Of a stretch of 64,000 nucleotides of DNA, positions 1 to 64,000 are shown piece after piece (position 1 is the first letter of the stretch; each line of letters starts with the position of its first letter). The DNA comes from Bacteroidota bacterium. GTDB taxonomy: Bacteria > Bacteroidota > Bacteroidia > Bacteroidales > FEN-979. The translations under genes and the position numbers were made by a program. Under the pieces are notes generated by a model. That model saw only the letters and a list, made by a program, of their open reading frames with translations, was not told the DNA's origin and ran no database searches. Location of the stretch: contig JAPLDL010000017.1 of NCBI GenBank assembly GCA_026391735.1, forward strand, positions 11,522 to 75,521, given 5' to 3'.

Positions 1-49
1 TAAAAACAATCGCTGCCGGCAAAGTCAGCATGTTAATCTTTCTTTTCAT
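1..49 (-). CDS. 5' end of a probable exported protein, truncated by the window edge
   Basis: ATG at 49 reads MKRKINMLTLPAAIVF..., which resembles a signal peptide; the frame runs off the window. Confidence 0.4.
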   Translation of the reverse strand, partial: MKRKINMLTLPAAIVF

Positions 50-97
50 AGGCCTATGTTGAACTATTTACAGGTCTTTATTGCTTTGCCTGATTAC

Positions 98-1579
98 TTA
101 TACCATCCGGTACATCTGGAATAGATGAAATCCCCAGGATTCAAGCCCCACATAAAGTCCGCTTACTGCTAATTCATCTCCGTTCCTGATAAAATGAGCC
201 TGAGTAAAAAGGTCAACCAGCCGCCAGTCATGGCCAGCCAGCTCACAGTCAGGAATAAGAACGAACCCCTGGGAAGGATTTGGGCAGTAATTGACAGCAA
301 TAAGGCAGATTTTGTTTTCATATTTCCAGTACCATGAAAGAATATGCCGGCAACTCTGGTTATCGTCCCAACCACTTACAGGGCAGAGCATCCATTCGCC
401 TTTATGAAGCTCTGCCATTGCTGTAATTTCCAAAATGTTTTCATAGAAATTCCTGACAAAGGCATTGAGTGTTTCCTCCGGCCTTCTCCTGAGAAAAACA
501 GGTAAGCGGATGACTCTTCCCTCCAGCTGACCTTCATGGATCAGCTTTGCGCCGGGGAGGGAAAGGCTGATCAGAGCAGCAGCTTTCTCTTTATCAGGAT
601 TGAAAATTGATATGGCTCTGTCCTCATCATGGTTTTCAATAAATCGTATCAATTTTGACTGATAGCTTAGCGGGGCTTGAAGATGATCGCGGATAGATTC
701 AGCATCCTCTCCTTTCAGCCTGTCATAGAGCCGTTTGTCATAGCAATAATCAAACCCGTTTTGCTGCAGGATATATTCCATATCCCAGTATACTTCTGCA
801 ATAAAAATGAAATCAGGGAATTCTTTCTTCACTTCGCTTATTACATACATCCAGTATTCCTCTGAAAGGGCTTCGCCGGCCAATGAGCCCCATGTTTTAA
901 GAAATACACTGTTCAGCATCAGCATAGCCATATCGCAGCGTACTCCGTCGCACATGCTTGCGATGTCTCTTAAGACTCTGGTTACTTCAAGCCTTAACAG
1001 AGGATTAAAGGCATTGACCTGAACTACATCCTCCCAGGCAGGGTAATATGGATCTTTACCGCAGGCAAAGATGTCTGATCCATAGCATTTAAATGTCACA
1101 GGGTCTTTGGCAAGGTCTTCGACAGTACCATGAATAAAAAATTCAGGATTTGAATCTACCCAGGGATGATCGAAAGCAAGATGGTTCGGAACAAAATCCA
1201 GCAATAATGCTATGTTTCTTTCAGATAACTTTTCGCGTGCGATCGCCAATCCATGGTTACCGCCCAGCTTCTGATCAACCTTATAGTTTCTGACAGAATA
1301 AGGGGATCCTGTATTATCGTCAAGGGTGAAATCACTGAGTGCCCTTTTAAATTCAGAAAGGTTCCCGGGATCAGCATTTGATATTTTAATACATTCAGGG
1401 CTTCTTTCCCAGACCCCCATTAACCAAACTGCCTGGATTTTAAGCTGGGAAATTTCATCCCATTTATAATCAGGGACATTTGCAAGCGTAATGTCAGCCT
1501 GGCTCTGCCTGCTTATTTCTTCCAGCCATACCAGGGTGTTTATCTCATAAATGACCGGATTTGATAATAGGGTTTTCAA
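98..1579 (-). CDS. alpha-amylase family glycoside hydrolase (GH13)
   Basis: GH13 motifs LDFVPNH, DGVRCDMA (nucleophile Asp), IAEVYW (Glu) and FIENHDE; TTG start. Confidence 0.9.
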   Translation of the reverse strand: MKTLLSNPVIYEINTLVWLEEISRQSQADITLANVPDYKWDEISQLKIQAVWLMGVWERSPECIKISNADPGNLSEFKRALSDFTLDDNTGSPYSVRNYKVDQKLGGNHGLAIAREKLSERNIALLLDFVPNHLAFDHPWVDSNPEFFIHGTVEDLAKDPVTFKCYGSDIFACGKDPYYPAWEDVVQVNAFNPLLRLEVTRVLRDIASMCDGVRCDMAMLMLNSVFLKTWGSLAGEALSEEYWMYVISEVKKEFPDFIFIAEVYWDMEYILQQNGFDYCYDKRLYDRLKGEDAESIRDHLQAPLSYQSKLIRFIENHDEDRAISIFNPDKEKAAALISLSLPGAKLIHEGQLEGRVIRLPVFLRRRPEETLNAFVRNFYENILEITAMAELHKGEWMLCPVSGWDDNQSCRHILSWYWKYENKICLIAVNYCPNPSQGFVLIPDCELAGHDWRLVDLFTQAHFIRNGDELAVSGLYVGLESWGFHLFQMYRMV

Positions 1580-1656
1580 ATGATATGGTATTTGTCTGAA
1601 TGTAAATATAAGACAAATTCCCCGGAGAAGGGTAACAGACAGGAAAAAAATGAGGC

Positions 1657-2406
1657 TTACATATGCAGTATCTGCTTAAGCAGCTTATACCCGCTGGTGC
1701 TGGCTTTCAAGCTGGCACCATTTTTAAGCAATACCGAATAACTCTCCTTATCGTAAAGTTCAATTCTCTCGATGGCTTCTGCATTGACAATGAAAGACCT
1801 GTGTATACGGATAAATTTTTCAGGGTCAAGATGGGATTCAAAATATTTCATTGTCTTCTCCTTAAGATAATTACCTTCCTTGGTATGGATCATGACATAA
1901 TCCCCTTCGGCTTCAAGGTATAAAATTTCTCCAACTCCGATCACATGGACTTTATGCCTTGTTTTAACAGCAATACGTTGAAGCAGCTCCTCTTTCTCAT
2001 CCGCAGACTGGATTATCTTTTGTAATTCAGGCTGAACCGAAACACCGCTCTGCAGCCTTGAGACCGCTTTGCCAGCCGCCTGGAGAAACCTTTCCCTGGA
2101 ATATGGTTTGAGGATGTAATCCATCGCATTCATCTCAAATGCTTTGATGGCATATTGGTCATAAGCAGTGCTAAAGATTATCAGGGGCGGATTGTCAAGG
2201 AGTTCAAGTACTTCGAACCCTGTAAGCTTTGGCATCTGGATATCCAGAAAGACCAGATCGGGTTTCATATCCTGAATCGCTTTCAGTCCGGCAAATCCAT
2301 CTGAACATTCAGCAATCACTTCAATATCGGAAATGTCTTTCAGAAAAGTCCTGATGATATCCCTGGCGGGTTTTTCATCATCAATGATAATTGCTTTGTA
2401 TGTCAT
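1657..2406 (-). CDS. LytTR-family response regulator
   Basis: REC domain (IIDDE, FLDIQMP, TAYDQYA, KP) plus LytTR domain (FIRIHRSFIVN). Confidence 0.95.
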   Translation of the reverse strand: MTYKAIIIDDEKPARDIIRTFLKDISDIEVIAECSDGFAGLKAIQDMKPDLVFLDIQMPKLTGFEVLELLDNPPLIIFSTAYDQYAIKAFEMNAMDYILKPYSRERFLQAAGKAVSRLQSGVSVQPELQKIIQSADEKEELLQRIAVKTRHKVHVIGVGEILYLEAEGDYVMIHTKEGNYLKEKTMKYFESHLDPEKFIRIHRSFIVNAEAIERIELYDKESYSVLLKNGASLKASTSGYKLLKQILHM

Positions 2407-3476
2407 TGCTTGAGATTATTTTCAACTGGTTTATTCGGGATTGTCAATACCACCTGAAATACATTATGATCAACTGTGGTTCGCAGCAGAGAATCATTCC
2501 TGAACATAAGCCTTAATCTTTCCCTGATATTTCTCAATCCAATACCTGCACCTTTGCGGGCAGGCGCCGACGGATCGAAATCATTGGTGATCCTGATTTC
2601 AAAATAATCCGTAAAGGTATCACAGCTGGTAAGAACTTTTACCGGTTCGGTACTTTCGTAAACACCATGTTTAATTGCATTTTCATATAAAGGCTGAAGG
2701 ATCATGACAGGGATGTTCCTGGAGGCGCAATGGGGTCCCATGGCAAATTCAAAAACAAGTTTTTCCCCGAATCTTATTTTTTCAATTTCCAGATATCTCT
2801 GAATATTCTGCATCTCCTTATCCAATGTTGTAAATGAATTGATATTTGACGAGACGCTGTAGCGCAGAAATTCAGAAAGCTTAACTACCATTTCCTGGGC
2901 TTTCCCGGGATCTGTAATCGTGAGTGAACTGATGGAATTAAGACTGTTAAACAGGAAATGAGGGTTGATCTGGGATTTAAGCATATTCAGTTCCGACTCT
3001 TTCAGGAGTTCATTCAGCCGGGTCTCTGCTTTAGCTTTATCCTGCAGGTCGCGGTAAAGCATTATCAGGAAATAGGCCAACCCTATAAAGGCATAAAGGA
3101 AGAACCCCTCAACAAAGCGATACGGGATCGAAAGGCCCAGAAAGTTCATAAAGACGCCATTATTCCTGAACAACAGGCTCATTGAGGCATACCCGGCACC
3201 AAGCCAGAATACCAGTAAGAGCAATAGAGAGGTTAAATGATTGAAGATAAAGCTGATGTTTGCATTATTACCAGGCATTGAATATCTGATAACATACCAG
3301 ATTGCTATTCCTATCATGCAAAAAATTGCATTGAAAATCAGGCTGTCGGTCAAAGCAATGTTCAGAGGGAGGCGAAACTGGAAAAATAAAATGGAAAAGT
3401 GGATCCCCGCAAGGAGGATCCACGTTCCAAAATACACGGATATGGACCTGAGATTTTGAAAGACCGGATGTATCAT
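2403..3476 (-). CDS. LytS/YehU-family membrane sensor histidine kinase
   Basis: N-terminal TM helices, LKSQINPHFLFNSLN H-box, ENAIKHG, GIGLRNIRERL; 4-bp overlap with the regulator. Confidence 0.95.
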   Translation of the reverse strand: MIHPVFQNLRSISVYFGTWILLAGIHFSILFFQFRLPLNIALTDSLIFNAIFCMIGIAIWYVIRYSMPGNNANISFIFNHLTSLLLLLVFWLGAGYASMSLLFRNNGVFMNFLGLSIPYRFVEGFFLYAFIGLAYFLIMLYRDLQDKAKAETRLNELLKESELNMLKSQINPHFLFNSLNSISSLTITDPGKAQEMVVKLSEFLRYSVSSNINSFTTLDKEMQNIQRYLEIEKIRFGEKLVFEFAMGPHCASRNIPVMILQPLYENAIKHGVYESTEPVKVLTSCDTFTDYFEIRITNDFDPSAPARKGAGIGLRNIRERLRLMFRNDSLLRTTVDHNVFQVVLTIPNKPVENNLKQ

Positions 3477-3497
3477 TCTCTATCCCCAGGTTTTATT

Positions 3498-4247
3498 TTA
3501 ATATGTTTTGATCTCACCACCACCAAAAACTGCAGAAGCTTTAATAATCAGTACTCTGGAGGGGTCTGCTGCTTCTTTTAAACAAAAGCGTTTATCAGAG
3601 AACCCACCAAAAATACTGGTATTTTTAAGTTGAATTTTCCATTCGCAGGGAACAATAATTGTTGCACCTCCAAAAACGACATTGACCTCCAGTTCATTTG
3701 AGCCTTCAGCCAGGGTAGCCTGGGTGAGGTCGATCTTGACTCCTCCGAAGATTACATTAACTCTGCCGCCTTTAAAATCCTTATTGATAATCCTTTTTTC
3801 GGTACCGCTGAAAATATGATCTTCAAAAATATAACCCTGATCGCTGGCTGCAGCAGAATTTTGGCTCGAAGGGCCCATACGGTGCTTCCAGTCCCTCGGA
3901 TGCGGGAATTTACGGAACAGGATAAGAACTCCGATTGATATGAGTATTAATGGCCAGAAAAGATGTGCAAAATTTATATCAAGATCAAAGATCCTGGGAA
4001 AGAGGAAAAATCCTCCGACTACGATGAGAATGATACCGGGCACCCTGTTTTCGGCACCCATCAGACTGACTATACCAATGGCGACCAATAGCATAGGCCA
4101 TGAAATAATGATATGCCTGAAGTAATACGGGAGAAATCCAGTATTGAAAAGCAGTAAAGCAAGTCCAGCAAGAATCACGATAATACCCAGCATTCCTTTT
4201 TTCCGGTAATTATCGTAATGAGTTTTATTTTCGGGATTTGGGTCCAT
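3498..4247 (-). CDS. LiaF-like / DUF5668 cell-wall-stress membrane protein
   Basis: Four TM segments with WPMLL and WPLIL, then an FGG-repeat C-terminal domain (FGGVKIDL, FGGATIIVP, FGGGEIK); start moved to ATG 4247, downstream of a promoter box. Confidence 0.85.
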   Translation of the reverse strand: MDPNPENKTHYDNYRKKGMLGIIVILAGLALLLFNTGFLPYYFRHIIISWPMLLVAIGIVSLMGAENRVPGIILIVVGGFFLFPRIFDLDINFAHLFWPLILISIGVLILFRKFPHPRDWKHRMGPSSQNSAAASDQGYIFEDHIFSGTEKRIINKDFKGGRVNVIFGGVKIDLTQATLAEGSNELEVNVVFGGATIIVPCEWKIQLKNTSIFGGFSDKRFCLKEAADPSRVLIIKASAVFGGGEIKTY

Positions 4248-4282
4248 AGTATTCGTTGTTAAAATTAGTGATTTTCTGGAAG

Positions 4283-4290
4283 CAAAAGTA
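4283..4290 (-). promoter_or_regulatory. Bacteroidota -7 promoter element (TACTTTTG) for the liaF-like operon
   Basis: Matches TAnnTTTG, about 35 bp upstream of ATG 4247. Confidence 0.55.
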
Positions 4291-4386
4291 TTCTGATTTT
4301 GAGGCAAGTTAAAGACTAAATCGACAAACATCGGAAAAGGCCCGACGAATTCGGGTCAGGATACTTTTAAAATGAAGATTTGTTCA

Positions 4387-4394
4387 TAGCTTTG
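4387..4394 (+). promoter_or_regulatory. Bacteroidota -7 promoter element (TAGCTTTG) for the dapF operon
   Basis: Matches TAnnTTTG directly upstream of dapF. Confidence 0.55.
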
Positions 4395-4416
4395 CGACAT
4401 ATTGAAGCAGGCGAAA

Positions 4417-5199
4417 ATGGAATTTTCTAAATACCATGGCAACGGGAATGATTTTATTATTCTCGATAATCGTTTAAACCAGGTCAATTTGAGTTCAGCT
4501 CAAATAGCCGCTATGTGCGACAGGCATTTCGGCATCGGAGCCGATGGTCTCATGTTGCTTGAAAACAGAGAGGGATTTGATTTTTCGCTTAGATATTTTA
4601 ATTCCGACGGGTATGAAAGTACCATGTGCGGAAATGGAGGACGCTGTATTACTGCATTTGCAAACTCTCTGGGTATAATTAATAAAAAGGCAGGATTTAT
4701 TGCCATAGACGGCCCTCATGAATCAGAAATTTTTGAGCATCCTGGTATAGGTTATATGGTGAGGTTAAAAATGAAAGACACACAGCTCCGGGAGGAATTT
4801 GCTGACGGATATTTGATTGATACCGGCTCGCCCCATTTTGTCAGGTTCGTTCCTGATGTTGATTCAATAGACATTATGGGTGAAGGCAGAGCTTTGCGTT
4901 ATGATAAGCGATTCACCCCGGGGGGGTGCAATGTAAATTTTGTGGAAATTAAGCCTGAAGTGCTGTGGGTAAGGACCTATGAACGAGGGGTGGAGAATGA
5001 GACCCTTTCATGTGGCACGGGGGTCACTGCCGCAGCCCTGGTAACCGCCTTGACGCATAGCGATAACAAGGGATTCTTCAGGATCAGGACTAAAGGAGGA
5101 GAGTTTAAGGTTTTCTTTCATTTGTCGGGGGACGAATTTATAGAAGTATATCTTGAAGGACCGGCAGCCTTTGTATTTAAAGGAGAAATAACAGTTTAA
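4417..5199 (+). CDS. dapF: diaminopimelate epimerase
   Basis: KYHGNGNDF, MCGNGGRC, TGSPH and ERGVENETLSCGTG, containing both catalytic Cys. Confidence 0.97.
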   Translation: MEFSKYHGNGNDFIILDNRLNQVNLSSAQIAAMCDRHFGIGADGLMLLENREGFDFSLRYFNSDGYESTMCGNGGRCITAFANSLGIINKKAGFIAIDGPHESEIFEHPGIGYMVRLKMKDTQLREEFADGYLIDTGSPHFVRFVPDVDSIDIMGEGRALRYDKRFTPGGCNVNFVEIKPEVLWVRTYERGVENETLSCGTGVTAAALVTALTHSDNKGFFRIRTKGGEFKVFFHLSGDEFIEVYLEGPAAFVFKGEITV

Positions 5200-5202
5200 A
5201 CT

Positions 5203-5766
5203 ATGCAGAACCAAATCCTTGCCAGCAACAGATTAAAGCTAAGGGCGGTAGAGCCGTCTGATATCGATACTCTTTATCAGTGGGAGAATGACCCTTCAAT
5301 CTGGAAGGTGAGCAATACCTTAACTCCTTATTCACGGTTTCAAATTGAAGAGTATGTTATGAATGTACAAAACGATATTTATTCTACCCGGCAGTTAAGG
5401 CTTATGATTGTCGGACTAAGCGGTGAAATTCAAGAGAAAGCGATTGGTGCAATTGATCTTTTTGAATTCGACCCCTTTCACCTGAGGGCAGGAATCGGTA
5501 TCCTTGTCAGGTCGGAATTCAGGAAAAGCGGGTACGCCTCAGAAGCTTTGGAACTGCTCATCCGCTATGCATTTAATGTATTAAATTTAAGACAGTTATA
5601 TAGCAACGTAACACCTGAAAACACAGCTAGTATTTCCTTATTTGAAAAGCATGGGTTTGAACGTTGCGGCATAAAAAAAGATTGGATCAGGACTGGCAGC
5701 AGCTGGCTTGAAGAATGGATGTTCCAACTGATTCATCGTTATGAACAAATACCACAATCCAGTTAA
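5203..5766 (+). CDS. GNAT N-acetyltransferase (RimJ/RimL-like)
   Basis: LRAVEPSD, FRKSGYASEAL and NTASISLFEKHGF motifs. Confidence 0.9.
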   Translation: MQNQILASNRLKLRAVEPSDIDTLYQWENDPSIWKVSNTLTPYSRFQIEEYVMNVQNDIYSTRQLRLMIVGLSGEIQEKAIGAIDLFEFDPFHLRAGIGILVRSEFRKSGYASEALELLIRYAFNVLNLRQLYSNVTPENTASISLFEKHGFERCGIKKDWIRTGSSWLEEWMFQLIHRYEQIPQSS

Positions 5767-5769
5767 CGA

Positions 5770-6840
5770 ATGAAGCCATCGAGACTTGGTCTGCTTAGCC
5801 AGAGAAGACAAAGCTGTATTGCCCCGTTCACAGTCACTTCCATTACATTAATCCTTTTCTTTTGTTTCTCAGCCAGGTTTTATTTTTATTTAAAATCACC
5901 CAATGTAGATCTGAAAGGCAAGGCTTTTACAATTCTTTATATTCCAACCAGTACTGATTTCGCTGGTCTCGTGAAGATTCTTAACCACAGGTCCATTTTG
6001 AAGAATGAGAAGAGTTTCATTTTTATCAGTGAGAGGAAGCATTATCAGAAAAGGGTCAAACCCGGAAAGTACAGGATTCAGAACGGGATAAGTAACAACG
6101 AGCTAATTAACCAGTTAAGGTTGGGTCGGCAGGAGCCTGTTCTGCTTAGTTTTCAGAATATCAGGACTGTACGTGAGCTTGCAGGGAAGCTGAGCCACCA
6201 GGTCGAAGCAGATTCTGCAAGCCTGATGAAACTATTTAAAGACGGGTCCTATCTGAAGCAATTCGGGATCAATCCTGAAAACATCTTTGTACTTTTTATC
6301 CCGAATTCATACCAGGTCTTTTGGAATATTTCGGCAAAACAGCTTTTGAGTAAAATGAGTACGGAGCAACAATCTTTTTGGGATGTAAAACGCAGGAAGT
6401 TGCTTGATTCTGCAGGTTTGACCATACAACAGCTTGTAACACTTGCTTCAATTGTTGAGAAAGAGACGAACAAAGACCCTGAGAAGCCTGATATTGCTGG
6501 AGTATATATAAACAGGCTGCACAAGGGGTGGCCTTTGCAAGCCGATCCGACTATCATTTATGCATGGCAGGATTACAGTATCAGAAGACTTACATCAAAA
6601 CACCTGAAAATAGACTCACCATACAATACATATCTTCATACGGGGCTTCCTCCCGGCCCGATCTGCATTCCTTCGATCAGTTCGATAGATGCCGTTCTGC
6701 ATTTCAGAGATCACAGGTATATGTATTTCTGTGCCAGGGAGGATTTCTCGGGATATCATAATTTTGCTGTAACCGGCGCCGAGCATGGAAGGAATGCGAG
6801 AAAATATCAAAACGCCCTGGATAACCTGAATATTAAGTAA
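5770..6840 (+). CDS. mltG: endolytic transglycosylase MltG
   Basis: LASIVEKET (catalytic Glu), VYINRL, LQADPT, SPYNTY, GLPPGPI; N-terminal TM anchor. Confidence 0.95.
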   Translation: MKPSRLGLLSQRRQSCIAPFTVTSITLILFFCFSARFYFYLKSPNVDLKGKAFTILYIPTSTDFAGLVKILNHRSILKNEKSFIFISERKHYQKRVKPGKYRIQNGISNNELINQLRLGRQEPVLLSFQNIRTVRELAGKLSHQVEADSASLMKLFKDGSYLKQFGINPENIFVLFIPNSYQVFWNISAKQLLSKMSTEQQSFWDVKRRKLLDSAGLTIQQLVTLASIVEKETNKDPEKPDIAGVYINRLHKGWPLQADPTIIYAWQDYSIRRLTSKHLKIDSPYNTYLHTGLPPGPICIPSISSIDAVLHFRDHRYMYFCAREDFSGYHNFAVTGAEHGRNARKYQNALDNLNIK

Positions 6841-6863
6841 ACAGCACTCACAAGACCAAAGGT

Positions 6864-7778
6864 ATGCGGATCCGGTTGTTGATTTTAGGGCTGGTGTTAT
6901 CCTTTACTGTTTACGGTCAGGACAGTTCATCATACCACAGTCTAAGAGCCGACACATCAGGTATTCACAAAGGAAGGCTAATAGGAGTTTTAACTGTACA
7001 GGGTGCTCTTTACCTGGGCAGCCTGGGAGGTCTATATTTCCTCTGGTACAAAGATTATCCCCAATCCTCATTCCATTTTTTCAATGACAACAATGAATGG
7101 CTGCAGATGGATAAATGTGGTCATGCCACGACGTCTTATTATATCAGTATGATCGGAAACTGGTCCTACCGATGGGCCGGCCTGAGTAAAAAACAGTCAG
7201 CCTGGTTTGGTGGGTTGCTTGCCGAAGCCTACATGCTGAACATCGAGATACTAGACGGGTTTTCGGCTGAATGGGGATTTTCGATGGGTGATTTCACCGC
7301 CAATACCTTGGGGGCTGCCATGTTTGTAAGCCAGCAACTGATCTGGGATGAGCAGAGGTTCAGGCTTAAATTCTCATATCACCAGACAACTTACCCGGTA
7401 TACAATCCCAACCTGCTTGGTTCAAGCTGGATGAGCCAGATCCTGAAGGATTATAACGGTCAGAGCTATTGGTTCTCAGGGAATATCAGCACTTTCCTTC
7501 CGAAAAGCAGTCGTTTTCCGAAATGGTTGAATATCGCGTTCGGATATGGTGCAAACGGGATGACCGGAGCTTCAGCAAATTCCACCGATCCGAATATTCC
7601 TCCGCAGGATCGTTACCGTAGGTTTATGTTGTCGGTGGATGTTGACCTGACCAGGATTCCAACGCATTCCAAATTGCTAAAAGGAGTTTTCACAGTGTTG
7701 AGTTTCATCAAGATACCGGCACCGGCTATCGAATATAACACATTGGGAAAATTCAGGTTCTATCCACTGTATTATTAA
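6864..7778 (+). CDS. DUF2279 / YfiM-like periplasmic or outer-membrane protein
   Basis: Signal peptide; EWLQMDKCGH, EILDGFSAEWGFSMGD and KDYNGQSYW motifs. Confidence 0.75.
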   Translation: MRIRLLILGLVLSFTVYGQDSSSYHSLRADTSGIHKGRLIGVLTVQGALYLGSLGGLYFLWYKDYPQSSFHFFNDNNEWLQMDKCGHATTSYYISMIGNWSYRWAGLSKKQSAWFGGLLAEAYMLNIEILDGFSAEWGFSMGDFTANTLGAAMFVSQQLIWDEQRFRLKFSYHQTTYPVYNPNLLGSSWMSQILKDYNGQSYWFSGNISTFLPKSSRFPKWLNIAFGYGANGMTGASANSTDPNIPPQDRYRRFMLSVDVDLTRIPTHSKLLKGVFTVLSFIKIPAPAIEYNTLGKFRFYPLYY

Positions 7779-7820
7779 ATCAATTGTTGTAACTTTACTT
7801 TTTGATATAATCCATCTTTT

Positions 7821-8189
7821 ATGGGAGAGCAAGCCTTTAATTCAAGCACACAGGCAGAAAACGCCAACAACACTCTATTCCAGCAGAACCTTCCGAATTC
7901 AAATACCATCCTGGTGTTGGGTATACTTTCAATAGTCTTCTGTTGGTGGCACCTGGTCTCATTTATAGGAATCGTCATGGGGATAATAACCCTGGTCCTT
8001 GCAAAACGTGAAATAGCAGTCTACACTTCGGCTCCCCAGAAATACACTTTAAGTTCTCTGAACAATGTCAAAACAGGTAGGACGTGCGCAATTATAGGTC
8101 TGATCATATCGATTGTGATCTTTGTTCTAGCCACTTTGTTTCTTATCGGATTTCTTGCTACACTTCCTTTCTGGGGTATGATCAGATAA
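7821..8189 (+). CDS. CCC-motif / DUF4190-like small membrane protein
   Basis: LPNSNTILVLGILSIV and NVKTGRTCAIIG; two hydrophobic regions. Confidence 0.7.
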   Translation: MGEQAFNSSTQAENANNTLFQQNLPNSNTILVLGILSIVFCWWHLVSFIGIVMGIITLVLAKREIAVYTSAPQKYTLSSLNNVKTGRTCAIIGLIISIVIFVLATLFLIGFLATLPFWGMIR

Positions 8190-8192
8190 ATT

Positions 8193-9713
8193 ATGAAGAT
8201 ACTCCCTGTTGAAAAGATTCGTGAGGCTGATGCATATACTATTGCTAACGAGCCTATTTCTGACATCGACCTGATGGAAAGGGCAGCGGCCTCATGTTTC
8301 AGCTGGATTACCGGGAATCTTAAAGAGAAAAGAACCATCTGCGTTTTTGCAGGGACCGGGAATAACGGAGGGGACGGACTGGCAATTGCCAGGATGTTGC
8401 ATCTTCACCATTTTCCGGTACAGGTGTTTATGGTTGGGCCTGTTGAGAATCTTTCTGCTTCATGCCGTACAAACTTCGAGCGATTTAAAAATATTACCCC
8501 AAAGAGCATCAGTTTCCTGGTTGAGGGAAATAAACTCCCCGGGTTAGATCAGGGAGATGTTGTTATTGACAGTCTGTTCGGCAGTGGTTTGACCAGACCT
8601 GCGGGTGGGTTCATTGCTGCAGTTATCCGGCACATCAATAAACACGATGCCTTGGTGATCTCTATCGATGTTCCTTCGGGCCTTTTTTGTGACAGTTCAT
8701 ATAAAACTGCTGAAAGCCCTTCAATTATTGAAGCTGATTACACTCTATCGTTCTCTCCCCCAAAACTGGCCTTTTTATTTCCCGAGAATGATGTTTATCT
8801 GGGCAATTGGCATCTGCTTGATATTGGTATCTCACAGGATTTTATAGAAAAAACAAGTGTAAGGAATTATCTGCTTGACAGCCAGATGCTGCTTGGGAAA
8901 TTAAGAAAACGGAACAAGTTTGACCACAAGGGGACTTTTGGTCATGCTCTGCTGGTATGCGGCGGGTATGGAAAAATGGGGGCTGGAATACTGTCGGCAA
9001 ATGCCGCTCTTCGCTCAGGGGCAGGGCTTGTTACAGTGCACGCACCATCTTGTGGGAACACTATACTGCAAACGGCTGCTCCTGAGGCAATGATGAGCAT
9101 AGATAATAATGAAAGAAGCTTTAGCATGGTCCCCGATCTTTCAGCGTTTACAGCGATTGGGGTGGGTTGCGGTATAGGAATGGACCTGCAAACACAGAAT
9201 GCCTTAAAGTTGCTGATACAAGAAGCAGGTCAAGGTCTTGTTTTTGACGCCGATGCTATTAACATCATTTCAGAAAATAAAACCTGGTTAGGTTTTATTC
9301 CCGGGGAGAGTATTTTCACTCCTCATCCGAAAGAGTTCCACAGGCTTATCGGCAAGCATAAGGATGATTATGACAGGATAAAGCTTCAGCGCGAATTTTC
9401 ATTCAGGCACAAGGTTTATGTAGTGTTAAAAGGTGCACATACCGCGATAACGACACCCGAAGGGGAATGTTACTTCAATTCCACCGGGAACCCTGGAATG
9501 GCAACTGGCGGAAGTGGTGATGTGCTTACGGGAATGATCACAGGATTAAAAGCCAGGGGTTATTCCTCGCTGGATGCCTGTTTGCTCGGAGTGTTTCTCC
9601 ACGGACTGGCAGGAGACCTTGCCTGCGCCGAAACCGGCGAGGAAGCGCTGATCTCGGGAGATATCATAAAGTATATAGGAAAAGCATTTCAAACATTATA
9701 TGGAAAATTCTGA
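8193..9713 (+). CDS. nnr: bifunctional NAD(P)H-hydrate epimerase/dehydratase
   Basis: YjeF_N (LMERAA, GNNGGDG, IDVPSG) plus YjeF_C (HKGTFG, DADAIN, TPHPKEF, ATGGSGDVLTG). Confidence 0.95.
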   Translation: MKILPVEKIREADAYTIANEPISDIDLMERAAASCFSWITGNLKEKRTICVFAGTGNNGGDGLAIARMLHLHHFPVQVFMVGPVENLSASCRTNFERFKNITPKSISFLVEGNKLPGLDQGDVVIDSLFGSGLTRPAGGFIAAVIRHINKHDALVISIDVPSGLFCDSSYKTAESPSIIEADYTLSFSPPKLAFLFPENDVYLGNWHLLDIGISQDFIEKTSVRNYLLDSQMLLGKLRKRNKFDHKGTFGHALLVCGGYGKMGAGILSANAALRSGAGLVTVHAPSCGNTILQTAAPEAMMSIDNNERSFSMVPDLSAFTAIGVGCGIGMDLQTQNALKLLIQEAGQGLVFDADAINIISENKTWLGFIPGESIFTPHPKEFHRLIGKHKDDYDRIKLQREFSFRHKVYVVLKGAHTAITTPEGECYFNSTGNPGMATGGSGDVLTGMITGLKARGYSSLDACLLGVFLHGLAGDLACAETGEEALISGDIIKYIGKAFQTLYGKF

Positions 9714-10281
9714 AAGAGAACAATTAGTGAACATGGTTATAGCACCCTATGTTCAGAAAGCCACAGCATTACGTGGGATTAAACGTCATGTTGGGGGGAA
9801 CCAGTTCCGGCACGCATTAAGCACTTATGCTATACTTATTGATTATCATTATGTTGATCAGGTCTTACTAAAGGCTTCAGTGATCCATGATCTTTTTGAA
9901 GATGTAAAATGTGTGTCTCGGGAGGAGATCATGAACCTGGATTCGGACGGACCTGCAGTATTGGTTTTAGTACTTGAGGTGACGAAAAAGAAGGATGAAA
10001 CCAAAGACCAGTACCTTGAAAGGCTTCTGAAAAAAGGCAGCGAGAATGCAAAAACCCTAAAATGTGCCGACCGTATAAGTAACCTTACCGATCTTCATCC
10101 CGACATTTTCGACAAGGAGTTTATCCACCGTTATCTTAATGAAACCAAAAAGTGGGTGATTCCAATGGCAGAACAGGTCAACCGGAATATGCTGTATGAA
10201 CTGGAAGATCTGCTGCACCGAAGGGAAGCCTTGCTCAGATTCACGCCCTTAGGCTGGCCTTTCCACAAAAAGCACAGCTAA
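9700..10281 (+). CDS. HD-domain hydrolase, small alarmone hydrolase/Mesh1-like
   Basis: R-x5-FRH, IHDLFED, LEVTK and LKCADRISN motifs of the RSH HD domain; no synthetase domain. Confidence 0.75.
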
Positions 10282-12134
10282 GCCAGGGCAGTCTCCCTGA
10301 TCACATCCTCTTCGACTTTCAGGTTGTCAATGATGAAATTCTGGCGATCCGGTGTATTTTTCCCCATATAGAAATTCAGAACTTCCTGGAAAGATGAGTC
10401 TTTTGTAAGGATCACCGGATCAAGGCGCATATTACCACCAATAAAAAATTTAAACTCATCAGGGGAGATTTCACCCAGGCCTTTAAATCGTGTGATCTCA
10501 GGATTTCCTCCCAATTTCTCAATAGCCGACCTTTTCTCTCCTTCCGAATAACAGTACATGGTCTTCTGTTTGTTCCTGACCCTGAAAAGCGGTGTTTGAA
10601 GGATAAACAGGTGGTTATTCCTAACCAGGTCAGGATAGAATTGCAGGAAAAAGGTCAGCATCAATAAACGGATATGCATCCCGTCAACATCGGCATCGGT
10701 GGCAACCACGACATAATTGTACCTGAGATTTTCGAGCCCTTCCTCAATATTAAGTGCAGATTGCAAAAGGTTAAACTCCTCATTTTCATAGACTACCCTT
10801 TTGCTAAGGCCGAAACAGTTCAGCGGTTTTCCTTTAAGGCTGAAAACTGCCTGGGTGTTTACGTCCCTGGCTTTGGTTATCGAACCGCTGGCAGAATCAC
10901 CTTCGGTGATAAAGATGGTCGATTCGTACCGGCGGTCATCATGGTTATTATAATGTATCCTGCAATCTCTAAGCTTTTTATTGTGGAGGCTTACCTTTTT
11001 AACGCTTTCTTTGGCAATTTTTTTAATATTGGCCCATTCCTTTCGTTCTTTTTCGGACTGCAGGATCTTTCTGAGCAGGGCTTCAGCCGTTTCAGTATTC
11101 ATATACAGGTAATTATCAAGATGCTTCTTGACAATATCCATAATATAATTGCGAATCGTTTGTCCGTCGGGCTCAATATAGAGAGATCCCAGTTTGGTCT
11201 TTGTCTGGGATTCGAACACAGGATCCTGCACCTTGATACTTAAAGCCACAATGAGCGAAGCTTTAATATCGTTGGTATCAAAATCCTTTTTATAAAATTC
11301 ACGTATTGTTCTGACCAGGGCTTCGCGGAAGGCAGCCTGGTGAGTTCCTCCCTGTGTTGTATGCTGTCCGTTTACAAAAGAATAATATTCTTCCCCGTAC
11401 ATCTCACAATGTGTAAACGCGAATTCAAAATCACCCTCCTTAAGATGGACAACGGGGTATAATTTCGGGGTATCGATATAGGAATTCAGAAGGTCCATAA
11501 GCCCGTTCTGGGAGTAATAGCGTTCACCATTAAAGATCAGGGTGAGGCCATTATTCAGGAATGCATAATTCCAGAGCATTTTCTGGATATAGTCAGGAAT
11601 AAAATGATATTTACCGAAAAGGTCTTCATCGGGAGTAAAAGTCACTATGGTCCCCGCCCTCAGGTCACATGGCTTGTCGTGATCGTCATGGATAAGTTCG
11701 CCCCTGTTGAATTCCACAACCCTTGTATGGCCATCACGAATAGCTTGTACTTTAAAATATGAAGAAAGTCCGTTAACCGCTTTCGCTCCCACCCCGTTAA
11801 GCCCTACAGCTTTTTTAAACACCTTTGAATCATATTTGGCTCCGGTGTTTATCTTTGAAACGCACTCAACGAGTTTGCCCAGAGGGATGCCACGGCCATA
11901 GTCACGAACGCAAACCTGCTGATCCTTGATTGTTATTTCAATCGTTTTGCCATATCCCATGACATATTCATCGATGGCATTATCAACGATCTCTTTGATA
12001 AGCACATAAATCCCATCATCCGGAGAAGAACCGTCGCCAAGTTTGCCGATATACATACCGGGTCGCAGTCGGATATGTTCCTTCCATTCCAGGGAGCGAA
12101 TACTATCTTCATTATAGGCTTCTTCCTTGAACAT
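10278..12134 (-). CDS. parE: DNA topoisomerase IV subunit B (Bacteroidota type)
   Basis: [49 protein letters not shown]. Confidence 0.92.
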
Positions 12135-12213
12135 ACCGACGATTGATTTTTAAGAAAAAGCATACCTGGCGTTTCATCCGTGTATGCATTGGATCTGGAT
12201 TTTTTTGAATGCG

Positions 12214-12221
12214 CAAATATA
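12214..12221 (-). promoter_or_regulatory. -7 promoter element (TATATTTG) for parE
   Basis: Matches TAnnTTTG, 80 bp upstream of the ATG. Confidence 0.45.
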
Positions 12222-12331
12222 ACCGAAACTCCTTGTCGGAATTGACGGATTTACCAAATCTTATCGGAAAGTTATTCACAAGAAAAGGAATTCCGTTACT
12301 TTGCATCCAGTAACAATCTGATCTAGCACAT

Positions 12332-13111
12332 ATGGAACTTATAAAAATTGACATCATTGACTCGATAGGGTGGATCACACTCAACCATGATGCAAAACGG
12401 AATGCATTAAGCCGTGCTCTTTTAAACGAGTTGCTCGACGCTTTGCATGAGATGGAAACGCATAAAGTAAGGGTTATCATCCTTAGAGCAAACAAAGGTG
12501 CAAAAGTATGGTCCTCAGGTTTTAACATCGACGAACTGCCCCGTGATGGGAGCGACCCTCTGGCCTACGATAATCCCCTTCAAAAGGTGATCCGGGCCAT
12601 CATGCGCATCCCTGTGCCGGTGATCGCTATGGCCGAAGGCAGTATCTGGGGAGGGGCGTGCAACGTTGCCATTGTTTGCGACATGGTTATCGGCACTAAA
12701 GATACCTGCCTTGCAATAACTCCGGCGAAGATCGGGGTGCCATACAACACTTCAGGGATCCTGCAGTTCCTCGATATCATGGGCTCCCATATTGCAAAGG
12801 AAATGTTCTTCACTGCAGAGCCTATATCGGCTGAAAGAGCGCTAAGCCTGGGGATCATCAATCATATTGTAGAGAAGGAAGAACTTGAAAACTTCACAGT
12901 TAACATTGCCAACAGGATCATAGCCAATTCCCCTCTCAGTATTCAGGTCATAAAAGAACAGCTGAACATTTTAGGAAATTCTTTACCGATCTCACCCAGC
13001 GTGTTTGAGCATATTGACATGCTCAGGGGCAAAGCCGGTACCAGCACTGACTATATCGAAGGAATAAGGTCTTTTTATGAGAAGAGAAAGCCGATCTTTA
13101 TAGGTGAGTGA
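12332..13111 (+). CDS. scpB: crotonase-fold methylmalonyl-CoA decarboxylase (ScpB-like)
   Basis: Closely parallels E. coli ScpB as recalled: ELPRDGSDPLAYDNPL, EGSIWGGA, GVPYN, FTAEPISAERAL, EKRKPIFIG. Confidence 0.8.
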   Translation: MELIKIDIIDSIGWITLNHDAKRNALSRALLNELLDALHEMETHKVRVIILRANKGAKVWSSGFNIDELPRDGSDPLAYDNPLQKVIRAIMRIPVPVIAMAEGSIWGGACNVAIVCDMVIGTKDTCLAITPAKIGVPYNTSGILQFLDIMGSHIAKEMFFTAEPISAERALSLGIINHIVEKEELENFTVNIANRIIANSPLSIQVIKEQLNILGNSLPISPSVFEHIDMLRGKAGTSTDYIEGIRSFYEKRKPIFIGE

Positions 13112-13191
13112 CGGATTATTATAGTGGTTTTACCGAAAAAATTTTAGTCAGAAGGATCTTTGGTCTACTTTTATGTAAAATCCCAGAAAGC

Positions 13192-14622
13192 ATGAAAAAA
13201 ACCTTACTCCTGGCAATATCCGTTATTGTATTTTTACCACTTGTGAATGCAACAAGGCTTTTGGTACCTTCGCAATATGCAAGTATTCAGGCAGCCATCA
13301 ATGCTGCATCCGTTCATGATACAGTCCTTGTATCGCCGGGGACCTATTACGAGAATATCAACTTCAGAGCAAAGGGCATTGTTGTAACCAGTACATATAT
13401 CTTCACTCATGACACGTCAACGATAGGCACAACGATAATCGATGGCAGCCAGCCATTGAATCCCGATTCGGCCAGTTGTGTTATCATTGCAAGCAAGAAT
13501 CCCTCGACTGCTTTGGACACCACTGCAATGCTTATTGGATTTAAAATCACTGGAGGAACAGGCACTAAGTGGGATGATGAGCATAACCAGGGGACCATCT
13601 ACCATGAAGGCGGCGGCATTCTTGTCCAGTATTTGTCGCCCAGGATACTTCACAACCGGATTACTTTAAATCATGCGACTGACGTTAGCGGAGGTATGGC
13701 CAGCGCAGGAGGAGGCGGCATCCGTTGCGGGGACAGCAATCCGCTGATAGAAAATAATGTAATCGACAACAACCAGGGCAAATACGGAGCAGGGATTGTT
13801 TTTAATTACTGTGGTGGAATTATAAGGAACAATCTCATTGCCCACAATACAGGAGGGCAGGATTTTGGAGGAAGCGGCTTATGGATCCTGGGTGTGAATT
13901 CGCAGGGTTCGCCTAGGCTGGTCACCAATAATACGATCATTTACAATTATGCGACCGGTGCCGGAGGCGGCATCAGGGCATGGAGCACCACGATGACTGT
14001 TACCAACAATATCCTCTGGGGAAATACAGCCTCTCAGGGCAAACAGATATTTGCAACTGGAGGCAGTGTTACAGTGAGGTACAATGACATCCAGGACGGA
14101 TACAGCGGGACCGGAAATATCAACATGAACCCTGAATTCGATTTGATCAATTATTACCTCTCCGGCACATCTCCATGCATCGATAAAGGAGATTCAACCT
14201 CAGTATATAATGATCTGGCCGATCCGGTTAATCCTTCGTTGGCTAAATTCCCTTCCAACGGCTTACTGAGGAATGATATAGGCGCATACGGAGGTCCGAA
14301 TGCAAGCCTGCTTTCGCCATTAAGTACTATCTGGACAGGAGGGCCGGAATTAAATATGGATTCGGAACCGGAGATCCTCATTATCCCTAATCCGGTAAGG
14401 GATGAGGCCGATATTGTAATGCACCTCAGGATTAAAGACCAGGTCAGCACCGATTTGTTTGATGTAAAGGGAAATGCCGTCAGGCACCTGGCATTGGATT
14501 TTTCAAATGAGAAAGATTCCAGGATCAGGTTCTCAAGAGGCAAACTGTCGTCGGGAAATTATTGGTTAGTTCTTACCTCCGGCCAACAGGTGCTTGCCAG
14601 GAAATCACTGATCATTAATTAG
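13192..14622 (+). CDS. T9SS-secreted right-handed beta-helix (pectin-lyase-like) protein
   Basis: Signal peptide MKKTLLLAIS, SIQAAINAA, GGGI/N-rich beta-helix repeats, SPCIDKG, DIGAYGG; C-terminal IPNP...SGNYW..L..RKSLI T9SS CTD. Confidence 0.8.
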   Translation: MKKTLLLAISVIVFLPLVNATRLLVPSQYASIQAAINAASVHDTVLVSPGTYYENINFRAKGIVVTSTYIFTHDTSTIGTTIIDGSQPLNPDSASCVIIASKNPSTALDTTAMLIGFKITGGTGTKWDDEHNQGTIYHEGGGILVQYLSPRILHNRITLNHATDVSGGMASAGGGGIRCGDSNPLIENNVIDNNQGKYGAGIVFNYCGGIIRNNLIAHNTGGQDFGGSGLWILGVNSQGSPRLVTNNTIIYNYATGAGGGIRAWSTTMTVTNNILWGNTASQGKQIFATGGSVTVRYNDIQDGYSGTGNINMNPEFDLINYYLSGTSPCIDKGDSTSVYNDLADPVNPSLAKFPSNGLLRNDIGAYGGPNASLLSPLSTIWTGGPELNMDSEPEILIIPNPVRDEADIVMHLRIKDQVSTDLFDVKGNAVRHLALDFSNEKDSRIRFSRGKLSSGNYWLVLTSGQQVLARKSLIIN

Positions 14623-15922
14623 ATTCGCTTTCGCTGCCCTTCCAGCTTAAATTCCTTACTTCGCCCAGCAGCAGTTTTATTTCGCTTCGTTTAAGGAGAA
14701 AGTCCCTGGCCGTTAAACGGGTCATCCTGGAAAATACAATAAACAGGTAAATCGTTGAAATAATGTAGGACACCGATGCAGTAATTGACGCGCCTATAAT
14801 ACCATACCTGGGAACCAGGAGAAAACCCAGTCCAAGAGTAAATACCAGTCCGATTGCTGAACTTATTGTATTATGATAGGGTTTATTGATACCCGAGAAG
14901 AAGTGGCTCAGGATCATGGAAAAACTAAGGGCAATGATCCCGGCTCCAAGGCAGGCGATGACAATTCTGATCATCCCGAATTCCGGTCCGAAGATCATCC
15001 TGAAAACAAATTCAGGCAGTGCAACCAGGCATAAGACTGCCAGGGTAGTTACAACGATGGTTATTTTCGAAAGAATAAGTGTCAGCCTGACGCTGTAATC
15101 AAAATCCATGGCGTTGGAAATGCGGGTGAACTGGACCATAGCCAGGCTGCGGCTTATGATCCAGAGTCCTTCCGAAATACTGAACCCTAATCCCATGACT
15201 CCAAGCGCAGCCCTGCCAAACCAGAAATCAACCATGTAATAACCGATACGGTAGTTCATCAGCTGAAAGATATTGGCAAACTGGGAATAGGTACCAAAGC
15301 GGAACATTTCCCTGAATATTGGTTTCAACCCGATGAGGGCTTCCACTTTCATATACTTCCACATCGGGATAAAACTGAAAACGAAAGAAATAAGGTAGGA
15401 AATGAGGATAGCCCAGTAGTATGCCATGACGGTCCTTACCTGAAAAATAAAAACAGCTGTTAACAGGCAGATGACGAGAACAATGATCTGAATTATGGTA
15501 AGTATGTTATACGTCTTCACCTTCTCTTTCCCGAGTAGCAGCATATAGTTGGCCGAAGTGAAGGACATTACTAAAGCGAGCACCAGAACCTGCGGGAAAT
15601 AACCGTGAGGTATGACTTCCAGCTGTTTTGAAATAGTCCCTGTAAATTCAAAAAAGAATGTTGCAATGATGGTAATGCCAAAGGTCCAGGCATAACTGGA
15701 GACAAACAGCTTAAAAAAACCGGCCCTGGGAGTCATATAAACCAGGGCCCCTCCGCCGATAAAGTTATTGAACAGTTGAATAAATGTTACCGAGAGCGTG
15801 ATCAAGGTAATGGTACCGAGGTTAACAGGGCCAAGGAATCTGGCATTAAGGAAACTGATCAGAAGCGTCAGGAATGCACTGATTACCCGGGTCCCGATTG
15901 TACCAATGATTTTTCTGAACAT
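14615..15922 (-). CDS. Wzx/MOP-family polysaccharide flippase
   Basis: About 12 TM helices, ARFLGP, LLVPRYGIIGASITASVSY. Confidence 0.85.
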   Translation of the reverse strand: MFRKIIGTIGTRVISAFLTLLISFLNARFLGPVNLGTITLITLSVTFIQLFNNFIGGGALVYMTPRAGFFKLFVSSYAWTFGITIIATFFFEFTGTISKQLEVIPHGYFPQVLVLALVMSFTSANYMLLLGKEKVKTYNILTIIQIIVLVICLLTAVFIFQVRTVMAYYWAILISYLISFVFSFIPMWKYMKVEALIGLKPIFREMFRFGTYSQFANIFQLMNYRIGYYMVDFWFGRAALGVMGLGFSISEGLWIISRSLAMVQFTRISNAMDFDYSVRLTLILSKITIVVTTLAVLCLVALPEFVFRMIFGPEFGMIRIVIACLGAGIIALSFSMILSHFFSGINKPYHNTISSAIGLVFTLGLGFLLVPRYGIIGASITASVSYIISTIYLFIVFSRMTRLTARDFLLKRSEIKLLLGEVRNLSWKGSESESN

Positions 15923-15930
15923 CGGGAATT

Positions 15931-17601
15931 TTAGTGTTTCCGAAATTTATGGCGGGCCTGGCGACCAAAATGGGAGAAATTGAATTTGGTCCGTTTTGAA
16001 TCAACCAGAGTATACCTTCCCAGGCCAAAGACAGTATGGAATCCTTTGGAATATCTTGTATTTGCTAACGGACCAACATAGTTAACAAACTCTTCAGAGA
16101 ATTCCGTTTCGGTGAGTGTAATGATCCTGTTGATCGCAATTCTTCCTCCATATGTCTTCGAACAGTCCTGGGCAGGCCGGTATAGTTCACCCTCATGAAT
16201 AAAAGGTAATCCAGCAGGTCTTGACGATCTGATATCCATTTTCACCGGGTTGCAGGGATGAGGTTTGTATTCCCCTTCAAGCTCATCCGCAAAATAGATA
16301 TAAAGATGTGTATTGGAATATTTTCTTAGGGTAAAAAACAACCACCATTTATCATGATGATTGATCAGGGTGGGATCAACGGCATCAATTTGGTCAAGCA
16401 GAACATGGTCCTCAACAAAAATGCCTTCCGAATAATTGCGCTTATACAATCCTATATACCCATATCGATAAGACTCGGGCAAACAGTAAATATTCTCTCC
16501 GTGGACAAAAATAAAAGGATACGAAAGATGTTCCTTGCTTTCTATTGATTTAAGGGGTACCGAAAACGTATTGGAATGAGGATCAAAAACCGATTCGGAG
16601 ATATTTGCTTTATTATCAGCATAAGAATAGTCCTCCATAAGAATATGAACTTTGTTCTCCTCTATAAATCCGGCCGGATCGGCAAAATAATTCCTGGAAC
16701 TTCTCTCCCTCATCCACAACACATCTTCAGGTCCAACCGGTTTATCCGAGAAAACAAGTTCCTGAACCGAAGTATTGATAATACCTATATTCCATCGTTC
16801 GGCCCTGAACAGGTCATTCCAGTAAAACGCTATCCTGTTCCTGATCAGTTTGAGCAGGAAATAGAACATTTTCAGGTTTCCCGGCACTTTATAAACAGCT
16901 GCGGAAGTTGTGGAAGGAAGACCGGGTTTATATCCCAGGGATGCTATCTGGTTTGCCATATCGGCAGGCCAGGCCGAAGAAATAAGAAGCAATACATCCA
17001 GGTTGGTCTTGTAGGAATGAAATAATGTCTTCATCCATGCCTTCTTCAACACTATTCCGGCATCAAGTTTGTCGGTCAGCCGCTGCATCATAGCGGCACT
17101 AACGGTGTCATTCTTATAAATAGGCCAGAAACCCGGTGGGCCCCCGCGGTATTTTTCTTCATCATCATGATGGAACGACCATATACCATATTTTGCCGCA
17201 TTCAGTATCTCACCGCGAAGGATATTAAAACCAAAACGAAGAATAAAATCAAGATGAGCTGATTTTATCGCATCCAGATCTTCTGCAGAAAAATATTCCG
17301 CAAAATGCTCTGCTGTTACAGTGCAAACCCTGCGCTGAACGCTGCGAAGTTCAGGTTCCATATCAACCAGGGTTTTCTGACCGTGTTTGAATAACAGCCT
17401 TACAGAAGCTCTCCAAAGCAGGGAATACTTTTGGGGTTTGAAAGCCGGTTTAGGTTCCTTCTGCACCCCTGCATAGCGACCGTCCATAATTAAAAGGGCC
17501 GGACTGTGACCGTTTTGAATCAACAGGCGAATGGCCTCCGATTGCCACTTCTGAAACGATGTCCCGGAGCACATGACCCCGAATGTCAATCCTTCTGCCA
17601 T
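15931..17601 (-). CDS. formyltransferase-like domain fused to a five-bladed beta-propeller (GINT1 N-terminal/GH43-like) domain
   Basis: WSFHH..EKYRGGPPGFW and DKLDAG (formyltransferase); YFADP, HLSYPF, AVDPT, SRPAG and RPAQDC (propeller). Confidence 0.75.
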   Translation of the reverse strand: MAEGLTFGVMCSGTSFQKWQSEAIRLLIQNGHSPALLIMDGRYAGVQKEPKPAFKPQKYSLLWRASVRLLFKHGQKTLVDMEPELRSVQRRVCTVTAEHFAEYFSAEDLDAIKSAHLDFILRFGFNILRGEILNAAKYGIWSFHHDDEEKYRGGPPGFWPIYKNDTVSAAMMQRLTDKLDAGIVLKKAWMKTLFHSYKTNLDVLLLISSAWPADMANQIASLGYKPGLPSTTSAAVYKVPGNLKMFYFLLKLIRNRIAFYWNDLFRAERWNIGIINTSVQELVFSDKPVGPEDVLWMRERSSRNYFADPAGFIEENKVHILMEDYSYADNKANISESVFDPHSNTFSVPLKSIESKEHLSYPFIFVHGENIYCLPESYRYGYIGLYKRNYSEGIFVEDHVLLDQIDAVDPTLINHHDKWWLFFTLRKYSNTHLYIYFADELEGEYKPHPCNPVKMDIRSSRPAGLPFIHEGELYRPAQDCSKTYGGRIAINRIITLTETEFSEEFVNYVGPLANTRYSKGFHTVFGLGRYTLVDSKRTKFNFSHFGRQARHKFRKH

Positions 17602-18767
17602 GTTTTAATGATTTCATTATAAATTCCCGTAAGTTCTCCCGATATCGCAACATCAGAAAACGAACCGGCAACGGATTCATGCAGTTTATTATAATCAAAG
17701 GTAGGATAAATATCCAGCATTTTTTCGATCCCCTCCATAATTTGATCAACAGAAGGTTGTTGAATAAGTATTCCATTGTCCTCACCGATGACTGAATCGG
17801 CTATTCCTGTCCTTGTAGAAACAACCGGAATACCACAGGCCAGGGCTTCGATAATGACAGTGCCAAAAGTCTCATAACGGCTTGTCTGAACCAGGAAAGA
17901 AGAGGTCTGGTACAACCTGATCAGCTCTCCATTGATTTTTATTCCTGTAAATTCTGTCTGCGGATGACAAAGTCCCAGTTTCCCGGCGTAGCTGAGCAGT
18001 TCAAGGTGATCGGGCCCCTCACCTACCAGCCGAACCCTGAAATCGTCCCTCTTTTTTAATAACCTCGCAATGGCATCCAGGAATACTTTGATATTTTTTG
18101 ATTTTTCTTCAAAACACGAAACATGTAAAATCAATGCTTTATCAGTTACAGGTTTTTTTTCAAGAGGCACGAATGCCGAAACATCGACAACATTAGGGAC
18201 AATAAATGTTTTTGGATGAACAAGATGTACTGCCTTCATTGCTTCGGCCAGAGGTTTGCTGACTACGATAAGCCCAGCAGACCTGTTAAGAAGAAAACGT
18301 GTTAGCCATTTCCTTATTACGCCCCTGTATGTTCCGTTCTCCTGAAAATATCTTGACCAGTGTTCTGAGATCAGATAAGGCCGCCCTTGTTTACGGGCCA
18401 TAAACCAGGTAAAAAAGATCTCCCTGGTGAGAATATGCCCGTGAACGACATCCACACTGAATGGCATCAGGCTCATATACCCATGATGATGTGCCCTGAT
18501 ATACCGGCCGGTATTGATCAGTTTTGAGATCAAATCAAGGCCGGGAGCGATTTTATAATATACACGGCATACATTGACTGAATTTTCAAGAGTATGAACG
18601 ATCTCATAGTTTTTTTTAACTAAAGGATCAGGGTGAACAGAAATAACCTGAACAGAATGTTCTTTCGCAAGAGCTTCAGCTTGTCGTTGAATAAAGAGCC
18701 CTGGCATCGGGTCAATCCGGCTCGGATACCATCGGGGGACAAACAGGATTTTCAGAACTCTATCCAA
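17586..18767 (-). CDS. GT4 family glycosyltransferase
   Basis: VPNVVD, KNIKVFLDA, SRYETFGTVIIEALACGIPVVST (E-x7-E motif). Confidence 0.92.
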   Translation of the reverse strand: MDRVLKILFVPRWYPSRIDPMPGLFIQRQAEALAKEHSVQVISVHPDPLVKKNYEIVHTLENSVNVCRVYYKIAPGLDLISKLINTGRYIRAHHHGYMSLMPFSVDVVHGHILTREIFFTWFMARKQGRPYLISEHWSRYFQENGTYRGVIRKWLTRFLLNRSAGLIVVSKPLAEAMKAVHLVHPKTFIVPNVVDVSAFVPLEKKPVTDKALILHVSCFEEKSKNIKVFLDAIARLLKKRDDFRVRLVGEGPDHLELLSYAGKLGLCHPQTEFTGIKINGELIRLYQTSSFLVQTSRYETFGTVIIEALACGIPVVSTRTGIADSVIGEDNGILIQQPSVDQIMEGIEKMLDIYPTFDYNKLHESVAGSFSDVAISGELTGIYNEIIKTWQKD

Positions 18768-18778
18768 CGACCTTGAAT

Positions 18779-19321
18779 TTAATCTGTGTTAACGATTTGA
18801 TTTTCAAATTTTTCACTGATGACTGAAATTGCATTATCGAGTCGGTCCCGGCCCAGCCCTCTGATCACATGAAAGGGATATCCCCGGGAATTCAATTCAG
18901 CGCAATATAGCTCAAAAAGTTCTTTCCTCAGCCCGGGATGCTCCCTGAGAGGATCAAATTCCCAGGGCAGGTCGATATCACAAAGCAGGTAAAGATCATA
19001 GATATGCCTCTCTACCTGTTGCTTTATCCAGGGGTGGCAGCTTCCGTATTTTACTTCACTCCATATCTTGGTAACAATGAATTCGGTATCACAGAACAGG
19101 TATCCCGAAGCCAACACCATGGCTTTCATTTCACATTCAAGTTGTCCCTGCGCAATAGTGAGGATATCCTTTTCATTATAGGAGGGTCCGTACACATTAA
19201 GGTATTCCCTGGCATACTCAGGGACCCAAACAGTCTTATAATATCCTGCAAGCTGTTCGGCAAGCATTGATTTACCTGTTGATTCCGGGCCTGTGATCGC
19301 TATTTTCCTGAGTTTGTCCAA
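18779..19321 (-). CDS. NadR-type ribosylnicotinamide kinase domain protein (AAA_28)
   Basis: AITGPESTGKS P-loop, VPEYAREY, FCDT, LPWEFDPLRE; follows pnuC; probable TTG start. Confidence 0.85.
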   Translation of the reverse strand: MDKLRKIAITGPESTGKSMLAEQLAGYYKTVWVPEYAREYLNVYGPSYNEKDILTIAQGQLECEMKAMVLASGYLFCDTEFIVTKIWSEVKYGSCHPWIKQQVERHIYDLYLLCDIDLPWEFDPLREHPGLRKELFELYCAELNSRGYPFHVIRGLGRDRLDNAISVISEKFENQIVNTD

Positions 19322-19325
19322 CAGA

Positions 19326-19934
19326 TCAGTAAGCTTGGGTGCCTTTGATTTTATATTTCCATTCCATCCATCCCAATACAGCAATAACAGTATACACCAG
19401 GTACTGAAAGCCTATAAAATACCACTTCAATAAGATACATAGTACGATCATGATCACATCCCCGATGATCCAGAGAGGCCAGTGCTGAATTTTCTTCCTG
19501 GCCATGAGCCACATGGCAACTGCGTAGAGTGCAGATGTAAACGAGTCGTAAAGGACATATTCATTATTATGCATTTTCCCGAGAATGTACCACAGGCCAA
19601 GGAAAAGAAGGATTATCAGGGCAGCGTATGCAAGCATTTCCTTCCGGCTGCATGATGTAATCATGATATGTTTTTCGCCCCCCACCTTCCTGAGCCAGTT
19701 GTACCAGCCATAAATATTCATGATGAAGTAGAAAACGTTTATTCCTGCATTGGCATAAATATTTCCCTTAAAATAGATGTAGGCCGAAAGTAGTACGCTG
19801 ACTCCGCCGATGGGGAAAGCCCAAACATTTTCTTTTTTAACAAGCCATACACTGACCAGTCCGGATAACACGGCTGAAAGTTCAACAACCGAGGCCTGAA
19901 ATATCCCGAAATTGATCAAAAAATCCTGGTTCAC
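19326..19934 (-). CDS. pnuC: nicotinamide riboside transporter PnuC
   Basis: ENVWAFPIG, YGWYNW, LMARKKIQHWPLW, GWMEW; probable GTG start at 19934. Confidence 0.9.
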   Translation of the reverse strand: MNQDFLINFGIFQASVVELSAVLSGLVSVWLVKKENVWAFPIGGVSVLLSAYIYFKGNIYANAGINVFYFIMNIYGWYNWLRKVGGEKHIMITSCSRKEMLAYAALIILLFLGLWYILGKMHNNEYVLYDSFTSALYAVAMWLMARKKIQHWPLWIIGDVIMIVLCILLKWYFIGFQYLVYTVIAVLGWMEWKYKIKGTQAY

Positions 19935-19938
19935 CGGG

Positions 19939-19987
19939 CAAAGGTAAATTAATACAGCGGTTTGCAAATCAGAAAAGACTAATTTTG
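19939..19987. promoter_or_regulatory. back-to-back -7 promoter elements for pnuC (minus) and the antiporter (plus)
   Basis: TACCTTTG on the minus strand at 19939-19946 and TAATTTTG on the plus strand at 19980-19987. Confidence 0.5.
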
Positions 19988-20012
19988 CAAACCGTAAGGA
20001 CCATGTTATAGT

Positions 20013-21248
20013 ATGTTCCATCTTTTCCACACCCAGCTGCCGTTTATCGTTAATCTGCTGGTCCTTTTATTGTCGGCAAAAATCCTGGGAGAAGTAGCTG
20101 AACGTTTCGGACAGCCTGCAATGATAGGCGAGGTATTGGCCGGGGTGATCCTTGGTCCTTCGCTGTTCAATATAATCCCTGTTGTGGGTGACATTAAACC
20201 TATTGCCGACCTGGGTGTTTTCCTACTGATCTTCATGGCTGGAATGGAAATTGAAGCTGAAGAGATCAGGAACTCAATAAGGGGGAAGAATCTATGGATC
20301 GCTTTGCTTGGTTTTATAATTCCTTTGGGGAGCGGACTTCTGATTGGTCACGTCTTTCATTTCAGTAATATTTTCACGATTTTTCTGGGGTTGTGTATTG
20401 CTATTACGGCTCTGCCTGTAAGCGTCAGGATTCTCATGGACCTTGGCAAACTTCAGACCGATGTGGGACAAAGGATAATCTCTGCCGCCATATTCAATGA
20501 TATCGTTTCGCTTATGGTACTGGGGGTGATTCTCGATTACAACGGAGCCTCCGGCAACCTTAGGGATGTTACATTCTCGATACTTTTCACCAGCGGGAAA
20601 ATGATATTATTTATATTCTTCCTGGTTACAGCATACAGGCTTATCGGTATTTCCAAGAAAAGGGTAAACACCCTCAATCCCAAGATCGAGAAGTTCCTGC
20701 ATTACCTGAAAGGAAAGGAAAGCTTATTTGCATTAGTAATACTTTTCGTTCTTATTTTTTCAAGCATTGCCGACCTGCTTGGACTTCATTTCATCGTCGG
20801 GGCATTTTTCGGGGCTTTGCTCTTTCCTAGAGCCTTGTTCCAAAAAGAAAAGTTTGAACAGGTAAAACATTCCACTTCAAGTTTTACCATGGGTTTTCTT
20901 GCTCCGATATTTTTTGCCATTATGGGGGTTCAGTTTGATGCAACAGCGCTTACAAACGGGTTACTTCTTACTGTTGTGCTTATTGCATCGTTCCTGAGTA
21001 AGATCCTGGGGGGATATTTCGGTTCAAGGCTTGCCGGATTTGACAACGTAAAATCAATCACAATAGGCTTGGGGCTTAATGCCCGCGGCATCATGGAACT
21101 GGTGATAGCTAACATTGCCCTGCAGAAAGGCTTCATCGACGTCCCTACCTTTTCTATCCTTGTCGTAATGGCCCTGCTTACCACCATCATCACACCTTTG
21201 CTATTGAAGGATGCCTTTCTCCGTATCGAGAAAACAGCCAGCCCCTAA
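20013..21248 (+). CDS. CPA2 cation:proton antiporter (Kef-like)
   Basis: GQPAMIGEVLAGVILGPS, ITALPV, AAIFND, GLNARG; about 12 TM helices. Confidence 0.92.
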   Translation: MFHLFHTQLPFIVNLLVLLLSAKILGEVAERFGQPAMIGEVLAGVILGPSLFNIIPVVGDIKPIADLGVFLLIFMAGMEIEAEEIRNSIRGKNLWIALLGFIIPLGSGLLIGHVFHFSNIFTIFLGLCIAITALPVSVRILMDLGKLQTDVGQRIISAAIFNDIVSLMVLGVILDYNGASGNLRDVTFSILFTSGKMILFIFFLVTAYRLIGISKKRVNTLNPKIEKFLHYLKGKESLFALVILFVLIFSSIADLLGLHFIVGAFFGALLFPRALFQKEKFEQVKHSTSSFTMGFLAPIFFAIMGVQFDATALTNGLLLTVVLIASFLSKILGGYFGSRLAGFDNVKSITIGLGLNARGIMELVIANIALQKGFIDVPTFSILVVMALLTTIITPLLLKDAFLRIEKTASP

Positions 21249-21300
21249 ACCGAAAATAAAAAAACGACTACCTTTGCCCACCTAATTAAACTTACGGCCA

Positions 21301-21948
21301 ATGGAACTGATCAGGCATTTAATCGATTTTATACTTCATATCGATCAGCACTTGCTGAAAATTGTAACTGATTACCAGACCTGGGCATACCTGATCCTTT
21401 TTCTTATAATTTTCATGGAGACCGGACTGGTGGTCACACCTTTCCTTCCGGGTGACTCCCTTTTATTTGCAGCAGGGACAATAGCGGCCATGCCAGGCGA
21501 ACCCTTGCAGATGCTGCCTTTGATCATTCTGCTCATCTGCGCTGCTTTCGGGGGAGACAACACGAATTATTTCATTGGCAGGTTCCTTGGACAAAAGGTA
21601 TATGATAAAAACTACCGCCTGATCAAGCGGGAATATCTTGACAAAACGCATGCCTTCTATGAAAAACACGGGGGTAAAACCCTGATCATCGCCAGGTTCA
21701 TGCCTATCATCAGGACCTTCGCCCCTTTTGTTGCAGGAGTTGGCCGAATGACTTACATACGGTTTATCAGCTTCAGTATCTTCGGGAATGTGCTTTGGGT
21801 TATTCTATTTACCCTGGCAGGTTACTTTTTCGGCAATATCACGTTCATTAAAAACAATTTCACGGTGGCTATTCTCGCCATCATTTTCATTTCGCTTTTA
21901 CCGATGATCGTGGCTTTTATTCAGAATTTATTCAAAAAGAAGGGCTGA
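21301..21948 (+). CDS. dedA: DedA family membrane protein
   Basis: ETGLVVTPFLPGDSLLF, ARFMPIIRTFAPFVAG; TACCTTTG box at 21269-21276. Confidence 0.93.
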   Translation: MELIRHLIDFILHIDQHLLKIVTDYQTWAYLILFLIIFMETGLVVTPFLPGDSLLFAAGTIAAMPGEPLQMLPLIILLICAAFGGDNTNYFIGRFLGQKVYDKNYRLIKREYLDKTHAFYEKHGGKTLIIARFMPIIRTFAPFVAGVGRMTYIRFISFSIFGNVLWVILFTLAGYFFGNITFIKNNFTVAILAIIFISLLPMIVAFIQNLFKKKG

Positions 21949-21950
21949 TC

Positions 21951-22910
21951 TCAGGATCTCTTTCTTGCCAGTACTGCTTTAACTGCATTTACCACGTCGG
22001 GGGTATCCAACCCGAATTTCTTCAAAAGCTCTTCGGGAGTTCCGCTTTCACCAAAGGAATCATCAACCGCCACCATTTCAATTGGTACAGGATATTTTCT
22101 CACCAACAGCTGGGCAATGCTGTCGCCAAGTCCGCCATTCCTCTCATGTTCTTCGGCTGTGACCGCACATCCTGTCCTGCGAACCGAAGCAATCACTGCC
22201 TCTTCGTCGAGGGGTTTTATGGTATGTATATTGATGACTTCTGATGAAATCCCCTCCTGTTCAAGCAAACGGCAGGCTTCAAGAGCTTTCCACACCAGAT
22301 GGCCTGTAGCAAAAATACTTACATCCCTGCCTTCGCTGAGCAATAAGGCTTTCCCGATTTCGAACGTCTGGCCGGCCGGAGTAAAATTCGGGACTTTGGG
22401 GCGGCCAAACCTCAAATAAACAGGGCCGTTATGATGGGATACCGCGAGAGTTGCAGCTTTTGTCTGGTTGAAATCACAGGGGTTTATGACTGTCATATCA
22501 GGCAACATCTTCATCATCCCGATATCTTCCATATTCTGATGCGTCGCCCCGTCCTCTCCAAGAGTAATGCCTGCATGGGAAGCACAGATCTTGACGTTCT
22601 TCCCGGAATAAGCAACAGATTGCCTGATCTGGTCATAAACCCTGCCTGTAGAGAAATTTGCAAAAGTCCCGGTAAACGGGATCTTTCCGCCTATGGTAAG
22701 TCCTGCCGCAATACAGATCATATTTGCCTCTGCAATGCCTGTCTGGATAAATCTTTCGGGGAACTCCCTGGCAAATGATTCCAGTTTCATGGAAGGAGTC
22801 AGGTCGGCACAAAGGACCACCACATCGGGGTTCGTTCTACCAAGTTCCTGCATGGCTTCACCAAATCCCGAACGGGTATCTTTAGAACCGGAATTAGTAT
22901 AATCTGTCAT
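21951..22910 (-). CDS. transketolase C-terminal subunit
   Basis: GIAEANM, GEDGATHQ, YLRFGR, IKPLD, FGESG. Confidence 0.95.
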   Translation of the reverse strand: MTDYTNSGSKDTRSGFGEAMQELGRTNPDVVVLCADLTPSMKLESFAREFPERFIQTGIAEANMICIAAGLTIGGKIPFTGTFANFSTGRVYDQIRQSVAYSGKNVKICASHAGITLGEDGATHQNMEDIGMMKMLPDMTVINPCDFNQTKAATLAVSHHNGPVYLRFGRPKVPNFTPAGQTFEIGKALLLSEGRDVSIFATGHLVWKALEACRLLEQEGISSEVINIHTIKPLDEEAVIASVRRTGCAVTAEEHERNGGLGDSIAQLLVRKYPVPIEMVAVDDSFGESGTPEELLKKFGLDTPDVVNAVKAVLARKRS

Positions 22911-22960
22911 GGCTTTAACAAATTTGCTTATTTCAATTATCTGACATCCTACGTAAGATG

Positions 22961-24394
22961 TCAGTTCGAGTACATCTTCACATTCGTGGTCTGTCCTGAT
23001 TCCACTTTAAACGACTTCTCTTCGGTATAGGAGGATGAGTTGGAATATTTTGGTCTGAATACCACCCTGTAATTTCCCGGTTGCAGGTAAAGTGTTTCCT
23101 GCTGCTGCTGGTTATCTTTAAGATTGTATAACCATGTAAGACCCTTTTTCTCTTCAATGTAAAGGCTGCCGTAACCATTTGTCGCCCTCTGAATGACTGC
23201 AATGCCAGGGGTCGGAATTTCCACGAATGTGGTGTGGCTTTGGGTCACTTCAACATCTTTTACAATGATCCTGGGCATACAAAGTATTTCAATATCATAT
23301 TTACCTACCAGATATTTTTCCACCTGGTCAAACTGCTGTACATTGAGGGTTTGGGCCTGACCTGATCTCCTGATAATACAAGGCAAATATTTTAGTGTTG
23401 CATTTCCTCCTGCCTTAAACGTGAGGTTCCCCTGGGGTGCATCAACGCCCACAATAGTATGCTTGCCGGGGGTAAGTTTGATGGAATCCTTAAACACAGG
23501 CGGTATCGTATGGACTACGAGGTTATAGGTAACCAAAGGGTCCACGTCGAGCGTATCGGGAAGACCTTTGGCATTCAGCGAATGGATGAAATTATATTTG
23601 ATCAGTGAGCTTTTACTGTCATAAAATGTCATTGCCACATTCGTTTCGGTAGGGTCGTGATTCTGGTCAAGAAGATTAACCTGCATGGTGGTCGGGTTGA
23701 GTGTGCGGCTGATGATCACTTTGAGTGCATTAGTAAATTCCTTTTCATTGCTGGCATCAAAATAGGTACCCACACAATCAAACTGGTCTTTGAAGTTTTT
23801 GCCCAACCCCACGATAAAAGGTTTAAGGGCAATACCTTTTTGCTGCAGTTCAGCCGAGGCTGCACATGGGTCTCCTCCGCATTCTTCCAGCCCGTCGGTG
23901 ATGAGGATGATCACATTACGGCAATGGTCGCAGGGAGTGAAATCTTTTGCAGCCAGTGAAAGAGAATATGCAATAGGAGTAGTACCATTGGGACTTATTA
24001 TCTTCAACACATGTTTTATCCTGGCAGTATTATCTTTAGCAAACGGAACTTCAAGCCTTGAATCACTGCAGTCCTGGGGCGGAAATGGCTTCTGATGCCC
24101 GTACACCCTTAAGGCAAGTTCAAGATCCGGGACATTGCGCAGACTGTCAAGAAGCCCTGAAAGCAGGCGTGTAGCAATATTGAATTTTGTATCGCTTTGC
24201 CATCGTCCATACATACTCTGGGAAGCGTCGAACACAAAAAGAATACGGGTAACGGGTTTAGGTTTTTCAGGTTCTTTACGAACCTGGCCGAAAACAGACT
24301 GAAAAGAGAAGATCAGGCTTAAAAGCAGTAACAATGCAGCTGACCTGTACATGAAATTCATCCGGCACGTATAATTTTTCAACTGGTTCTGCAT
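22961..24394 (-). CDS. exported von Willebrand factor A domain protein
   Basis: Signal-peptide-like N-terminus, MIDAS DASQS...GTTPI...ITDGLE, beta-rich C-terminal repeats; start moved to ATG 24394. Confidence 0.85.
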   Translation of the reverse strand: MQNQLKNYTCRMNFMYRSAALLLLLSLIFSFQSVFGQVRKEPEKPKPVTRILFVFDASQSMYGRWQSDTKFNIATRLLSGLLDSLRNVPDLELALRVYGHQKPFPPQDCSDSRLEVPFAKDNTARIKHVLKIISPNGTTPIAYSLSLAAKDFTPCDHCRNVIILITDGLEECGGDPCAASAELQQKGIALKPFIVGLGKNFKDQFDCVGTYFDASNEKEFTNALKVIISRTLNPTTMQVNLLDQNHDPTETNVAMTFYDSKSSLIKYNFIHSLNAKGLPDTLDVDPLVTYNLVVHTIPPVFKDSIKLTPGKHTIVGVDAPQGNLTFKAGGNATLKYLPCIIRRSGQAQTLNVQQFDQVEKYLVGKYDIEILCMPRIIVKDVEVTQSHTTFVEIPTPGIAVIQRATNGYGSLYIEEKKGLTWLYNLKDNQQQQETLYLQPGNYRVVFRPKYSNSSSYTEEKSFKVESGQTTNVKMYSN

Positions 24395-24399
24395 GTTAT

Positions 24400-25245
24400 T
24401 TAATAATCGCCCAGGGTTTCCTGAAGCTGGCCAAGGGCCCTGGCAGCCTGGTCGTTGTTTGGAGGAACACCATGCCATTCATGGTTGTCTGTCATAAAAT
24501 CCACACCGTAACCCATATGTGTATGCATAATGATCATATTGGGTTTTCCCTTACCTGCTCCGGCTTTTACTTTATTGAGAACGGTTATTATATCTTCAAT
24601 ATTATTCCCATCCATATCGGTCACGATCCAGCCGAAAGCTTCAAATTTGGCCCGGAGGTTCCCGAGAGGCATAACTTTATCCACAGGTCCATCAATCTGT
24701 TTTCCGTTATAATCCACAACGGCGATCAGATTGTCTATTTTTTTTGCAGGGGCAAACATAAGGGCTTCCCAGTTGGAGCCTTCCTGGAGCTCACCGTCTC
24801 CACAGAGTGCATATACAAGGTGACTGTCCCCATTCATTTTTTTTGCAATCGCTGCGCCGATGGAAACTGAAAGGCCTTGCCCCAGTGAACCTGAAGCTAT
24901 ACGGACTCCCGGAAGTCTCTCGATGGTTGCAGGATGGCCCTGCAGTCGGCTGCCAAGTTTGCGGAAGGTACCTAATTCTTTGACCGGGAAGAAACCGTAC
25001 CTTGCCATGACGCTGTACCAGGCAGGACAAACATGCCCGTTTGAAAGGAAAAAAATATCTTCATTCTTACCGTTCATATCAAACTTTAATGGATCAGGGC
25101 GCATCACCTCAAAGTACAGTACAGTCAAAAAATCGGCTACTCCAAGGGATCCGCCTGGATGACCCGAAGAGGCCCCGTTAACCATCCTGATAATATCCCT
25201 TCTTACCTGTGAGGATATTCTCCGGAGTTCTTCTGTTGCAGGCAT
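24400..25245 (-). CDS. transketolase N-terminal (ThDP-binding) subunit
   Basis: SGHPGGS, LSNGH, LQGHP, GSLGQG, GDGELQEG; TACCTTTG box at 25274-25281. Confidence 0.95.
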   Translation of the reverse strand: MPATEELRRISSQVRRDIIRMVNGASSGHPGGSLGVADFLTVLYFEVMRPDPLKFDMNGKNEDIFFLSNGHVCPAWYSVMARYGFFPVKELGTFRKLGSRLQGHPATIERLPGVRIASGSLGQGLSVSIGAAIAKKMNGDSHLVYALCGDGELQEGSNWEALMFAPAKKIDNLIAVVDYNGKQIDGPVDKVMPLGNLRAKFEAFGWIVTDMDGNNIEDIITVLNKVKAGAGKGKPNMIIMHTHMGYGVDFMTDNHEWHGVPPNNDQAARALGQLQETLGDY

Positions 25246-25402
25246 CTTATAGATTTAATTTACTATTACCGGCCAAAGGTATGTGAATCCCTACTCCATG
25301 TCAGGTTAATGTTAATAAAATTGGATAAGATTTCATATACATCACGGCATTTTTGAGTTCTTTTGTTTTGCCGGATAGGTATGGCATTAATCTTAACCCA
25401 GT

Positions 25403-28321
25403 GTGAGACAGTTGATCCTATTATTTTTTGCTTTTTGCCTGATAGGCCATATGATGCATGCACAGGGCATACAGAGGTCAGACAGCCTATGGGCCGATTC
25501 GGTATTCAGGCAGCTGAGCCCCGAGCAAAAGATAGCCCAACTGTTTATGATCAGGGCCTGGTCTTATAAAGACTCCACCTACAAGGATAGCCTTACTTCG
25601 GTTATTATTAAGAATCAGCCGGGAGGAGTCTGTTTTTTCAAAGGCATGCCTTATGCCCAGGCGATTTTCACAAACCGTCTTCAAAATGCAAGCAAAGTAC
25701 CCATGCTGGTTGCAATAGATGCCGAATGGGGTCTCGGAATGCGGCTCGACAGCACGATCGCTTTTCCTCGGCCGATAACCCTGGGCGCTGTTTCGAACGA
25801 CACCCTGGTCTACCTGATTGCATCGAGGATTGCAGCCGACTGCAGAAGGCTTGGCATTCATATCAATTTTGCACCTGTTGCTGATATCAATTGTAATCCC
25901 GATAACCCGGTCATCAATTTCAGATCTTTTGGCGAAAACAAGTTCAGGGTAACATCCAAAAGTCTTCAGTTTACAAGAGGGCTTCAGGATAACGGGGTAA
26001 TGGCGGTGGCAAAACATTTTCCCGGCCATGGCGATACAGATGCTGATTCCCACCTCACCCTGCCCATAATAACCCATTCCAGGGAAAGGATGGATACGAT
26101 GGAGTTGTATCCATTCAAAGCGCTTATCAGCAATGGCCTGCAGGGGATCATGATTGCCCATCTTTACCTTCCCTGTTACGATTCCGCTCCCAATGCAGCC
26201 GCTACTCTTTCAAAGCCGGTCGTAAGCGATCTACTGAAAGGGAAACTGGGGTTCAAAGGGTTTGTGATCACCGATGCTCTCGACATGCAGGGAGTTGCCA
26301 AATACTTTAAGCCGGGAGAAATTGAGCTTAAAGCATTGCAGGCCGGTAATGACATCCTGCTTCTTCCCCAGAATATTGAAGAAGCCATAAAAGTCATTAA
26401 AATGGCAGCAGACAGTAATCTTGTTTCCTGGGCTGATATCGATAAAAAATGTTTCCGCATTCTGATGTTGAAAAGCGGCCTTGGAGTAAACAAAGGGCCA
26501 ATAGTGACACAAGATCTCTACAAAGATCTGAACTCCAGGGCATCACTGGCATTGCAGAAAGAGGGTTTTGCTTCGGCTGTAACAGTGGTCAGGAACGAAC
26601 TGGGCCTCATCCCGCTGATCTCCCTGGATAAAAGACATATTGCCTACCTGGGTATAGGAGATAAACCGGGCAGGGGTTTTTCTGACGCGCTTAACACCTA
26701 TGCAAGGGTAAGCTCATTTTACCTTCCGCGCAGATCAGGGAAAACAGAACAGGACAGCATGGTTTCTTTGCTGAAGAGGTTCGAAGTAGTCATCATCGGA
26801 CTTCACAATATGACCGGCTATCCTGCCGATAGTTTCAACCTTTCAAAGCCGGCCTTGCACATGGCTGATACTCTTGCAAAGATAAGCAGGACGGTCCTTG
26901 TGGTTTTCGGTAATCCATATTCTTTGCGTTTACTCCCAAAACCTCTGAAAACCGAATCTGTCGTTGTGGCCTACCAGGATTTCCCCGTTACACAGCTCCT
27001 GGCTGCAGAGGTTCTTTTCGGTGGGATAGCTTCAATTGGTCATCTGCCGGTCAGTTCAGCAGGTTTCGCTTACGGCACAGGCGAGGAAACCGATAAAACC
27101 AGGAACTCTTTTGTCATGCCCGAAGAGATCGGACTTACAGAAGCTTCACTCAGCATTATTGATTCCATCGCTTCTGATGGCATTGCAAAGGGAGCCTATC
27201 CCGGCTGCCAGGTGCTGCTTGCAAAAGACGGGAAAGTCTTCTATAACAAAGCATTCGGCCATCCGCAGTATAATGATACGCTTATGGTGAGCACGAATGA
27301 TATCTATGATATAGCTTCTGTGACAAAAATAGCAGCGACCACCCTTGCGATCATGAAACTTTTCGACCAGGGAAAACTGAATCCTGATGACAGCCTGGGT
27401 AAGTTTCTGCATTTTCTCAGCGGATCCGATAAATCTACGATGAGTATCCGCAACATCATGACCCACAGGGCGGGGCTGCAATCCTGGATTCCTTTTTACA
27501 AAACGGTTGTGACCGCCAACGGTTATAATGACAAAGTTTTCAGCAGGGACTCGGGTGCTGCTTTCCCTGTAAGGGTTGCAGCAAATTTATTTATCAATAC
27601 GGCATATCAGGATAGCATGTATAAGTATATTGCAAGGTCGCCACTGGGTGAAAAAGGGAAATACCTTTACAGCGACCTGGGATTTTACCTTCTCAGGCTG
27701 GTAGTGGAAAAACTAAGCGGCAGACCCTTTGAAGCATTCCTGGACGAATCGTTTTATAGTCCGTTGGGCCTGCATCACACCTGTTTTAATCCGTACAGGC
27801 TATTCCCCCTGGAAGTGATTATGCCTACCGAAAACGATACTGATTTCAGGCGGCAGCTTATCAGGGGTTATGTACATGACCCCGGGGCCGCCATGCTGGG
27901 AGGTATCTCGGGACATGCAGGCTTGTTCACCAACGCTCTGGAACTTGGTGTGATCATGCAGATGTTGATCAACCAGGGCAGCTACGGAGGGAAACAGTAT
28001 TTCTCGCCATCCACCGTAAGAACCTTTACAAGCTGTCAGTTCCCTGGAAGCGGGAACCGGCGAGCTTTGGGATTTGACAAGCCTCTGTTTACCTACAGGC
28101 CCGACAGCCCATGCTGTAAAAGCGCTTCCCCTGAAAGTTTCGGACACAGCGGGTTTACCGGAACGTATACTTGGGCCGATCCGGCAAACGGACTGGTTTA
28201 TGTCTTTCTCTCCAACCGGGTCTGTCCGTCTGCAGTAAACCAAAAACTCCGGGATATGAACATCCGGACAAATATACAGCAGGCTGTATATGATCTCTTT
28301 GAAAAGTTTGGGATCAAATAG
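25403..28321 (+). CDS. GH3 beta-N-acetylglucosaminidase (NagZ-like) fused to a beta-lactamase-fold serine hydrolase
   Basis: KHFPGHG, DADSH and ITDAL (GH3); ASVTK (SxxK), YLYSD and GHSGFTG (serine hydrolase). Confidence 0.9.
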   Translation: MRQLILLFFAFCLIGHMMHAQGIQRSDSLWADSVFRQLSPEQKIAQLFMIRAWSYKDSTYKDSLTSVIIKNQPGGVCFFKGMPYAQAIFTNRLQNASKVPMLVAIDAEWGLGMRLDSTIAFPRPITLGAVSNDTLVYLIASRIAADCRRLGIHINFAPVADINCNPDNPVINFRSFGENKFRVTSKSLQFTRGLQDNGVMAVAKHFPGHGDTDADSHLTLPIITHSRERMDTMELYPFKALISNGLQGIMIAHLYLPCYDSAPNAAATLSKPVVSDLLKGKLGFKGFVITDALDMQGVAKYFKPGEIELKALQAGNDILLLPQNIEEAIKVIKMAADSNLVSWADIDKKCFRILMLKSGLGVNKGPIVTQDLYKDLNSRASLALQKEGFASAVTVVRNELGLIPLISLDKRHIAYLGIGDKPGRGFSDALNTYARVSSFYLPRRSGKTEQDSMVSLLKRFEVVIIGLHNMTGYPADSFNLSKPALHMADTLAKISRTVLVVFGNPYSLRLLPKPLKTESVVVAYQDFPVTQLLAAEVLFGGIASIGHLPVSSAGFAYGTGEETDKTRNSFVMPEEIGLTEASLSIIDSIASDGIAKGAYPGCQVLLAKDGKVFYNKAFGHPQYNDTLMVSTNDIYDIASVTKIAATTLAIMKLFDQGKLNPDDSLGKFLHFLSGSDKSTMSIRNIMTHRAGLQSWIPFYKTVVTANGYNDKVFSRDSGAAFPVRVAANLFINTAYQDSMYKYIARSPLGEKGKYLYSDLGFYLLRLVVEKLSGRPFEAFLDESFYSPLGLHHTCFNPYRLFPLEVIMPTENDTDFRRQLIRGYVHDPGAAMLGGISGHAGLFTNALELGVIMQMLINQGSYGGKQYFSPSTVRTFTSCQFPGSGNRRALGFDKPLFTYRPDSPCCKSASPESFGHSGFTGTYTWADPANGLVYVFLSNRVCPSAVNQKLRDMNIRTNIQQAVYDLFEKFGIK

Positions 28322-28357
28322 TTACCTTTGCCGGCAAACCAAAAAACCGAAAAATTA

Positions 28358-29188
28358 ATGAAGAAATATCAAAACCTGTGCATTTGGATATTTGCTATCC
28401 TGTTCACTGCCGCGTTTGCCCATTATCAGCGTTCGACAGGTCCTACGTATCCTGTTAAAGACAAGATAATGGTAGGTACGACTGTTGTGAAATATGAACT
28501 TTCCAGATCGGGAACCTGCGGAAAAGACGAAGCTGTTAAGATCAAAATTCCCGATACTTCGGTTCACGGGGAATTCACTTTCAAACGTTATAAAAGCAAT
28601 GATTCATGGACTACTGTTCCCATGATGCGTGAAAGAGAATACCTGACTGCTTCCGTTCCCCAACAGCCTATGGCCGGCAAAGTGGAATATAAAGTGACCC
28701 TGCTTAAGGGAAGTGAGAAGTTTCCTCTGAGTAATGATCACGATATTGTGATACGCTTCAAAAGGAGCGTTCCCTTAGGCGTTCTGATTTTTCATATCTT
28801 CGTGATATTCAGTGCTATGCTCCTATCAACCGTGACTGGGCTGCAGGCCATTTTCAAAGGGAAGCACATGTTAACCTATACCTGGCTTACAGTGATCTTT
28901 TTTATTGCCGGCGGATGTATTTTGGGGCCGGTTGTACAGAAATATGCTTTCGATGCTTATTGGACCGGATGGCCTTTCGGCCATGATCTCACCGACAATA
29001 AAACCCTTCTGGGGCTTATTTTCTGGGTCATTGCCCTGATCGTACAGTACCGTAAACCCGGAAACCGCACCTGGCCTGTGGTAGCCGCAATCGTGTTCCT
29101 TGTCGTTTACCTGATCCCTCATTCGGTTTTAGGCTCCGAGATTGATTACACCAAACAGGCTCCGTTACAGGAGCAGGGAAGACCGTAA
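28358..29188 (+). CDS. conserved hypothetical membrane protein
   Basis: N-terminal TM, soluble beta domain (YQRSTGPTYP, QPMAGKVEY) and 4 C-terminal TM helices (WTGWPFGHDLTDNKT); TACCTTTG box at 28323-28330. Confidence 0.75.
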   Translation: MKKYQNLCIWIFAILFTAAFAHYQRSTGPTYPVKDKIMVGTTVVKYELSRSGTCGKDEAVKIKIPDTSVHGEFTFKRYKSNDSWTTVPMMREREYLTASVPQQPMAGKVEYKVTLLKGSEKFPLSNDHDIVIRFKRSVPLGVLIFHIFVIFSAMLLSTVTGLQAIFKGKHMLTYTWLTVIFFIAGGCILGPVVQKYAFDAYWTGWPFGHDLTDNKTLLGLIFWVIALIVQYRKPGNRTWPVVAAIVFLVVYLIPHSVLGSEIDYTKQAPLQEQGRP

Positions 29189-29211
29189 TTAGTTATTGGT
29201 CAATTTCCGAT

Positions 29212-31284
29212 TCAGAGTTTCAAATTTTGATGTTCTATCCTGATCCTGGCATCCACTGCAAGGATAGTTTCTCCTTTTCCGAGCAGAGGATTGAAATCGA
29301 GTTCTACTATTTCGGGAGCTGCCTGAAGCAAAGCTGAAAGCCGTAAAAGGATACCTGAAAAAGCTTCTTCGCTTACCCCTTTTTGCCCTCTGACACCCTG
29401 AATGATCTTATAACTTTTAAGTGAGCGGATCATGGCCAGGGCTTCTTCCTTCGAAAGTGGGGAAAGGGCAGCTGCCACATCTTTAAGGACTTCGATAAAG
29501 ATGCCTCCCAAACCGCAAAGGATCATATGCCCGAATTTGGGTTCAAATTTCGCACCGGCAAAAAGTTCCGTCCCCGAAAGCATCGGTTGAATAAGGATGG
29601 CAGACGTTTCCCTGATCTTTATCATTTTATCGAACACATTCATTACCGAAGCCTCGTCCTTAACATTGAGGGCGACGCCTCCGACGTCAGATTTGTGCAC
29701 AGGGCCAACAACTTTCATCACGACAGGGAATCCAAGCCTGACTGCCGACCTGGCGGCATCTTCCCTGGTTTTCACCACAGCTTCCCCGACCCTGGGAATA
29801 CCACTTGCATCCATCAGTCCCTGTATGGCTGCAGGGGGGAGATACCCATCAGACGAACCGCTGATGATTTTGCGGATCGCTGCTGTTTTAACGGCAGGAA
29901 GTTTGGGATCGGAAGGAGCAGGCCCGGGAGTATAATATACCCGTGAAAGGGCTTTTCCAAAGGTCACTTCATCGGGAAAAAACGTTTTATTCTTTTGCAG
30001 GAATTCTGAGATCTCCTCTTTGGCAGTCATAACCGAAGGAAGTATTGGGTAAATTGGTTTTCTGGAGGTCATCATTTTTCCATCCAGAACATTATAAACG
30101 TCAAACACCCTGGTTAGGCCGGGGGTACCAAAGATCACAGCGATGCCGTCGATATCCTCGAACCTTTTGTCGCAATAGTCAATAATGGTACCCAGTTGTT
30201 CGGCAGTGCCGGTGGCCAGAAAATCAATCGGATTGGCGACCGAAGAACCCGGTAAAAGTTTTGACAGCAGTTCCTTTGATGCCGGATCGTCAATCCTTGG
30301 AACTGCCAATCCATTATCAGACAAGGCATCGGTAAGCATCACAGCCGGTCCGCCTGCATGTGTGATCACTGCAAGATTTTTACCTTTAAGTTGAGGATAG
30401 GTGAAAATGCAGGCCACACTGATCAGGTCTTCACGTCCGTAACATCTCACAATCCCGGCTTTACGGAACAGAGCATTCACGGCAACATCAGGGGAGGCCA
30501 GAGCTCCGGTATGGGATGAAGCTGCCCTGCTTCCGGCTTCGGAGGATCCAGCTTTAATAGCTGCAATACGGCAACCTTTTCGAATCAGGGAAGATGCATG
30601 TTTCAGGAGCATTTCAGGTTTCGAGATATTCTCAACATATAGCAGCTTGATCCTGGAACTTCTTTCGGAGTCAAAATTTTCGTCAAGGTAGGCGAGTATC
30701 TCCTCTACTCCCACCTGTGCGCTGTTTCCGACCGAAAAGACATTGGCAAAAGTGAGTCCGCTGGGGATCCCTGCTTCCATGATAAAACAAGCGGTGGCAC
30801 CCGAACCGGATATAAAGTCGCAACCTTTTGGATCGAGTTTAGGGATAGGTTTGGTAAACACCCCAGTATAATCCGGGGAAAGAACACCTATACAGTTAGG
30901 GCCTATTAATGTACCGTTAACGCTGTTAACAATAGCAACCAGTTTATCCTCGAGTTCTTTGCCTTCATGGCCTTCTTCGCTGAACCCTGCAGAAATCACG
31001 ATAAACGACCGGGTGTTTTTCTGTCGTGCAAGCAGCGCTGCAGTTTCGGGAATATACTTAGCAGCGATAGCCATTATCGCCAGGTCCACATCGGGTAGCT
31101 GGGCCGGGTCCTGGTAGCAGCGGATCCCCTGAACCTCTGATTCTTTGGGATTAGTCACATACAAGCGACCTTTAAACCTGTTCTCGATAAGGTTGCGGAG
31201 GATGGCTCCTCCCGGTTTTTGGGTATCATTTGATCCACCGACAACAACAATGCTTTCGGGATGCAACAAGGTTTTGTGTAGCAT
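29212..31284 (-). CDS. ADP-forming acetate/acyl-CoA ligase, fused alpha-beta
   Basis: CoA-binding domain, GPNCIG, SHTGALA (phospho-His), ATP-grasp HKSDVGGV and DFNPL. Confidence 0.92.
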   Translation of the reverse strand: MLHKTLLHPESIVVVGGSNDTQKPGGAILRNLIENRFKGRLYVTNPKESEVQGIRCYQDPAQLPDVDLAIMAIAAKYIPETAALLARQKNTRSFIVISAGFSEEGHEGKELEDKLVAIVNSVNGTLIGPNCIGVLSPDYTGVFTKPIPKLDPKGCDFISGSGATACFIMEAGIPSGLTFANVFSVGNSAQVGVEEILAYLDENFDSERSSRIKLLYVENISKPEMLLKHASSLIRKGCRIAAIKAGSSEAGSRAASSHTGALASPDVAVNALFRKAGIVRCYGREDLISVACIFTYPQLKGKNLAVITHAGGPAVMLTDALSDNGLAVPRIDDPASKELLSKLLPGSSVANPIDFLATGTAEQLGTIIDYCDKRFEDIDGIAVIFGTPGLTRVFDVYNVLDGKMMTSRKPIYPILPSVMTAKEEISEFLQKNKTFFPDEVTFGKALSRVYYTPGPAPSDPKLPAVKTAAIRKIISGSSDGYLPPAAIQGLMDASGIPRVGEAVVKTREDAARSAVRLGFPVVMKVVGPVHKSDVGGVALNVKDEASVMNVFDKMIKIRETSAILIQPMLSGTELFAGAKFEPKFGHMILCGLGGIFIEVLKDVAAALSPLSKEEALAMIRSLKSYKIIQGVRGQKGVSEEAFSGILLRLSALLQAAPEIVELDFNPLLGKGETILAVDARIRIEHQNLKL

Positions 31285-31292
31285 AAATAGTA

Positions 31293-32051
31293 TTATAAGA
31301 ATTTGACAAAGGGTACAAAAGCAGCAGTCTTTCGTTTATAATCCTCCCAGTCGGGCCGGCCGCTGTATTTCTTCTCGAGCATCGGGACTCCTGAAACAAA
31401 GCGCAGCAACAAGGTGATGATCACAGGGCTGATCAGGGTTATCCAACCGTTTGGAAGGCTCATTGCGTAGAAGCTGAATCCCCACCATACCAGGGCTTCC
31501 CCGAAATAATTTGGGTGACGGCACAATTCCCAGAGACCGGTAGTTATAATCCTGCCCTTGTTCTCAGGTTTCTTTTTAAATTCTGCAAGCTGGTAATCAG
31601 CAACCGCCTCGAACAGGAAACCGGTCCCGAAAATAACAAGCCCCAATGTATCCCAGAAACCGAGAACTTGTTTTGAATTAAAGTTTATATAATAAACCGG
31701 CAAAGCTATTAAGAACATAAACAAACCCTGCAGAAGGAATATCTGAAAATAGCTTCTCAGAATAAAATACTTCCAGGTCTCCCTCCATTGCCGGTACCTG
31801 AAATCCTCTCCACGGCCCCTGTTCCTCAAAAACACATGAACCGAGAGCCTCAGGCCCCATAAGGCAACAAGAAAAGTCACGATCCATTTCCTCAGGTCAG
31901 GTTCCATATCCTGGATGAATGAATAAATGGCGATCAGGATAAAACCCAGGCCCCAGAAAATATCCACGATGGAATTGTCTTTGGCGATCTGCGCCAGGAC
32001 AAAAACAAGAGACATATAAATCAGGATCAGCAATGCTATTTCGGTAAACAT
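31293..32051 (-). CDS. DUF1295 steroid 5-alpha-reductase-like membrane protein
   Basis: NSIVDIFWG, EDFRY, ADYQL, RHPNYFGE, SGVPMLE. Confidence 0.9.
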   Translation of the reverse strand: MFTEIALLILIYMSLVFVLAQIAKDNSIVDIFWGLGFILIAIYSFIQDMEPDLRKWIVTFLVALWGLRLSVHVFLRNRGRGEDFRYRQWRETWKYFILRSYFQIFLLQGLFMFLIALPVYYINFNSKQVLGFWDTLGLVIFGTGFLFEAVADYQLAEFKKKPENKGRIITTGLWELCRHPNYFGEALVWWGFSFYAMSLPNGWITLISPVIITLLLRFVSGVPMLEKKYSGRPDWEDYKRKTAAFVPFVKFL

Positions 32052-32096
32052 ACTACCAGGCTTTAAGGGAATTTTAATGAACCAAAGGTAGGAAAA

Positions 32097-33896
32097 TTAT
32101 TCCAGCAAGTAGGAGATACAAACTATGCCAGGTCCTGCATGAGCAACCAGTACAGGTGAAGCATGTTCCAGGTAAAGCGGTTTCTTACCTGTAAGTCTTT
32201 CCATTTCCGTGGCGAGATAATTTGCTGTTTCCGGGTTGGCGGCATGGGTAATGGCATATTCCCATATTTTGTTTTTACGAAACATCCGCTCAAAATCGCG
32301 GATAACTTTGGCGGTACAGCCTTTTTCGGTAAAGGATTTGCTGAACAGCACGGCTTTGCCCAGCTCATCCAATGCAATGATAGGTTTGAGGTCGAGAAAA
32401 CGGGCAATAAAACTTTTCATCGGGCTGACCCTGCCCGAACGGATAATATATTTCAGGGTTTGAACGCTGACCCGGATGCCCGCTTTAGGGATCCATTCCT
32501 TGATCCTGGCTGAAAGTTCAAAGTGGGACATGCCTTCTTCAAGCGCTCTCGCGGCCCGAACCAGGATAAGGCCCAGGGCCCCGGTAAGCACCTTGGAATC
32601 AATAACCTCAATAAGTCTGGATGAGCGTTTGGCTACTTCCCTGCCTGCTATTTCTGCATTGCTGTATGTTCCGCTAAGGCCGCTGGAAAGATGGATACCT
32701 ATAATATTTTTATACTGAGTGCTCAGGTATTCAAATTTATTCTGGAAATCCTTAGCCGATGGCTGGGAGGTAGTCGGACTTACTTCCGATTGTTCCAGTC
32801 TGTCGTAAAACTTTTCGGGATTGATGGTAAGGCGGTCGAGGTAATAGGTTTCTCCGAAATGAACGTTGAGAGGAACAACATGGATCTGGTAGCGGTCGGT
32901 GAATTCACGAGGAAGGTCACAAGTCGAATCAGTCATCAGGGCCACATCCGATCTTCGATCCAGCAGAATCGAGTTCTGAAAGATCATATCATCGACTTTC
33001 TGGTAGCTGATCTCTCCAAAACGGTGAAGCTGGGACATTACCTCGATCGGATGATCGGTATGGATATGAACCCTCATTTTACTTCGAGAACCTGCCACAA
33101 CCAGTGAATCCCCTGAATTCTCGAGAAAAGAACGGATTTTCTTCTGATCAAGATTCTGTCCGTTGATAAGGGCTTCGGTGCAAAACCGGAATGTTATAAC
33201 ATCATGCTGAACTTCAACCTCTTCACCCGCCGATTCATCGGCATGGGCAGTAATGGCTGTTTCGGGCTGACCCAGTGTGAAAAAATCTTTAATCCCTTCA
33301 AGAAAATAAACAAAACCTTTGGCCCCGGCATCCACCACATGTGCTTTGGCAAGTACTTCCAGTTTCTTTGTCGTTCCGGCAAGAGCTTCAAGGGCTTTGT
33401 TATATGCCTCTACCAGTAATTTGATAAAATCATCAATCCTGTCCTTGATCTTGTCCAGATGCTCAGCCCATTCCTTTATGACAGTAAGAATCGTTCCTTC
33501 CACCGGGTTGGCTATTGCATCATAAGCATAGGCAACCGCCTTTTTCATACTCTCAGCAAAGGACTTGATATCAAGTGGTTGACCCTCATTGAGTTCATTG
33601 CTGAAACCATATAGAAATTGTGCAAAAATAATACCTGAATTTCCTCTTGCCCCGCTCAATGCTGCGTCGGCCATTGCCACAGCCGTCTGTTTCAGATTGT
33701 CGGTGGGGATTATTGCATCCATGATTGAACGCATAGTGGAAGCCAGGTTGGTACCAGTATCGGCATCCGCGACAGGAAAGACATTAATTTTATTTAACAG
33801 CTTCTGCTGCTCGAAGATCCTTTGGGCACCGGCAAGAAATGAGTGGTAAAGCTGCTTGCCGTCCAATTCCTTAATTTTCTGAGTTATTTCAGTCAA
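32097..33896 (-). CDS. DAK2 (FakA-like) - DegV (FakB-like) fusion, putative fatty acid kinase
   Basis: INVFPVADADTGTN, GARGNSG, PVEGTILTV, VDAGAKG, FCTE and VHIHT; then DegV TDSTCD, PTTSQP, LSSGLSGT, SGRV, HAGPG. Confidence 0.9.
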   Translation of the reverse strand: MTEITQKIKELDGKQLYHSFLAGAQRIFEQQKLLNKINVFPVADADTGTNLASTMRSIMDAIIPTDNLKQTAVAMADAALSGARGNSGIIFAQFLYGFSNELNEGQPLDIKSFAESMKKAVAYAYDAIANPVEGTILTVIKEWAEHLDKIKDRIDDFIKLLVEAYNKALEALAGTTKKLEVLAKAHVVDAGAKGFVYFLEGIKDFFTLGQPETAITAHADESAGEEVEVQHDVITFRFCTEALINGQNLDQKKIRSFLENSGDSLVVAGSRSKMRVHIHTDHPIEVMSQLHRFGEISYQKVDDMIFQNSILLDRRSDVALMTDSTCDLPREFTDRYQIHVVPLNVHFGETYYLDRLTINPEKFYDRLEQSEVSPTTSQPSAKDFQNKFEYLSTQYKNIIGIHLSSGLSGTYSNAEIAGREVAKRSSRLIEVIDSKVLTGALGLILVRAARALEEGMSHFELSARIKEWIPKAGIRVSVQTLKYIIRSGRVSPMKSFIARFLDLKPIIALDELGKAVLFSKSFTEKGCTAKVIRDFERMFRKNKIWEYAITHAANPETANYLATEMERLTGKKPLYLEHASPVLVAHAGPGIVCISYLLE

Positions 33897-33996
33897 TAGC
33901 GGGAATTTTTAATGAAGGTGCAAAGGTATGGAAAATCCTGCAATCAATTTCCAACATTCAGCATTCGACCCTAAGGCTCAGCAAATTTAACATTTT

Positions 33997-35217
33997 TTAT
34001 GAGAACCGGATCGCTTTGACCGGGTTGATCCGGGTGATGATCAGCGAAGGAATGATCAGCATAAGATAGCATGCAGTGACTGCCAGCACATTAAGGATGA
34101 ATATGTTAAAAAGATCCAGATGGATCGGCACAACAGGGACATAATAGGACTCCTGGGGCAAACGTATGACCCCCCATTGCAGTTGAATCATACATAGGGC
34201 AAACCCGATTAAATTGCCAAGGCCAATACCCCATCCAAGGATATACAGGGCATGGTATACAAATATTTTACGGATCCGGCGGTTTGCAAGGCCAAGGGCC
34301 TTAAGCACACCTATCATGGATGTCCTTTCCAGGATAAGGATCAGCAATGTGGAGATCATGGTAATTGCCGAAACTGCTATCATCAGCGACAGTATAATGA
34401 CCACATTCATATCCTGCAAGGCAAGCCAGTCGAAGATCTGGGGATATAACTGGTAAATCGTGGATGCATCAAGCTGAAACCCGATCTGGTGATACACGTA
34501 TTTCCCCATTTCATCAACATCCCTGAAATCTTTAAGTATCACTTCAAACCCGCCAACCTGACCGTTATTCCAACCATTGATCTTCTGTATATGGATGATA
34601 TTCCCGATCACATACAGCTTGTCAAACTCCTCAAGACCCGTTTCAAAAATCCCTGAGATCCTGAACTTCCTGCCAATCGTATGTTCCCCATAAATGAAAT
34701 ACATCCGCAAGGGATCATTGATCTTAAGATTCAGCAGGTCGGCCAGCGCCCTGGAAATTATCACATCATTCTTCCGGGAGGAATCGGAATAATCGGGGAT
34801 CCTGCCTTCTTTCATCCTCTTGCTGAAGAATTCCCAGTCATAATCTTCGCCCACCCCTTTGAGAACCACTCCCTGTATCTGGTCGGAAGTCCTGATAATT
34901 CCGGCTTTACTAGCATAAACCTGGATATGTTTTATCTTCGGATGGAGGCGCAGGGAAGGCAGGAAAGATTGTTGCTTCTCAACCGGGAAGGGTACAAGGT
35001 TCGTGTTTTCAGAAAATCTTGTGACCTGGATATGTCCTGTAAATCCAATAACTTTATCGCGGATTTCCTTCTGAAATCCGGTCAGGATGGCAATCGAGAC
35101 AAACATGATCGTAAGGCTCAAGGTAATGGCCAGTATGGATATGCGGATCACGGGGCGGGAATAATTCCCCCTGCTCCCTTTTATCATCCTGTGTGCTATA
35201 AAGAGATCGGTGTTCAA
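33997..35217 (-). CDS. LolC/E-type (FtsX-like) ABC permease
   Basis: GFQKEIRDK, large periplasmic domain, ERTSMIGVLKALG, INPVKAIRF. Confidence 0.9.
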   Translation of the reverse strand: MNTDLFIAHRMIKGSRGNYSRPVIRISILAITLSLTIMFVSIAILTGFQKEIRDKVIGFTGHIQVTRFSENTNLVPFPVEKQQSFLPSLRLHPKIKHIQVYASKAGIIRTSDQIQGVVLKGVGEDYDWEFFSKRMKEGRIPDYSDSSRKNDVIISRALADLLNLKINDPLRMYFIYGEHTIGRKFRISGIFETGLEEFDKLYVIGNIIHIQKINGWNNGQVGGFEVILKDFRDVDEMGKYVYHQIGFQLDASTIYQLYPQIFDWLALQDMNVVIILSLMIAVSAITMISTLLILILERTSMIGVLKALGLANRRIRKIFVYHALYILGWGIGLGNLIGFALCMIQLQWGVIRLPQESYYVPVVPIHLDLFNIFILNVLAVTACYLMLIIPSLIITRINPVKAIRFS

Positions 35218-35257
35218 TCAAATTGAGTTATCTTTACAAAAATAGAAAACTTATTCC

Positions 35258-36433
35258 ATGCTTAGCAGAATCAAACTCCAACTTATCTTTACTTTCCTGC
35301 TTATTTCGTATTGCAGCCTGATTGTATTTTCCCAGGTAAAGCCTGCTTCCTTTCAAACCGAGAAGTATCTCAGGATCCTGCATGGAAAGAAAATAGGCGT
35401 GGTAGCCAATGCCTCTTCCGTTGTTGGCCAAACAAATATTGTTGACACTCTTCTAAGGAGCGGAATTGATGTTAAAGTGGTGTTTTCGCCCGAGCATGGC
35501 TTCAAACTAAAGGATGATGCAGGGCAGCAGTCAACTGATTATACTGACCCTGATACCGGGCTTCGTATCATTTCTCTTTATGGTCTCAAGAAAAAACCAG
35601 CTGAAATGGACCTTTCGGGGATCGATATGGTCGTTTTTGACATACAGGACGTCGGGGCCCGTTTCTACACTTATATCAGCACATTAAGCCTGGTAATGGA
35701 GGCCTGTGCAGAGAATAAAATAGGTGTTCTTGTGCTTGACAGACCCAATCCAAATGCATTTTACATTGACGGACCTGTGCTGGATCCGAAATACAAATCA
35801 TTCGTTGGGATGCACCCGGTGCCGGTCGTGTATGGTATGACAATCGGAGAGTACGCGAAAATGGTGAACGGGGAAGGCTGGTTAAAAGACGGAGTCAGCT
35901 GCGAACTGAGTGTTTTGCCCGTGGAGAATTATACTCACCAGACAGCCTGGTTCCCCCAAACAAGACCTTCTCCGAACCTGCCTGATGCAAACTCCATCCT
36001 GCTGTATCCTTCACTTTGCTTTTTTGAAGGCACCGTGATCAGTGTAGGGAGAGGCACATCTGCACCTTTCGAGGTATACGGCCATCCCGGGTTGCAGGGA
36101 TATTCCTTTAATTTTACACCTGTGGTTATTAAAGGGATGGATTCCAGACCCATGTATAAGGACAAAACCTGTTATGGTGAGAACCTGCAGAAGTATTACG
36201 AGTTGCATCCAGCCGATAAAGGCAGGATAACCCTTTCCTGGCTAATCAGGGCATTTCAGAATCTGGGAAGCAAACCCGATTTTTTCAATCCCTATTTCGA
36301 CCAGCTGGCAGGTACATCAAAACTGCAGGAACAGATTGTAAAAGGTATGAAAGAGGAAGATATACGCAGCAGCTGGAAAGCCGGCATTGAAGCGTTTAAA
36401 AAGATAAGGGAAAAGTATTTACTGTATCCGTAG
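35258..36433 (+). CDS. exo-beta-N-acetylmuramidase NamZ family (DUF1343)
   Basis: FSPEHG, SLYG, DIQDVGARFYTY, LDRPNP, PSPNLP, SVGRGT. Confidence 0.92.
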   Translation: MLSRIKLQLIFTFLLISYCSLIVFSQVKPASFQTEKYLRILHGKKIGVVANASSVVGQTNIVDTLLRSGIDVKVVFSPEHGFKLKDDAGQQSTDYTDPDTGLRIISLYGLKKKPAEMDLSGIDMVVFDIQDVGARFYTYISTLSLVMEACAENKIGVLVLDRPNPNAFYIDGPVLDPKYKSFVGMHPVPVVYGMTIGEYAKMVNGEGWLKDGVSCELSVLPVENYTHQTAWFPQTRPSPNLPDANSILLYPSLCFFEGTVISVGRGTSAPFEVYGHPGLQGYSFNFTPVVIKGMDSRPMYKDKTCYGENLQKYYELHPADKGRITLSWLIRAFQNLGSKPDFFNPYFDQLAGTSKLQEQIVKGMKEEDIRSSWKAGIEAFKKIREKYLLYP

Positions 36434-36443
36434 CAGCCGTTAG

Positions 36444-36520
36444 GATTTACGATTTACGAATTACGATTTACGAATTACGGTTTTTTCATTTGTCAATTGT
36501 AAAGTTCACTCGTAATTCGT
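36444..36520. repeat. GA(T/A)TTAC heptamer tandem array with an inverted copy between convergent genes
   Basis: Five units at 36444-36478; inverted CGTAATTCGT at 36511-36520. Confidence 0.8.
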
Positions 36521-37717
36521 TTATTCCCTGCCGGGATAAACTTTGAGTGCTGCTTCCAGGCATTTCATGGATTCGCGTAAATCGTTCACGTTAAGCACAT
36601 AGCTTATCCTGACTTCATCGATACCGCGTCCTTTGGTGGAATAGAATCCTGTCCCCGGAGCAAGCATTACGGTTTTGCCTTGCCAACTGAAACCCTCCAA
36701 CAGCCACTGGCAGAATTTATCCGAATCATCGATAGGCAGCCTGGCCATTGCATAAAACGCTCCTCCGGGAACAGGACAGAAACAACCCTCCATTTTATTG
36801 ATTGATTCCACAACCACATTGCGGCGCTGAAGGTATTCGTCGAGTACCCCTTTGATATAAGAATCAGGGGTATTTATAGCTTCTTCCCCGGCAATCTGTC
36901 CGAAGGTAGGCGGGCTTAGCCGTGCCTGGGCAAATTTCATGGCAGTGGACATCACATCCTTGTTGTGGGAAATCATAACCCCTATCCTGGCTCCGCAGGC
37001 GCTGTATCGTTTTGAAATAGAGTCGAGCAACACCACATTCTGCTCGATCCCTTTCAGGTTCATTACCGAATAATGTTCTTTGCCGTCATAAACGAATTCA
37101 CGGTAAACCTCGTCCGCAAACAAAAACAGATCATGTTTAAGGACAATTTCCTTAAGCAGTTCCAGCTCTTCCCGGGAATAAAGGTAACCGGTCGGATTAT
37201 TGGGGTTGCAGACCATGATAGCTTTGGTATTCGGAGTGATGGCTTTTTCGAAGGCTGACATCGGGGGCAATGCAAAACCGTTCTCAATGATTGAATCTAT
37301 CGGGATAACGTTTACGCCTGCTGCAACAGAGAACCCGTTATAATTTGCATAAAAAGGTTCGGGTATTATAATTTCATCACCAGGATTAAGGCAGGTGAAC
37401 ATGGCAAACATGATCGCCTCGCTGCCTCCGGTGGTCACAATCATTTCTTCGGGGCTGACTTCAATACCACATTTTTTATAATATTCGGCAAGTTTTTTCC
37501 TGTAAGAAGGTATCCCTGCTGAATGGCTGTATTCAATCACCTTAAGGTCGGTATTCCTGATCTTGTCCATTACATTTTCAGGAGTGGGGATGTCGGGTTG
37601 CCCGATATTAAGATGAAAGACTTTGATGCCTCTTTTTTTTGCTTCATCTGAAAAGGGAACGAGTTTGCGGATCGGCGAGGGAGGACAGAGCTGTCCACGG
37701 TTTGAAATAGTTGGCAT
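36521..37717 (-). CDS. PLP-dependent aminotransferase class I/II (aspartate aminotransferase-like)
   Basis: LNIGQPD, NPNNPTG, DEVYREF, SISKRYSACGARIG. Confidence 0.93.
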   Translation of the reverse strand: MPTISNRGQLCPPSPIRKLVPFSDEAKKRGIKVFHLNIGQPDIPTPENVMDKIRNTDLKVIEYSHSAGIPSYRKKLAEYYKKCGIEVSPEEMIVTTGGSEAIMFAMFTCLNPGDEIIIPEPFYANYNGFSVAAGVNVIPIDSIIENGFALPPMSAFEKAITPNTKAIMVCNPNNPTGYLYSREELELLKEIVLKHDLFLFADEVYREFVYDGKEHYSVMNLKGIEQNVVLLDSISKRYSACGARIGVMISHNKDVMSTAMKFAQARLSPPTFGQIAGEEAINTPDSYIKGVLDEYLQRRNVVVESINKMEGCFCPVPGGAFYAMARLPIDDSDKFCQWLLEGFSWQGKTVMLAPGTGFYSTKGRGIDEVRISYVLNVNDLRESMKCLEAALKVYPGRE

Positions 37718-37744
37718 AATTACAGGTATTATCTAAAGCAGGAA

Positions 37745-37763
37745 AGCCAGCTTTTGGCTGGCT
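37745..37763 (-). terminator. stem-loop downstream of the DUF1573 gene
   Basis: AGCCAGC-TTTTG-GCTGGCT perfect 7-bp stem; the U-tract is weak. Confidence 0.4.
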
Positions 37764-37787
37764 GGACTGCTTGGGTTATAATAGTAT

Positions 37788-38252
37788 TTACTTGCTGACA
37801 GGAGTTGCTCCCTGTTCATTCTGTTTTTCGGGTGTTGTACTAACCGGCTTTGCAACAACAGTTCCCTTGATAGTCAACCTGATAGTAGAGGTTTTGGCAT
37901 TTGAATTCACGGTAACTGTCTTGTTGATGGGGCCGATGTTATTTGTGTTGTAAGTCACTTTGATCACATCGCTTTTCCCTGGGAGAACAGGCTCCTGGGG
38001 CCATGAAGAGGTTGTACATCCGCACGAGGTCATAGGTTTTGAAAGGATCAGCGGCTCTTTTCCTGTGTTTGTGAACTTGAATTCACAAGCGCCGTCGGCA
38101 CCCTGGAAGATAGTGCCATAATCATGAACCAGCTGATCGAAAGAAATTTCAGGGGCATTCGGGTTAACCGGAGGCTGCTGGGCTGTTTCCTGAGCATTTA
38201 CTGCAAAAGCAGCAAAGATGACAAACAGGACTGAAAGCAAAATTTTCTGCAT
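37788..38252 (-). CDS. DUF1573 domain exported protein
   Basis: Signal peptide, HDYGTI, FTNTGKEPL, SCGCT, PGKS; TACCTTTG box at 38290-38297. Confidence 0.9.
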   Translation of the reverse strand: MQKILLSVLFVIFAAFAVNAQETAQQPPVNPNAPEISFDQLVHDYGTIFQGADGACEFKFTNTGKEPLILSKPMTSCGCTTSSWPQEPVLPGKSDVIKVTYNTNNIGPINKTVTVNSNAKTSTIRLTIKGTVVAKPVSTTPEKQNEQGATPVSK

Positions 38253-38389
38253 ATTATTTATATTATTTGTAGGTTGAAAAAATGGAACACAAAGGTATAA
38301 AAAATATTATCGCAACCCTGACAGGGGGGTATTAATATTTTATAAAGACAATGCAGAAAGCAATTGGTTGCCGGCCGGGGATAGACTTA

Positions 38390-40474
38390 TCATACGCTGT
38401 CAAGTATTTCTATAAGTTCATCCAGCTTGAACGGCTTGGTTATATAACTGTTAATCCCGGCCTCATAACATTTTTCTTCATCATCTTTATCGGCATTGGC
38501 TGTGAGTGCACAGATATGGATTGTTCCTTTTGAAGGATCGGACTGTTCAATCTGCCTGATCTCCCTGCTGGCTTCAAGCCCATCCTGCTCCGGCATAAAA
38601 ATGTCCATCAGTATGAGGTCGTATTTGTTCTTTTTAAACATGGATACCGCAACCTGCCCATTCTCGGCGATGTCGATCTGGTGACCTAGTTTGCTCAGAG
38701 TAACCATTGCAACTTTCTGATTTATAAGATTATCCTCAGCAAGTAATATTCTCAGTTTCCTTACCTCGTGCCTGGCAACAGGTTTCTCAACCAAGCCTGC
38801 AAAAGGTTCAGGTGTTGTATTGCTTATCAGGTTGTGAAAAGTTTCAGCAAACTGGGATGGGATGAAGGGTCGTTTCAGCATGCAGCCGAACCCCATTTCA
38901 ATTACCTTTTGTCCCACGATGGTTCCCTGGTAATAAAGCAGGATCTTGCCGACCTCCGTCCAGGCCGGTCCGGGTTCAAATGAACCCTGCGCCGGTTCTG
39001 CAGCCTCGTAATCAACGATCACAAGATCCAATGGCTTTTTGATATTATGCCTGTGGGATATTTCCATGTAGCCGTCGGTCAGAGTCGAAAAATGTTCGGC
39101 TTCGCAATCCAGCCGGTTTAGAAAATCCAGCAGGATCATCGCCCTGGTTGGCGAAGGATCAATGATCATTACTTTCATTCCCTTGATCTTCTGATCGATC
39201 ACGGGGGGGGCCGAACCTGCAACTTTATCAAGAATGACATTGAATGTGAATGAAGAACCTTTTCCCGGAGCACTGTCGACATGAACCTCCCCTTTCATTT
39301 TGATAATAAGGTGTCTTGCTATGGCAAGACCCAGTCCGCTCCCTCCGTACTTGCCGGTTGAAGGACTGATGCGGGTGAATGAAGTGAAGATACGTTTCAA
39401 TGCCTCTTCCGAGATCCCAATACCGGTATCGGTAACCCTGAACTCGAGATTTACTGTCTCTTCATCCCAGGAAAGGAAATTGGCCATGATTGTGATCTCT
39501 CCATTTTCGGTGAATTTAACACCGTTATCGGCAAACACCCTGAGTACCTGCTTCAATCTTGCATAATCACCTCTGACCTGGAGGGGGATGTTCGGGTCGA
39601 CAGAAGAAATCACTTCCAGTTCCTTTTCCCTTGCTTCAGGGATAATTGTCGAGACCAGGTCTTCCATCAGTTCAAATACGCTGAACATACCGCTGTTAAG
39701 CTCTATCTGGTTTGCCTCAATTTTCAGGAAATCCATGATCGTGTTGAAGACCGACAGGAGGTTTGTGGCTGAATCGACTATAATTTCAAGGTATTCCATT
39801 TGTTCCGGCGAAAGCTCTGATTGCTTAAGGATCTCCGCCATACCTACAACGCCCGAGAGAGGGGTGTAGATCTCGTGGGCCATGGTAGCCAGGAAAGAAC
39901 TTTTTGCCTTGTTTGCCTCATCGGCTTTTTCAAATTCGCTCAGCAGGTTTTTCTCATGGACTTTCTTCCTCTCCACGTCCATTGTCACACCGAGCAGCCT
40001 TAAAGGTTTTCCAATGATATCCTTTTCAACGATCTTTCCTTTGTCGAACACCCACTTCCAGTCATCCATGGAGGTTTTAAGGCGATACTCTGATTCAAAA
40101 AAAGGCGTTGACCCGTTAAGGTGCCGGTCAAGGTTTTCATTAACTTCTGCAGCATCATCAGGGTGGATGAGCTCAAGGAAGGCCGAAAAGGTTGAAGGTA
40201 GCGCTTCCTGTTTCAGACCCAGCAGCAAAGCCATATTCCCGCTGTATTCCATTTTACCGCTTTTGAAATCCCAGTCCCACCAAGCCATCTGGCTGGCCTC
40301 AAACGCCATCGTCAGTCTCTCATTGACCTGGTTCAGATCACCAAATACCTGCTGAAGCCGGTCGTTCGATTTCTGGTAGGTTCGCTGTATCTCTTCCCAT
40401 TGCATGGAAGCAAGCCTCACAACTTTGAGTTTAGATTCAAGCTGTTGTATTCTTTTCTTCAAATCTTCTGACAT
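38390..40474 (-). CDS. soluble PAS-domain hybrid histidine kinase (coiled coil-PAS-HisKA-HATPase-pseudoREC-REC)
   Basis: WWDWD/IHPDD PAS3, HEIYTPL H-box, DTGIGI, GGSGLGLAI; terminal REC AEDN..LMD..TANA..KPF. Confidence 0.92.
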   Translation of the reverse strand: MSEDLKKRIQQLESKLKVVRLASMQWEEIQRTYQKSNDRLQQVFGDLNQVNERLTMAFEASQMAWWDWDFKSGKMEYSGNMALLLGLKQEALPSTFSAFLELIHPDDAAEVNENLDRHLNGSTPFFESEYRLKTSMDDWKWVFDKGKIVEKDIIGKPLRLLGVTMDVERKKVHEKNLLSEFEKADEANKAKSSFLATMAHEIYTPLSGVVGMAEILKQSELSPEQMEYLEIIVDSATNLLSVFNTIMDFLKIEANQIELNSGMFSVFELMEDLVSTIIPEAREKELEVISSVDPNIPLQVRGDYARLKQVLRVFADNGVKFTENGEITIMANFLSWDEETVNLEFRVTDTGIGISEEALKRIFTSFTRISPSTGKYGGSGLGLAIARHLIIKMKGEVHVDSAPGKGSSFTFNVILDKVAGSAPPVIDQKIKGMKVMIIDPSPTRAMILLDFLNRLDCEAEHFSTLTDGYMEISHRHNIKKPLDLVIVDYEAAEPAQGSFEPGPAWTEVGKILLYYQGTIVGQKVIEMGFGCMLKRPFIPSQFAETFHNLISNTTPEPFAGLVEKPVARHEVRKLRILLAEDNLINQKVAMVTLSKLGHQIDIAENGQVAVSMFKKNKYDLILMDIFMPEQDGLEASREIRQIEQSDPSKGTIHICALTANADKDDEEKCYEAGINSYITKPFKLDELIEILDSV

Positions 40475-40500
40475 GGGTCAATCGCTTTATATAAGCTTAA

Positions 40501-41298
40501 TTATCTTCTTTTTTTATCGGGATAAAGGATATCCAGTCCGCAACGCAGGTTCGATAGGTAGCGCAATGCATCTTCCACAAAGGCTTTCGGGATCACCGAC
40601 CCGTGCTGGGGAAGGATGGCTTCGATCGTGATGCCCTTTAAACGGTCAACATACCCCCTGGTGGCAATGTTCCCGGCCATATAATCCAGGTGAAAGAGGT
40701 TCATCTTGAACTCATGATTGTGAAAGTCGCTGATCACCAGTTTCCAGTCCATATCGATCGCTGCCCAGATGTCGCCTGAAAACAAATATTGTGATGTTTC
40801 GTCATAGGTTGTAAAAGCGCCCGGGAAATGCAGGAAAGGAGATTCAATAAATCGTATATTTCGCCCTGATGAAAACGTATAGGAAGAAAATTCGGTGATA
40901 TTAAAAAAGTTGTAATCATCCCTTCCGTAATGTGAAAGCAGAATATTTGTCCGCGTGCTGGTAATTACTTTCATTTCGGGGTTCACCTCGAGCCACCTCA
41001 CCATCGACCCGGCCACATCCGGGTCCTGGTGGCATAAGATCTGTGCCGAAACATGGGCAGGTACTATGATCTGCTCAACCCTGCGCCTGATAAAGTCGAA
41101 CACTTCGGCACCACCGGGATCTACAATTATAGCCTCGTCCCCATCGGTTATCAGGTAGGTATTGCATCGGAATGCCGAGTCCTCGGGAGTTCCCAGCCAG
41201 TAAACCGCATGGTGCTCATTCTGGTATAACGGAGTAGGTCGCTCCGTCATTTCATCAAAATTTTTGCTGAATTCAGCAAGATTCACTGTATTGCTCAT
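40501..41298 (-). CDS. oxygen-binding di-iron protein (ODP)-like MBL-fold protein
   Basis: CNTYLI, VDPGG, CHQDPDV, FLHFPG, FSGDI, PQHG; no flavodoxin domain. Confidence 0.8.
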   Translation of the reverse strand: MSNTVNLAEFSKNFDEMTERPTPLYQNEHHAVYWLGTPEDSAFRCNTYLITDGDEAIIVDPGGAEVFDFIRRRVEQIIVPAHVSAQILCHQDPDVAGSMVRWLEVNPEMKVITSTRTNILLSHYGRDDYNFFNITEFSSYTFSSGRNIRFIESPFLHFPGAFTTYDETSQYLFSGDIWAAIDMDWKLVISDFHNHEFKMNLFHLDYMAGNIATRGYVDRLKGITIEAILPQHGSVIPKAFVEDALRYLSNLRCGLDILYPDKKRR

Positions 41299-41304
41299 AG
41301 TCCA

Positions 41305-42012
41305 TTATGTTTCATTGTTATGCAGGCCGCATTCTTTTTTCGACCCATCCTCCCACCACCACCGGCCAGCCCTGAAATCCTCACCAGGCAGGATCGCCCT
41401 GGTGCAGGGTAGGCATCCTATACTCGGAAATCCCTTATCATGAAGGCTGTTGTATGGAATTTTCTTTGACCGTATCACCGACCAAACTTCCTCTTCTTTC
41501 CAGTTGATGAGGGGATTCAGCTTCAGGATCGACTGGGTTTCATCAAAATTCACCATCCCGACACCCGATCGTGCTGCAGATTGCTCCCTTCGCAAGCCGG
41601 TGATCCAAACCTTCATCCCCTTCAGCGCCCGGGTAAGCGGTTCAATTTTTCGAATATGACAGCACTCCTTGCGGTTTTCAACACTATCATAAAACAGGTT
41701 GATCCCTTTGGAATTCACCATGTTTTCCACCGAAAAGTGATCCGGAAAAAAGATTTCAATCTTAATATTGTATTTCTGTTCTGTAATGCGGATGAGATCG
41801 CAGGTCTCCTGAAACAGCCTGCCCGTGTCAAGGGTAAAAATCCGGATGGAGGGATAACCAGTTGAGATGATCTCTGTTAGAACCTGGTCTTCTGCTCCCA
41901 GGCTGGTCGAGAAAATACACTGTCCGGGGAAAAGATTGTTAAAATAACGCAAGGCTTCTTCGGGAGAAGCCGAAGACAGATCGTTATTATATTGTTCGAG
42001 AAATTCTTTCAT
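41305..42012 (-). CDS. cysH: APS/PAPS reductase (Fe-S-containing APS reductase type)
   Basis: LDTGRL, CCHIRK, TGLRREQS, SIGCLPCT, GRWWWE, KECGLH. Confidence 0.93.
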   Translation of the reverse strand: MKEFLEQYNNDLSSASPEEALRYFNNLFPGQCIFSTSLGAEDQVLTEIISTGYPSIRIFTLDTGRLFQETCDLIRITEQKYNIKIEIFFPDHFSVENMVNSKGINLFYDSVENRKECCHIRKIEPLTRALKGMKVWITGLRREQSAARSGVGMVNFDETQSILKLNPLINWKEEEVWSVIRSKKIPYNSLHDKGFPSIGCLPCTRAILPGEDFRAGRWWWEDGSKKECGLHNNET

Positions 42013-42116
42013 TTTTACCCGGAAAACGGATTTCAGAATGTGAAATTATGAAAATCCCGTGCTGAAAACAAATTCTGACATAATAATAAAATGTATTTTT
42101 GAAAAAACTACGATTT

Positions 42117-43478
42117 ATGAGGGTTCATTTCATTGCCATAGGGGGAAGTGCGATGCATAACCTTGCAATCGCGCTACATACAAAAGGGTACCTGGTGAGC
42201 GGAAGCGACGACGAGATCTTTGAACCTTCAAAGAGCCGTCTTCAGAAGCTTGGCCTGCTGCCTGCAACCGAAGGCTGGGATGTTTCCCGGATCACGACTG
42301 GCCTTGACGCGGTAATTTTAGGAATGCATGCAAAAGCCGACAATCCCGAGCTTTTAAAGGCGAAGGAGTTAGGATTAAAGATCTTTTCTTACCCTGAATT
42401 CCTGTATGAACAGTCAAAAGACAAAAAAAGGGTTGTGATAGGGGGCAGCCATGGCAAGACCACCATCACAGCTATGATCCTTCATGTTTTGCGCATAGCA
42501 GGCATCGACTGCGACTACATGGTAGGAGCCCAGCTTGAAGGATTCGATGTGATGGTAAGGCTCAGCGAAAACACCGGCATCATGATATTTGAAGGAGATG
42601 AATACCTGACCTCCCCTATTGACAGCCGGCCCAAATTCCACCTTTACAAACCCGATATAGCATTGATCAGCGGGATTGCCTGGGATCATATCAACGTTTT
42701 TCCCACCTTTGACATTTATGTAGAACAGTTCAGGGAGTTTATCAGGCTGATCACTCCGGGAGGAACCCTTATCTGGTGTTCAGATGATGACACCCTTGGC
42801 CGGATCTGCCCTGGTGCGCGGACTGATATAAGGCTTATCCCCTATTCGGTTCCTGAATATACTGTTTCGGATGGAGTAAGTTCAATGATTCAAAACGGGA
42901 ATACTTATACTTTAAAGATCTTCGGCCGGCATAACCTCATGAACCTTAACGGAGCCCGCCTGATATGCCGTGAACTGGGAGTTTCTGACGAGCAGTTCAT
43001 GAGTTCAATCAAATCCTTTAAAGGTGCTTCAAAAAGGCTTGAATTAATTGCGGGGAATTCACACACCAAGGTGTATAAAGATTTTGCACATGCCCCTTCC
43101 AAAGTTAAGGCTACCCTTGAGGCTGTCAGGGAACAATACCCCGGGAAACAGGTTGTAGCCTGCCTGGAACTTCATACTTACAGCAGCCTGAGCAAGGCAT
43201 TTCTGGCACAGTATACAGGCAGCCTCGACAAAGCTGATGTACCCATTGTTTATTTCAACCAGCACGCGATACAACTGAAACGCCTTCCTCAATTAACAGA
43301 AGAAGAAGTAAAAGAAGGTTTCAGTAATTCCCGGCTCGAAGTTTTTACAGATTCACAAGCCCTGCAGTCGAAGATGCTTTCGATTAAAAGGGAAAATACG
43401 GTCCTGCTTCTCATGAGCAGCGGCGACTATGACGGGATGGACATAGCGCAACTAGCTAAGCAGATAGTTGGAGAATGA
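42117..43478 (+). CDS. Mur ligase, murein peptide ligase (Mpl)-like
   Basis: HFIAIGGSAM, GSHGKTT, EGDEY, WDHINVF, DFAHAP. Confidence 0.85.
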   Translation: MRVHFIAIGGSAMHNLAIALHTKGYLVSGSDDEIFEPSKSRLQKLGLLPATEGWDVSRITTGLDAVILGMHAKADNPELLKAKELGLKIFSYPEFLYEQSKDKKRVVIGGSHGKTTITAMILHVLRIAGIDCDYMVGAQLEGFDVMVRLSENTGIMIFEGDEYLTSPIDSRPKFHLYKPDIALISGIAWDHINVFPTFDIYVEQFREFIRLITPGGTLIWCSDDDTLGRICPGARTDIRLIPYSVPEYTVSDGVSSMIQNGNTYTLKIFGRHNLMNLNGARLICRELGVSDEQFMSSIKSFKGASKRLELIAGNSHTKVYKDFAHAPSKVKATLEAVREQYPGKQVVACLELHTYSSLSKAFLAQYTGSLDKADVPIVYFNQHAIQLKRLPQLTEEEVKEGFSNSRLEVFTDSQALQSKMLSIKRENTVLLLMSSGDYDGMDIAQLAKQIVGE

Positions 43479-43503
43479 ATGTACAAAATACGAAATGCTC
43501 GCG

Positions 43504-45420
43504 TCATCCGTTCATCGAAATAAGGAACTCCTCATTTGTATCGGTGAATTTCATCTTCTCTTTCAGAAATTCCATAGCTTCAATCGGATTCATATCGGCC
43601 AGGTGGTTGCGAAGTATCCAGATCCGGCCGAGTACATCCTTGTCTAACAGGAGGTCTTCACGCCTTGTGCTGGAAGCAACGATATCCACGGCAGGCCAGA
43701 TCCGCTTGTTGGAGAGTTTCCTGTCGAGCTGGAGTTCCATGTTGCCGGTGCCTTTGAATTCTTCAAAGATCACTTCGTCCATCTTCGATCCTGTTTCAAT
43801 AAGTGCCGTTGCGATGATGGTAAGCGATCCTCCGTTCTCGATCTGCCTTGCAGCTCCGAAGAAACGTTTGGGTTTCTGAAGCGCATTAGCTTCAACGCCC
43901 CCCGAAAGCACTTTGCCTGAAGCAGGGGCAACAGTATTGTAAGCCCTTGCCAGACGAGTAATTGAGTCAAGCAGGATGACCACGTCATGGCCGCATTCTA
44001 CCAGCCTTTTGGCTTTTTCGAGCACGATATTGGAAATACGCGCATGCCTGTCGGCAGGTTCGTCAAACGTTGAAGCAATAACCTCTGCCCTGACACTTCT
44101 CTGCATATCAGTAACTTCCTCCGGACGCTCATCGATAAGCAATACGATCATATAAACATCGGGATGGTTGGCGGCGATAGCATTGGCGATTTCCTTCAGA
44201 AGCACTGTTTTACCGGTCTTCGGCTGAGCTACGATGAGTCCGCGCTGCCCGAATCCGATCGGGGCGAACATATCTATAATACGCGTCGACTGGGTACATT
44301 CGGGATGACCGGTAAGCTTGAATTTCTTCATTGGGAAAAGTGGCGTAAGGAAATCAAAAGGTATCCTGTCTCGCACTTCTTCGGGACTGCGTCCGTTGAT
44401 CAGCTCAACTTTAATAAGAGGGAAATATTTTTCACCTTCCTTTGGCGGACGAATAGTACCTCTCACCGAGTCACCGGTTTTCAAACCGAAAAGCTTGATC
44501 TGTGACTGGGAAACATAGATATCATCCGGCGAATTCAGATAATTATAATCTGAAGAACGGAGAAAACCATAGCCATCGGCCATGATCTCAAGAACTCCTT
44601 CGCTGGTAATGATCCCTTCGAATTCCCAGGAATATTCTTCCTTCGGTTCACGGGGTTCACGGGTTTCCCTGGCTTCCCTGGCTTCCCTGGGTTCCCTCTG
44701 ATCCCTCTGATCCCTTTGCTCCCTGGGAAACTTTCTTTGAAAATCCCTTCCGCGGCGTTCTTCCTGTGAGGACTGGGTCTGGGCTTCCTGGCCTCCGGGG
44801 GTTTCTGTGACTTCGCTCTGGTTTTCGGGCGCAACAACCGTGGTCTCGGTCTTGGGCACTTCATTATTCGGCTCCGAAAATTGTTCGAAAAGACTTACAG
44901 GTTCAGGTACAGGAACATAATCAAAATTTTCTCCAACAGGTTTTGCAACCTCAGGCTTTGTCTCCTGAGGCTGGCTTTCCTGGACTGGATTTACCTGGCC
45001 TGGATTTACCTGATTCACAGGACGATCCTTGGGTGTAAAATTACGTTTTTCCCGGGGTACAAAACCAGGTTTATCCTTACGGACAAAGTTTTGTTTTTCC
45101 CTGGGAACAAAATTCGGTTTTTCCTTTGGAACGAAGGCCGGCTTCTCTCCCTGAGGGGTTACCGGTTGATCGGTTTGGGGTACAACGGGTTTTTCCTGTC
45201 GGGGCTGGTCAGGGTTTTTCTTGGGCCTGCCGCGGAAACGTCTGACCTGGTTTTGCTCCTGTTCCAGGATGTCCTGGGTGGGATTGAGAGCCTGGTGGTC
45301 GAGGATTTTATAAACAAGATCCTGCTTTTCCAGTTTATCAACTTTGGGAATATTCAACTGGCGTCCAATTTCCCTTAACTCGTTCAGCTCTTTGCTGTCG
45401 AGTGAAATAATATCATACAT
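43504..45420 (-). CDS. rho: transcription termination factor Rho with a long low-complexity N-terminal insertion
   Basis: [53 protein letters not shown]. Confidence 0.98.
44641..44730 (-). repeat. 9-bp coding tandem repeat in rho ([27 protein letters not shown])
   Basis: Plus strand shows ctggcttcc, ctgatccct and cggggttca repeat units. Confidence 0.8.
45020..45150 (-). repeat. 24-bp (8-aa) degenerate coding repeat in the rho insertion
   Basis: [40 protein letters not shown]. Confidence 0.75.
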
Positions 45421-45531
45421 GTAAAAATGAATTTGGTTTTAGAATTACCATTAAATCAAATGGATGGAATTGTGTTTAAAGAGTTGTTCCTTGAATAAAA
45501 AATAATTGACTGATGGGAACGATATCGGCTA

Positions 45532-45539
45532 CAAAGATA
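45532..45539 (-). promoter_or_regulatory. -7 promoter element (TATCTTTG) for rho
   Basis: Matches TAnnTTTG, about 110 bp upstream of the ATG. Confidence 0.5.
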
Positions 45540-45624
45540 CATATTAAATTACCAAAGTCAAAAAAAATTCCCTCATTTTACAAAAAATGCCGACCTTTGC
45601 CCTGTATTAAAATCAGATTTATTT

Positions 45625-46098
45625 ATGATCCAACGTATTCAAAGCCTGTTCCTTGCCATCGCAGCAGCCGCCGCTGTCCTGATGTTTTTCTTCCCTGTGG
45701 CCGATTTCTACAGCGAGACCTTGGGAAATTATAAGCTTCTTGCCACCGGACTTAAATGCATGGATCCCGATCCTAAGATCCACACTTCCTTTTGGTTCAG
45801 CGCCCCGATGCTGGTATTTATCCTGGGTTCCGCTGCACTTTCTCTTCTAACCATTTTCCGGTATAAAAACCGGCCCCTGCAGATAAAGCTGCTGGCGTTT
45901 AACATCCTCATTACCATAGTCCTTGTAATCACGATACTGCTGTTCTACATGAATTCGGTGGAAAAACTTACAGGCATTAAACCCGAATACCAGTTCGGCG
46001 CCTTTTGCCCCCTCATCAACCTGATCTTCCTGATCCTTGCCAACCGGTTCATCCGCAAAGACGAAAGCCTGGTGAGGTCGGCCGACAGGCTCAGGTAA
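45625..46098 (+). CDS. DUF4293 family membrane protein
   Basis: MIQRIQSLFL, IFRYKNRPLQ, IRKDESLVRSADRLR. Confidence 0.9.
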   Translation: MIQRIQSLFLAIAAAAAVLMFFFPVADFYSETLGNYKLLATGLKCMDPDPKIHTSFWFSAPMLVFILGSAALSLLTIFRYKNRPLQIKLLAFNILITIVLVITILLFYMNSVEKLTGIKPEYQFGAFCPLINLIFLILANRFIRKDESLVRSADRLR

Positions 46099-46100
46099 AC

Positions 46101-46592
46101 TTACCTGGGAATATCCAGCACTTCCAGGTCTTTCATTTCTTTTCCCTCAATCTTAAGCCTCACTGCCGTAATGGAGTGGTGCATCCCGTAATTTCCGGCT
46201 GCACCAGGGTTGATATGGAGCAGTGAATGCTTCTGATCATAGATCACCTTTAGGATGTGAGAATGCCCGCATACGAACAAGCCGGGCTTTTCCAGTTCAA
46301 TTATTTTTTTTGACTGCGGATGATATCTTCCCGGGTATCCGCCGATATGTGTCATGAGGACCTTCAGCTTTTCGACCTCAAAAAGAAGTGTTTCGGGGCA
46401 GAGAGACCTGATCTTTGTCCCGTCGATGTTGCCATAGACAGCCCTCAGGGGTTTCAGCTTCTGCAACTCAAAGATCACTTCTTCAGAACCGATGTCGCCT
46501 GCATGCCAGATCTCATCCACTCCCGCAAGAAATGCCGCGATTTTCGGCAGCAGCCTGCCGTGAGTGTCGGAGATTATTCCTATGCTGATCAT
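46101..46592 (-). CDS. YfcE-like metallophosphoesterase
   Basis: ISDTH, HAGD, GNID, GHSH, NPG; TACTTTTG box at 46613-46620. Confidence 0.92.
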   Translation of the reverse strand: MISIGIISDTHGRLLPKIAAFLAGVDEIWHAGDIGSEEVIFELQKLKPLRAVYGNIDGTKIRSLCPETLLFEVEKLKVLMTHIGGYPGRYHPQSKKIIELEKPGLFVCGHSHILKVIYDQKHSLLHINPGAAGNYGMHHSITAVRLKIEGKEMKDLEVLDIPR

Positions 46593-46668
46593 GATTGTTG
46601 AAAACTGGGGCTCAAAAGTACGATTACGGCGTTAATATCACAGCGGGAATTGTTACTTTTACAACATT

Positions 46669-46825
46669 AAAAATGCATTCCTCGCGACAGGGAAACGCAT
46701 CCCGCTCACATCTTTACACCGCCGCTACGGTGCAGCGGAGCGATGTTACGGTATGCTAAGCCATAGCTTCAGAGGCTCCTTGCACCTGATGCGGCTTATG
46801 TAAAATGTTCGCAGAATTCATTTTT
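46669..46825. mobile_element. MITE-like / structured non-coding element in the rmuC leader
   Basis: 11/12-bp terminal inverted repeats (AAAAATGCATTC / GAATTCATTTTT), ACAAC near both ends, and an internal long hairpin capped by C-TACG-G. Confidence 0.5.
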
Positions 46826-46837
46826 ACAACTTACTTT

Positions 46838-48193
46838 ATGCAGGAAATACTAATAATCGTTCTTGGCCTGATCCTCATTGCAGGATTTGTAATTTTATTT
46901 CTCAGGTTAAAGCCCAGAGTGCTGGATGCATCCGCAAATGATATTGAAATAATACGCAAACAGGCTGAAGCATTGAATTCTGCGAAGATTATGGCTGAGG
47001 AGAGGAGCAGGATGCTGGAGCAGCAGAACACGGCCATCCATCAGCAACTGAAGGAAAAAGAAGCCCTGATCAATGAGCTGAATTCACAACTATCGCGCAA
47101 AACCACCGAGAACGAGGGATTAAACGAGAAGCTGTCGACCTTGAAAAAAGACCTGGAGAGCCTGCAGGAAAATTTCAGGAATGAGTTCAAGAACCTGGCC
47201 AACGACATTCTTGAAGAGAAAACAAAAAAATTCACCGAGCAGAACAGGACCAAACTCGATGAGATACTCAAACCCCTGAGCGAAAAAATCAGGGAGTTTG
47301 AGAAGAAAGTTGAGGATACTTACGACAAAGAATCCAAACAAAGGTTCTCCCTTGAAAAAGAGATAAAAAACCTTGCCGAGCTCAACCAGCAGATCAGCAA
47401 GGAAGCCAGTAATCTGACCCACGCGCTTAAGGGACAAACCAAGACCCAGGGAAACTGGGGTGAGATCATCCTTGAAAGCATTCTTGAAAAATCAGGACTG
47501 GTGCGTGACCGCGAATACTTCGTTCAATCCAGCTATACCAACGAACAGGGAAAACGGCTGCAGCCCGACGTGATCATTGCATATCCCGGGGATCGCAGCC
47601 TGGTCGTGGATTCCAAGGTATCATTGCTGGCATATGAACGGTTTTCTTCGTCCGAGACCAAGGAAGAACAGGATAAAGCGCTGAAGGATCACCTGCTTTC
47701 GGTTAGGACCCATATTGCAGAACTCAGCTCAAAAAACTACCAGGACCTATACCAGCTCAAAGGCCTCGATTTCGTGATCCTGTTTATGCCGGTTGAACCA
47801 GCTTATCTCATTGCCATGCAGGCCGAACCTGATATATGGTCCTATGCCTATGAACGCAGGGTGCTGCTGATTAGTCCTACGAACCTCATCGCTGTTCTGC
47901 GGATGATCTCCAACCTCTGGAGGGTTGAATACCAGAACAAGAACGCCGTTGAGATTGCCAGGCAGAGCGGAGACCTGCTCGATAAATTCGTAGGTTTCCT
48001 TGAGGACCTGGAAGATGTTGGGCGTAAACTGGAGTCAACCAGGCTGAGTTTTGATGCTTCAATGAACAAACTCAAAACGGGTAAGGGAAATCTCATCCGC
48101 CGTGCAGAGAAAATAAAGGAACTGGGGGCGAAACCCAGTAAGGATATACCCAGGAACCTGCTGGACAAATCGGATACTGATGACACAGAATAA
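46838..48193 (+). CDS. rmuC: DNA recombination protein RmuC
   Basis: TM anchor, coiled coil, QGNWGE, QPDVII, VDSKVSL, FMPVEPA, SPTNL. Confidence 0.95.
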   Translation: MQEILIIVLGLILIAGFVILFLRLKPRVLDASANDIEIIRKQAEALNSAKIMAEERSRMLEQQNTAIHQQLKEKEALINELNSQLSRKTTENEGLNEKLSTLKKDLESLQENFRNEFKNLANDILEEKTKKFTEQNRTKLDEILKPLSEKIREFEKKVEDTYDKESKQRFSLEKEIKNLAELNQQISKEASNLTHALKGQTKTQGNWGEIILESILEKSGLVRDREYFVQSSYTNEQGKRLQPDVIIAYPGDRSLVVDSKVSLLAYERFSSSETKEEQDKALKDHLLSVRTHIAELSSKNYQDLYQLKGLDFVILFMPVEPAYLIAMQAEPDIWSYAYERRVLLISPTNLIAVLRMISNLWRVEYQNKNAVEIARQSGDLLDKFVGFLEDLEDVGRKLESTRLSFDASMNKLKTGKGNLIRRAEKIKELGAKPSKDIPRNLLDKSDTDDTE

Positions 48194-48256
48194 ACGATTT
48201 ACGATTTACGAATGAAGGTCGTTTAAATCGTAATTCGTAATTCGTCAATCGTAAAT
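48194..48256. repeat. GATTTAC heptamer palindromic repeat (second copy of the family at 36444)
   Basis: ATTTACGATTTACGAA ... TTCGTCAATCGTAAAT inverted arms, 15/16 match. Confidence 0.8.
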
Positions 48257-48267
48257 ATATAAAAGAC

Positions 48268-49014
48268 ATGCCAAAAGAACAATATATATACGGGATACGG
48301 CCGGCGATTGAAGCGATCAGGGCCGGGAAACAGGTCGACAAACTTCTTATTCAGAACGGGCTCAAGGGACCGGGTTTTCACGAATTGTTCGCCCTGGTAA
48401 AGGAAGTGGAGATCCCCTACCAGTTCGTGCCGGTTGAGAAGCTGAACAGGCAGTCGAAGCAAAACCACCAGGGGGTGATCGCGTATCTTACGGAGATCGT
48501 GTACCAGAGGCTGGAGGATTTGATCCCCTTTATTTTCGAACACGGCCGCACTCCATTGATCCTGATTCTTGACCAGGTGACCGATGTTCGCAATGCCGGG
48601 GCGATTGCCCGTACGGCAGCCTGTTCGGGAACCGATGCGATGGTGATCTCTTCATTTGGTTCGGCCCAGCTCAATTCCGATGCGGTGAAGACTTCGGCAG
48701 GGGCGTTGTATACACTTCCTGTTGTAAGATCGGCCAACCTCAAGGACAGCCTGAAATTCCTGAAGGAAAGCGGGCTTACGATCGTTGCAGCCACCGAGAA
48801 AGCTGAGACAAATTACACCGAAGCAAAGTTTACAGGTCCTGTGGCCATCATAATGGGATCGGAAGACAAAGGCATTTCAGCAGAGTACCTTAAATTTGCC
48901 GATGAGCAGGTGAGCATTCCCATCATGGGCGACATCTCTTCACTTAATGTTTCCGTTGCAGCGGGAGTGCTGTTGTATGAAGTCATCCGTCAACGTAACA
49001 ATTTAGCTGAATGA
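48268..49014 (+). CDS. rlmB: 23S rRNA (Gm2251) methyltransferase RlmB
   Basis: NHQGVIA, DQVTDVRNAGAIAR, KTSAGA, GSEDKG, SLNVSVA (SPOUT). Confidence 0.93.
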   Translation: MPKEQYIYGIRPAIEAIRAGKQVDKLLIQNGLKGPGFHELFALVKEVEIPYQFVPVEKLNRQSKQNHQGVIAYLTEIVYQRLEDLIPFIFEHGRTPLILILDQVTDVRNAGAIARTAACSGTDAMVISSFGSAQLNSDAVKTSAGALYTLPVVRSANLKDSLKFLKESGLTIVAATEKAETNYTEAKFTGPVAIIMGSEDKGISAEYLKFADEQVSIPIMGDISSLNVSVAAGVLLYEVIRQRNNLAE

Positions 49015-50840
49015 AGTATTTATACCGATTTACACCGGAAATCATTTTATTGCTTTACGTCTTTCTTTTTTTCGGTTTCAAAGGCCCCGAAAAGCCCTGG
49101 GACCGTGTCATAAACAGCGACGGCAAGGCATACTACGCTTACCTTCCGGCCATTTTCATCCAACACGACCTCCAGTACAAATTCGTTGAGGATTACGAAT
49201 GGGTGTATTACCCTCACGACAAGGCCGCATTCAAGGAATTCAGGATGAAAGCGGGGAACGGGGTTGTCAACAAAACTTTTCCCGGAATGGCTTTGGTTTG
49301 GACCCCCTTCTTTTTAACCGCCCATTTCGTTGCTTACCTGGAACTGTTCCCTCTCGACGGGTATTCTCCACCCTACCAGTATATGATAGCCCTGGCTTCA
49401 CTGTTCTTTTTGTGGCTGGGTGCCAGAACCCTGATGAGGTTGCTTGTCAAATTCGGTTCATCAGAGAAAAATGCAGCATTTATTGCTGCTGTGATCACCC
49501 TTGGAACGAACCTGATCTATTATACTATCTCCGAAGGTTCGATGACTCATGTGTATTCATTCGCCCTCATCACGAGTTTCCTGCTCACGACCTATAACCT
49601 TACTCACACACAAAAAACAAAATGGTTTGGGATTTCGGCGTTCCTTCTGGCTCTGATCATACTGATACGTCCTACCAATGCCTTGGTGTTGCTGCTTGTT
49701 CCATTCGTAACTGGAAGCCGGCAAAGGCTTGAAGAGACATTAGACCGGCTCAAAGCCAATAAGTCATCCGTCATAAAAGGAGTAATATTGTTTTTACTGC
49801 TGATGTTCATTCCCTTTTTATTATGGAAGCTTCAGTGCGGCAAGTGGATCGTTTACTCATACGGGGATGAGGGTTTTCAATTCCTTAAACCGTATTTCTT
49901 CAGCATTCTCGGGAGCTATAACCGGGGCTGGTTCGTTTATACACCCATTGCTTTTGTTTCAGTATTCGGGTTCATCGGCCTATTCCGCAAAAGCTGGTTC
50001 CATGCTTTGGTATTACTGATTTTCCTGGTCATGTTCACGTATGTGGCCTCAAGCTGGTGGGTATGGTATTACGCCTCCAAATGCGGACAAAGGATCTTCA
50101 TTGATGTTTATGCTGTGGTTGGGTTGCTGCTGGTCTTCCTTTACGGGAACTTCAGATCGGTTATTGTCCGCCGCACAATAACCGTTCTGCTTATAGCACT
50201 TACAGCCCTGAATATTTTCCAGTACAACCAGCATATAAAGTGGATTTTTCCCCCATATAATATCACATCGGAGATATTCTGGGATTCTTTCTTCAGCACC
50301 GAGAAAACAGCCAGGGCTTATATCCCCATAGAGGCTATTATTGCTGAAAGATCATTCACAAACGACCTGGAAAAGGAGCTGCCCTGGATGAATAATAAAA
50401 GCCGCACTAACCTTGTATCATACAGCGGGAGCTGGTCTTCCAAAGCCGATACAGTGTTGCCTTACAGCACGGGGATGGAGGTGAAAGCCGACAGTTTGTT
50501 CACTACGGCCAACCGGCTGATACGAGTTACAGCCATGGTGCTGTCGCCCCGGGAACGCACCGATGCTACCCTGGTTACCGATTTCAGCTCGGCAGGAAAA
50601 GGAATCAGCTACAATCCGTTTTACCTGCAAACCTTTGTCCAGGCCGATAAATGGGTCAGGGTACAGGTTGCATTTTATGTTCCCGGCGGTCTCCCGAAAG
50701 ATGCCGTCGCGAAAGTATATTTTTACAACCCGGCAAAGTATCTTCCTATTTTTATTGATGATATGAAGGTGGATTACATTTCACTGAAAGACGAGGCGGA
50801 GTATAAGAAAATTGAAGGAGTAGTTTTACCGGCACATTAA
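49011..50840 (+). CDS. GT-C fold membrane glycosyltransferase (ArnT/PMT-like) with a C-terminal soluble domain
   Basis: SDGKAYY loop, about 11 TM helices, LIRPTN, GWFVYTP, GQR; beta-sandwich-like C-terminus. Confidence 0.65.
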   Translation: MKYLYRFTPEIILLLYVFLFFGFKGPEKPWDRVINSDGKAYYAYLPAIFIQHDLQYKFVEDYEWVYYPHDKAAFKEFRMKAGNGVVNKTFPGMALVWTPFFLTAHFVAYLELFPLDGYSPPYQYMIALASLFFLWLGARTLMRLLVKFGSSEKNAAFIAAVITLGTNLIYYTISEGSMTHVYSFALITSFLLTTYNLTHTQKTKWFGISAFLLALIILIRPTNALVLLLVPFVTGSRQRLEETLDRLKANKSSVIKGVILFLLLMFIPFLLWKLQCGKWIVYSYGDEGFQFLKPYFFSILGSYNRGWFVYTPIAFVSVFGFIGLFRKSWFHALVLLIFLVMFTYVASSWWVWYYASKCGQRIFIDVYAVVGLLLVFLYGNFRSVIVRRTITVLLIALTALNIFQYNQHIKWIFPPYNITSEIFWDSFFSTEKTARAYIPIEAIIAERSFTNDLEKELPWMNNKSRTNLVSYSGSWSSKADTVLPYSTGMEVKADSLFTTANRLIRVTAMVLSPRERTDATLVTDFSSAGKGISYNPFYLQTFVQADKWVRVQVAFYVPGGLPKDAVAKVYFYNPAKYLPIFIDDMKVDYISLKDEAEYKKIEGVVLPAH

Positions 50841-50851
50841 TTTGGAATTTC

Positions 50852-51541
50852 ATGAATCAGCCATTTTCGGAGCGGACAATAGAACTTGACAAGGTTTCGG
50901 TTTACCACAACGAGAACCTTATACTTGCGAATGTGAGCCTGAGTGTAAGCAAAGGCGAATTCGTTTACCTTATCGGGAAGACTGGCAGCGGAAAGAGCAG
51001 CCTGCTCAAGACCATTTATGCTGAACTTCCCATGCGCAATGGAACTGCAAGGGTTGTTGGTTATGATTTAAGACGCCTCCATTACAATGAAGTTCCTTTT
51101 TTAAGAAGGAAGCTGGGGATTGTGTTCCAGGATTTCCAGTTGCTCACCGACCGCACCGTGAATGAGAACCTCTTGTTTGTAATGCGGGCCACTGGCTGGA
51201 AAGACAAACGCCAGATGCAGAAACGGCTGATGGAAGTTTTAGCCAAATCGAGCCTGGGAAATAAAGGCAGTAAGATGCCTCACCAGCTGAGCGGAGGTGA
51301 ACAACAGAGGGTCGCTATCGCCCGGGCCCTGGTGAACGATCCTGAAATAATCCTGGCCGATGAACCAACAGGCAACCTCGACCCTGAAAGCTCTGAAGGC
51401 ATCATCAGCCTGCTCATGGATATCAGCAGAACCGGGAGGGCTGTCGTTGTAGCCACGCATAATTACGGACTTATTGACAAATACCCTGCCCGCATGCTGA
51501 TGTGCGAAAATGGGAAAGTGATCCCAACCAGTCTTCCGTAA
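50852..51541 (+). CDS. ftsE: cell division ATP-binding protein FtsE-like ABC ATPase
   Basis: [41 protein letters not shown]. Confidence 0.85.
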
Positions 51542-51561
51542 ATCGGAAGCCAGGGGAAGGG

Positions 51562-51576
51562 AGCCAGGAGCTGGCT
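51562..51576. terminator. small hairpin between convergent ftsE and the peroxidase gene
   Basis: AGCCAG-GAG-CTGGCT. Confidence 0.3.
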
Positions 51577-51596
51577 GAATGGTTACTAGTCATCTT

Positions 51597-52640
51597 CTAG
51601 AGAGCCGCCGGCACCTGTTTCGCATCTGCCGGTATCTCACCGCTCAGAGCTTTCATAAAAGCAGTCAAATCAGCAACCTGGGCCGGAGTAAGGTCTTTAT
51701 TTAGCTGGGCTTTACCCATGATCTGAATGGTTTTTCCCAGGTCATTTACACTTCCATCATGGAAATACGGGGCGGTTTCAGCAATATTCCTCAGCGAAGG
51801 CACTTTAAAGATATACCGGTCTCCTTCGTTTTTCGTGAACTGCATCCGGCCGGGGTCATCTGTGGCACTGCCGGTATAATCTTTATGTTTGCCTAACATG
51901 GGATATTTCTGGAACATAGTGCCTCCCAGCAAAGGTCCGTGGTGACATGCTGTACAGCTGTAATCCATAAAAGTTTTCAATCCTCTAAGTTCCGCAGTAT
52001 CGAGGGCAGTTTTATCGCCTGCAAGGAATTTATCAAATTTCCCGGGAGTGATGAGGGTCCGTTCAAAAGCTGCGATCGCCTTTCGTATATTCTCAAACGT
52101 CACGGGATTCTTCTCGCCGGGGAATGCTGCAGCAAATAACTTTTTATATCCCTCTGTCGTTACAAGCCTTGCAACTACCTCCTTCTCATTTGGCATGCTC
52201 ATTTCGGCCGGATTCATTACAGGTCCACCCGCTTGCTCTTCCACGTCCTTCATCCGCCCATCCCAAAACTGAACAAAATGCAGGGCGGCATTCAGGGTCG
52301 TGGGGGAATTCCTTGTCCCGTTCTTCCCGTTGTCGCCCGGGCTGGTCGGTTTGTTGTCAACCCCTGCAGTAGCCAGGTTATGGCAGGTATTGCAACTCTC
52401 GGTATTATGCATCGAAAGCCTGTTATCATAATAAAGTTGTTTCCCAAGAGCAACCTTTTCGGGAGTTATAGTGTTGGCGGGATTCACAGCCTGTCCAGGA
52501 AGCGGCTGAAAGATATTCTTGGCCGTCATCAGTAAAGAATCAGCATCAGGTACTGAAGATTCCTGTTTCTTTTGCGTTCCCAGGCATGACATAAGCAGTC
52601 CCGGAAGCACAAAACTCAGATAAATAAAATGTCTTTTCAT
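51597..52640 (-). CDS. di-heme cytochrome c peroxidase, lipoprotein
   Basis: Lipobox LMSC; two CxxCH (CNTCH, CTACH); QFWDGR, FKVPSLRN, PYFHDG. Confidence 0.93.
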   Translation of the reverse strand: MKRHFIYLSFVLPGLLMSCLGTQKKQESSVPDADSLLMTAKNIFQPLPGQAVNPANTITPEKVALGKQLYYDNRLSMHNTESCNTCHNLATAGVDNKPTSPGDNGKNGTRNSPTTLNAALHFVQFWDGRMKDVEEQAGGPVMNPAEMSMPNEKEVVARLVTTEGYKKLFAAAFPGEKNPVTFENIRKAIAAFERTLITPGKFDKFLAGDKTALDTAELRGLKTFMDYSCTACHHGPLLGGTMFQKYPMLGKHKDYTGSATDDPGRMQFTKNEGDRYIFKVPSLRNIAETAPYFHDGSVNDLGKTIQIMGKAQLNKDLTPAQVADLTAFMKALSGEIPADAKQVPAAL

Positions 52641-52830
52641 GGCTGTTTGATTTTTGATAAGCTAAAATAAGGATTTTTTTGACTGCGGATAAGGGATTAC
52701 CACACTCAGCTTACCGGGGGAGGAACCGGCAGCATGGATTAACCATCAGTAAAAATAGAAAAAATACAATTGTTATTTGCGTCAGTCACCACAGGGAACT
52801 TTGTAACTTTACAAACAAAAACAAAAACTC

Positions 52831-53289
52831 ATGAATGCCGCTCATTTCCATTTGATGTTCAACCATTTATCAATCGTTGGGCTCGGTTTTGCCATCCTAT
52901 TCAATCTTGTTGCCATTATTAGGAAAAATGAAGAGCTGATCAGGCTTTCCTGTTGGTTTTACATTCTGATCGGGCTGTTATCTGTTTTAGCGATTTTCAC
53001 AGGTGATGGAGCCGGTGAGATCGTTAAAACCTATCCGGGAGTCAGCAACGATGCAATTGAATACCATGAAACATGGGGTTACATTTTCTTTTACGGGCTT
53101 ATTGCAGTTGGCGCAGGTTCACTGGCAGCTTTATGGTTTTCCAGGAAAAATGGCATTCTGCTGAAAAAAATCAACATTGCAGCCTTGATCCTTTCAATAG
53201 TACTCCTGGTTTTTGCATACCAGGTTGGTACAACAGGAGGCAAGATCAGGCATCCCGAGATTGAACAGGGAGACTTGAAGAAAAACTGA
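52831..53289 (+). CDS. DUF2231-like His-containing membrane protein
   Basis: HFHLMFNH, TGDGA, EYHE, GGKIRHPEI; 4 TM helices. Confidence 0.7.
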   Translation: MNAAHFHLMFNHLSIVGLGFAILFNLVAIIRKNEELIRLSCWFYILIGLLSVLAIFTGDGAGEIVKTYPGVSNDAIEYHETWGYIFFYGLIAVGAGSLAALWFSRKNGILLKKINIAALILSIVLLVFAYQVGTTGGKIRHPEIEQGDLKKN

Positions 53290-53448
53290 TCCTTGCTGTC
53301 TGAAGACAGGAGCCATTAAAAATCTTTAAACTATGAATTTGCATCCGCATTAACAATGTATTATCTTTACATTTAAAATATATGAAGGCAAGCTGTTTTC
53401 ACCTGCCATTCAAACCCTTTTCATAATGATATAAATCCAGATCCACTT

Positions 53449-54888
53449 ATGAAACTGAGCAGAAGAGCAATGTTAAAACTTTCAGGGGCCTCCCTTGGAA
53501 GTCTTGCGCTGGGCCCCTCTATCAATGCACTGGGGAACAGCCCGCCCGAAACAAAAAGTTCAGATCCCTCCCAAACCAATTCCTATTTCAATGCCTTGCC
53601 GACGTTCACTCCTCCTGAAGCCCTGGCTCCTGACGAGATGCGGATCACCATTCTCGGGTCATCATGTATACCCCGTCTTTCGCAGGAATGCACCAGCGTT
53701 TATGTAGAAGTTGGTACTGGGGACCAGTTCGTTTTTGACTGCGGTACCGGCGTGGCTGCAAAATACAATGCTATGGGGATACCCATGAGCAAGATGGACA
53801 AGATATTCTTTACCCATCTGCATGCCGATCACACCAGTGACCTGACTCACATTTATGGTTTCGGACCAGCCGAAGACCGTAAATCGCCTTTGTTCATTTT
53901 CGGCCCAATGGATTCAGGCTGGACCTATTATGATCCCAATGGGAATCAGAGAGGGCCCTATAATGACGGGACAAGGGCGTTTTGCGAAAATTTCAGGGAG
54001 ATGAACCGCTGGCATACCGAAAGTTTCAGCTTCGGGGTGACCAGCCTCCCGGGATATCAGCTCCCCAAGCAGGAAGAATGGGGCTTGCCGGCTCCCCTCT
54101 CCAAAGTCTCGGACGACAATTTCGATGATGGGTTCTGCATTTATCCCATTGAACTCAACTGGAATAATTTCGGTAAGGTCCCGGGGGATAACGTAGCGTA
54201 TGACAATCCCACTACCCAAGTAAGGATCACTCATTTCCCGGCCATCCATACCAGGAGGGGATCGATTAGTTACAGGCTGGACTGGAAGGGATTGTCGATG
54301 ATATTCAGCGGTGATTCCAAACCCAACCAGGAAATGCTTTCCCATGCCAAGGGAATAGACGTGCTGATCCATGAAATGGTGATGCCTGCCGCGGTTTGGG
54401 CTCAAAAGAATTCAGGGCTGAAACCCGGGGATTCGGGTTACGAGCAGGCCTATGATTATGCACTGGAAGTGCAGAACAGCTCCCATACACCACAGGGTGC
54501 TTTCGGCTATATCATGAGCCAGATCACGCCCCCACCCAGGCTTACAGTTGCAACCCATTTCCAGGCCGAAGACGATACCATCACATCGGCCATCAGGAGT
54601 GTGAGGAACCATGCACCTGTGGGTGAACTTGCTTTTGCTTCAGATTTCATGGTGATCAATGTCTCGGCATCCCGGATTCTCCAGAGGCGTGCCCTGGTTT
54701 CACCCTATGCCTTTTATCCACCAAGTCCTCCTCCCGATAGCGTGAACACTCCGCTTTACTGGAAATGGCAGGATGAGGCCCATACCATTCCAGAGGGTGA
54801 TCCTACAGTTCAGATCATCATGACTGATGAGATCCCTAACATAGATCCTGATACAGGTTTAGTTAATTACAGCATAGACGGGTACTGA
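53449..54888 (+). CDS. Tat-exported RNase Z/AtsA-like MBL-fold hydrolase (GntH-like family)
   Basis: SRRAMLK Tat motif; FDCGTG, THLHADH, FSGD, LIHE, SSHT, ATHF. Confidence 0.8.
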   Translation: MKLSRRAMLKLSGASLGSLALGPSINALGNSPPETKSSDPSQTNSYFNALPTFTPPEALAPDEMRITILGSSCIPRLSQECTSVYVEVGTGDQFVFDCGTGVAAKYNAMGIPMSKMDKIFFTHLHADHTSDLTHIYGFGPAEDRKSPLFIFGPMDSGWTYYDPNGNQRGPYNDGTRAFCENFREMNRWHTESFSFGVTSLPGYQLPKQEEWGLPAPLSKVSDDNFDDGFCIYPIELNWNNFGKVPGDNVAYDNPTTQVRITHFPAIHTRRGSISYRLDWKGLSMIFSGDSKPNQEMLSHAKGIDVLIHEMVMPAAVWAQKNSGLKPGDSGYEQAYDYALEVQNSSHTPQGAFGYIMSQITPPPRLTVATHFQAEDDTITSAIRSVRNHAPVGELAFASDFMVINVSASRILQRRALVSPYAFYPPSPPPDSVNTPLYWKWQDEAHTIPEGDPTVQIIMTDEIPNIDPDTGLVNYSIDGY

Positions 54889-56198
54889 TGAAAACACAAA
54901 TTATTCTCTCGGTATTTTTGTTGAGCGCTTTGTTCCTTGACGGGCAAACCCTCTACATGACATTCACGGCATCAGGTGCAGCCAATGCCGTGGACAGTGT
55001 GAAAGCCACCAATCTCAGGACCAATGAGAATGTTACCCTGCCGGGCAGCGACACCCTGGAACTTAACGTGAATGATGGTATTTCAGACCCGGGCAAGACG
55101 AATCAGAACGGAAGTATCTTCCCCAACCCGTTTTCGGGCAGAACAAGCTTTGTCACAAGTTTGCCCGAAGCCCAGAATGTAACTGTGGATGTATATAACC
55201 TCGCCGGACAAAAAGTAGCACAAACAAGTGCCTGGGTCCGGGCCGGTTCTGCCCGTTTCGAACTCTTCCTTTCAAAAACAGGGGTGTATATGGTTAACCT
55301 TACGACCAGCCAGGGCAGATCGGGATTCAAGGCTGTATGCACCGAAACCTCAGCCGGGGCTGACCGGGTCATATACCTTGGGGCCGGCACTGCATCCGCA
55401 AACACGGCTTTAAAGGGGATTAAAACCTACAACCTTGGGTATAAGATCGGGGACGTACTTCTGTACAGGTGCAGGGGCGGTAATTATATCACCATCATTA
55501 CCGATTCGCCCGCTGCTTCAAAGAAATATATTGTCGAATTTGTTCTTTGCAGGGACAGTGACGGAAAGAATTATGCAGTTGTTAAAATAGGCAACCAGAC
55601 CTGGATGGCCGAAAATCTTGCCTGGCTGCCATCGGTGATGCCCTCCTCGAAGGGATCCGATTCTTTAAAGTTTTATTATGTTTACGGGTATGAAGACAGC
55701 ATTGTTGCTGCTTCTAAAAACACCGAAAACTACAAGCTTTACGGGGTCCTATATAATTGGCCGGCTGCAATGAATGCACCTGGCAATAAACTACAATCAG
55801 GGAACAGTACACAGGATGTTTGTCCTTCGGGATGGCATCTGCCGTATGACGAGGACTGGAAACTTCTTGAGACCACACTTGGGATGGATCAGCATGAAGC
55901 AGACTCGGTTTTTTTAAGAAACTCAGGAGAAGTTGGGAAAAAGCTGAAGTCCACCCTTGGCTGGACCAACGACACGAATTGCAGCAACTCCAGCGGTTTC
56001 ACGGTCTTACCAGGAGGATACAGAAATACCCACGGCAGTTTTCAAAGCCTTCTCAGGAATGCCCTGTACTGGACAGCCACCCAAGTAGACACTCTTGCCA
56101 TATACCGCAGCATTAACGATGAGGACCAGGGTGTATACAGGTTCACGACCTTTAAAAGCCACGGCCTTTCGGTGCGTTGCATTAAAGATATGTACTGA
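54888..56198 (+). CDS. FISUMP (Fib_succ_major) domain protein with an internal T9SS-CTD-like domain
   Basis: IGNQTWMAENL, YGVLYNW, CPSGWHLP, SGFTVLPGGYR, GLSVRCIKD; internal IFPNPF..YNLAGQ..GVY. Confidence 0.85.
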   Translation: MKTQIILSVFLLSALFLDGQTLYMTFTASGAANAVDSVKATNLRTNENVTLPGSDTLELNVNDGISDPGKTNQNGSIFPNPFSGRTSFVTSLPEAQNVTVDVYNLAGQKVAQTSAWVRAGSARFELFLSKTGVYMVNLTTSQGRSGFKAVCTETSAGADRVIYLGAGTASANTALKGIKTYNLGYKIGDVLLYRCRGGNYITIITDSPAASKKYIVEFVLCRDSDGKNYAVVKIGNQTWMAENLAWLPSVMPSSKGSDSLKFYYVYGYEDSIVAASKNTENYKLYGVLYNWPAAMNAPGNKLQSGNSTQDVCPSGWHLPYDEDWKLLETTLGMDQHEADSVFLRNSGEVGKKLKSTLGWTNDTNCSNSSGFTVLPGGYRNTHGSFQSLLRNALYWTATQVDTLAIYRSINDEDQGVYRFTTFKSHGLSVRCIKDMY

Positions 56199-56281
56199 GA
56201 GGGGTCAAAATTTAGTTCAGCAATAAAGAATGAGTCCTCACCTTTATCAGGTGGCTCACGCCCATTACGCCATCACAATCA

Positions 56282-57283
56282 TCACGCTCCCAGCGTCGAT
56301 ACCATAACCGCTTTGATCGTATGCAGGCGGTTTTCGGCTTCATCAAACACGATGGAAGCCTCTGATTCAAATACATCCTCGGTAACTTCCAGTCCGTCGA
56401 GTTTATACTTTTTGTAAATATCCAGGCCAACTTCAGTGTCCTTGTTATGGAAAGCCGGCAGGCAATGCATGAACTTAACTTTGGGGTTGCCCGTAGCCTT
56501 CATCAGTTTTGCATTTACCTGGTAAGGCAGCATCAGCTTTATACGTTCGTCCCATGCCTCCTTGGATTCACCCATGGAAACCCATACATCGGTATATACA
56601 AAATCAACGCTTTTCACTGCTTCATTCAGCTTTTCGGTAAGCGTGATCTTGGCGCCTGTTGACTTGGCAATCTCTTTGCAGATCTTCACCAGGCTTTCTT
56701 CGGGCCAGAACTTTTTAGGTGCGAAGGCCCTGAAATCCATCCCCATTTTCGCAGCGCCCACCATGAGCGAGTTCCCCATGTTATTGCGCGCATCTCCGCA
56801 ATACACAAAAGCCACCTGGTTCAGGGGTTTGTCGCTATGCTCCATCATCGTCATAAAATCGGCCAGGATCTGGGTCGGGTGGAATTCGTTGGTGAGCCCG
56901 TTCCAAACCGGGACTCCTGCATATTCAGCAAGTTCCTCCACGATCTTCTGCCCGAAACCGCGGTATTCGATCCCGTCGTACATGCGTCCGAGAACGCGGG
57001 CAGTGTCTTTCATAGTTTCCTTCTTCCCGATATGTGAACCCTCCGGGCCGAGGTAAGTGACGCGGGCTCCCTGGTCGAATGCGGCGGTTTCGAATGCACA
57101 GCGTGTGCGGGTTGAAGCCTTTTCAAAGATCAGGGCGATGTTCTTCCCCTTCAGCGTCTGGACTTCGGTACCAGTATATTTTGCCTTCTTAAGGTCGATC
57201 GCCAGGTTCAGCAAAAAGCGAAGTTCCTGGGGAGTAAAATCCAACTCCTTTAAAAAATTTCTGTTTCTCAGATTGAATGACAT
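56282..57283 (-). CDS. argF: ornithine carbamoyltransferase
   Basis: [33 protein letters not shown]; TATCTTTG box at 57331-57338. Confidence 0.95.
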
Positions 57284-57371
57284 AATGTTGTGTGTTTATA
57301 ATATGTTTATTTACTGCGGATGACGGGCTGCAAAGATAGAAATTTACGATTTACTTTTTATGAAGTACGGC

Positions 57372-57524
57372 TCACGATCTGGTGGTAATCAATAGCGCTG
57401 CGATCACCCCGGGAACCCATCCGCAGCAAGTGAGGATAAGGACCAGGAGCACCGAACCGCAGCCTTTGTCAATAACAGCAAGGGGAGGAAATATAATACA
57501 AAGGATGACTCTCCAGAGGGACAT
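57372..57524 (-). CDS. YqaE/Pmp3 family small membrane protein (50 aa; absent from the ORF track)
   Basis: Read directly: MSLWRVILCIIFPPLAVIDKGCGSVLLVLILTCCGWVPGVIAALLITTRS, with PPLAV and GWVPG motifs. Confidence 0.9.
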   Translation of the reverse strand: MSLWRVILCIIFPPLAVIDKGCGSVLLVLILTCCGWVPGVIAALLITTRS

Positions 57525-57606
57525 GGTACAAATTTAATGATTAGATGCAGATCAGGTGAAAAGGTTTCAAAATTATTACTTTTGATGCAGGTAAATCATC
57601 AATCCC

Positions 57607-58026
57607 ATGAACATAACGATCAGGATAATGGAAGTACCTGATATCCAGGCTTCCATTGAATTATGGAAAAACATGGAAGGATTGGCAATCCGGGGTTCTG
57701 ACAATATCAGGGATCTGTCGGATCATGTTAACATGAACTCCAGGCATAATTTTGTCGCGATGTCGGATGCGCAATTAATCGGCACTGTCCTGGGCGGGTT
57801 TGACGGTCGGCGGGGATATATTTATCATCTTGCCGTTCATGAAGACTTCAGGAAAAAAAATATCGGGAAGGAACTGATGGATCGATGTTTTCAGTCCTTC
57901 AAAGAGATCAATGTGAGCAAATGCCATATGATGGTGCTGAAGGATAATACCGAAGCACAGGCATTCTACAAAAAGATCGGCTGCGAGCCCAGGACTGAAA
58001 TCCTGGTGTTTTCAAAGACATTATGA
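57607..58026 (+). CDS. GNAT acetyltransferase (YpeA-like)
   Basis: GFDGRRGYIYHLAV, FRKKNIG, AQAFYKKIG. Confidence 0.9.
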   Translation: MNITIRIMEVPDIQASIELWKNMEGLAIRGSDNIRDLSDHVNMNSRHNFVAMSDAQLIGTVLGGFDGRRGYIYHLAVHEDFRKKNIGKELMDRCFQSFKEINVSKCHMMVLKDNTEAQAFYKKIGCEPRTEILVFSKTL

Positions 58027-59090
<1,064 letters not shown>

Positions 59091-59099
59091 TTACAAAGT

Positions 59100-59348
59100 C
59101 TAATTATCCCCGGATCTTTTAAACCACTTTTTAATTTTAGGCAGGAGATTGTATTTTTGAATAAGTTCTTTCCCGACCAGGGCAGCGCCAACCCAGAAGA
59201 TACTTGTTGCAGCAAAAAGAACGGGATAGGCAAGGGCGTATTGCCTTATGGTAAGTTTTAAAAATGGCAGGATGATGATCACTCCCCAGATGATCCATGA
59301 TATCAGGATCAAAGAAATACCGAGAATCCGCAGGAGTTTAGGTTTCAT
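59100..59348 (-). CDS. small two-TM protein (transporter-suffix-domain-like)
   Basis: Two hydrophobic helices, FWVGAALVGKE, basic tail. Confidence 0.7.
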   Translation of the reverse strand: MKPKLLRILGISLILISWIIWGVIIILPFLKLTIRQYALAYPVLFAATSIFWVGAALVGKELIQKYNLLPKIKKWFKRSGDN

Positions 59349-59415
59349 TTACCACAGTGAATCATATGTTACCATTCTAAACGATTAAAGCTATTATCAT
59401 ATTTCACAATTTTAG

Positions 59416-59571
59416 GATATTTACACTAAAACAGGCAGAAAACCCAATTACACTTTTCAGGCATGGAAAGACCTGTTTTCTCCACTGACCAGCAGTACTG
59501 TAAATGTTAACAGTTACAGGGGTTACCATGGGACCTACACGTTGTTCGATACATTCACGACTACGAAGTAG
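59416..59571 (+). pseudogene. possible relic of a GH10-like glycoside hydrolase C-terminus
   Basis: Start-less open frame DIYTKTGRKPNYTFQAWKDLF...SYRGYHGTY resembles the KP...W..L...RGFHG.Y end of GH10 enzymes (recalled similarity). Confidence 0.25.
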
Positions 59572-59608
59572 AAGCAGCATTCAGGCCCCGGAACTTACGG
59601 GCGGTAAA

Positions 59609-61054
59609 CTAATGTACCACAGTGATCTTTTTCAGGATTGTCCCGGTCCTGTTTATTATCCTGATAATGTAAATCCCTGATGGAATTGCAGAAAGAGGGA
59701 TGCTGAACTCCTTTTTCATACCCGTCGTCACTTCAAAAACTATTTGTCCTGTAATATTGATCAGTTCGGCCGATTCAAGGTCGGTGCTGCTTTGGACTGT
59801 CAGAAGATCAGTTGCAGGATTTGGGAATACCCGTATCCCGTTATTACTTAGCGCTTCGATGCCCGCTGACAGGTTGACCAGCATGGTATCGCAAGGAGCC
59901 TCGCACAGGAACGTATTGCTTAAAAGATCATAATGAATGGCCGTAATGAAATAGTAGTAAATGCTGCATGTGTCATTTGGAGGCAGGTTGTCAAAATACT
60001 CAAGCGTTATAACCGGAGATGCGTTCAGCTTTGAGAACAGATCAGGCGTCCATTGGCTCCTGTATATATTATACCCTACAACCTCCTGCACACTGTCACA
60101 ATCGGGCTTCTGCCAGGAGAGATGAACGACCTTTCCGTTCTGGGTGTGGCTGCAGGCAGTTGGCCCTTTGCATACCGGATAAAGATTGATGTTGTCAATC
60201 GCCCATTTTTCAATATTTAGGCTGTTGACGCCACTTACTTTGAAACCAATCTGAATTCCCGGACCCATTGCAGCCGAAAAATCTATTTTCTTATGAACCC
60301 ATCCGGTGTTCCCCTGGTTGGGAATTTCGTAAACAGGGTGCCATCCCGAGTCGTTAAAATAACCTGCGGTGAGCAGTTCTGTTCCACCGGCGGAAATATC
60401 AGTAAGCTGGTAATCAAAATCAAGGTACATATTGGCGCAGACCCATGGACGTGAATCAAGTACCATCGCCTTGAGCTTAATATCATAATTCTGCAGGGAA
60501 GGGCTTCCATTGAAGACTGCGCTTGGAGGAGGGTTTCCTTCAGTTACCCGGATGTTCCAGTTAGACTGATTCGGGACGAATGTCCAGTTCCTGAATGCAA
60601 AGGTGCCCTGGTCCCAGGTTTCAAAAAATGGCAGCGGGCAACTGCAATACAAATCGATGATAACAGGGCCGGCGGGCAGAGATGTCCCGAACTGTCCGGG
60701 AGAACCATAGTAAGTAAGGTCGTAATTAGCTGTAAGAGTATAGGAATACGTTCCGTACCAAAGGCTAAAGTCATAATAAAAAAGTGAGTCCGGGTTATTG
60801 ATATACGAGATCAAAATCCCTTCGCGGTACAAATAATACCCCACTAATCCTGCAGGAGTGGTCCCGTCGGGTTTCTGAGGTTTTTGCCACTGCAGATATG
60901 CAGTAGTTTCTATTGTGGTACCTTGAAAATTCAGAGGCGGATAAAGGGTGTCGAGGGGGTTCGTGGGTAAGGTGCTATGGCCACGGGCAGGCGCGCAAAT
61001 GAAGGCAGGCAAGGCGAAAAGCAGCATACAGGCCAATGTCTTTATTGATTTCAT
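59609..61054 (-). CDS. T9SS-secreted protein with FN3-like and adhesin/MAM-like domains
   Basis: Signal peptide; LQWQKP..GYYLYR and LSWQKP..GYNIYR FN3-like units; C-terminal VFPNPA...SGIYIIRI...KKITV CTD. Confidence 0.82.
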   Translation of the reverse strand: MKSIKTLACMLLFALPAFICAPARGHSTLPTNPLDTLYPPLNFQGTTIETTAYLQWQKPQKPDGTTPAGLVGYYLYREGILISYINNPDSLFYYDFSLWYGTYSYTLTANYDLTYYGSPGQFGTSLPAGPVIIDLYCSCPLPFFETWDQGTFAFRNWTFVPNQSNWNIRVTEGNPPPSAVFNGSPSLQNYDIKLKAMVLDSRPWVCANMYLDFDYQLTDISAGGTELLTAGYFNDSGWHPVYEIPNQGNTGWVHKKIDFSAAMGPGIQIGFKVSGVNSLNIEKWAIDNINLYPVCKGPTACSHTQNGKVVHLSWQKPDCDSVQEVVGYNIYRSQWTPDLFSKLNASPVITLEYFDNLPPNDTCSIYYYFITAIHYDLLSNTFLCEAPCDTMLVNLSAGIEALSNNGIRVFPNPATDLLTVQSSTDLESAELINITGQIVFEVTTGMKKEFSIPLSAIPSGIYIIRIINRTGTILKKITVVH

Positions 61055-61293
61055 GGGGGTGGAAAATTATATTTGTATATGAAAGAAGGATATATATTGT
61101 AGAGTAAAGGTAAGGAATCAGGAAGCGAAAAGCAAGAGTGGTTGAAAAATTCCGGTTTATAAGGTGACTGCGGATAGCGTTGTTGGTTTAATTTAGCCCC
61201 GTGAAGGGCTCACAGCTTGCCGGTTATTTCATGATGCGGTTGTAACCCCGGGCTGATTATCTCGTCTGATCCTGAGAATTTTAATTTTTACGG

Positions 61294-63231
61294 ATGAATT
61301 CGGTACACGGTAATTTTACAGAGCTGGAACAGGCTGTACGTGCGGCACTTGAGACCTATTCGAATGTTCACCGCGGCAGCGGGCATTTCTCTAAGGCATC
61401 CACTGCCCTGTTCGAAAAGGCCAGGGACATTATTCTTGAATGCCTGGAGCTGGACAAGCGCAAATACACAGTCATCTTTTGCAGCCCCGCAAGGGCATCT
61501 GTTTTGAGGGCAAAGCTTGAACCGGGAAGTTATACTATTGTGTCAAGCCATGATACGGGCCTTTGTTTAGGCGTAAGCGCAATCGCTGTCAAAAAGAAAG
61601 CCCTTCCCAAAGGAGTCCCTTTCCAGGCAGGCGGAGGAACTGCAAAACTTGTCGGTCCGGATTGGGTTAAATGGGCCGGTGCCCCCGACAAGTTCGAAGC
61701 CGGAACGCCAGCCATTATCAATATCATCGCCTTTGCCAAAGCGCTCAGCATGGTCCGAAATCAGAAAAACATACCTTTTTCTGATCATACGGGAGAAAAG
61801 CTATCCGCAGAAAAAATACTTTACCATGATGAACTGGAGGGATATTCAGGCCGTGAACTGCTCGGCAAGCTAAGGCAGACGCTGATTGGCAGGAACACCC
61901 TTGTGCCCACCACCCAAGGCGAAAGGCCTTTTATCAATCTCGATAACGCGGCAAGCACTCCAAGCTTTGAACCCGTGTGGGAGGCAGTCTGCAGGACATG
62001 GAGCCAGCCTTTGGAGGTTCAGAAGGAGGTCGTTGAAGAAACCAGGAAGGTTTGCTCAAAGTTTCTCGGCGCACCGCCTGACAAGTACGATCTGATCTTT
62101 ACTTCAAACGCCACCGAAGCAATTAACCTTGCGGCCGAAAAACTGAGCCTTGAATCCTTCCCGGGGACCGAAACCGTGATACTCACCACACTCCTCGAAC
62201 ACTCCTCCAACGACCTTCCCTGGCGCATATTCCCCGGTCCTTCGATGATCAGGATAGGTGTCGACAATGAGGGCATGCTGGATCTGAACGAACTGGAGGC
62301 GCTTATGCGCGCATACAACCTTGACGGCCTTCACGGGACAAAGCGCATCAGGCTGATGGCCGTAAGCGGGGCTTCAAACGTTCTCGGCAATTATAACAAG
62401 CTGGAGGAGATCAGCGGCATCGTCCACCGTTACGGGGCCCGACTGCTTGTGGATGCCGCGCAGATGGTGGCTCACCGCAAAGTTGTCATTCAGGCGGGAG
62501 GCTTCGACTACCTCGCCTTCTCGGCCCATAAAGTGTATGCACCTTTCGGGACAGGGGTGCTTGTTGTTAAAAAAGGTCTGCCGGGTTTCAGTCCTGCCGA
62601 AACGGAAATGATCAGGTCTTCGGGTGAAGAAAACGCCGCTGGGATAGCTGCGCTGGGAAAGGCGCTGATCCTGCTTGACAGGATAGGGCTGGACCTGGTC
62701 CTTGAGGAAGAACAGGCCCTGACGAAGTATGCGTTGCATGCCTTGACGCAAATACCCGGGATAACGATTTTCGGCATCAAAGATCCCGCTTCAGAGCTTT
62801 TCAGCCGGAAAGGCGGGGTCATCATGTTTGCCCTGAAGGGTATCATGGCTAATAAGCTGGCCAAAGAACTTGCAATCCAGGGAGGGATAGGAACAAGGGC
62901 CGGCTGCCATTGCGCCCACCTTATTATCAAGCACCTTCTGCATTTCACACCGACCTTGGCAAGGATACAGCGCACCATAGTGACCCTGTTCCCGATGATC
63001 AACCTACCCGGACTTTTACGTATCAGCTTCGGCATCCAAAACAGCAGGAAGGATATCGACGAACTGATAGTCGTATTGGGTAAAATCCAGGGGAAAAGAG
63101 GAATGTCATCCGCAGTCAAAGATGCAGCAAAAGATCAAAAGGAAAGATCATTGCTTCCCGTGGCAAAAGTGAAGCGGCAGATGAACGGTTTTGTTGAAGC
63201 TGCAGCTGCGAGGGTCTATTCAAAAGGCTGA
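61294..63231 (+). CDS. aminotransferase class V / SufS-like cysteine desulfurase with an extra partial N-terminal copy
   Basis: LDNAAST, EHSSN, DAAQ, SAHK (PLP Lys), RAGCHCA (catalytic Cys), RISFG; the N-terminal module has YSNVHRG and FEAGTP. Confidence 0.85.
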   Translation: MNSVHGNFTELEQAVRAALETYSNVHRGSGHFSKASTALFEKARDIILECLELDKRKYTVIFCSPARASVLRAKLEPGSYTIVSSHDTGLCLGVSAIAVKKKALPKGVPFQAGGGTAKLVGPDWVKWAGAPDKFEAGTPAIINIIAFAKALSMVRNQKNIPFSDHTGEKLSAEKILYHDELEGYSGRELLGKLRQTLIGRNTLVPTTQGERPFINLDNAASTPSFEPVWEAVCRTWSQPLEVQKEVVEETRKVCSKFLGAPPDKYDLIFTSNATEAINLAAEKLSLESFPGTETVILTTLLEHSSNDLPWRIFPGPSMIRIGVDNEGMLDLNELEALMRAYNLDGLHGTKRIRLMAVSGASNVLGNYNKLEEISGIVHRYGARLLVDAAQMVAHRKVVIQAGGFDYLAFSAHKVYAPFGTGVLVVKKGLPGFSPAETEMIRSSGEENAAGIAALGKALILLDRIGLDLVLEEEQALTKYALHALTQIPGITIFGIKDPASELFSRKGGVIMFALKGIMANKLAKELAIQGGIGTRAGCHCAHLIIKHLLHFTPTLARIQRTIVTLFPMINLPGLLRISFGIQNSRKDIDELIVVLGKIQGKRGMSSAVKDAAKDQKERSLLPVAKVKRQMNGFVEAAAARVYSKG

Positions 63232-63252
63232 CGGACAGAGGGTGATCAGGTT

Positions 63253-64000
63253 TTATTTTGTCAGATCGACAATAGTCTGGCCGGTCCCGTACATTGCGAT
63301 CCTCCTGATTCCCTTCTGGCCGAAGTCAATATTTTTCAGGTCGATCTTTCTTAAAGTCGGATTATCGTATGTCTTGAAATACAGTATCCTGTTCGTGATG
63401 TCCCTGAAAGTGACCCATTGCGTGGATTCGCTTGAAACAACGTTTCCCTTTGCATCCTTGTCGACGATGACACCAAACGGGATCGTGAACGTATTGATGA
63501 CATGCTCGCAAAGCAGCAGGTTAGATGCCGCATCGGGCTGTATGGTCGTATACTTTTCAAACATGGCAAGCCTTACGAAACGGCTGGGGGGTGAATAATC
63601 GCCGGGGAGGCCTATCATCCCGTCCCCATGGCCGGTAGGATTCAGGCTTAATGCGCCAACCTTGACTGGAATGGGATTCGTAGCATCCATGCCCAGGTAC
63701 TGCCTGAGGTTGGTATACTGCCATGGAAGCGAAGGTGAATTGGTCATGATCCCGAGCGGACTGTCATTGATATTGCACTGCCCCTTGTCGTATTCGATCA
63801 CGATGCAGCCGCCCTTCGCGTCATACACGATGAAATGCAGGGTTACGGGCATATTCACCTTATCCTTATCGGAATAAAAGAAAACCTTCACGTTCGCGGT
63901 TGCCGCCCTGACCTCATCCACTGTTGAGAAATTCCCCAGCACCCAGTCTCCAAACATGATCTGCGCAAGGGCTTTGCTGCTGTCGGCAGGCAAAACGGTC
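63253..64000 (-). CDS. choloylglycine hydrolase / linear amide C-N (Ntn) hydrolase, 5' end outside the window
   Basis: LHFIVYD, IMTNSP, GLPGDYSPPSRFVR, TQW, YFKTY. Confidence 0.88.
   Translation of the reverse strand, partial: TVLPADSSKALAQIMFGDWVLGNFSTVDEVRAATANVKVFFYSDKDKVNMPVTLHFIVYDAKGGCIVIEYDKGQCNINDSPLGIMTNSPSLPWQYTNLRQYLGMDATNPIPVKVGALSLNPTGHGDGMIGLPGDYSPPSRFVRLAMFEKYTTIQPDAASNLLLCEHVINTFTIPFGVIVDKDAKGNVVSSESTQWVTFRDITNRILYFKTYDNPTLRKIDLKNIDFGQKGIRRIAMYGTGQTIVDLTK

Follow-up and report, generated by a model that had tools for sequence, protein, structure and literature searches.

The gene at 61294..63231 (+) probably encodes a single-chain, pseudo-heterodimeric type-II (SufS-like) PLP enzyme, which arose by tandem duplication and reciprocal loss and in which an N-terminal module completes one active site. 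Its open frame starts with ATG, specifies 645 aa and lies in a window of 64,000 nucleotides, the whole stretch of DNA analysed. Fold, PLP-binding and catalytic residues are shared with type II cysteine desulfurases (SufS, CsdA and plastid Nfs2; e.g. E. coli SufS 6mr2 and 1jf9, and Synechocystis 1t3i), including the PLP lysine, the Asp to the pyridine N and the stacking His (K413, D387, H303), and the short Cys loop R-x-G-x-x-C, in which RAGCHCA aligns with SufS R359..C364. The beta-latch (a Gly-rich loop plus hairpin), the HR loop and EAGTP are present as well; however, unlike in type II desulfurases, all three are here located on a separate degenerate N-terminal copy and deleted from the catalytic module. 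Two of these elements, the HR loop and T278 of EAGT, act in trans on the partner's active site in SufS. That the hairpin does likewise, as the initial annotation had stated, is documented in the available text of PMC10011822 and PMC11507941, where the Gly-rich loop with its hairpin forms part of the neighbouring monomer's active site and the S254 amide touches the C364 persulfide.

Two complementary SufS-like modules in one chain

The features of the gene are listed below. Protein P0220, used as a reference, belongs to a single-module sister family.

61294..63231, + strand: whole gene, SufS-like PLP enzyme, 645 aa plus stop codon
61294..61764, + strand: N-module (residues 1-157), a stripped-down SufS-like copy; counterpart of P0220 ~54-109 and ~234-310
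61357..61377, + strand: YSNVHRG (residues 22-28), counterpart of the SufS alpha3-alpha4 loop (H55/R56)
61543..61554, + strand: SSHD, remnant of the S-x-H-K PLP-lysine motif in the N-module
61630..61674, + strand: GGGTAKLVGPDWVKW (residues 113-127), Gly-rich loop G113-G115 and beta-hairpin, counterpart of the SufS beta-latch (available text of PMC10011822)
61681..61710, + strand: APDKFEAGTP; FEAGTP is residues 134-139 (nt 61693-61710), and P131 is the cis-proline equivalent
61765..61851, + strand: linker (residues 158-186), ordered, joining N- and C-module; pLDDT 10-residue block means 84-97
61852..63102, + strand: C-module (residues 187-603), SufS-like domain with the complete catalytic set
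Residues 217-222, + strand: DNAAST, C-module motif
61990..62025, + strand: site of the missing NVHRG in the C-module, a ~10-residue gap relative to P0220
62104..62127, + strand: SNATEAIN helix start; T274, E275 and N278 are equivalents of SufS T95, E96 and N99
62197..62211, + strand: EHSSN (residues 302-306), with H303 invariant
62452..62463, + strand: DAAQ (residues 387-390), with D387 and Q390 invariant
62521..62532, + strand: SAHK (residues 410-413); the PLP lysine is K413
62569..62634, + strand: shortened segment without hairpin (residues 426-447), a 19-residue gap relative to P0220; SSGEEN (442-447) replaces EAGTP
62896..62916, + strand: RAGCHCA (residues 535-541), with C540 aligned with the SufS catalytic C364
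63103..63228, + strand: C-terminal helical tail (residues 604-645), extending past the SufS fold and partly of low confidence; over residues 601-620 the pLDDT block means are 63 and 55

The whole protein matches Pfam Aminotran_5 in three stretches (E 6e-76), and residues 1-200 alone match the same family in two (E 4.4e-17). Against solved SufS chains, residues 1-200 align as two collinear blocks (14-53 to ~59-98, and 82-173 to ~220-312), and the C-part aligns with SufS 66-384 with a gap precisely at the hairpin/EAGT region. On these scores, the resemblance of both parts to SufS is far above what chance would be expected to give. Alignment with the sister protein P0220 gave 41% identity for N-part residues 8-63 (to 54-109, E 2e-10), 32% for residues 79-155 (to 234-310, E 3e-13) and 33% for the C-part (to 10-450, E 2e-75), the last with two gaps, at the NVHRG segment and the hairpin.

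Rechecking of the motif positions agrees with the initial annotation, which had given coordinates for YSNVHRG and KFEAGTP and had assigned NVHRG, the GGG hairpin and EAGT to the N-part. Its description of a C-part that keeps DNAAST, EHSSN, DAAQ, SAHK and RAGCHCA and lacks NVHRG, hairpin and EAGT is matched by the same gaps in our alignments. The reciprocal gaps of the two halves against both SufS and P0220 also bear out its proposal of two SufS-derived modules with complementary losses.

Direct BLASTP comparison of the N-module with the C-module gave weak, collinear matches (E 0.13 and 1.3). Vestigial core segments are common to both modules, an overlap that is clearer via the sister protein than in the direct comparison. 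Because of this overlap, duplication with differential loss, the origin suggested in the initial annotation, fits better than simple loop transposition, which is less likely given that the N-module retains core-strand remnants also present in the C-module.

Conservation of the borrowed and catalytic elements

Residue conservation was counted in 55 aligned members, chosen by length and spread from 270 proteins. The N-module residues H26, R27, G28, G113, G114, E135, G137 and P139 are present in 55/55, T138 in 54/55 and P131 in 49/55, while the position of the PLP lysine is Asp or Glu in 46/55. In the C-module, D217, T274, H303, D387, Q390, H412, R535 and C540 are found in all 55 members, followed by K413 (54/55), C538 (53/55), N278 (51/55) and E275 (50/55). 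Within the SSGEEN region, N447 is conserved in 55/55, E446 in 40 and E445 in 35. An LPWR motif is common to the fused and sister families, with W310 and R311 invariant; we know of no such motif in SufS.

A full-length set of 167 members of 600-710 aa (numbered up to P0183) was also drawn from the 270 proteins and scored for single-copy motifs. In the front part, HRG was found in 166, GGG in 159 and EAGTP in 163; in the back part, the counts were 162 for DAAQ, 159 for the HK motif and 160 for RxGCxC, corresponding to one catalytic residue set per chain by this count (n = 167). As judged from these motif counts and alignments, the complementary losses of the two modules are a conserved family trait.

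Covariation between the modules was analysed by two methods. With MI-APC, 18 of the top 30 inter-module pairs have their N side in the borrowed elements, a value reached by 115/2000 circular shifts, and 6 of the 30 also have their C side in catalytic segments, reached by 10/2000 shifts; the segments were defined after the top pairs were seen, and few hairpin positions dominate the outcome. Mean-field DCA with a reduced alphabet gave no enrichment, with the N side in borrowed elements in 9/30 pairs and both sides as predicted in 0/30, values reached by 747/2000 and 2000/2000 shifts, respectively. The MI-APC signal is suggestive, but the two methods conflict and the outcome depends on which of them is used.

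Predicted structure of the single chain

The full-length AlphaFold2 model forms one compact unit with a pLDDT of 93.8 and a pTM of 0.94, from a single-chain run that is blind to domain swapping. The C-module of the model (187-602) matches Synechocystis SufS (1t3i_B) with Z 32 and an rmsd of 2.1 Å over 372 aligned residues, and its Foldseek TM scores against SufS are 0.79-0.87 (target-normalised). The N-module core consists of three beta-strands (58-63, 80-84, 95-100) and the hairpin, without a small domain. Searched alone, the N-module resembles solely fold-type-I large domains (e.g. 3gzc_A, Z 9.6); its match to Ser4, a short inactive partner subunit (chain 8y96_C), has Z 8.2 and an rmsd of 3.2 Å over 118 aligned residues. 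In the ESM Atlas it matched class V clusters only, the best being a 234-aa representative with a score of 0.95. In the structure search with the full model, single-chain GLDC was absent among the best 50 matches listed, all of which were single-chain.

When the N-module was folded alone, pLDDT fell below 50 precisely at residues 26-31 and 111-137, whereas in the full chain the 10-residue block means over these stretches are 83-97; the two runs are not strictly comparable, as their alignments differed in depth (55 against 30 rows). This result bears on a reading in which the N-module is a structural or regulatory appendage, such as a docking site, and the C-module homodimerises like SufS without the borrowed elements. 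The C-module does retain the SufS fold, minus the NVHRG and hairpin segments, and every cis catalytic residue. We nevertheless regard this reading as highly improbable: the invariant N-module residues (H26, R27, G113, G114, E135, G137 and P139) are those of the SufS active site and latch, the same elements are gone from the C-module family-wide, and the borrowed elements drop in model confidence once the C-module is removed. Moreover, E. coli SufS needs R56 and an intact latch, as R56A abolishes activity and latch disturbance ends persulfide protection (available text of PMC11507941 and PMC10011822).

Pairing could alternatively occur between chains, with the N-module completing the C-module of another chain in a domain-swapped dimer or larger oligomer with at least two active sites. 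Such an arrangement would be compatible with the linker of 29 residues (158-186), and the single-chain AlphaFold2 run cannot separate intrachain from swapped pairing. Precedents for higher assembly are the heterodimers of SerTA, which assemble into heterotetramers (available text of PMC11726168), and single-chain GLDC, which was modelled as a homodimer (available text of PMC7259800). Against this, the single-chain model is compact at the pTM given above and the linker is ordered, and we consider the swapped oligomer unlikely.

Proposed assembly and mechanism

For the intrachain arrangement that we favour, we propose that the starting point would have been a tandem duplication of an ancestral gene from the SufS-like sister family. 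The downstream copy would have retained the catalytic apparatus (K413, D387, H303, R535 and the nucleophile C540) and shed the three elements through which each subunit of a homodimer contributes to its partner's active site. The upstream copy would have shed its own active site, most of the core sheet and the small domain, leaving the three elements on a small scaffold. The N-module would then pack onto the C-module at the place of the partner subunit, completing a single active site, in which the Gly-rich loop and its hairpin would form a wall at the catalytic Cys, T138 of FEAGTP would touch the PLP phosphate, and H26 and R27 would line the substrate/persulfide channel. Indirect support for this placement comes from the confident single-unit model and from the drop in pLDDT at residues 26-31 and 111-137 of the isolated N-module. 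The likeliest chemistry would be conversion of L-cysteine (or selenocysteine) to alanine with formation of a C540 persulfide (or perselenide), which would be handed to an acceptor encoded elsewhere.

Comparison with known systems

The single-module sister family (~420-480 aa; e.g. P0218 and P0220; loci L030-L080) shares the motif YSNVHRG[ST]G with the fused protein, together with EH[HS]SN[DE]LPWR, SAHK.YAPFG and GIG.R.GC.CAH. In contrast to the fused protein, the sister proteins carry all elements in one module and in normal order.

Two systems with one active site per pair of fold-type-I units resemble the proposed architecture. One active site per GLDC pseudo-dimer has reportedly been described, by Nakai in 2005 and by Hasse in 2013. 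GLDC (GcvP) likewise combines in one chain two fold-type-I halves from one precursor, of which the N-half is lysine-less and the C-half catalytic (available text of PMC7259800). However, both GLDC halves retain the full seven-stranded fold, whereas the N-module here has ~157 residues and three strands, and the catalytic half of the fused protein has itself shed outward-facing elements. By sequence the family is different, with 17.5 bits against the GcvPB model NF003346 (cut-off 441).

The second system, SerTA (Ser4/Ser5 of Serratia sp. ATCC 39006, PDB 8y96), also places a short lysine-less fold-type-I paralogue beside a catalytic paralogue. Each SerTA heterodimer has one active site, for which the short subunit supplies residues needed for activity (available text of PMC11726168). 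SerTA is encoded by two genes, whereas the fused protein is one chain (29/29 loci and 15/16 matched frames of 612-689 aa, see below), and it belongs to the sugar-aminotransferase rather than the desulfurase family. In addition, Ser5 is a complete subunit without reciprocal loss, and Ser4 is larger than the N-module (~210 aa, four strands). In a literature search covering few subscription journals, we found no published description of the present architecture.

Fold-type-I PLP enzymes are held to require dimers because their active sites borrow residues from the neighbour. All except GLDC are stated to be homodimers in the available text of PMC7259800. If the proposed architecture is correct, it would represent a second and far more extreme route to a fold-type-I unit with one active site, and a clean natural case in which the two copies of a duplicated gene underwent complementary losses. 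The smallest partner that still supports a SufS-type active site would then comprise the HR loop, the beta-latch and the EAGTP motif. Elements delimited in this way would bear on current work on SufS latch regulation and could provide a template for engineered monomeric desulfurases.

Gene neighbourhood and likely chemistry

The genes neighbouring the fused gene encode an OTCase, a GNAT protein, an aldo-keto reductase, a small unassigned ORF, a T9SS-tail protein and a CBAH hydrolase. In agreement with the initial annotation, which had noted no adjacent suf, isc or csd partner, none of these genes, including SufE, SufU or CsdE, was found in the window. A neighbourhood comparison over 80 loci and 919 ORFs, using a crude ORF caller and all-against-all BLASTP, revealed no conserved neighbour of the fused gene: no neighbour was common to more than three of the 29 loci with the full architecture. 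One neighbourhood cluster in this comparison consisted of antisense ORFs within the gene itself. Elsewhere in the same genome, canonical SufS and SufE are encoded side by side on another contig, and the genome also encodes a SelD-class V fusion and a class V enzyme adjoining a DrsE_2 protein.

The sister family differs in this respect, as a DrsE_2 gene (DsrE-like, PF13686) adjoins 10/51 of its loci. We take these DsrE-like proteins to be sulfur carriers, and their position next to the sister genes would thus point to persulfide chemistry. A different reaction on the same architecture, such as that of a selenocysteine lyase, a C-S lyase acting on another thiol or a desulfinase, is a tentative alternative that we consider less probable than not by some way. 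Consistent with it, the fused protein scores below every curated NCBIfam desulfurase cut-off (TIGR01979 sufS: 246.4 bits, cut-off 475.1), and its Cys loop reads G-C-H-C (a C-x-C, with C538 in 53/55 members) in place of the G-H-H-C of SufS. The LPWR motif of the fused and sister families, and the SufS-SufE pair, SelD-class V fusion and DrsE_2-adjoining class V enzyme already encoded by the genome, also fit another reaction. On the other hand, the invariant C540 aligns with the persulfide Cys of SufS, R535, H303 and K413 are conserved, and it is the nearest single-module relatives that adjoin the DsrE-like gene; a desulfurase-type reaction remains our preferred assignment.

Distribution and origin of the fused family

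The fused architecture was found in at least 120 clusters, each with at least 60% identity and, apart from three of them, with query coverage of at least 97%; 389 representatives reached E ≤ 1e-30. The full architecture was located at 29 genome loci, all fused, in Chloroflexota, Acidobacteriota, Bacteroidota, Actinomycetota, Proteobacteria, Myxococcales, Aminicenantes and a Thorarchaeota MAG. Among related genomes, 16/41 had a match; the frames of 15 measure 612-689 aa, and the remaining one, of 406 aa, lies close to the end of its contig. A misassembly or one-off fusion, the case in which the initial annotation would have expected the architecture in this assembly only, is ruled out by these clusters, loci and related genomes.

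Short matches with the look of split forms resemble, in those inspected, frameshifted or truncated calls. One protein of 462 aa, P0187, may be a true stand-alone C-module.

The N-module scored 44.6-69.1 bits against 19/20 sister proteins and 28.6 against the twentieth, compared with 32.9 against the genome's own SufS; for the C-module, the corresponding values were 175-237 and 111.8 bits. By these pairwise scores, both modules are nearer to the one single-module sister family than to the canonical SufS of the genome. In the phylogeny, the fused C-modules form one clade (55/55, SH-aLRT 99), and the fused and sister families together form a clade with support of 100. The tree thus indicates a single origin of the fused forms in the sample examined.

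It seems reasonably likely that this widespread family has escaped obligate homodimerisation, its partner having been reduced to a built-in module of ~157 residues that carries the trans-acting elements of one active site. Such an enzyme would be a naturally occurring single-chain desulfurase that is sufficient by itself. Given how common the family is across many phyla, and that no known sulfur-transfer partner adjoins it, its role may lie in a sulfur or selenium pathway that has yet to be recognised.

The module was also observed in giant proteins of 866-3349 aa, 15 of which were scanned and carry unrelated additional domains (HD, HATPase, kinase, PMI, methyltransferase, GNAT, NUDIX and 2-Hacid_dh), to which we attach no weight as to function. 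The 6923-aa protein P0188, outside the 15 scanned, is another module-bearing giant.

Gene and reciprocal motif pattern

The desulfurase-like gene is a genuine open reading frame, and a check of motif positions located every motif named in the initial annotation where it had been placed.

61294-63231, plus strand, desulfurase-like gene, 645 residues

The whole protein matched Pfam Aminotran_5 in three stretches (E 6e-76), and its top NCBIfam match was the SufS subfamily model, at 246.4 bits, under the curated cut-off of 475.1. In a search of the sequences of solved structures, residues 244-548 aligned with SufS ~66-384, the alignment gap in this C-terminal part falling at the site of the SufS Gly-rich loop, beta-hairpin and EAGTP. 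Residues 1-200 taken alone also gave a significant class V match (E 4.4e-17, two stretches) and aligned collinearly with SufS chains, in two blocks. Residues 14-53 correspond to the SufS helix-loop-helix bearing NVHRG, and residues 82-173 to a segment running from the strand past the PLP lysine, via the Gly-rich loop with its hairpin and FEAGTP, into the following helix; S-S-H-D occupies the position of SufS S-G-H-K. Below, residues 1-157 are the N-module, 158-186 the linker and 187-603 the C-module, and the HR loop (YSNVHRG), the Gly-rich loop with its hairpin (the beta-latch) and FEAGTP, found in the N-module only, are the borrowed elements.

Conservation was assessed in an alignment of 55 full-length members, selected for length and spread among the 270 proteins recovered in searches.

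Conserved residues in the 55-member alignment
N-module, invariant (55/55): H26, R27, G28, G113, G114, E135, G137, P139
N-module, near-invariant: T138 (54/55), P131 (49/55)
C-module, invariant (55/55): D217, T274, H303, D387, Q390, S410, H412, R535, C540
C-module, near-invariant: K413 (54/55), C538 (53/55)

Motifs were counted in 167 full-length members (600-710 aa, identifiers up to P0183). Those of the front part were single-copy in nearly all (HRG 166/167, EAGTP 163/167, GGG 159/167), as were those of the back part (DAAQ 162/167, RxGCxC 160/167, the HK motif 159/167); the stricter patterns DNAAS and EHxSN were single-copy in 125/167 and 150/167. The motif order in the fused family is HRG, GGG, EAGTP, DNAAS, EHxSN, DAAQ, HK, RxGCxC, and that in single-module relatives is DNAAS, HRG, EHxSN, DAAQ, HK, GGG, EAGTP, RxGCxC. 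One 462-aa protein, P0187, begins precisely where the C-module does and has SGAEN in place of EAGTP; it could be a true split (two-gene) form or have a mis-called start. The whole fused module also lies inside very long predicted proteins of 2150-6923 aa (P0137, P0159, P0168, P0188, P0191, P0197, P0204 and P0229) with unrelated extra domains in those scanned (HD, HATPase, methyltransferase, GNAT, NUDIX, 2-Hacid_dh); these may come from eukaryotes or from gene models run together.

Distribution of the fused family

A word-indexed search listed at least 120 clusters at 60-100% identity; query coverage was at least 97% in all but three of the 120 clusters listed, with lengths of 600-693 aa and source names from Bacteroidota, Chloroflexota and Dehalococcoidia. 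An exhaustive search of 50%-identity representatives yielded 389 proteins with E<=1e-30, and several dozen of the 150 representatives listed were full-length, with one match (35-56% identity) spanning almost the entire query. The complete architecture was present in 29 of the 80 loci kept from species-representative genomes, spanning Anaerolineae, Acidobacteriota, Bacteroidota, Actinomycetota, Alpha-, Gamma- and Deltaproteobacteria, Myxococcales, Aminicenantes and one Thorarchaeota MAG. An HMM of the N-module detected it in 16 of 41 genomes, the window's own included: 8/10 of the same genus, 13/24 of the family and 2/16 from other families of the order. Open frames of 612-689 aa contain 15 of these 16 matches; the other is in a frame of 406 aa close to the end of a contig. 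From this distribution and these frame lengths, the gene is accessory and patchy, and fused wherever checkable. The initial annotation had allowed that the architecture might occur in this assembly only; its conservation across clusters, loci and genomes rules out a one-off artefact or misassembly and establishes the two-part arrangement as a family trait.

Predicted structure and covariation

AlphaFold2 modelled the full chain (55-row alignment) with mean pLDDT 93.8 and pTM 0.94; N-module blocks scored 83-98, the first ten residues 74, and the linker was ordered. E. coli SufS was the top Foldseek match (TM 0.84-0.87, normalised to the target), and an independent aligner matched Synechocystis SufS with Z 32 and rmsd 2.1 Å over 372 aligned residues, the match covering model residues 187-602 only. 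Folded alone (30-row alignment), the N-module had pLDDT 68.5 and retained its core, with values <50 at 26-31 and 111-137, and also at linker residues 166-171 and 183-186. Residues 26-31 belong to the HR loop, and 111-137 span the Gly-rich loop up to FEAG. The drop in confidence suggests that both become ordered only in contact with the C-module, with the caveat that the two alignments are not equally deep. Structural matches of the N-module model were to fold-type-I large domains only.

Structural matches of the N-module model
Human selenocysteine lyase (3gzc_A, chain 41-316): Z 9.6, rmsd 3.2 Å, 126 aligned
Mycoplasma SufS: Z 8.8
Ser4 (8y96_C), short inactive partner subunit of the aminotransferase SerTA: Z 8.2

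Covariation was computed from 167 sequences (effective number 117). By MI-APC, hairpin residues 117, 120 and 124 and loop residue 29 were among the strongest pairs, with C-module partners 304, 518, 519, 528, 536, 539 and 555-562. With segments fixed after viewing the list, 18 of the top 30 inter-module pairs had their N side in borrowed elements, a count reached by 115/2000 circular shifts, and 6 of the 30 also had a catalytic C side, reached by 10/2000. Mean-field DCA with a reduced alphabet on the 167 sequences gave no enrichment: the corresponding counts were 9 (747/2000 shifts as high) and 0 (2000/2000).

Proposed composite active site

In the CsdB structure papers, the HR loop and T278 (E. 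coli SufS numbering) are reportedly contributed by the other subunit. PMC10011822 describes the SufS Gly-rich loop and hairpin as contributing to the active site of the neighbouring monomer, with the S254 amide able to contact the C364 persulfide and N99 connecting helix alpha6 to the loop. PMC11507941 describes R56 as required for activity; in its inward position R56 contacts T278 and is itself about 4 Å from C364. Against this background, the best reading of the fused protein is a single, predicted composite active site. The C-module would bind PLP and supply R535 and the nucleophile C540, and the N-module would supply the latch (T116, equivalent to S254), T138 and H26/R27. Loss of the active site in the N-copy would have made the outward-facing elements of the C-module useless, leading to their decay; SSGEEN now occupies the EAGTP position of the C-module. 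The reaction would likely convert cysteine (or selenocysteine) to alanine and an enzyme persulfide.

61489-61494, A66 and R67, start of the vestigial phosphate-binding helix of the N-module, arginines frequent (R66 13/55, R67 28/55)
61630-61638, G113-G115, Gly-rich loop, N-module
62125-62127, N278, equivalent of SufS N99 (Gly-rich loop holder), C-module, 51/55
62626-62631, E445 (35/55) and E446 (40/55), vestigial EAGTP loop of the C-module
62905-62913, C538-H539-C540, catalytic loop, G-C-H-C here versus G-H-H-C in SufS

The C-module retains N278 though it lacks a Gly-rich loop, and the corresponding N-module position is hydrophobic (L71). This pattern would fit a predicted cross-module contact of N278 with G113/G114. 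C538, kept in 53/55 aligned members and matched by G-C-F-C in the sister family, gives the loop an extra cysteine, two positions from the predicted nucleophile, that might relay or cap the persulfide. As speculation only, E445/E446 and arginines at positions 66/67 could form a salt bridge filling the dead second site.

Origin of the two modules

The searches also recovered a sister family whose members have ordinary length (about 420-480 aa), likewise score under the SufS cut-off and hold every element in one module. Among the family-specific motifs it has in common with the fused family are YSNVHRG[ST]G, EHHSNELPWR, SAHKMYAPFG and GIGVRNGCFCAH. Against P0220, an intact sister protein, N-module residues 8-63 aligned with 54-109 (41% identity, E 2e-10) and 79-155 with 234-310 (32%, E 3e-13); the C-module aligned with 10-450 (33%, E 2e-75), with two gaps, at the NVHRG segment and the hairpin. 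The modules thus overlap in P0220 coordinates at about 80-109 and in the flanks of the hairpin gap within 234-310. Judged from this overlap, the N-module is more likely a decayed whole copy than a set of transplanted loops.

phmmer bit scores of both modules (same method throughout)
N-module: sister proteins 44.6-69.1 (19/20; twentieth 28.6); own-genome canonical SufS 32.9
C-module: sister proteins 175-237 (20/20); own-genome canonical SufS 111.8

A quick IQ-TREE analysis comprised 78 rows: 55 fused C-modules, 20 sister proteins and three of the own genome's seven other class V proteins. The fused C-modules formed one clade (SH-aLRT 99) with the sister proteins on the opposite side (93), and both together split from SufS with support 100. 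Within this 78-row sample, one origin suffices for the fused forms. The duplication and reciprocal loss proposed in the initial annotation are borne out as regards two SufS-derived modules with complementary losses; tandem duplication in a sister-like ancestor, then complementary loss, is the simplest reading of how they arose.

Comparison with known systems

The fused protein resembles type II desulfurases in its predicted mode of working, but it scores under the curated SufS threshold, has no adjoining transpersulfurase and is probably not a two-site homodimer of the usual kind. Degenerate partners are documented in two other systems, GLDC and SerTA. PMC7259800 describes GLDC as one chain of two fold-type-I halves, the N-half without the lysine and both with the full fold; the partner half of the fused family is cut down much further. 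SerTA combines a short, lysine-less Ser4 with a complete Ser5 to give one active site per heterodimer, and is the first heterooligomeric aminotransferase studied, according to its authors (PMC11726168). It belongs to a different family and is encoded by two genes, whereas here the partner is in the same chain. Unlike both analogues, the fused family has a fused, far smaller partner and reciprocal deletions in the catalytic half. A literature search of incomplete coverage found no published description of this architecture.

Gene neighbourhood and possible sulfur partners

The window neighbours of the desulfurase gene are unrelated, and no neighbour was conserved in more than 3 of the 29 full-architecture loci. 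A gene with a T9SS domain is divergent from it across a 239-nt spacer, and a SufS-SufE pair is located elsewhere in the genome.

59609-61054, minus strand, 481-aa protein with a T9SS C-terminal sorting domain as its sole Pfam match

Outside the window, a DrsE_2 (PF13686) gene directly adjoins a class V enzyme in the same genome (G000:C6:275777-277614, minus strand). Of 51 sister-family loci, 10 likewise have a DrsE_2 domain nearby; these are from Clostridia-type records (L038, L040, L044, L046, L049, L059, L075, L076, L079 and L080). The DrsE_2 protein is a candidate sulfur acceptor of the wider family. Also outside the window, one 759-aa frame (G000:C14:66413-68572, minus strand) matches both SelD (384.6 bits) and class V aminotransferase (260.3 bits), and appears to encode a fusion of selenophosphate synthetase with a NifS-like enzyme.
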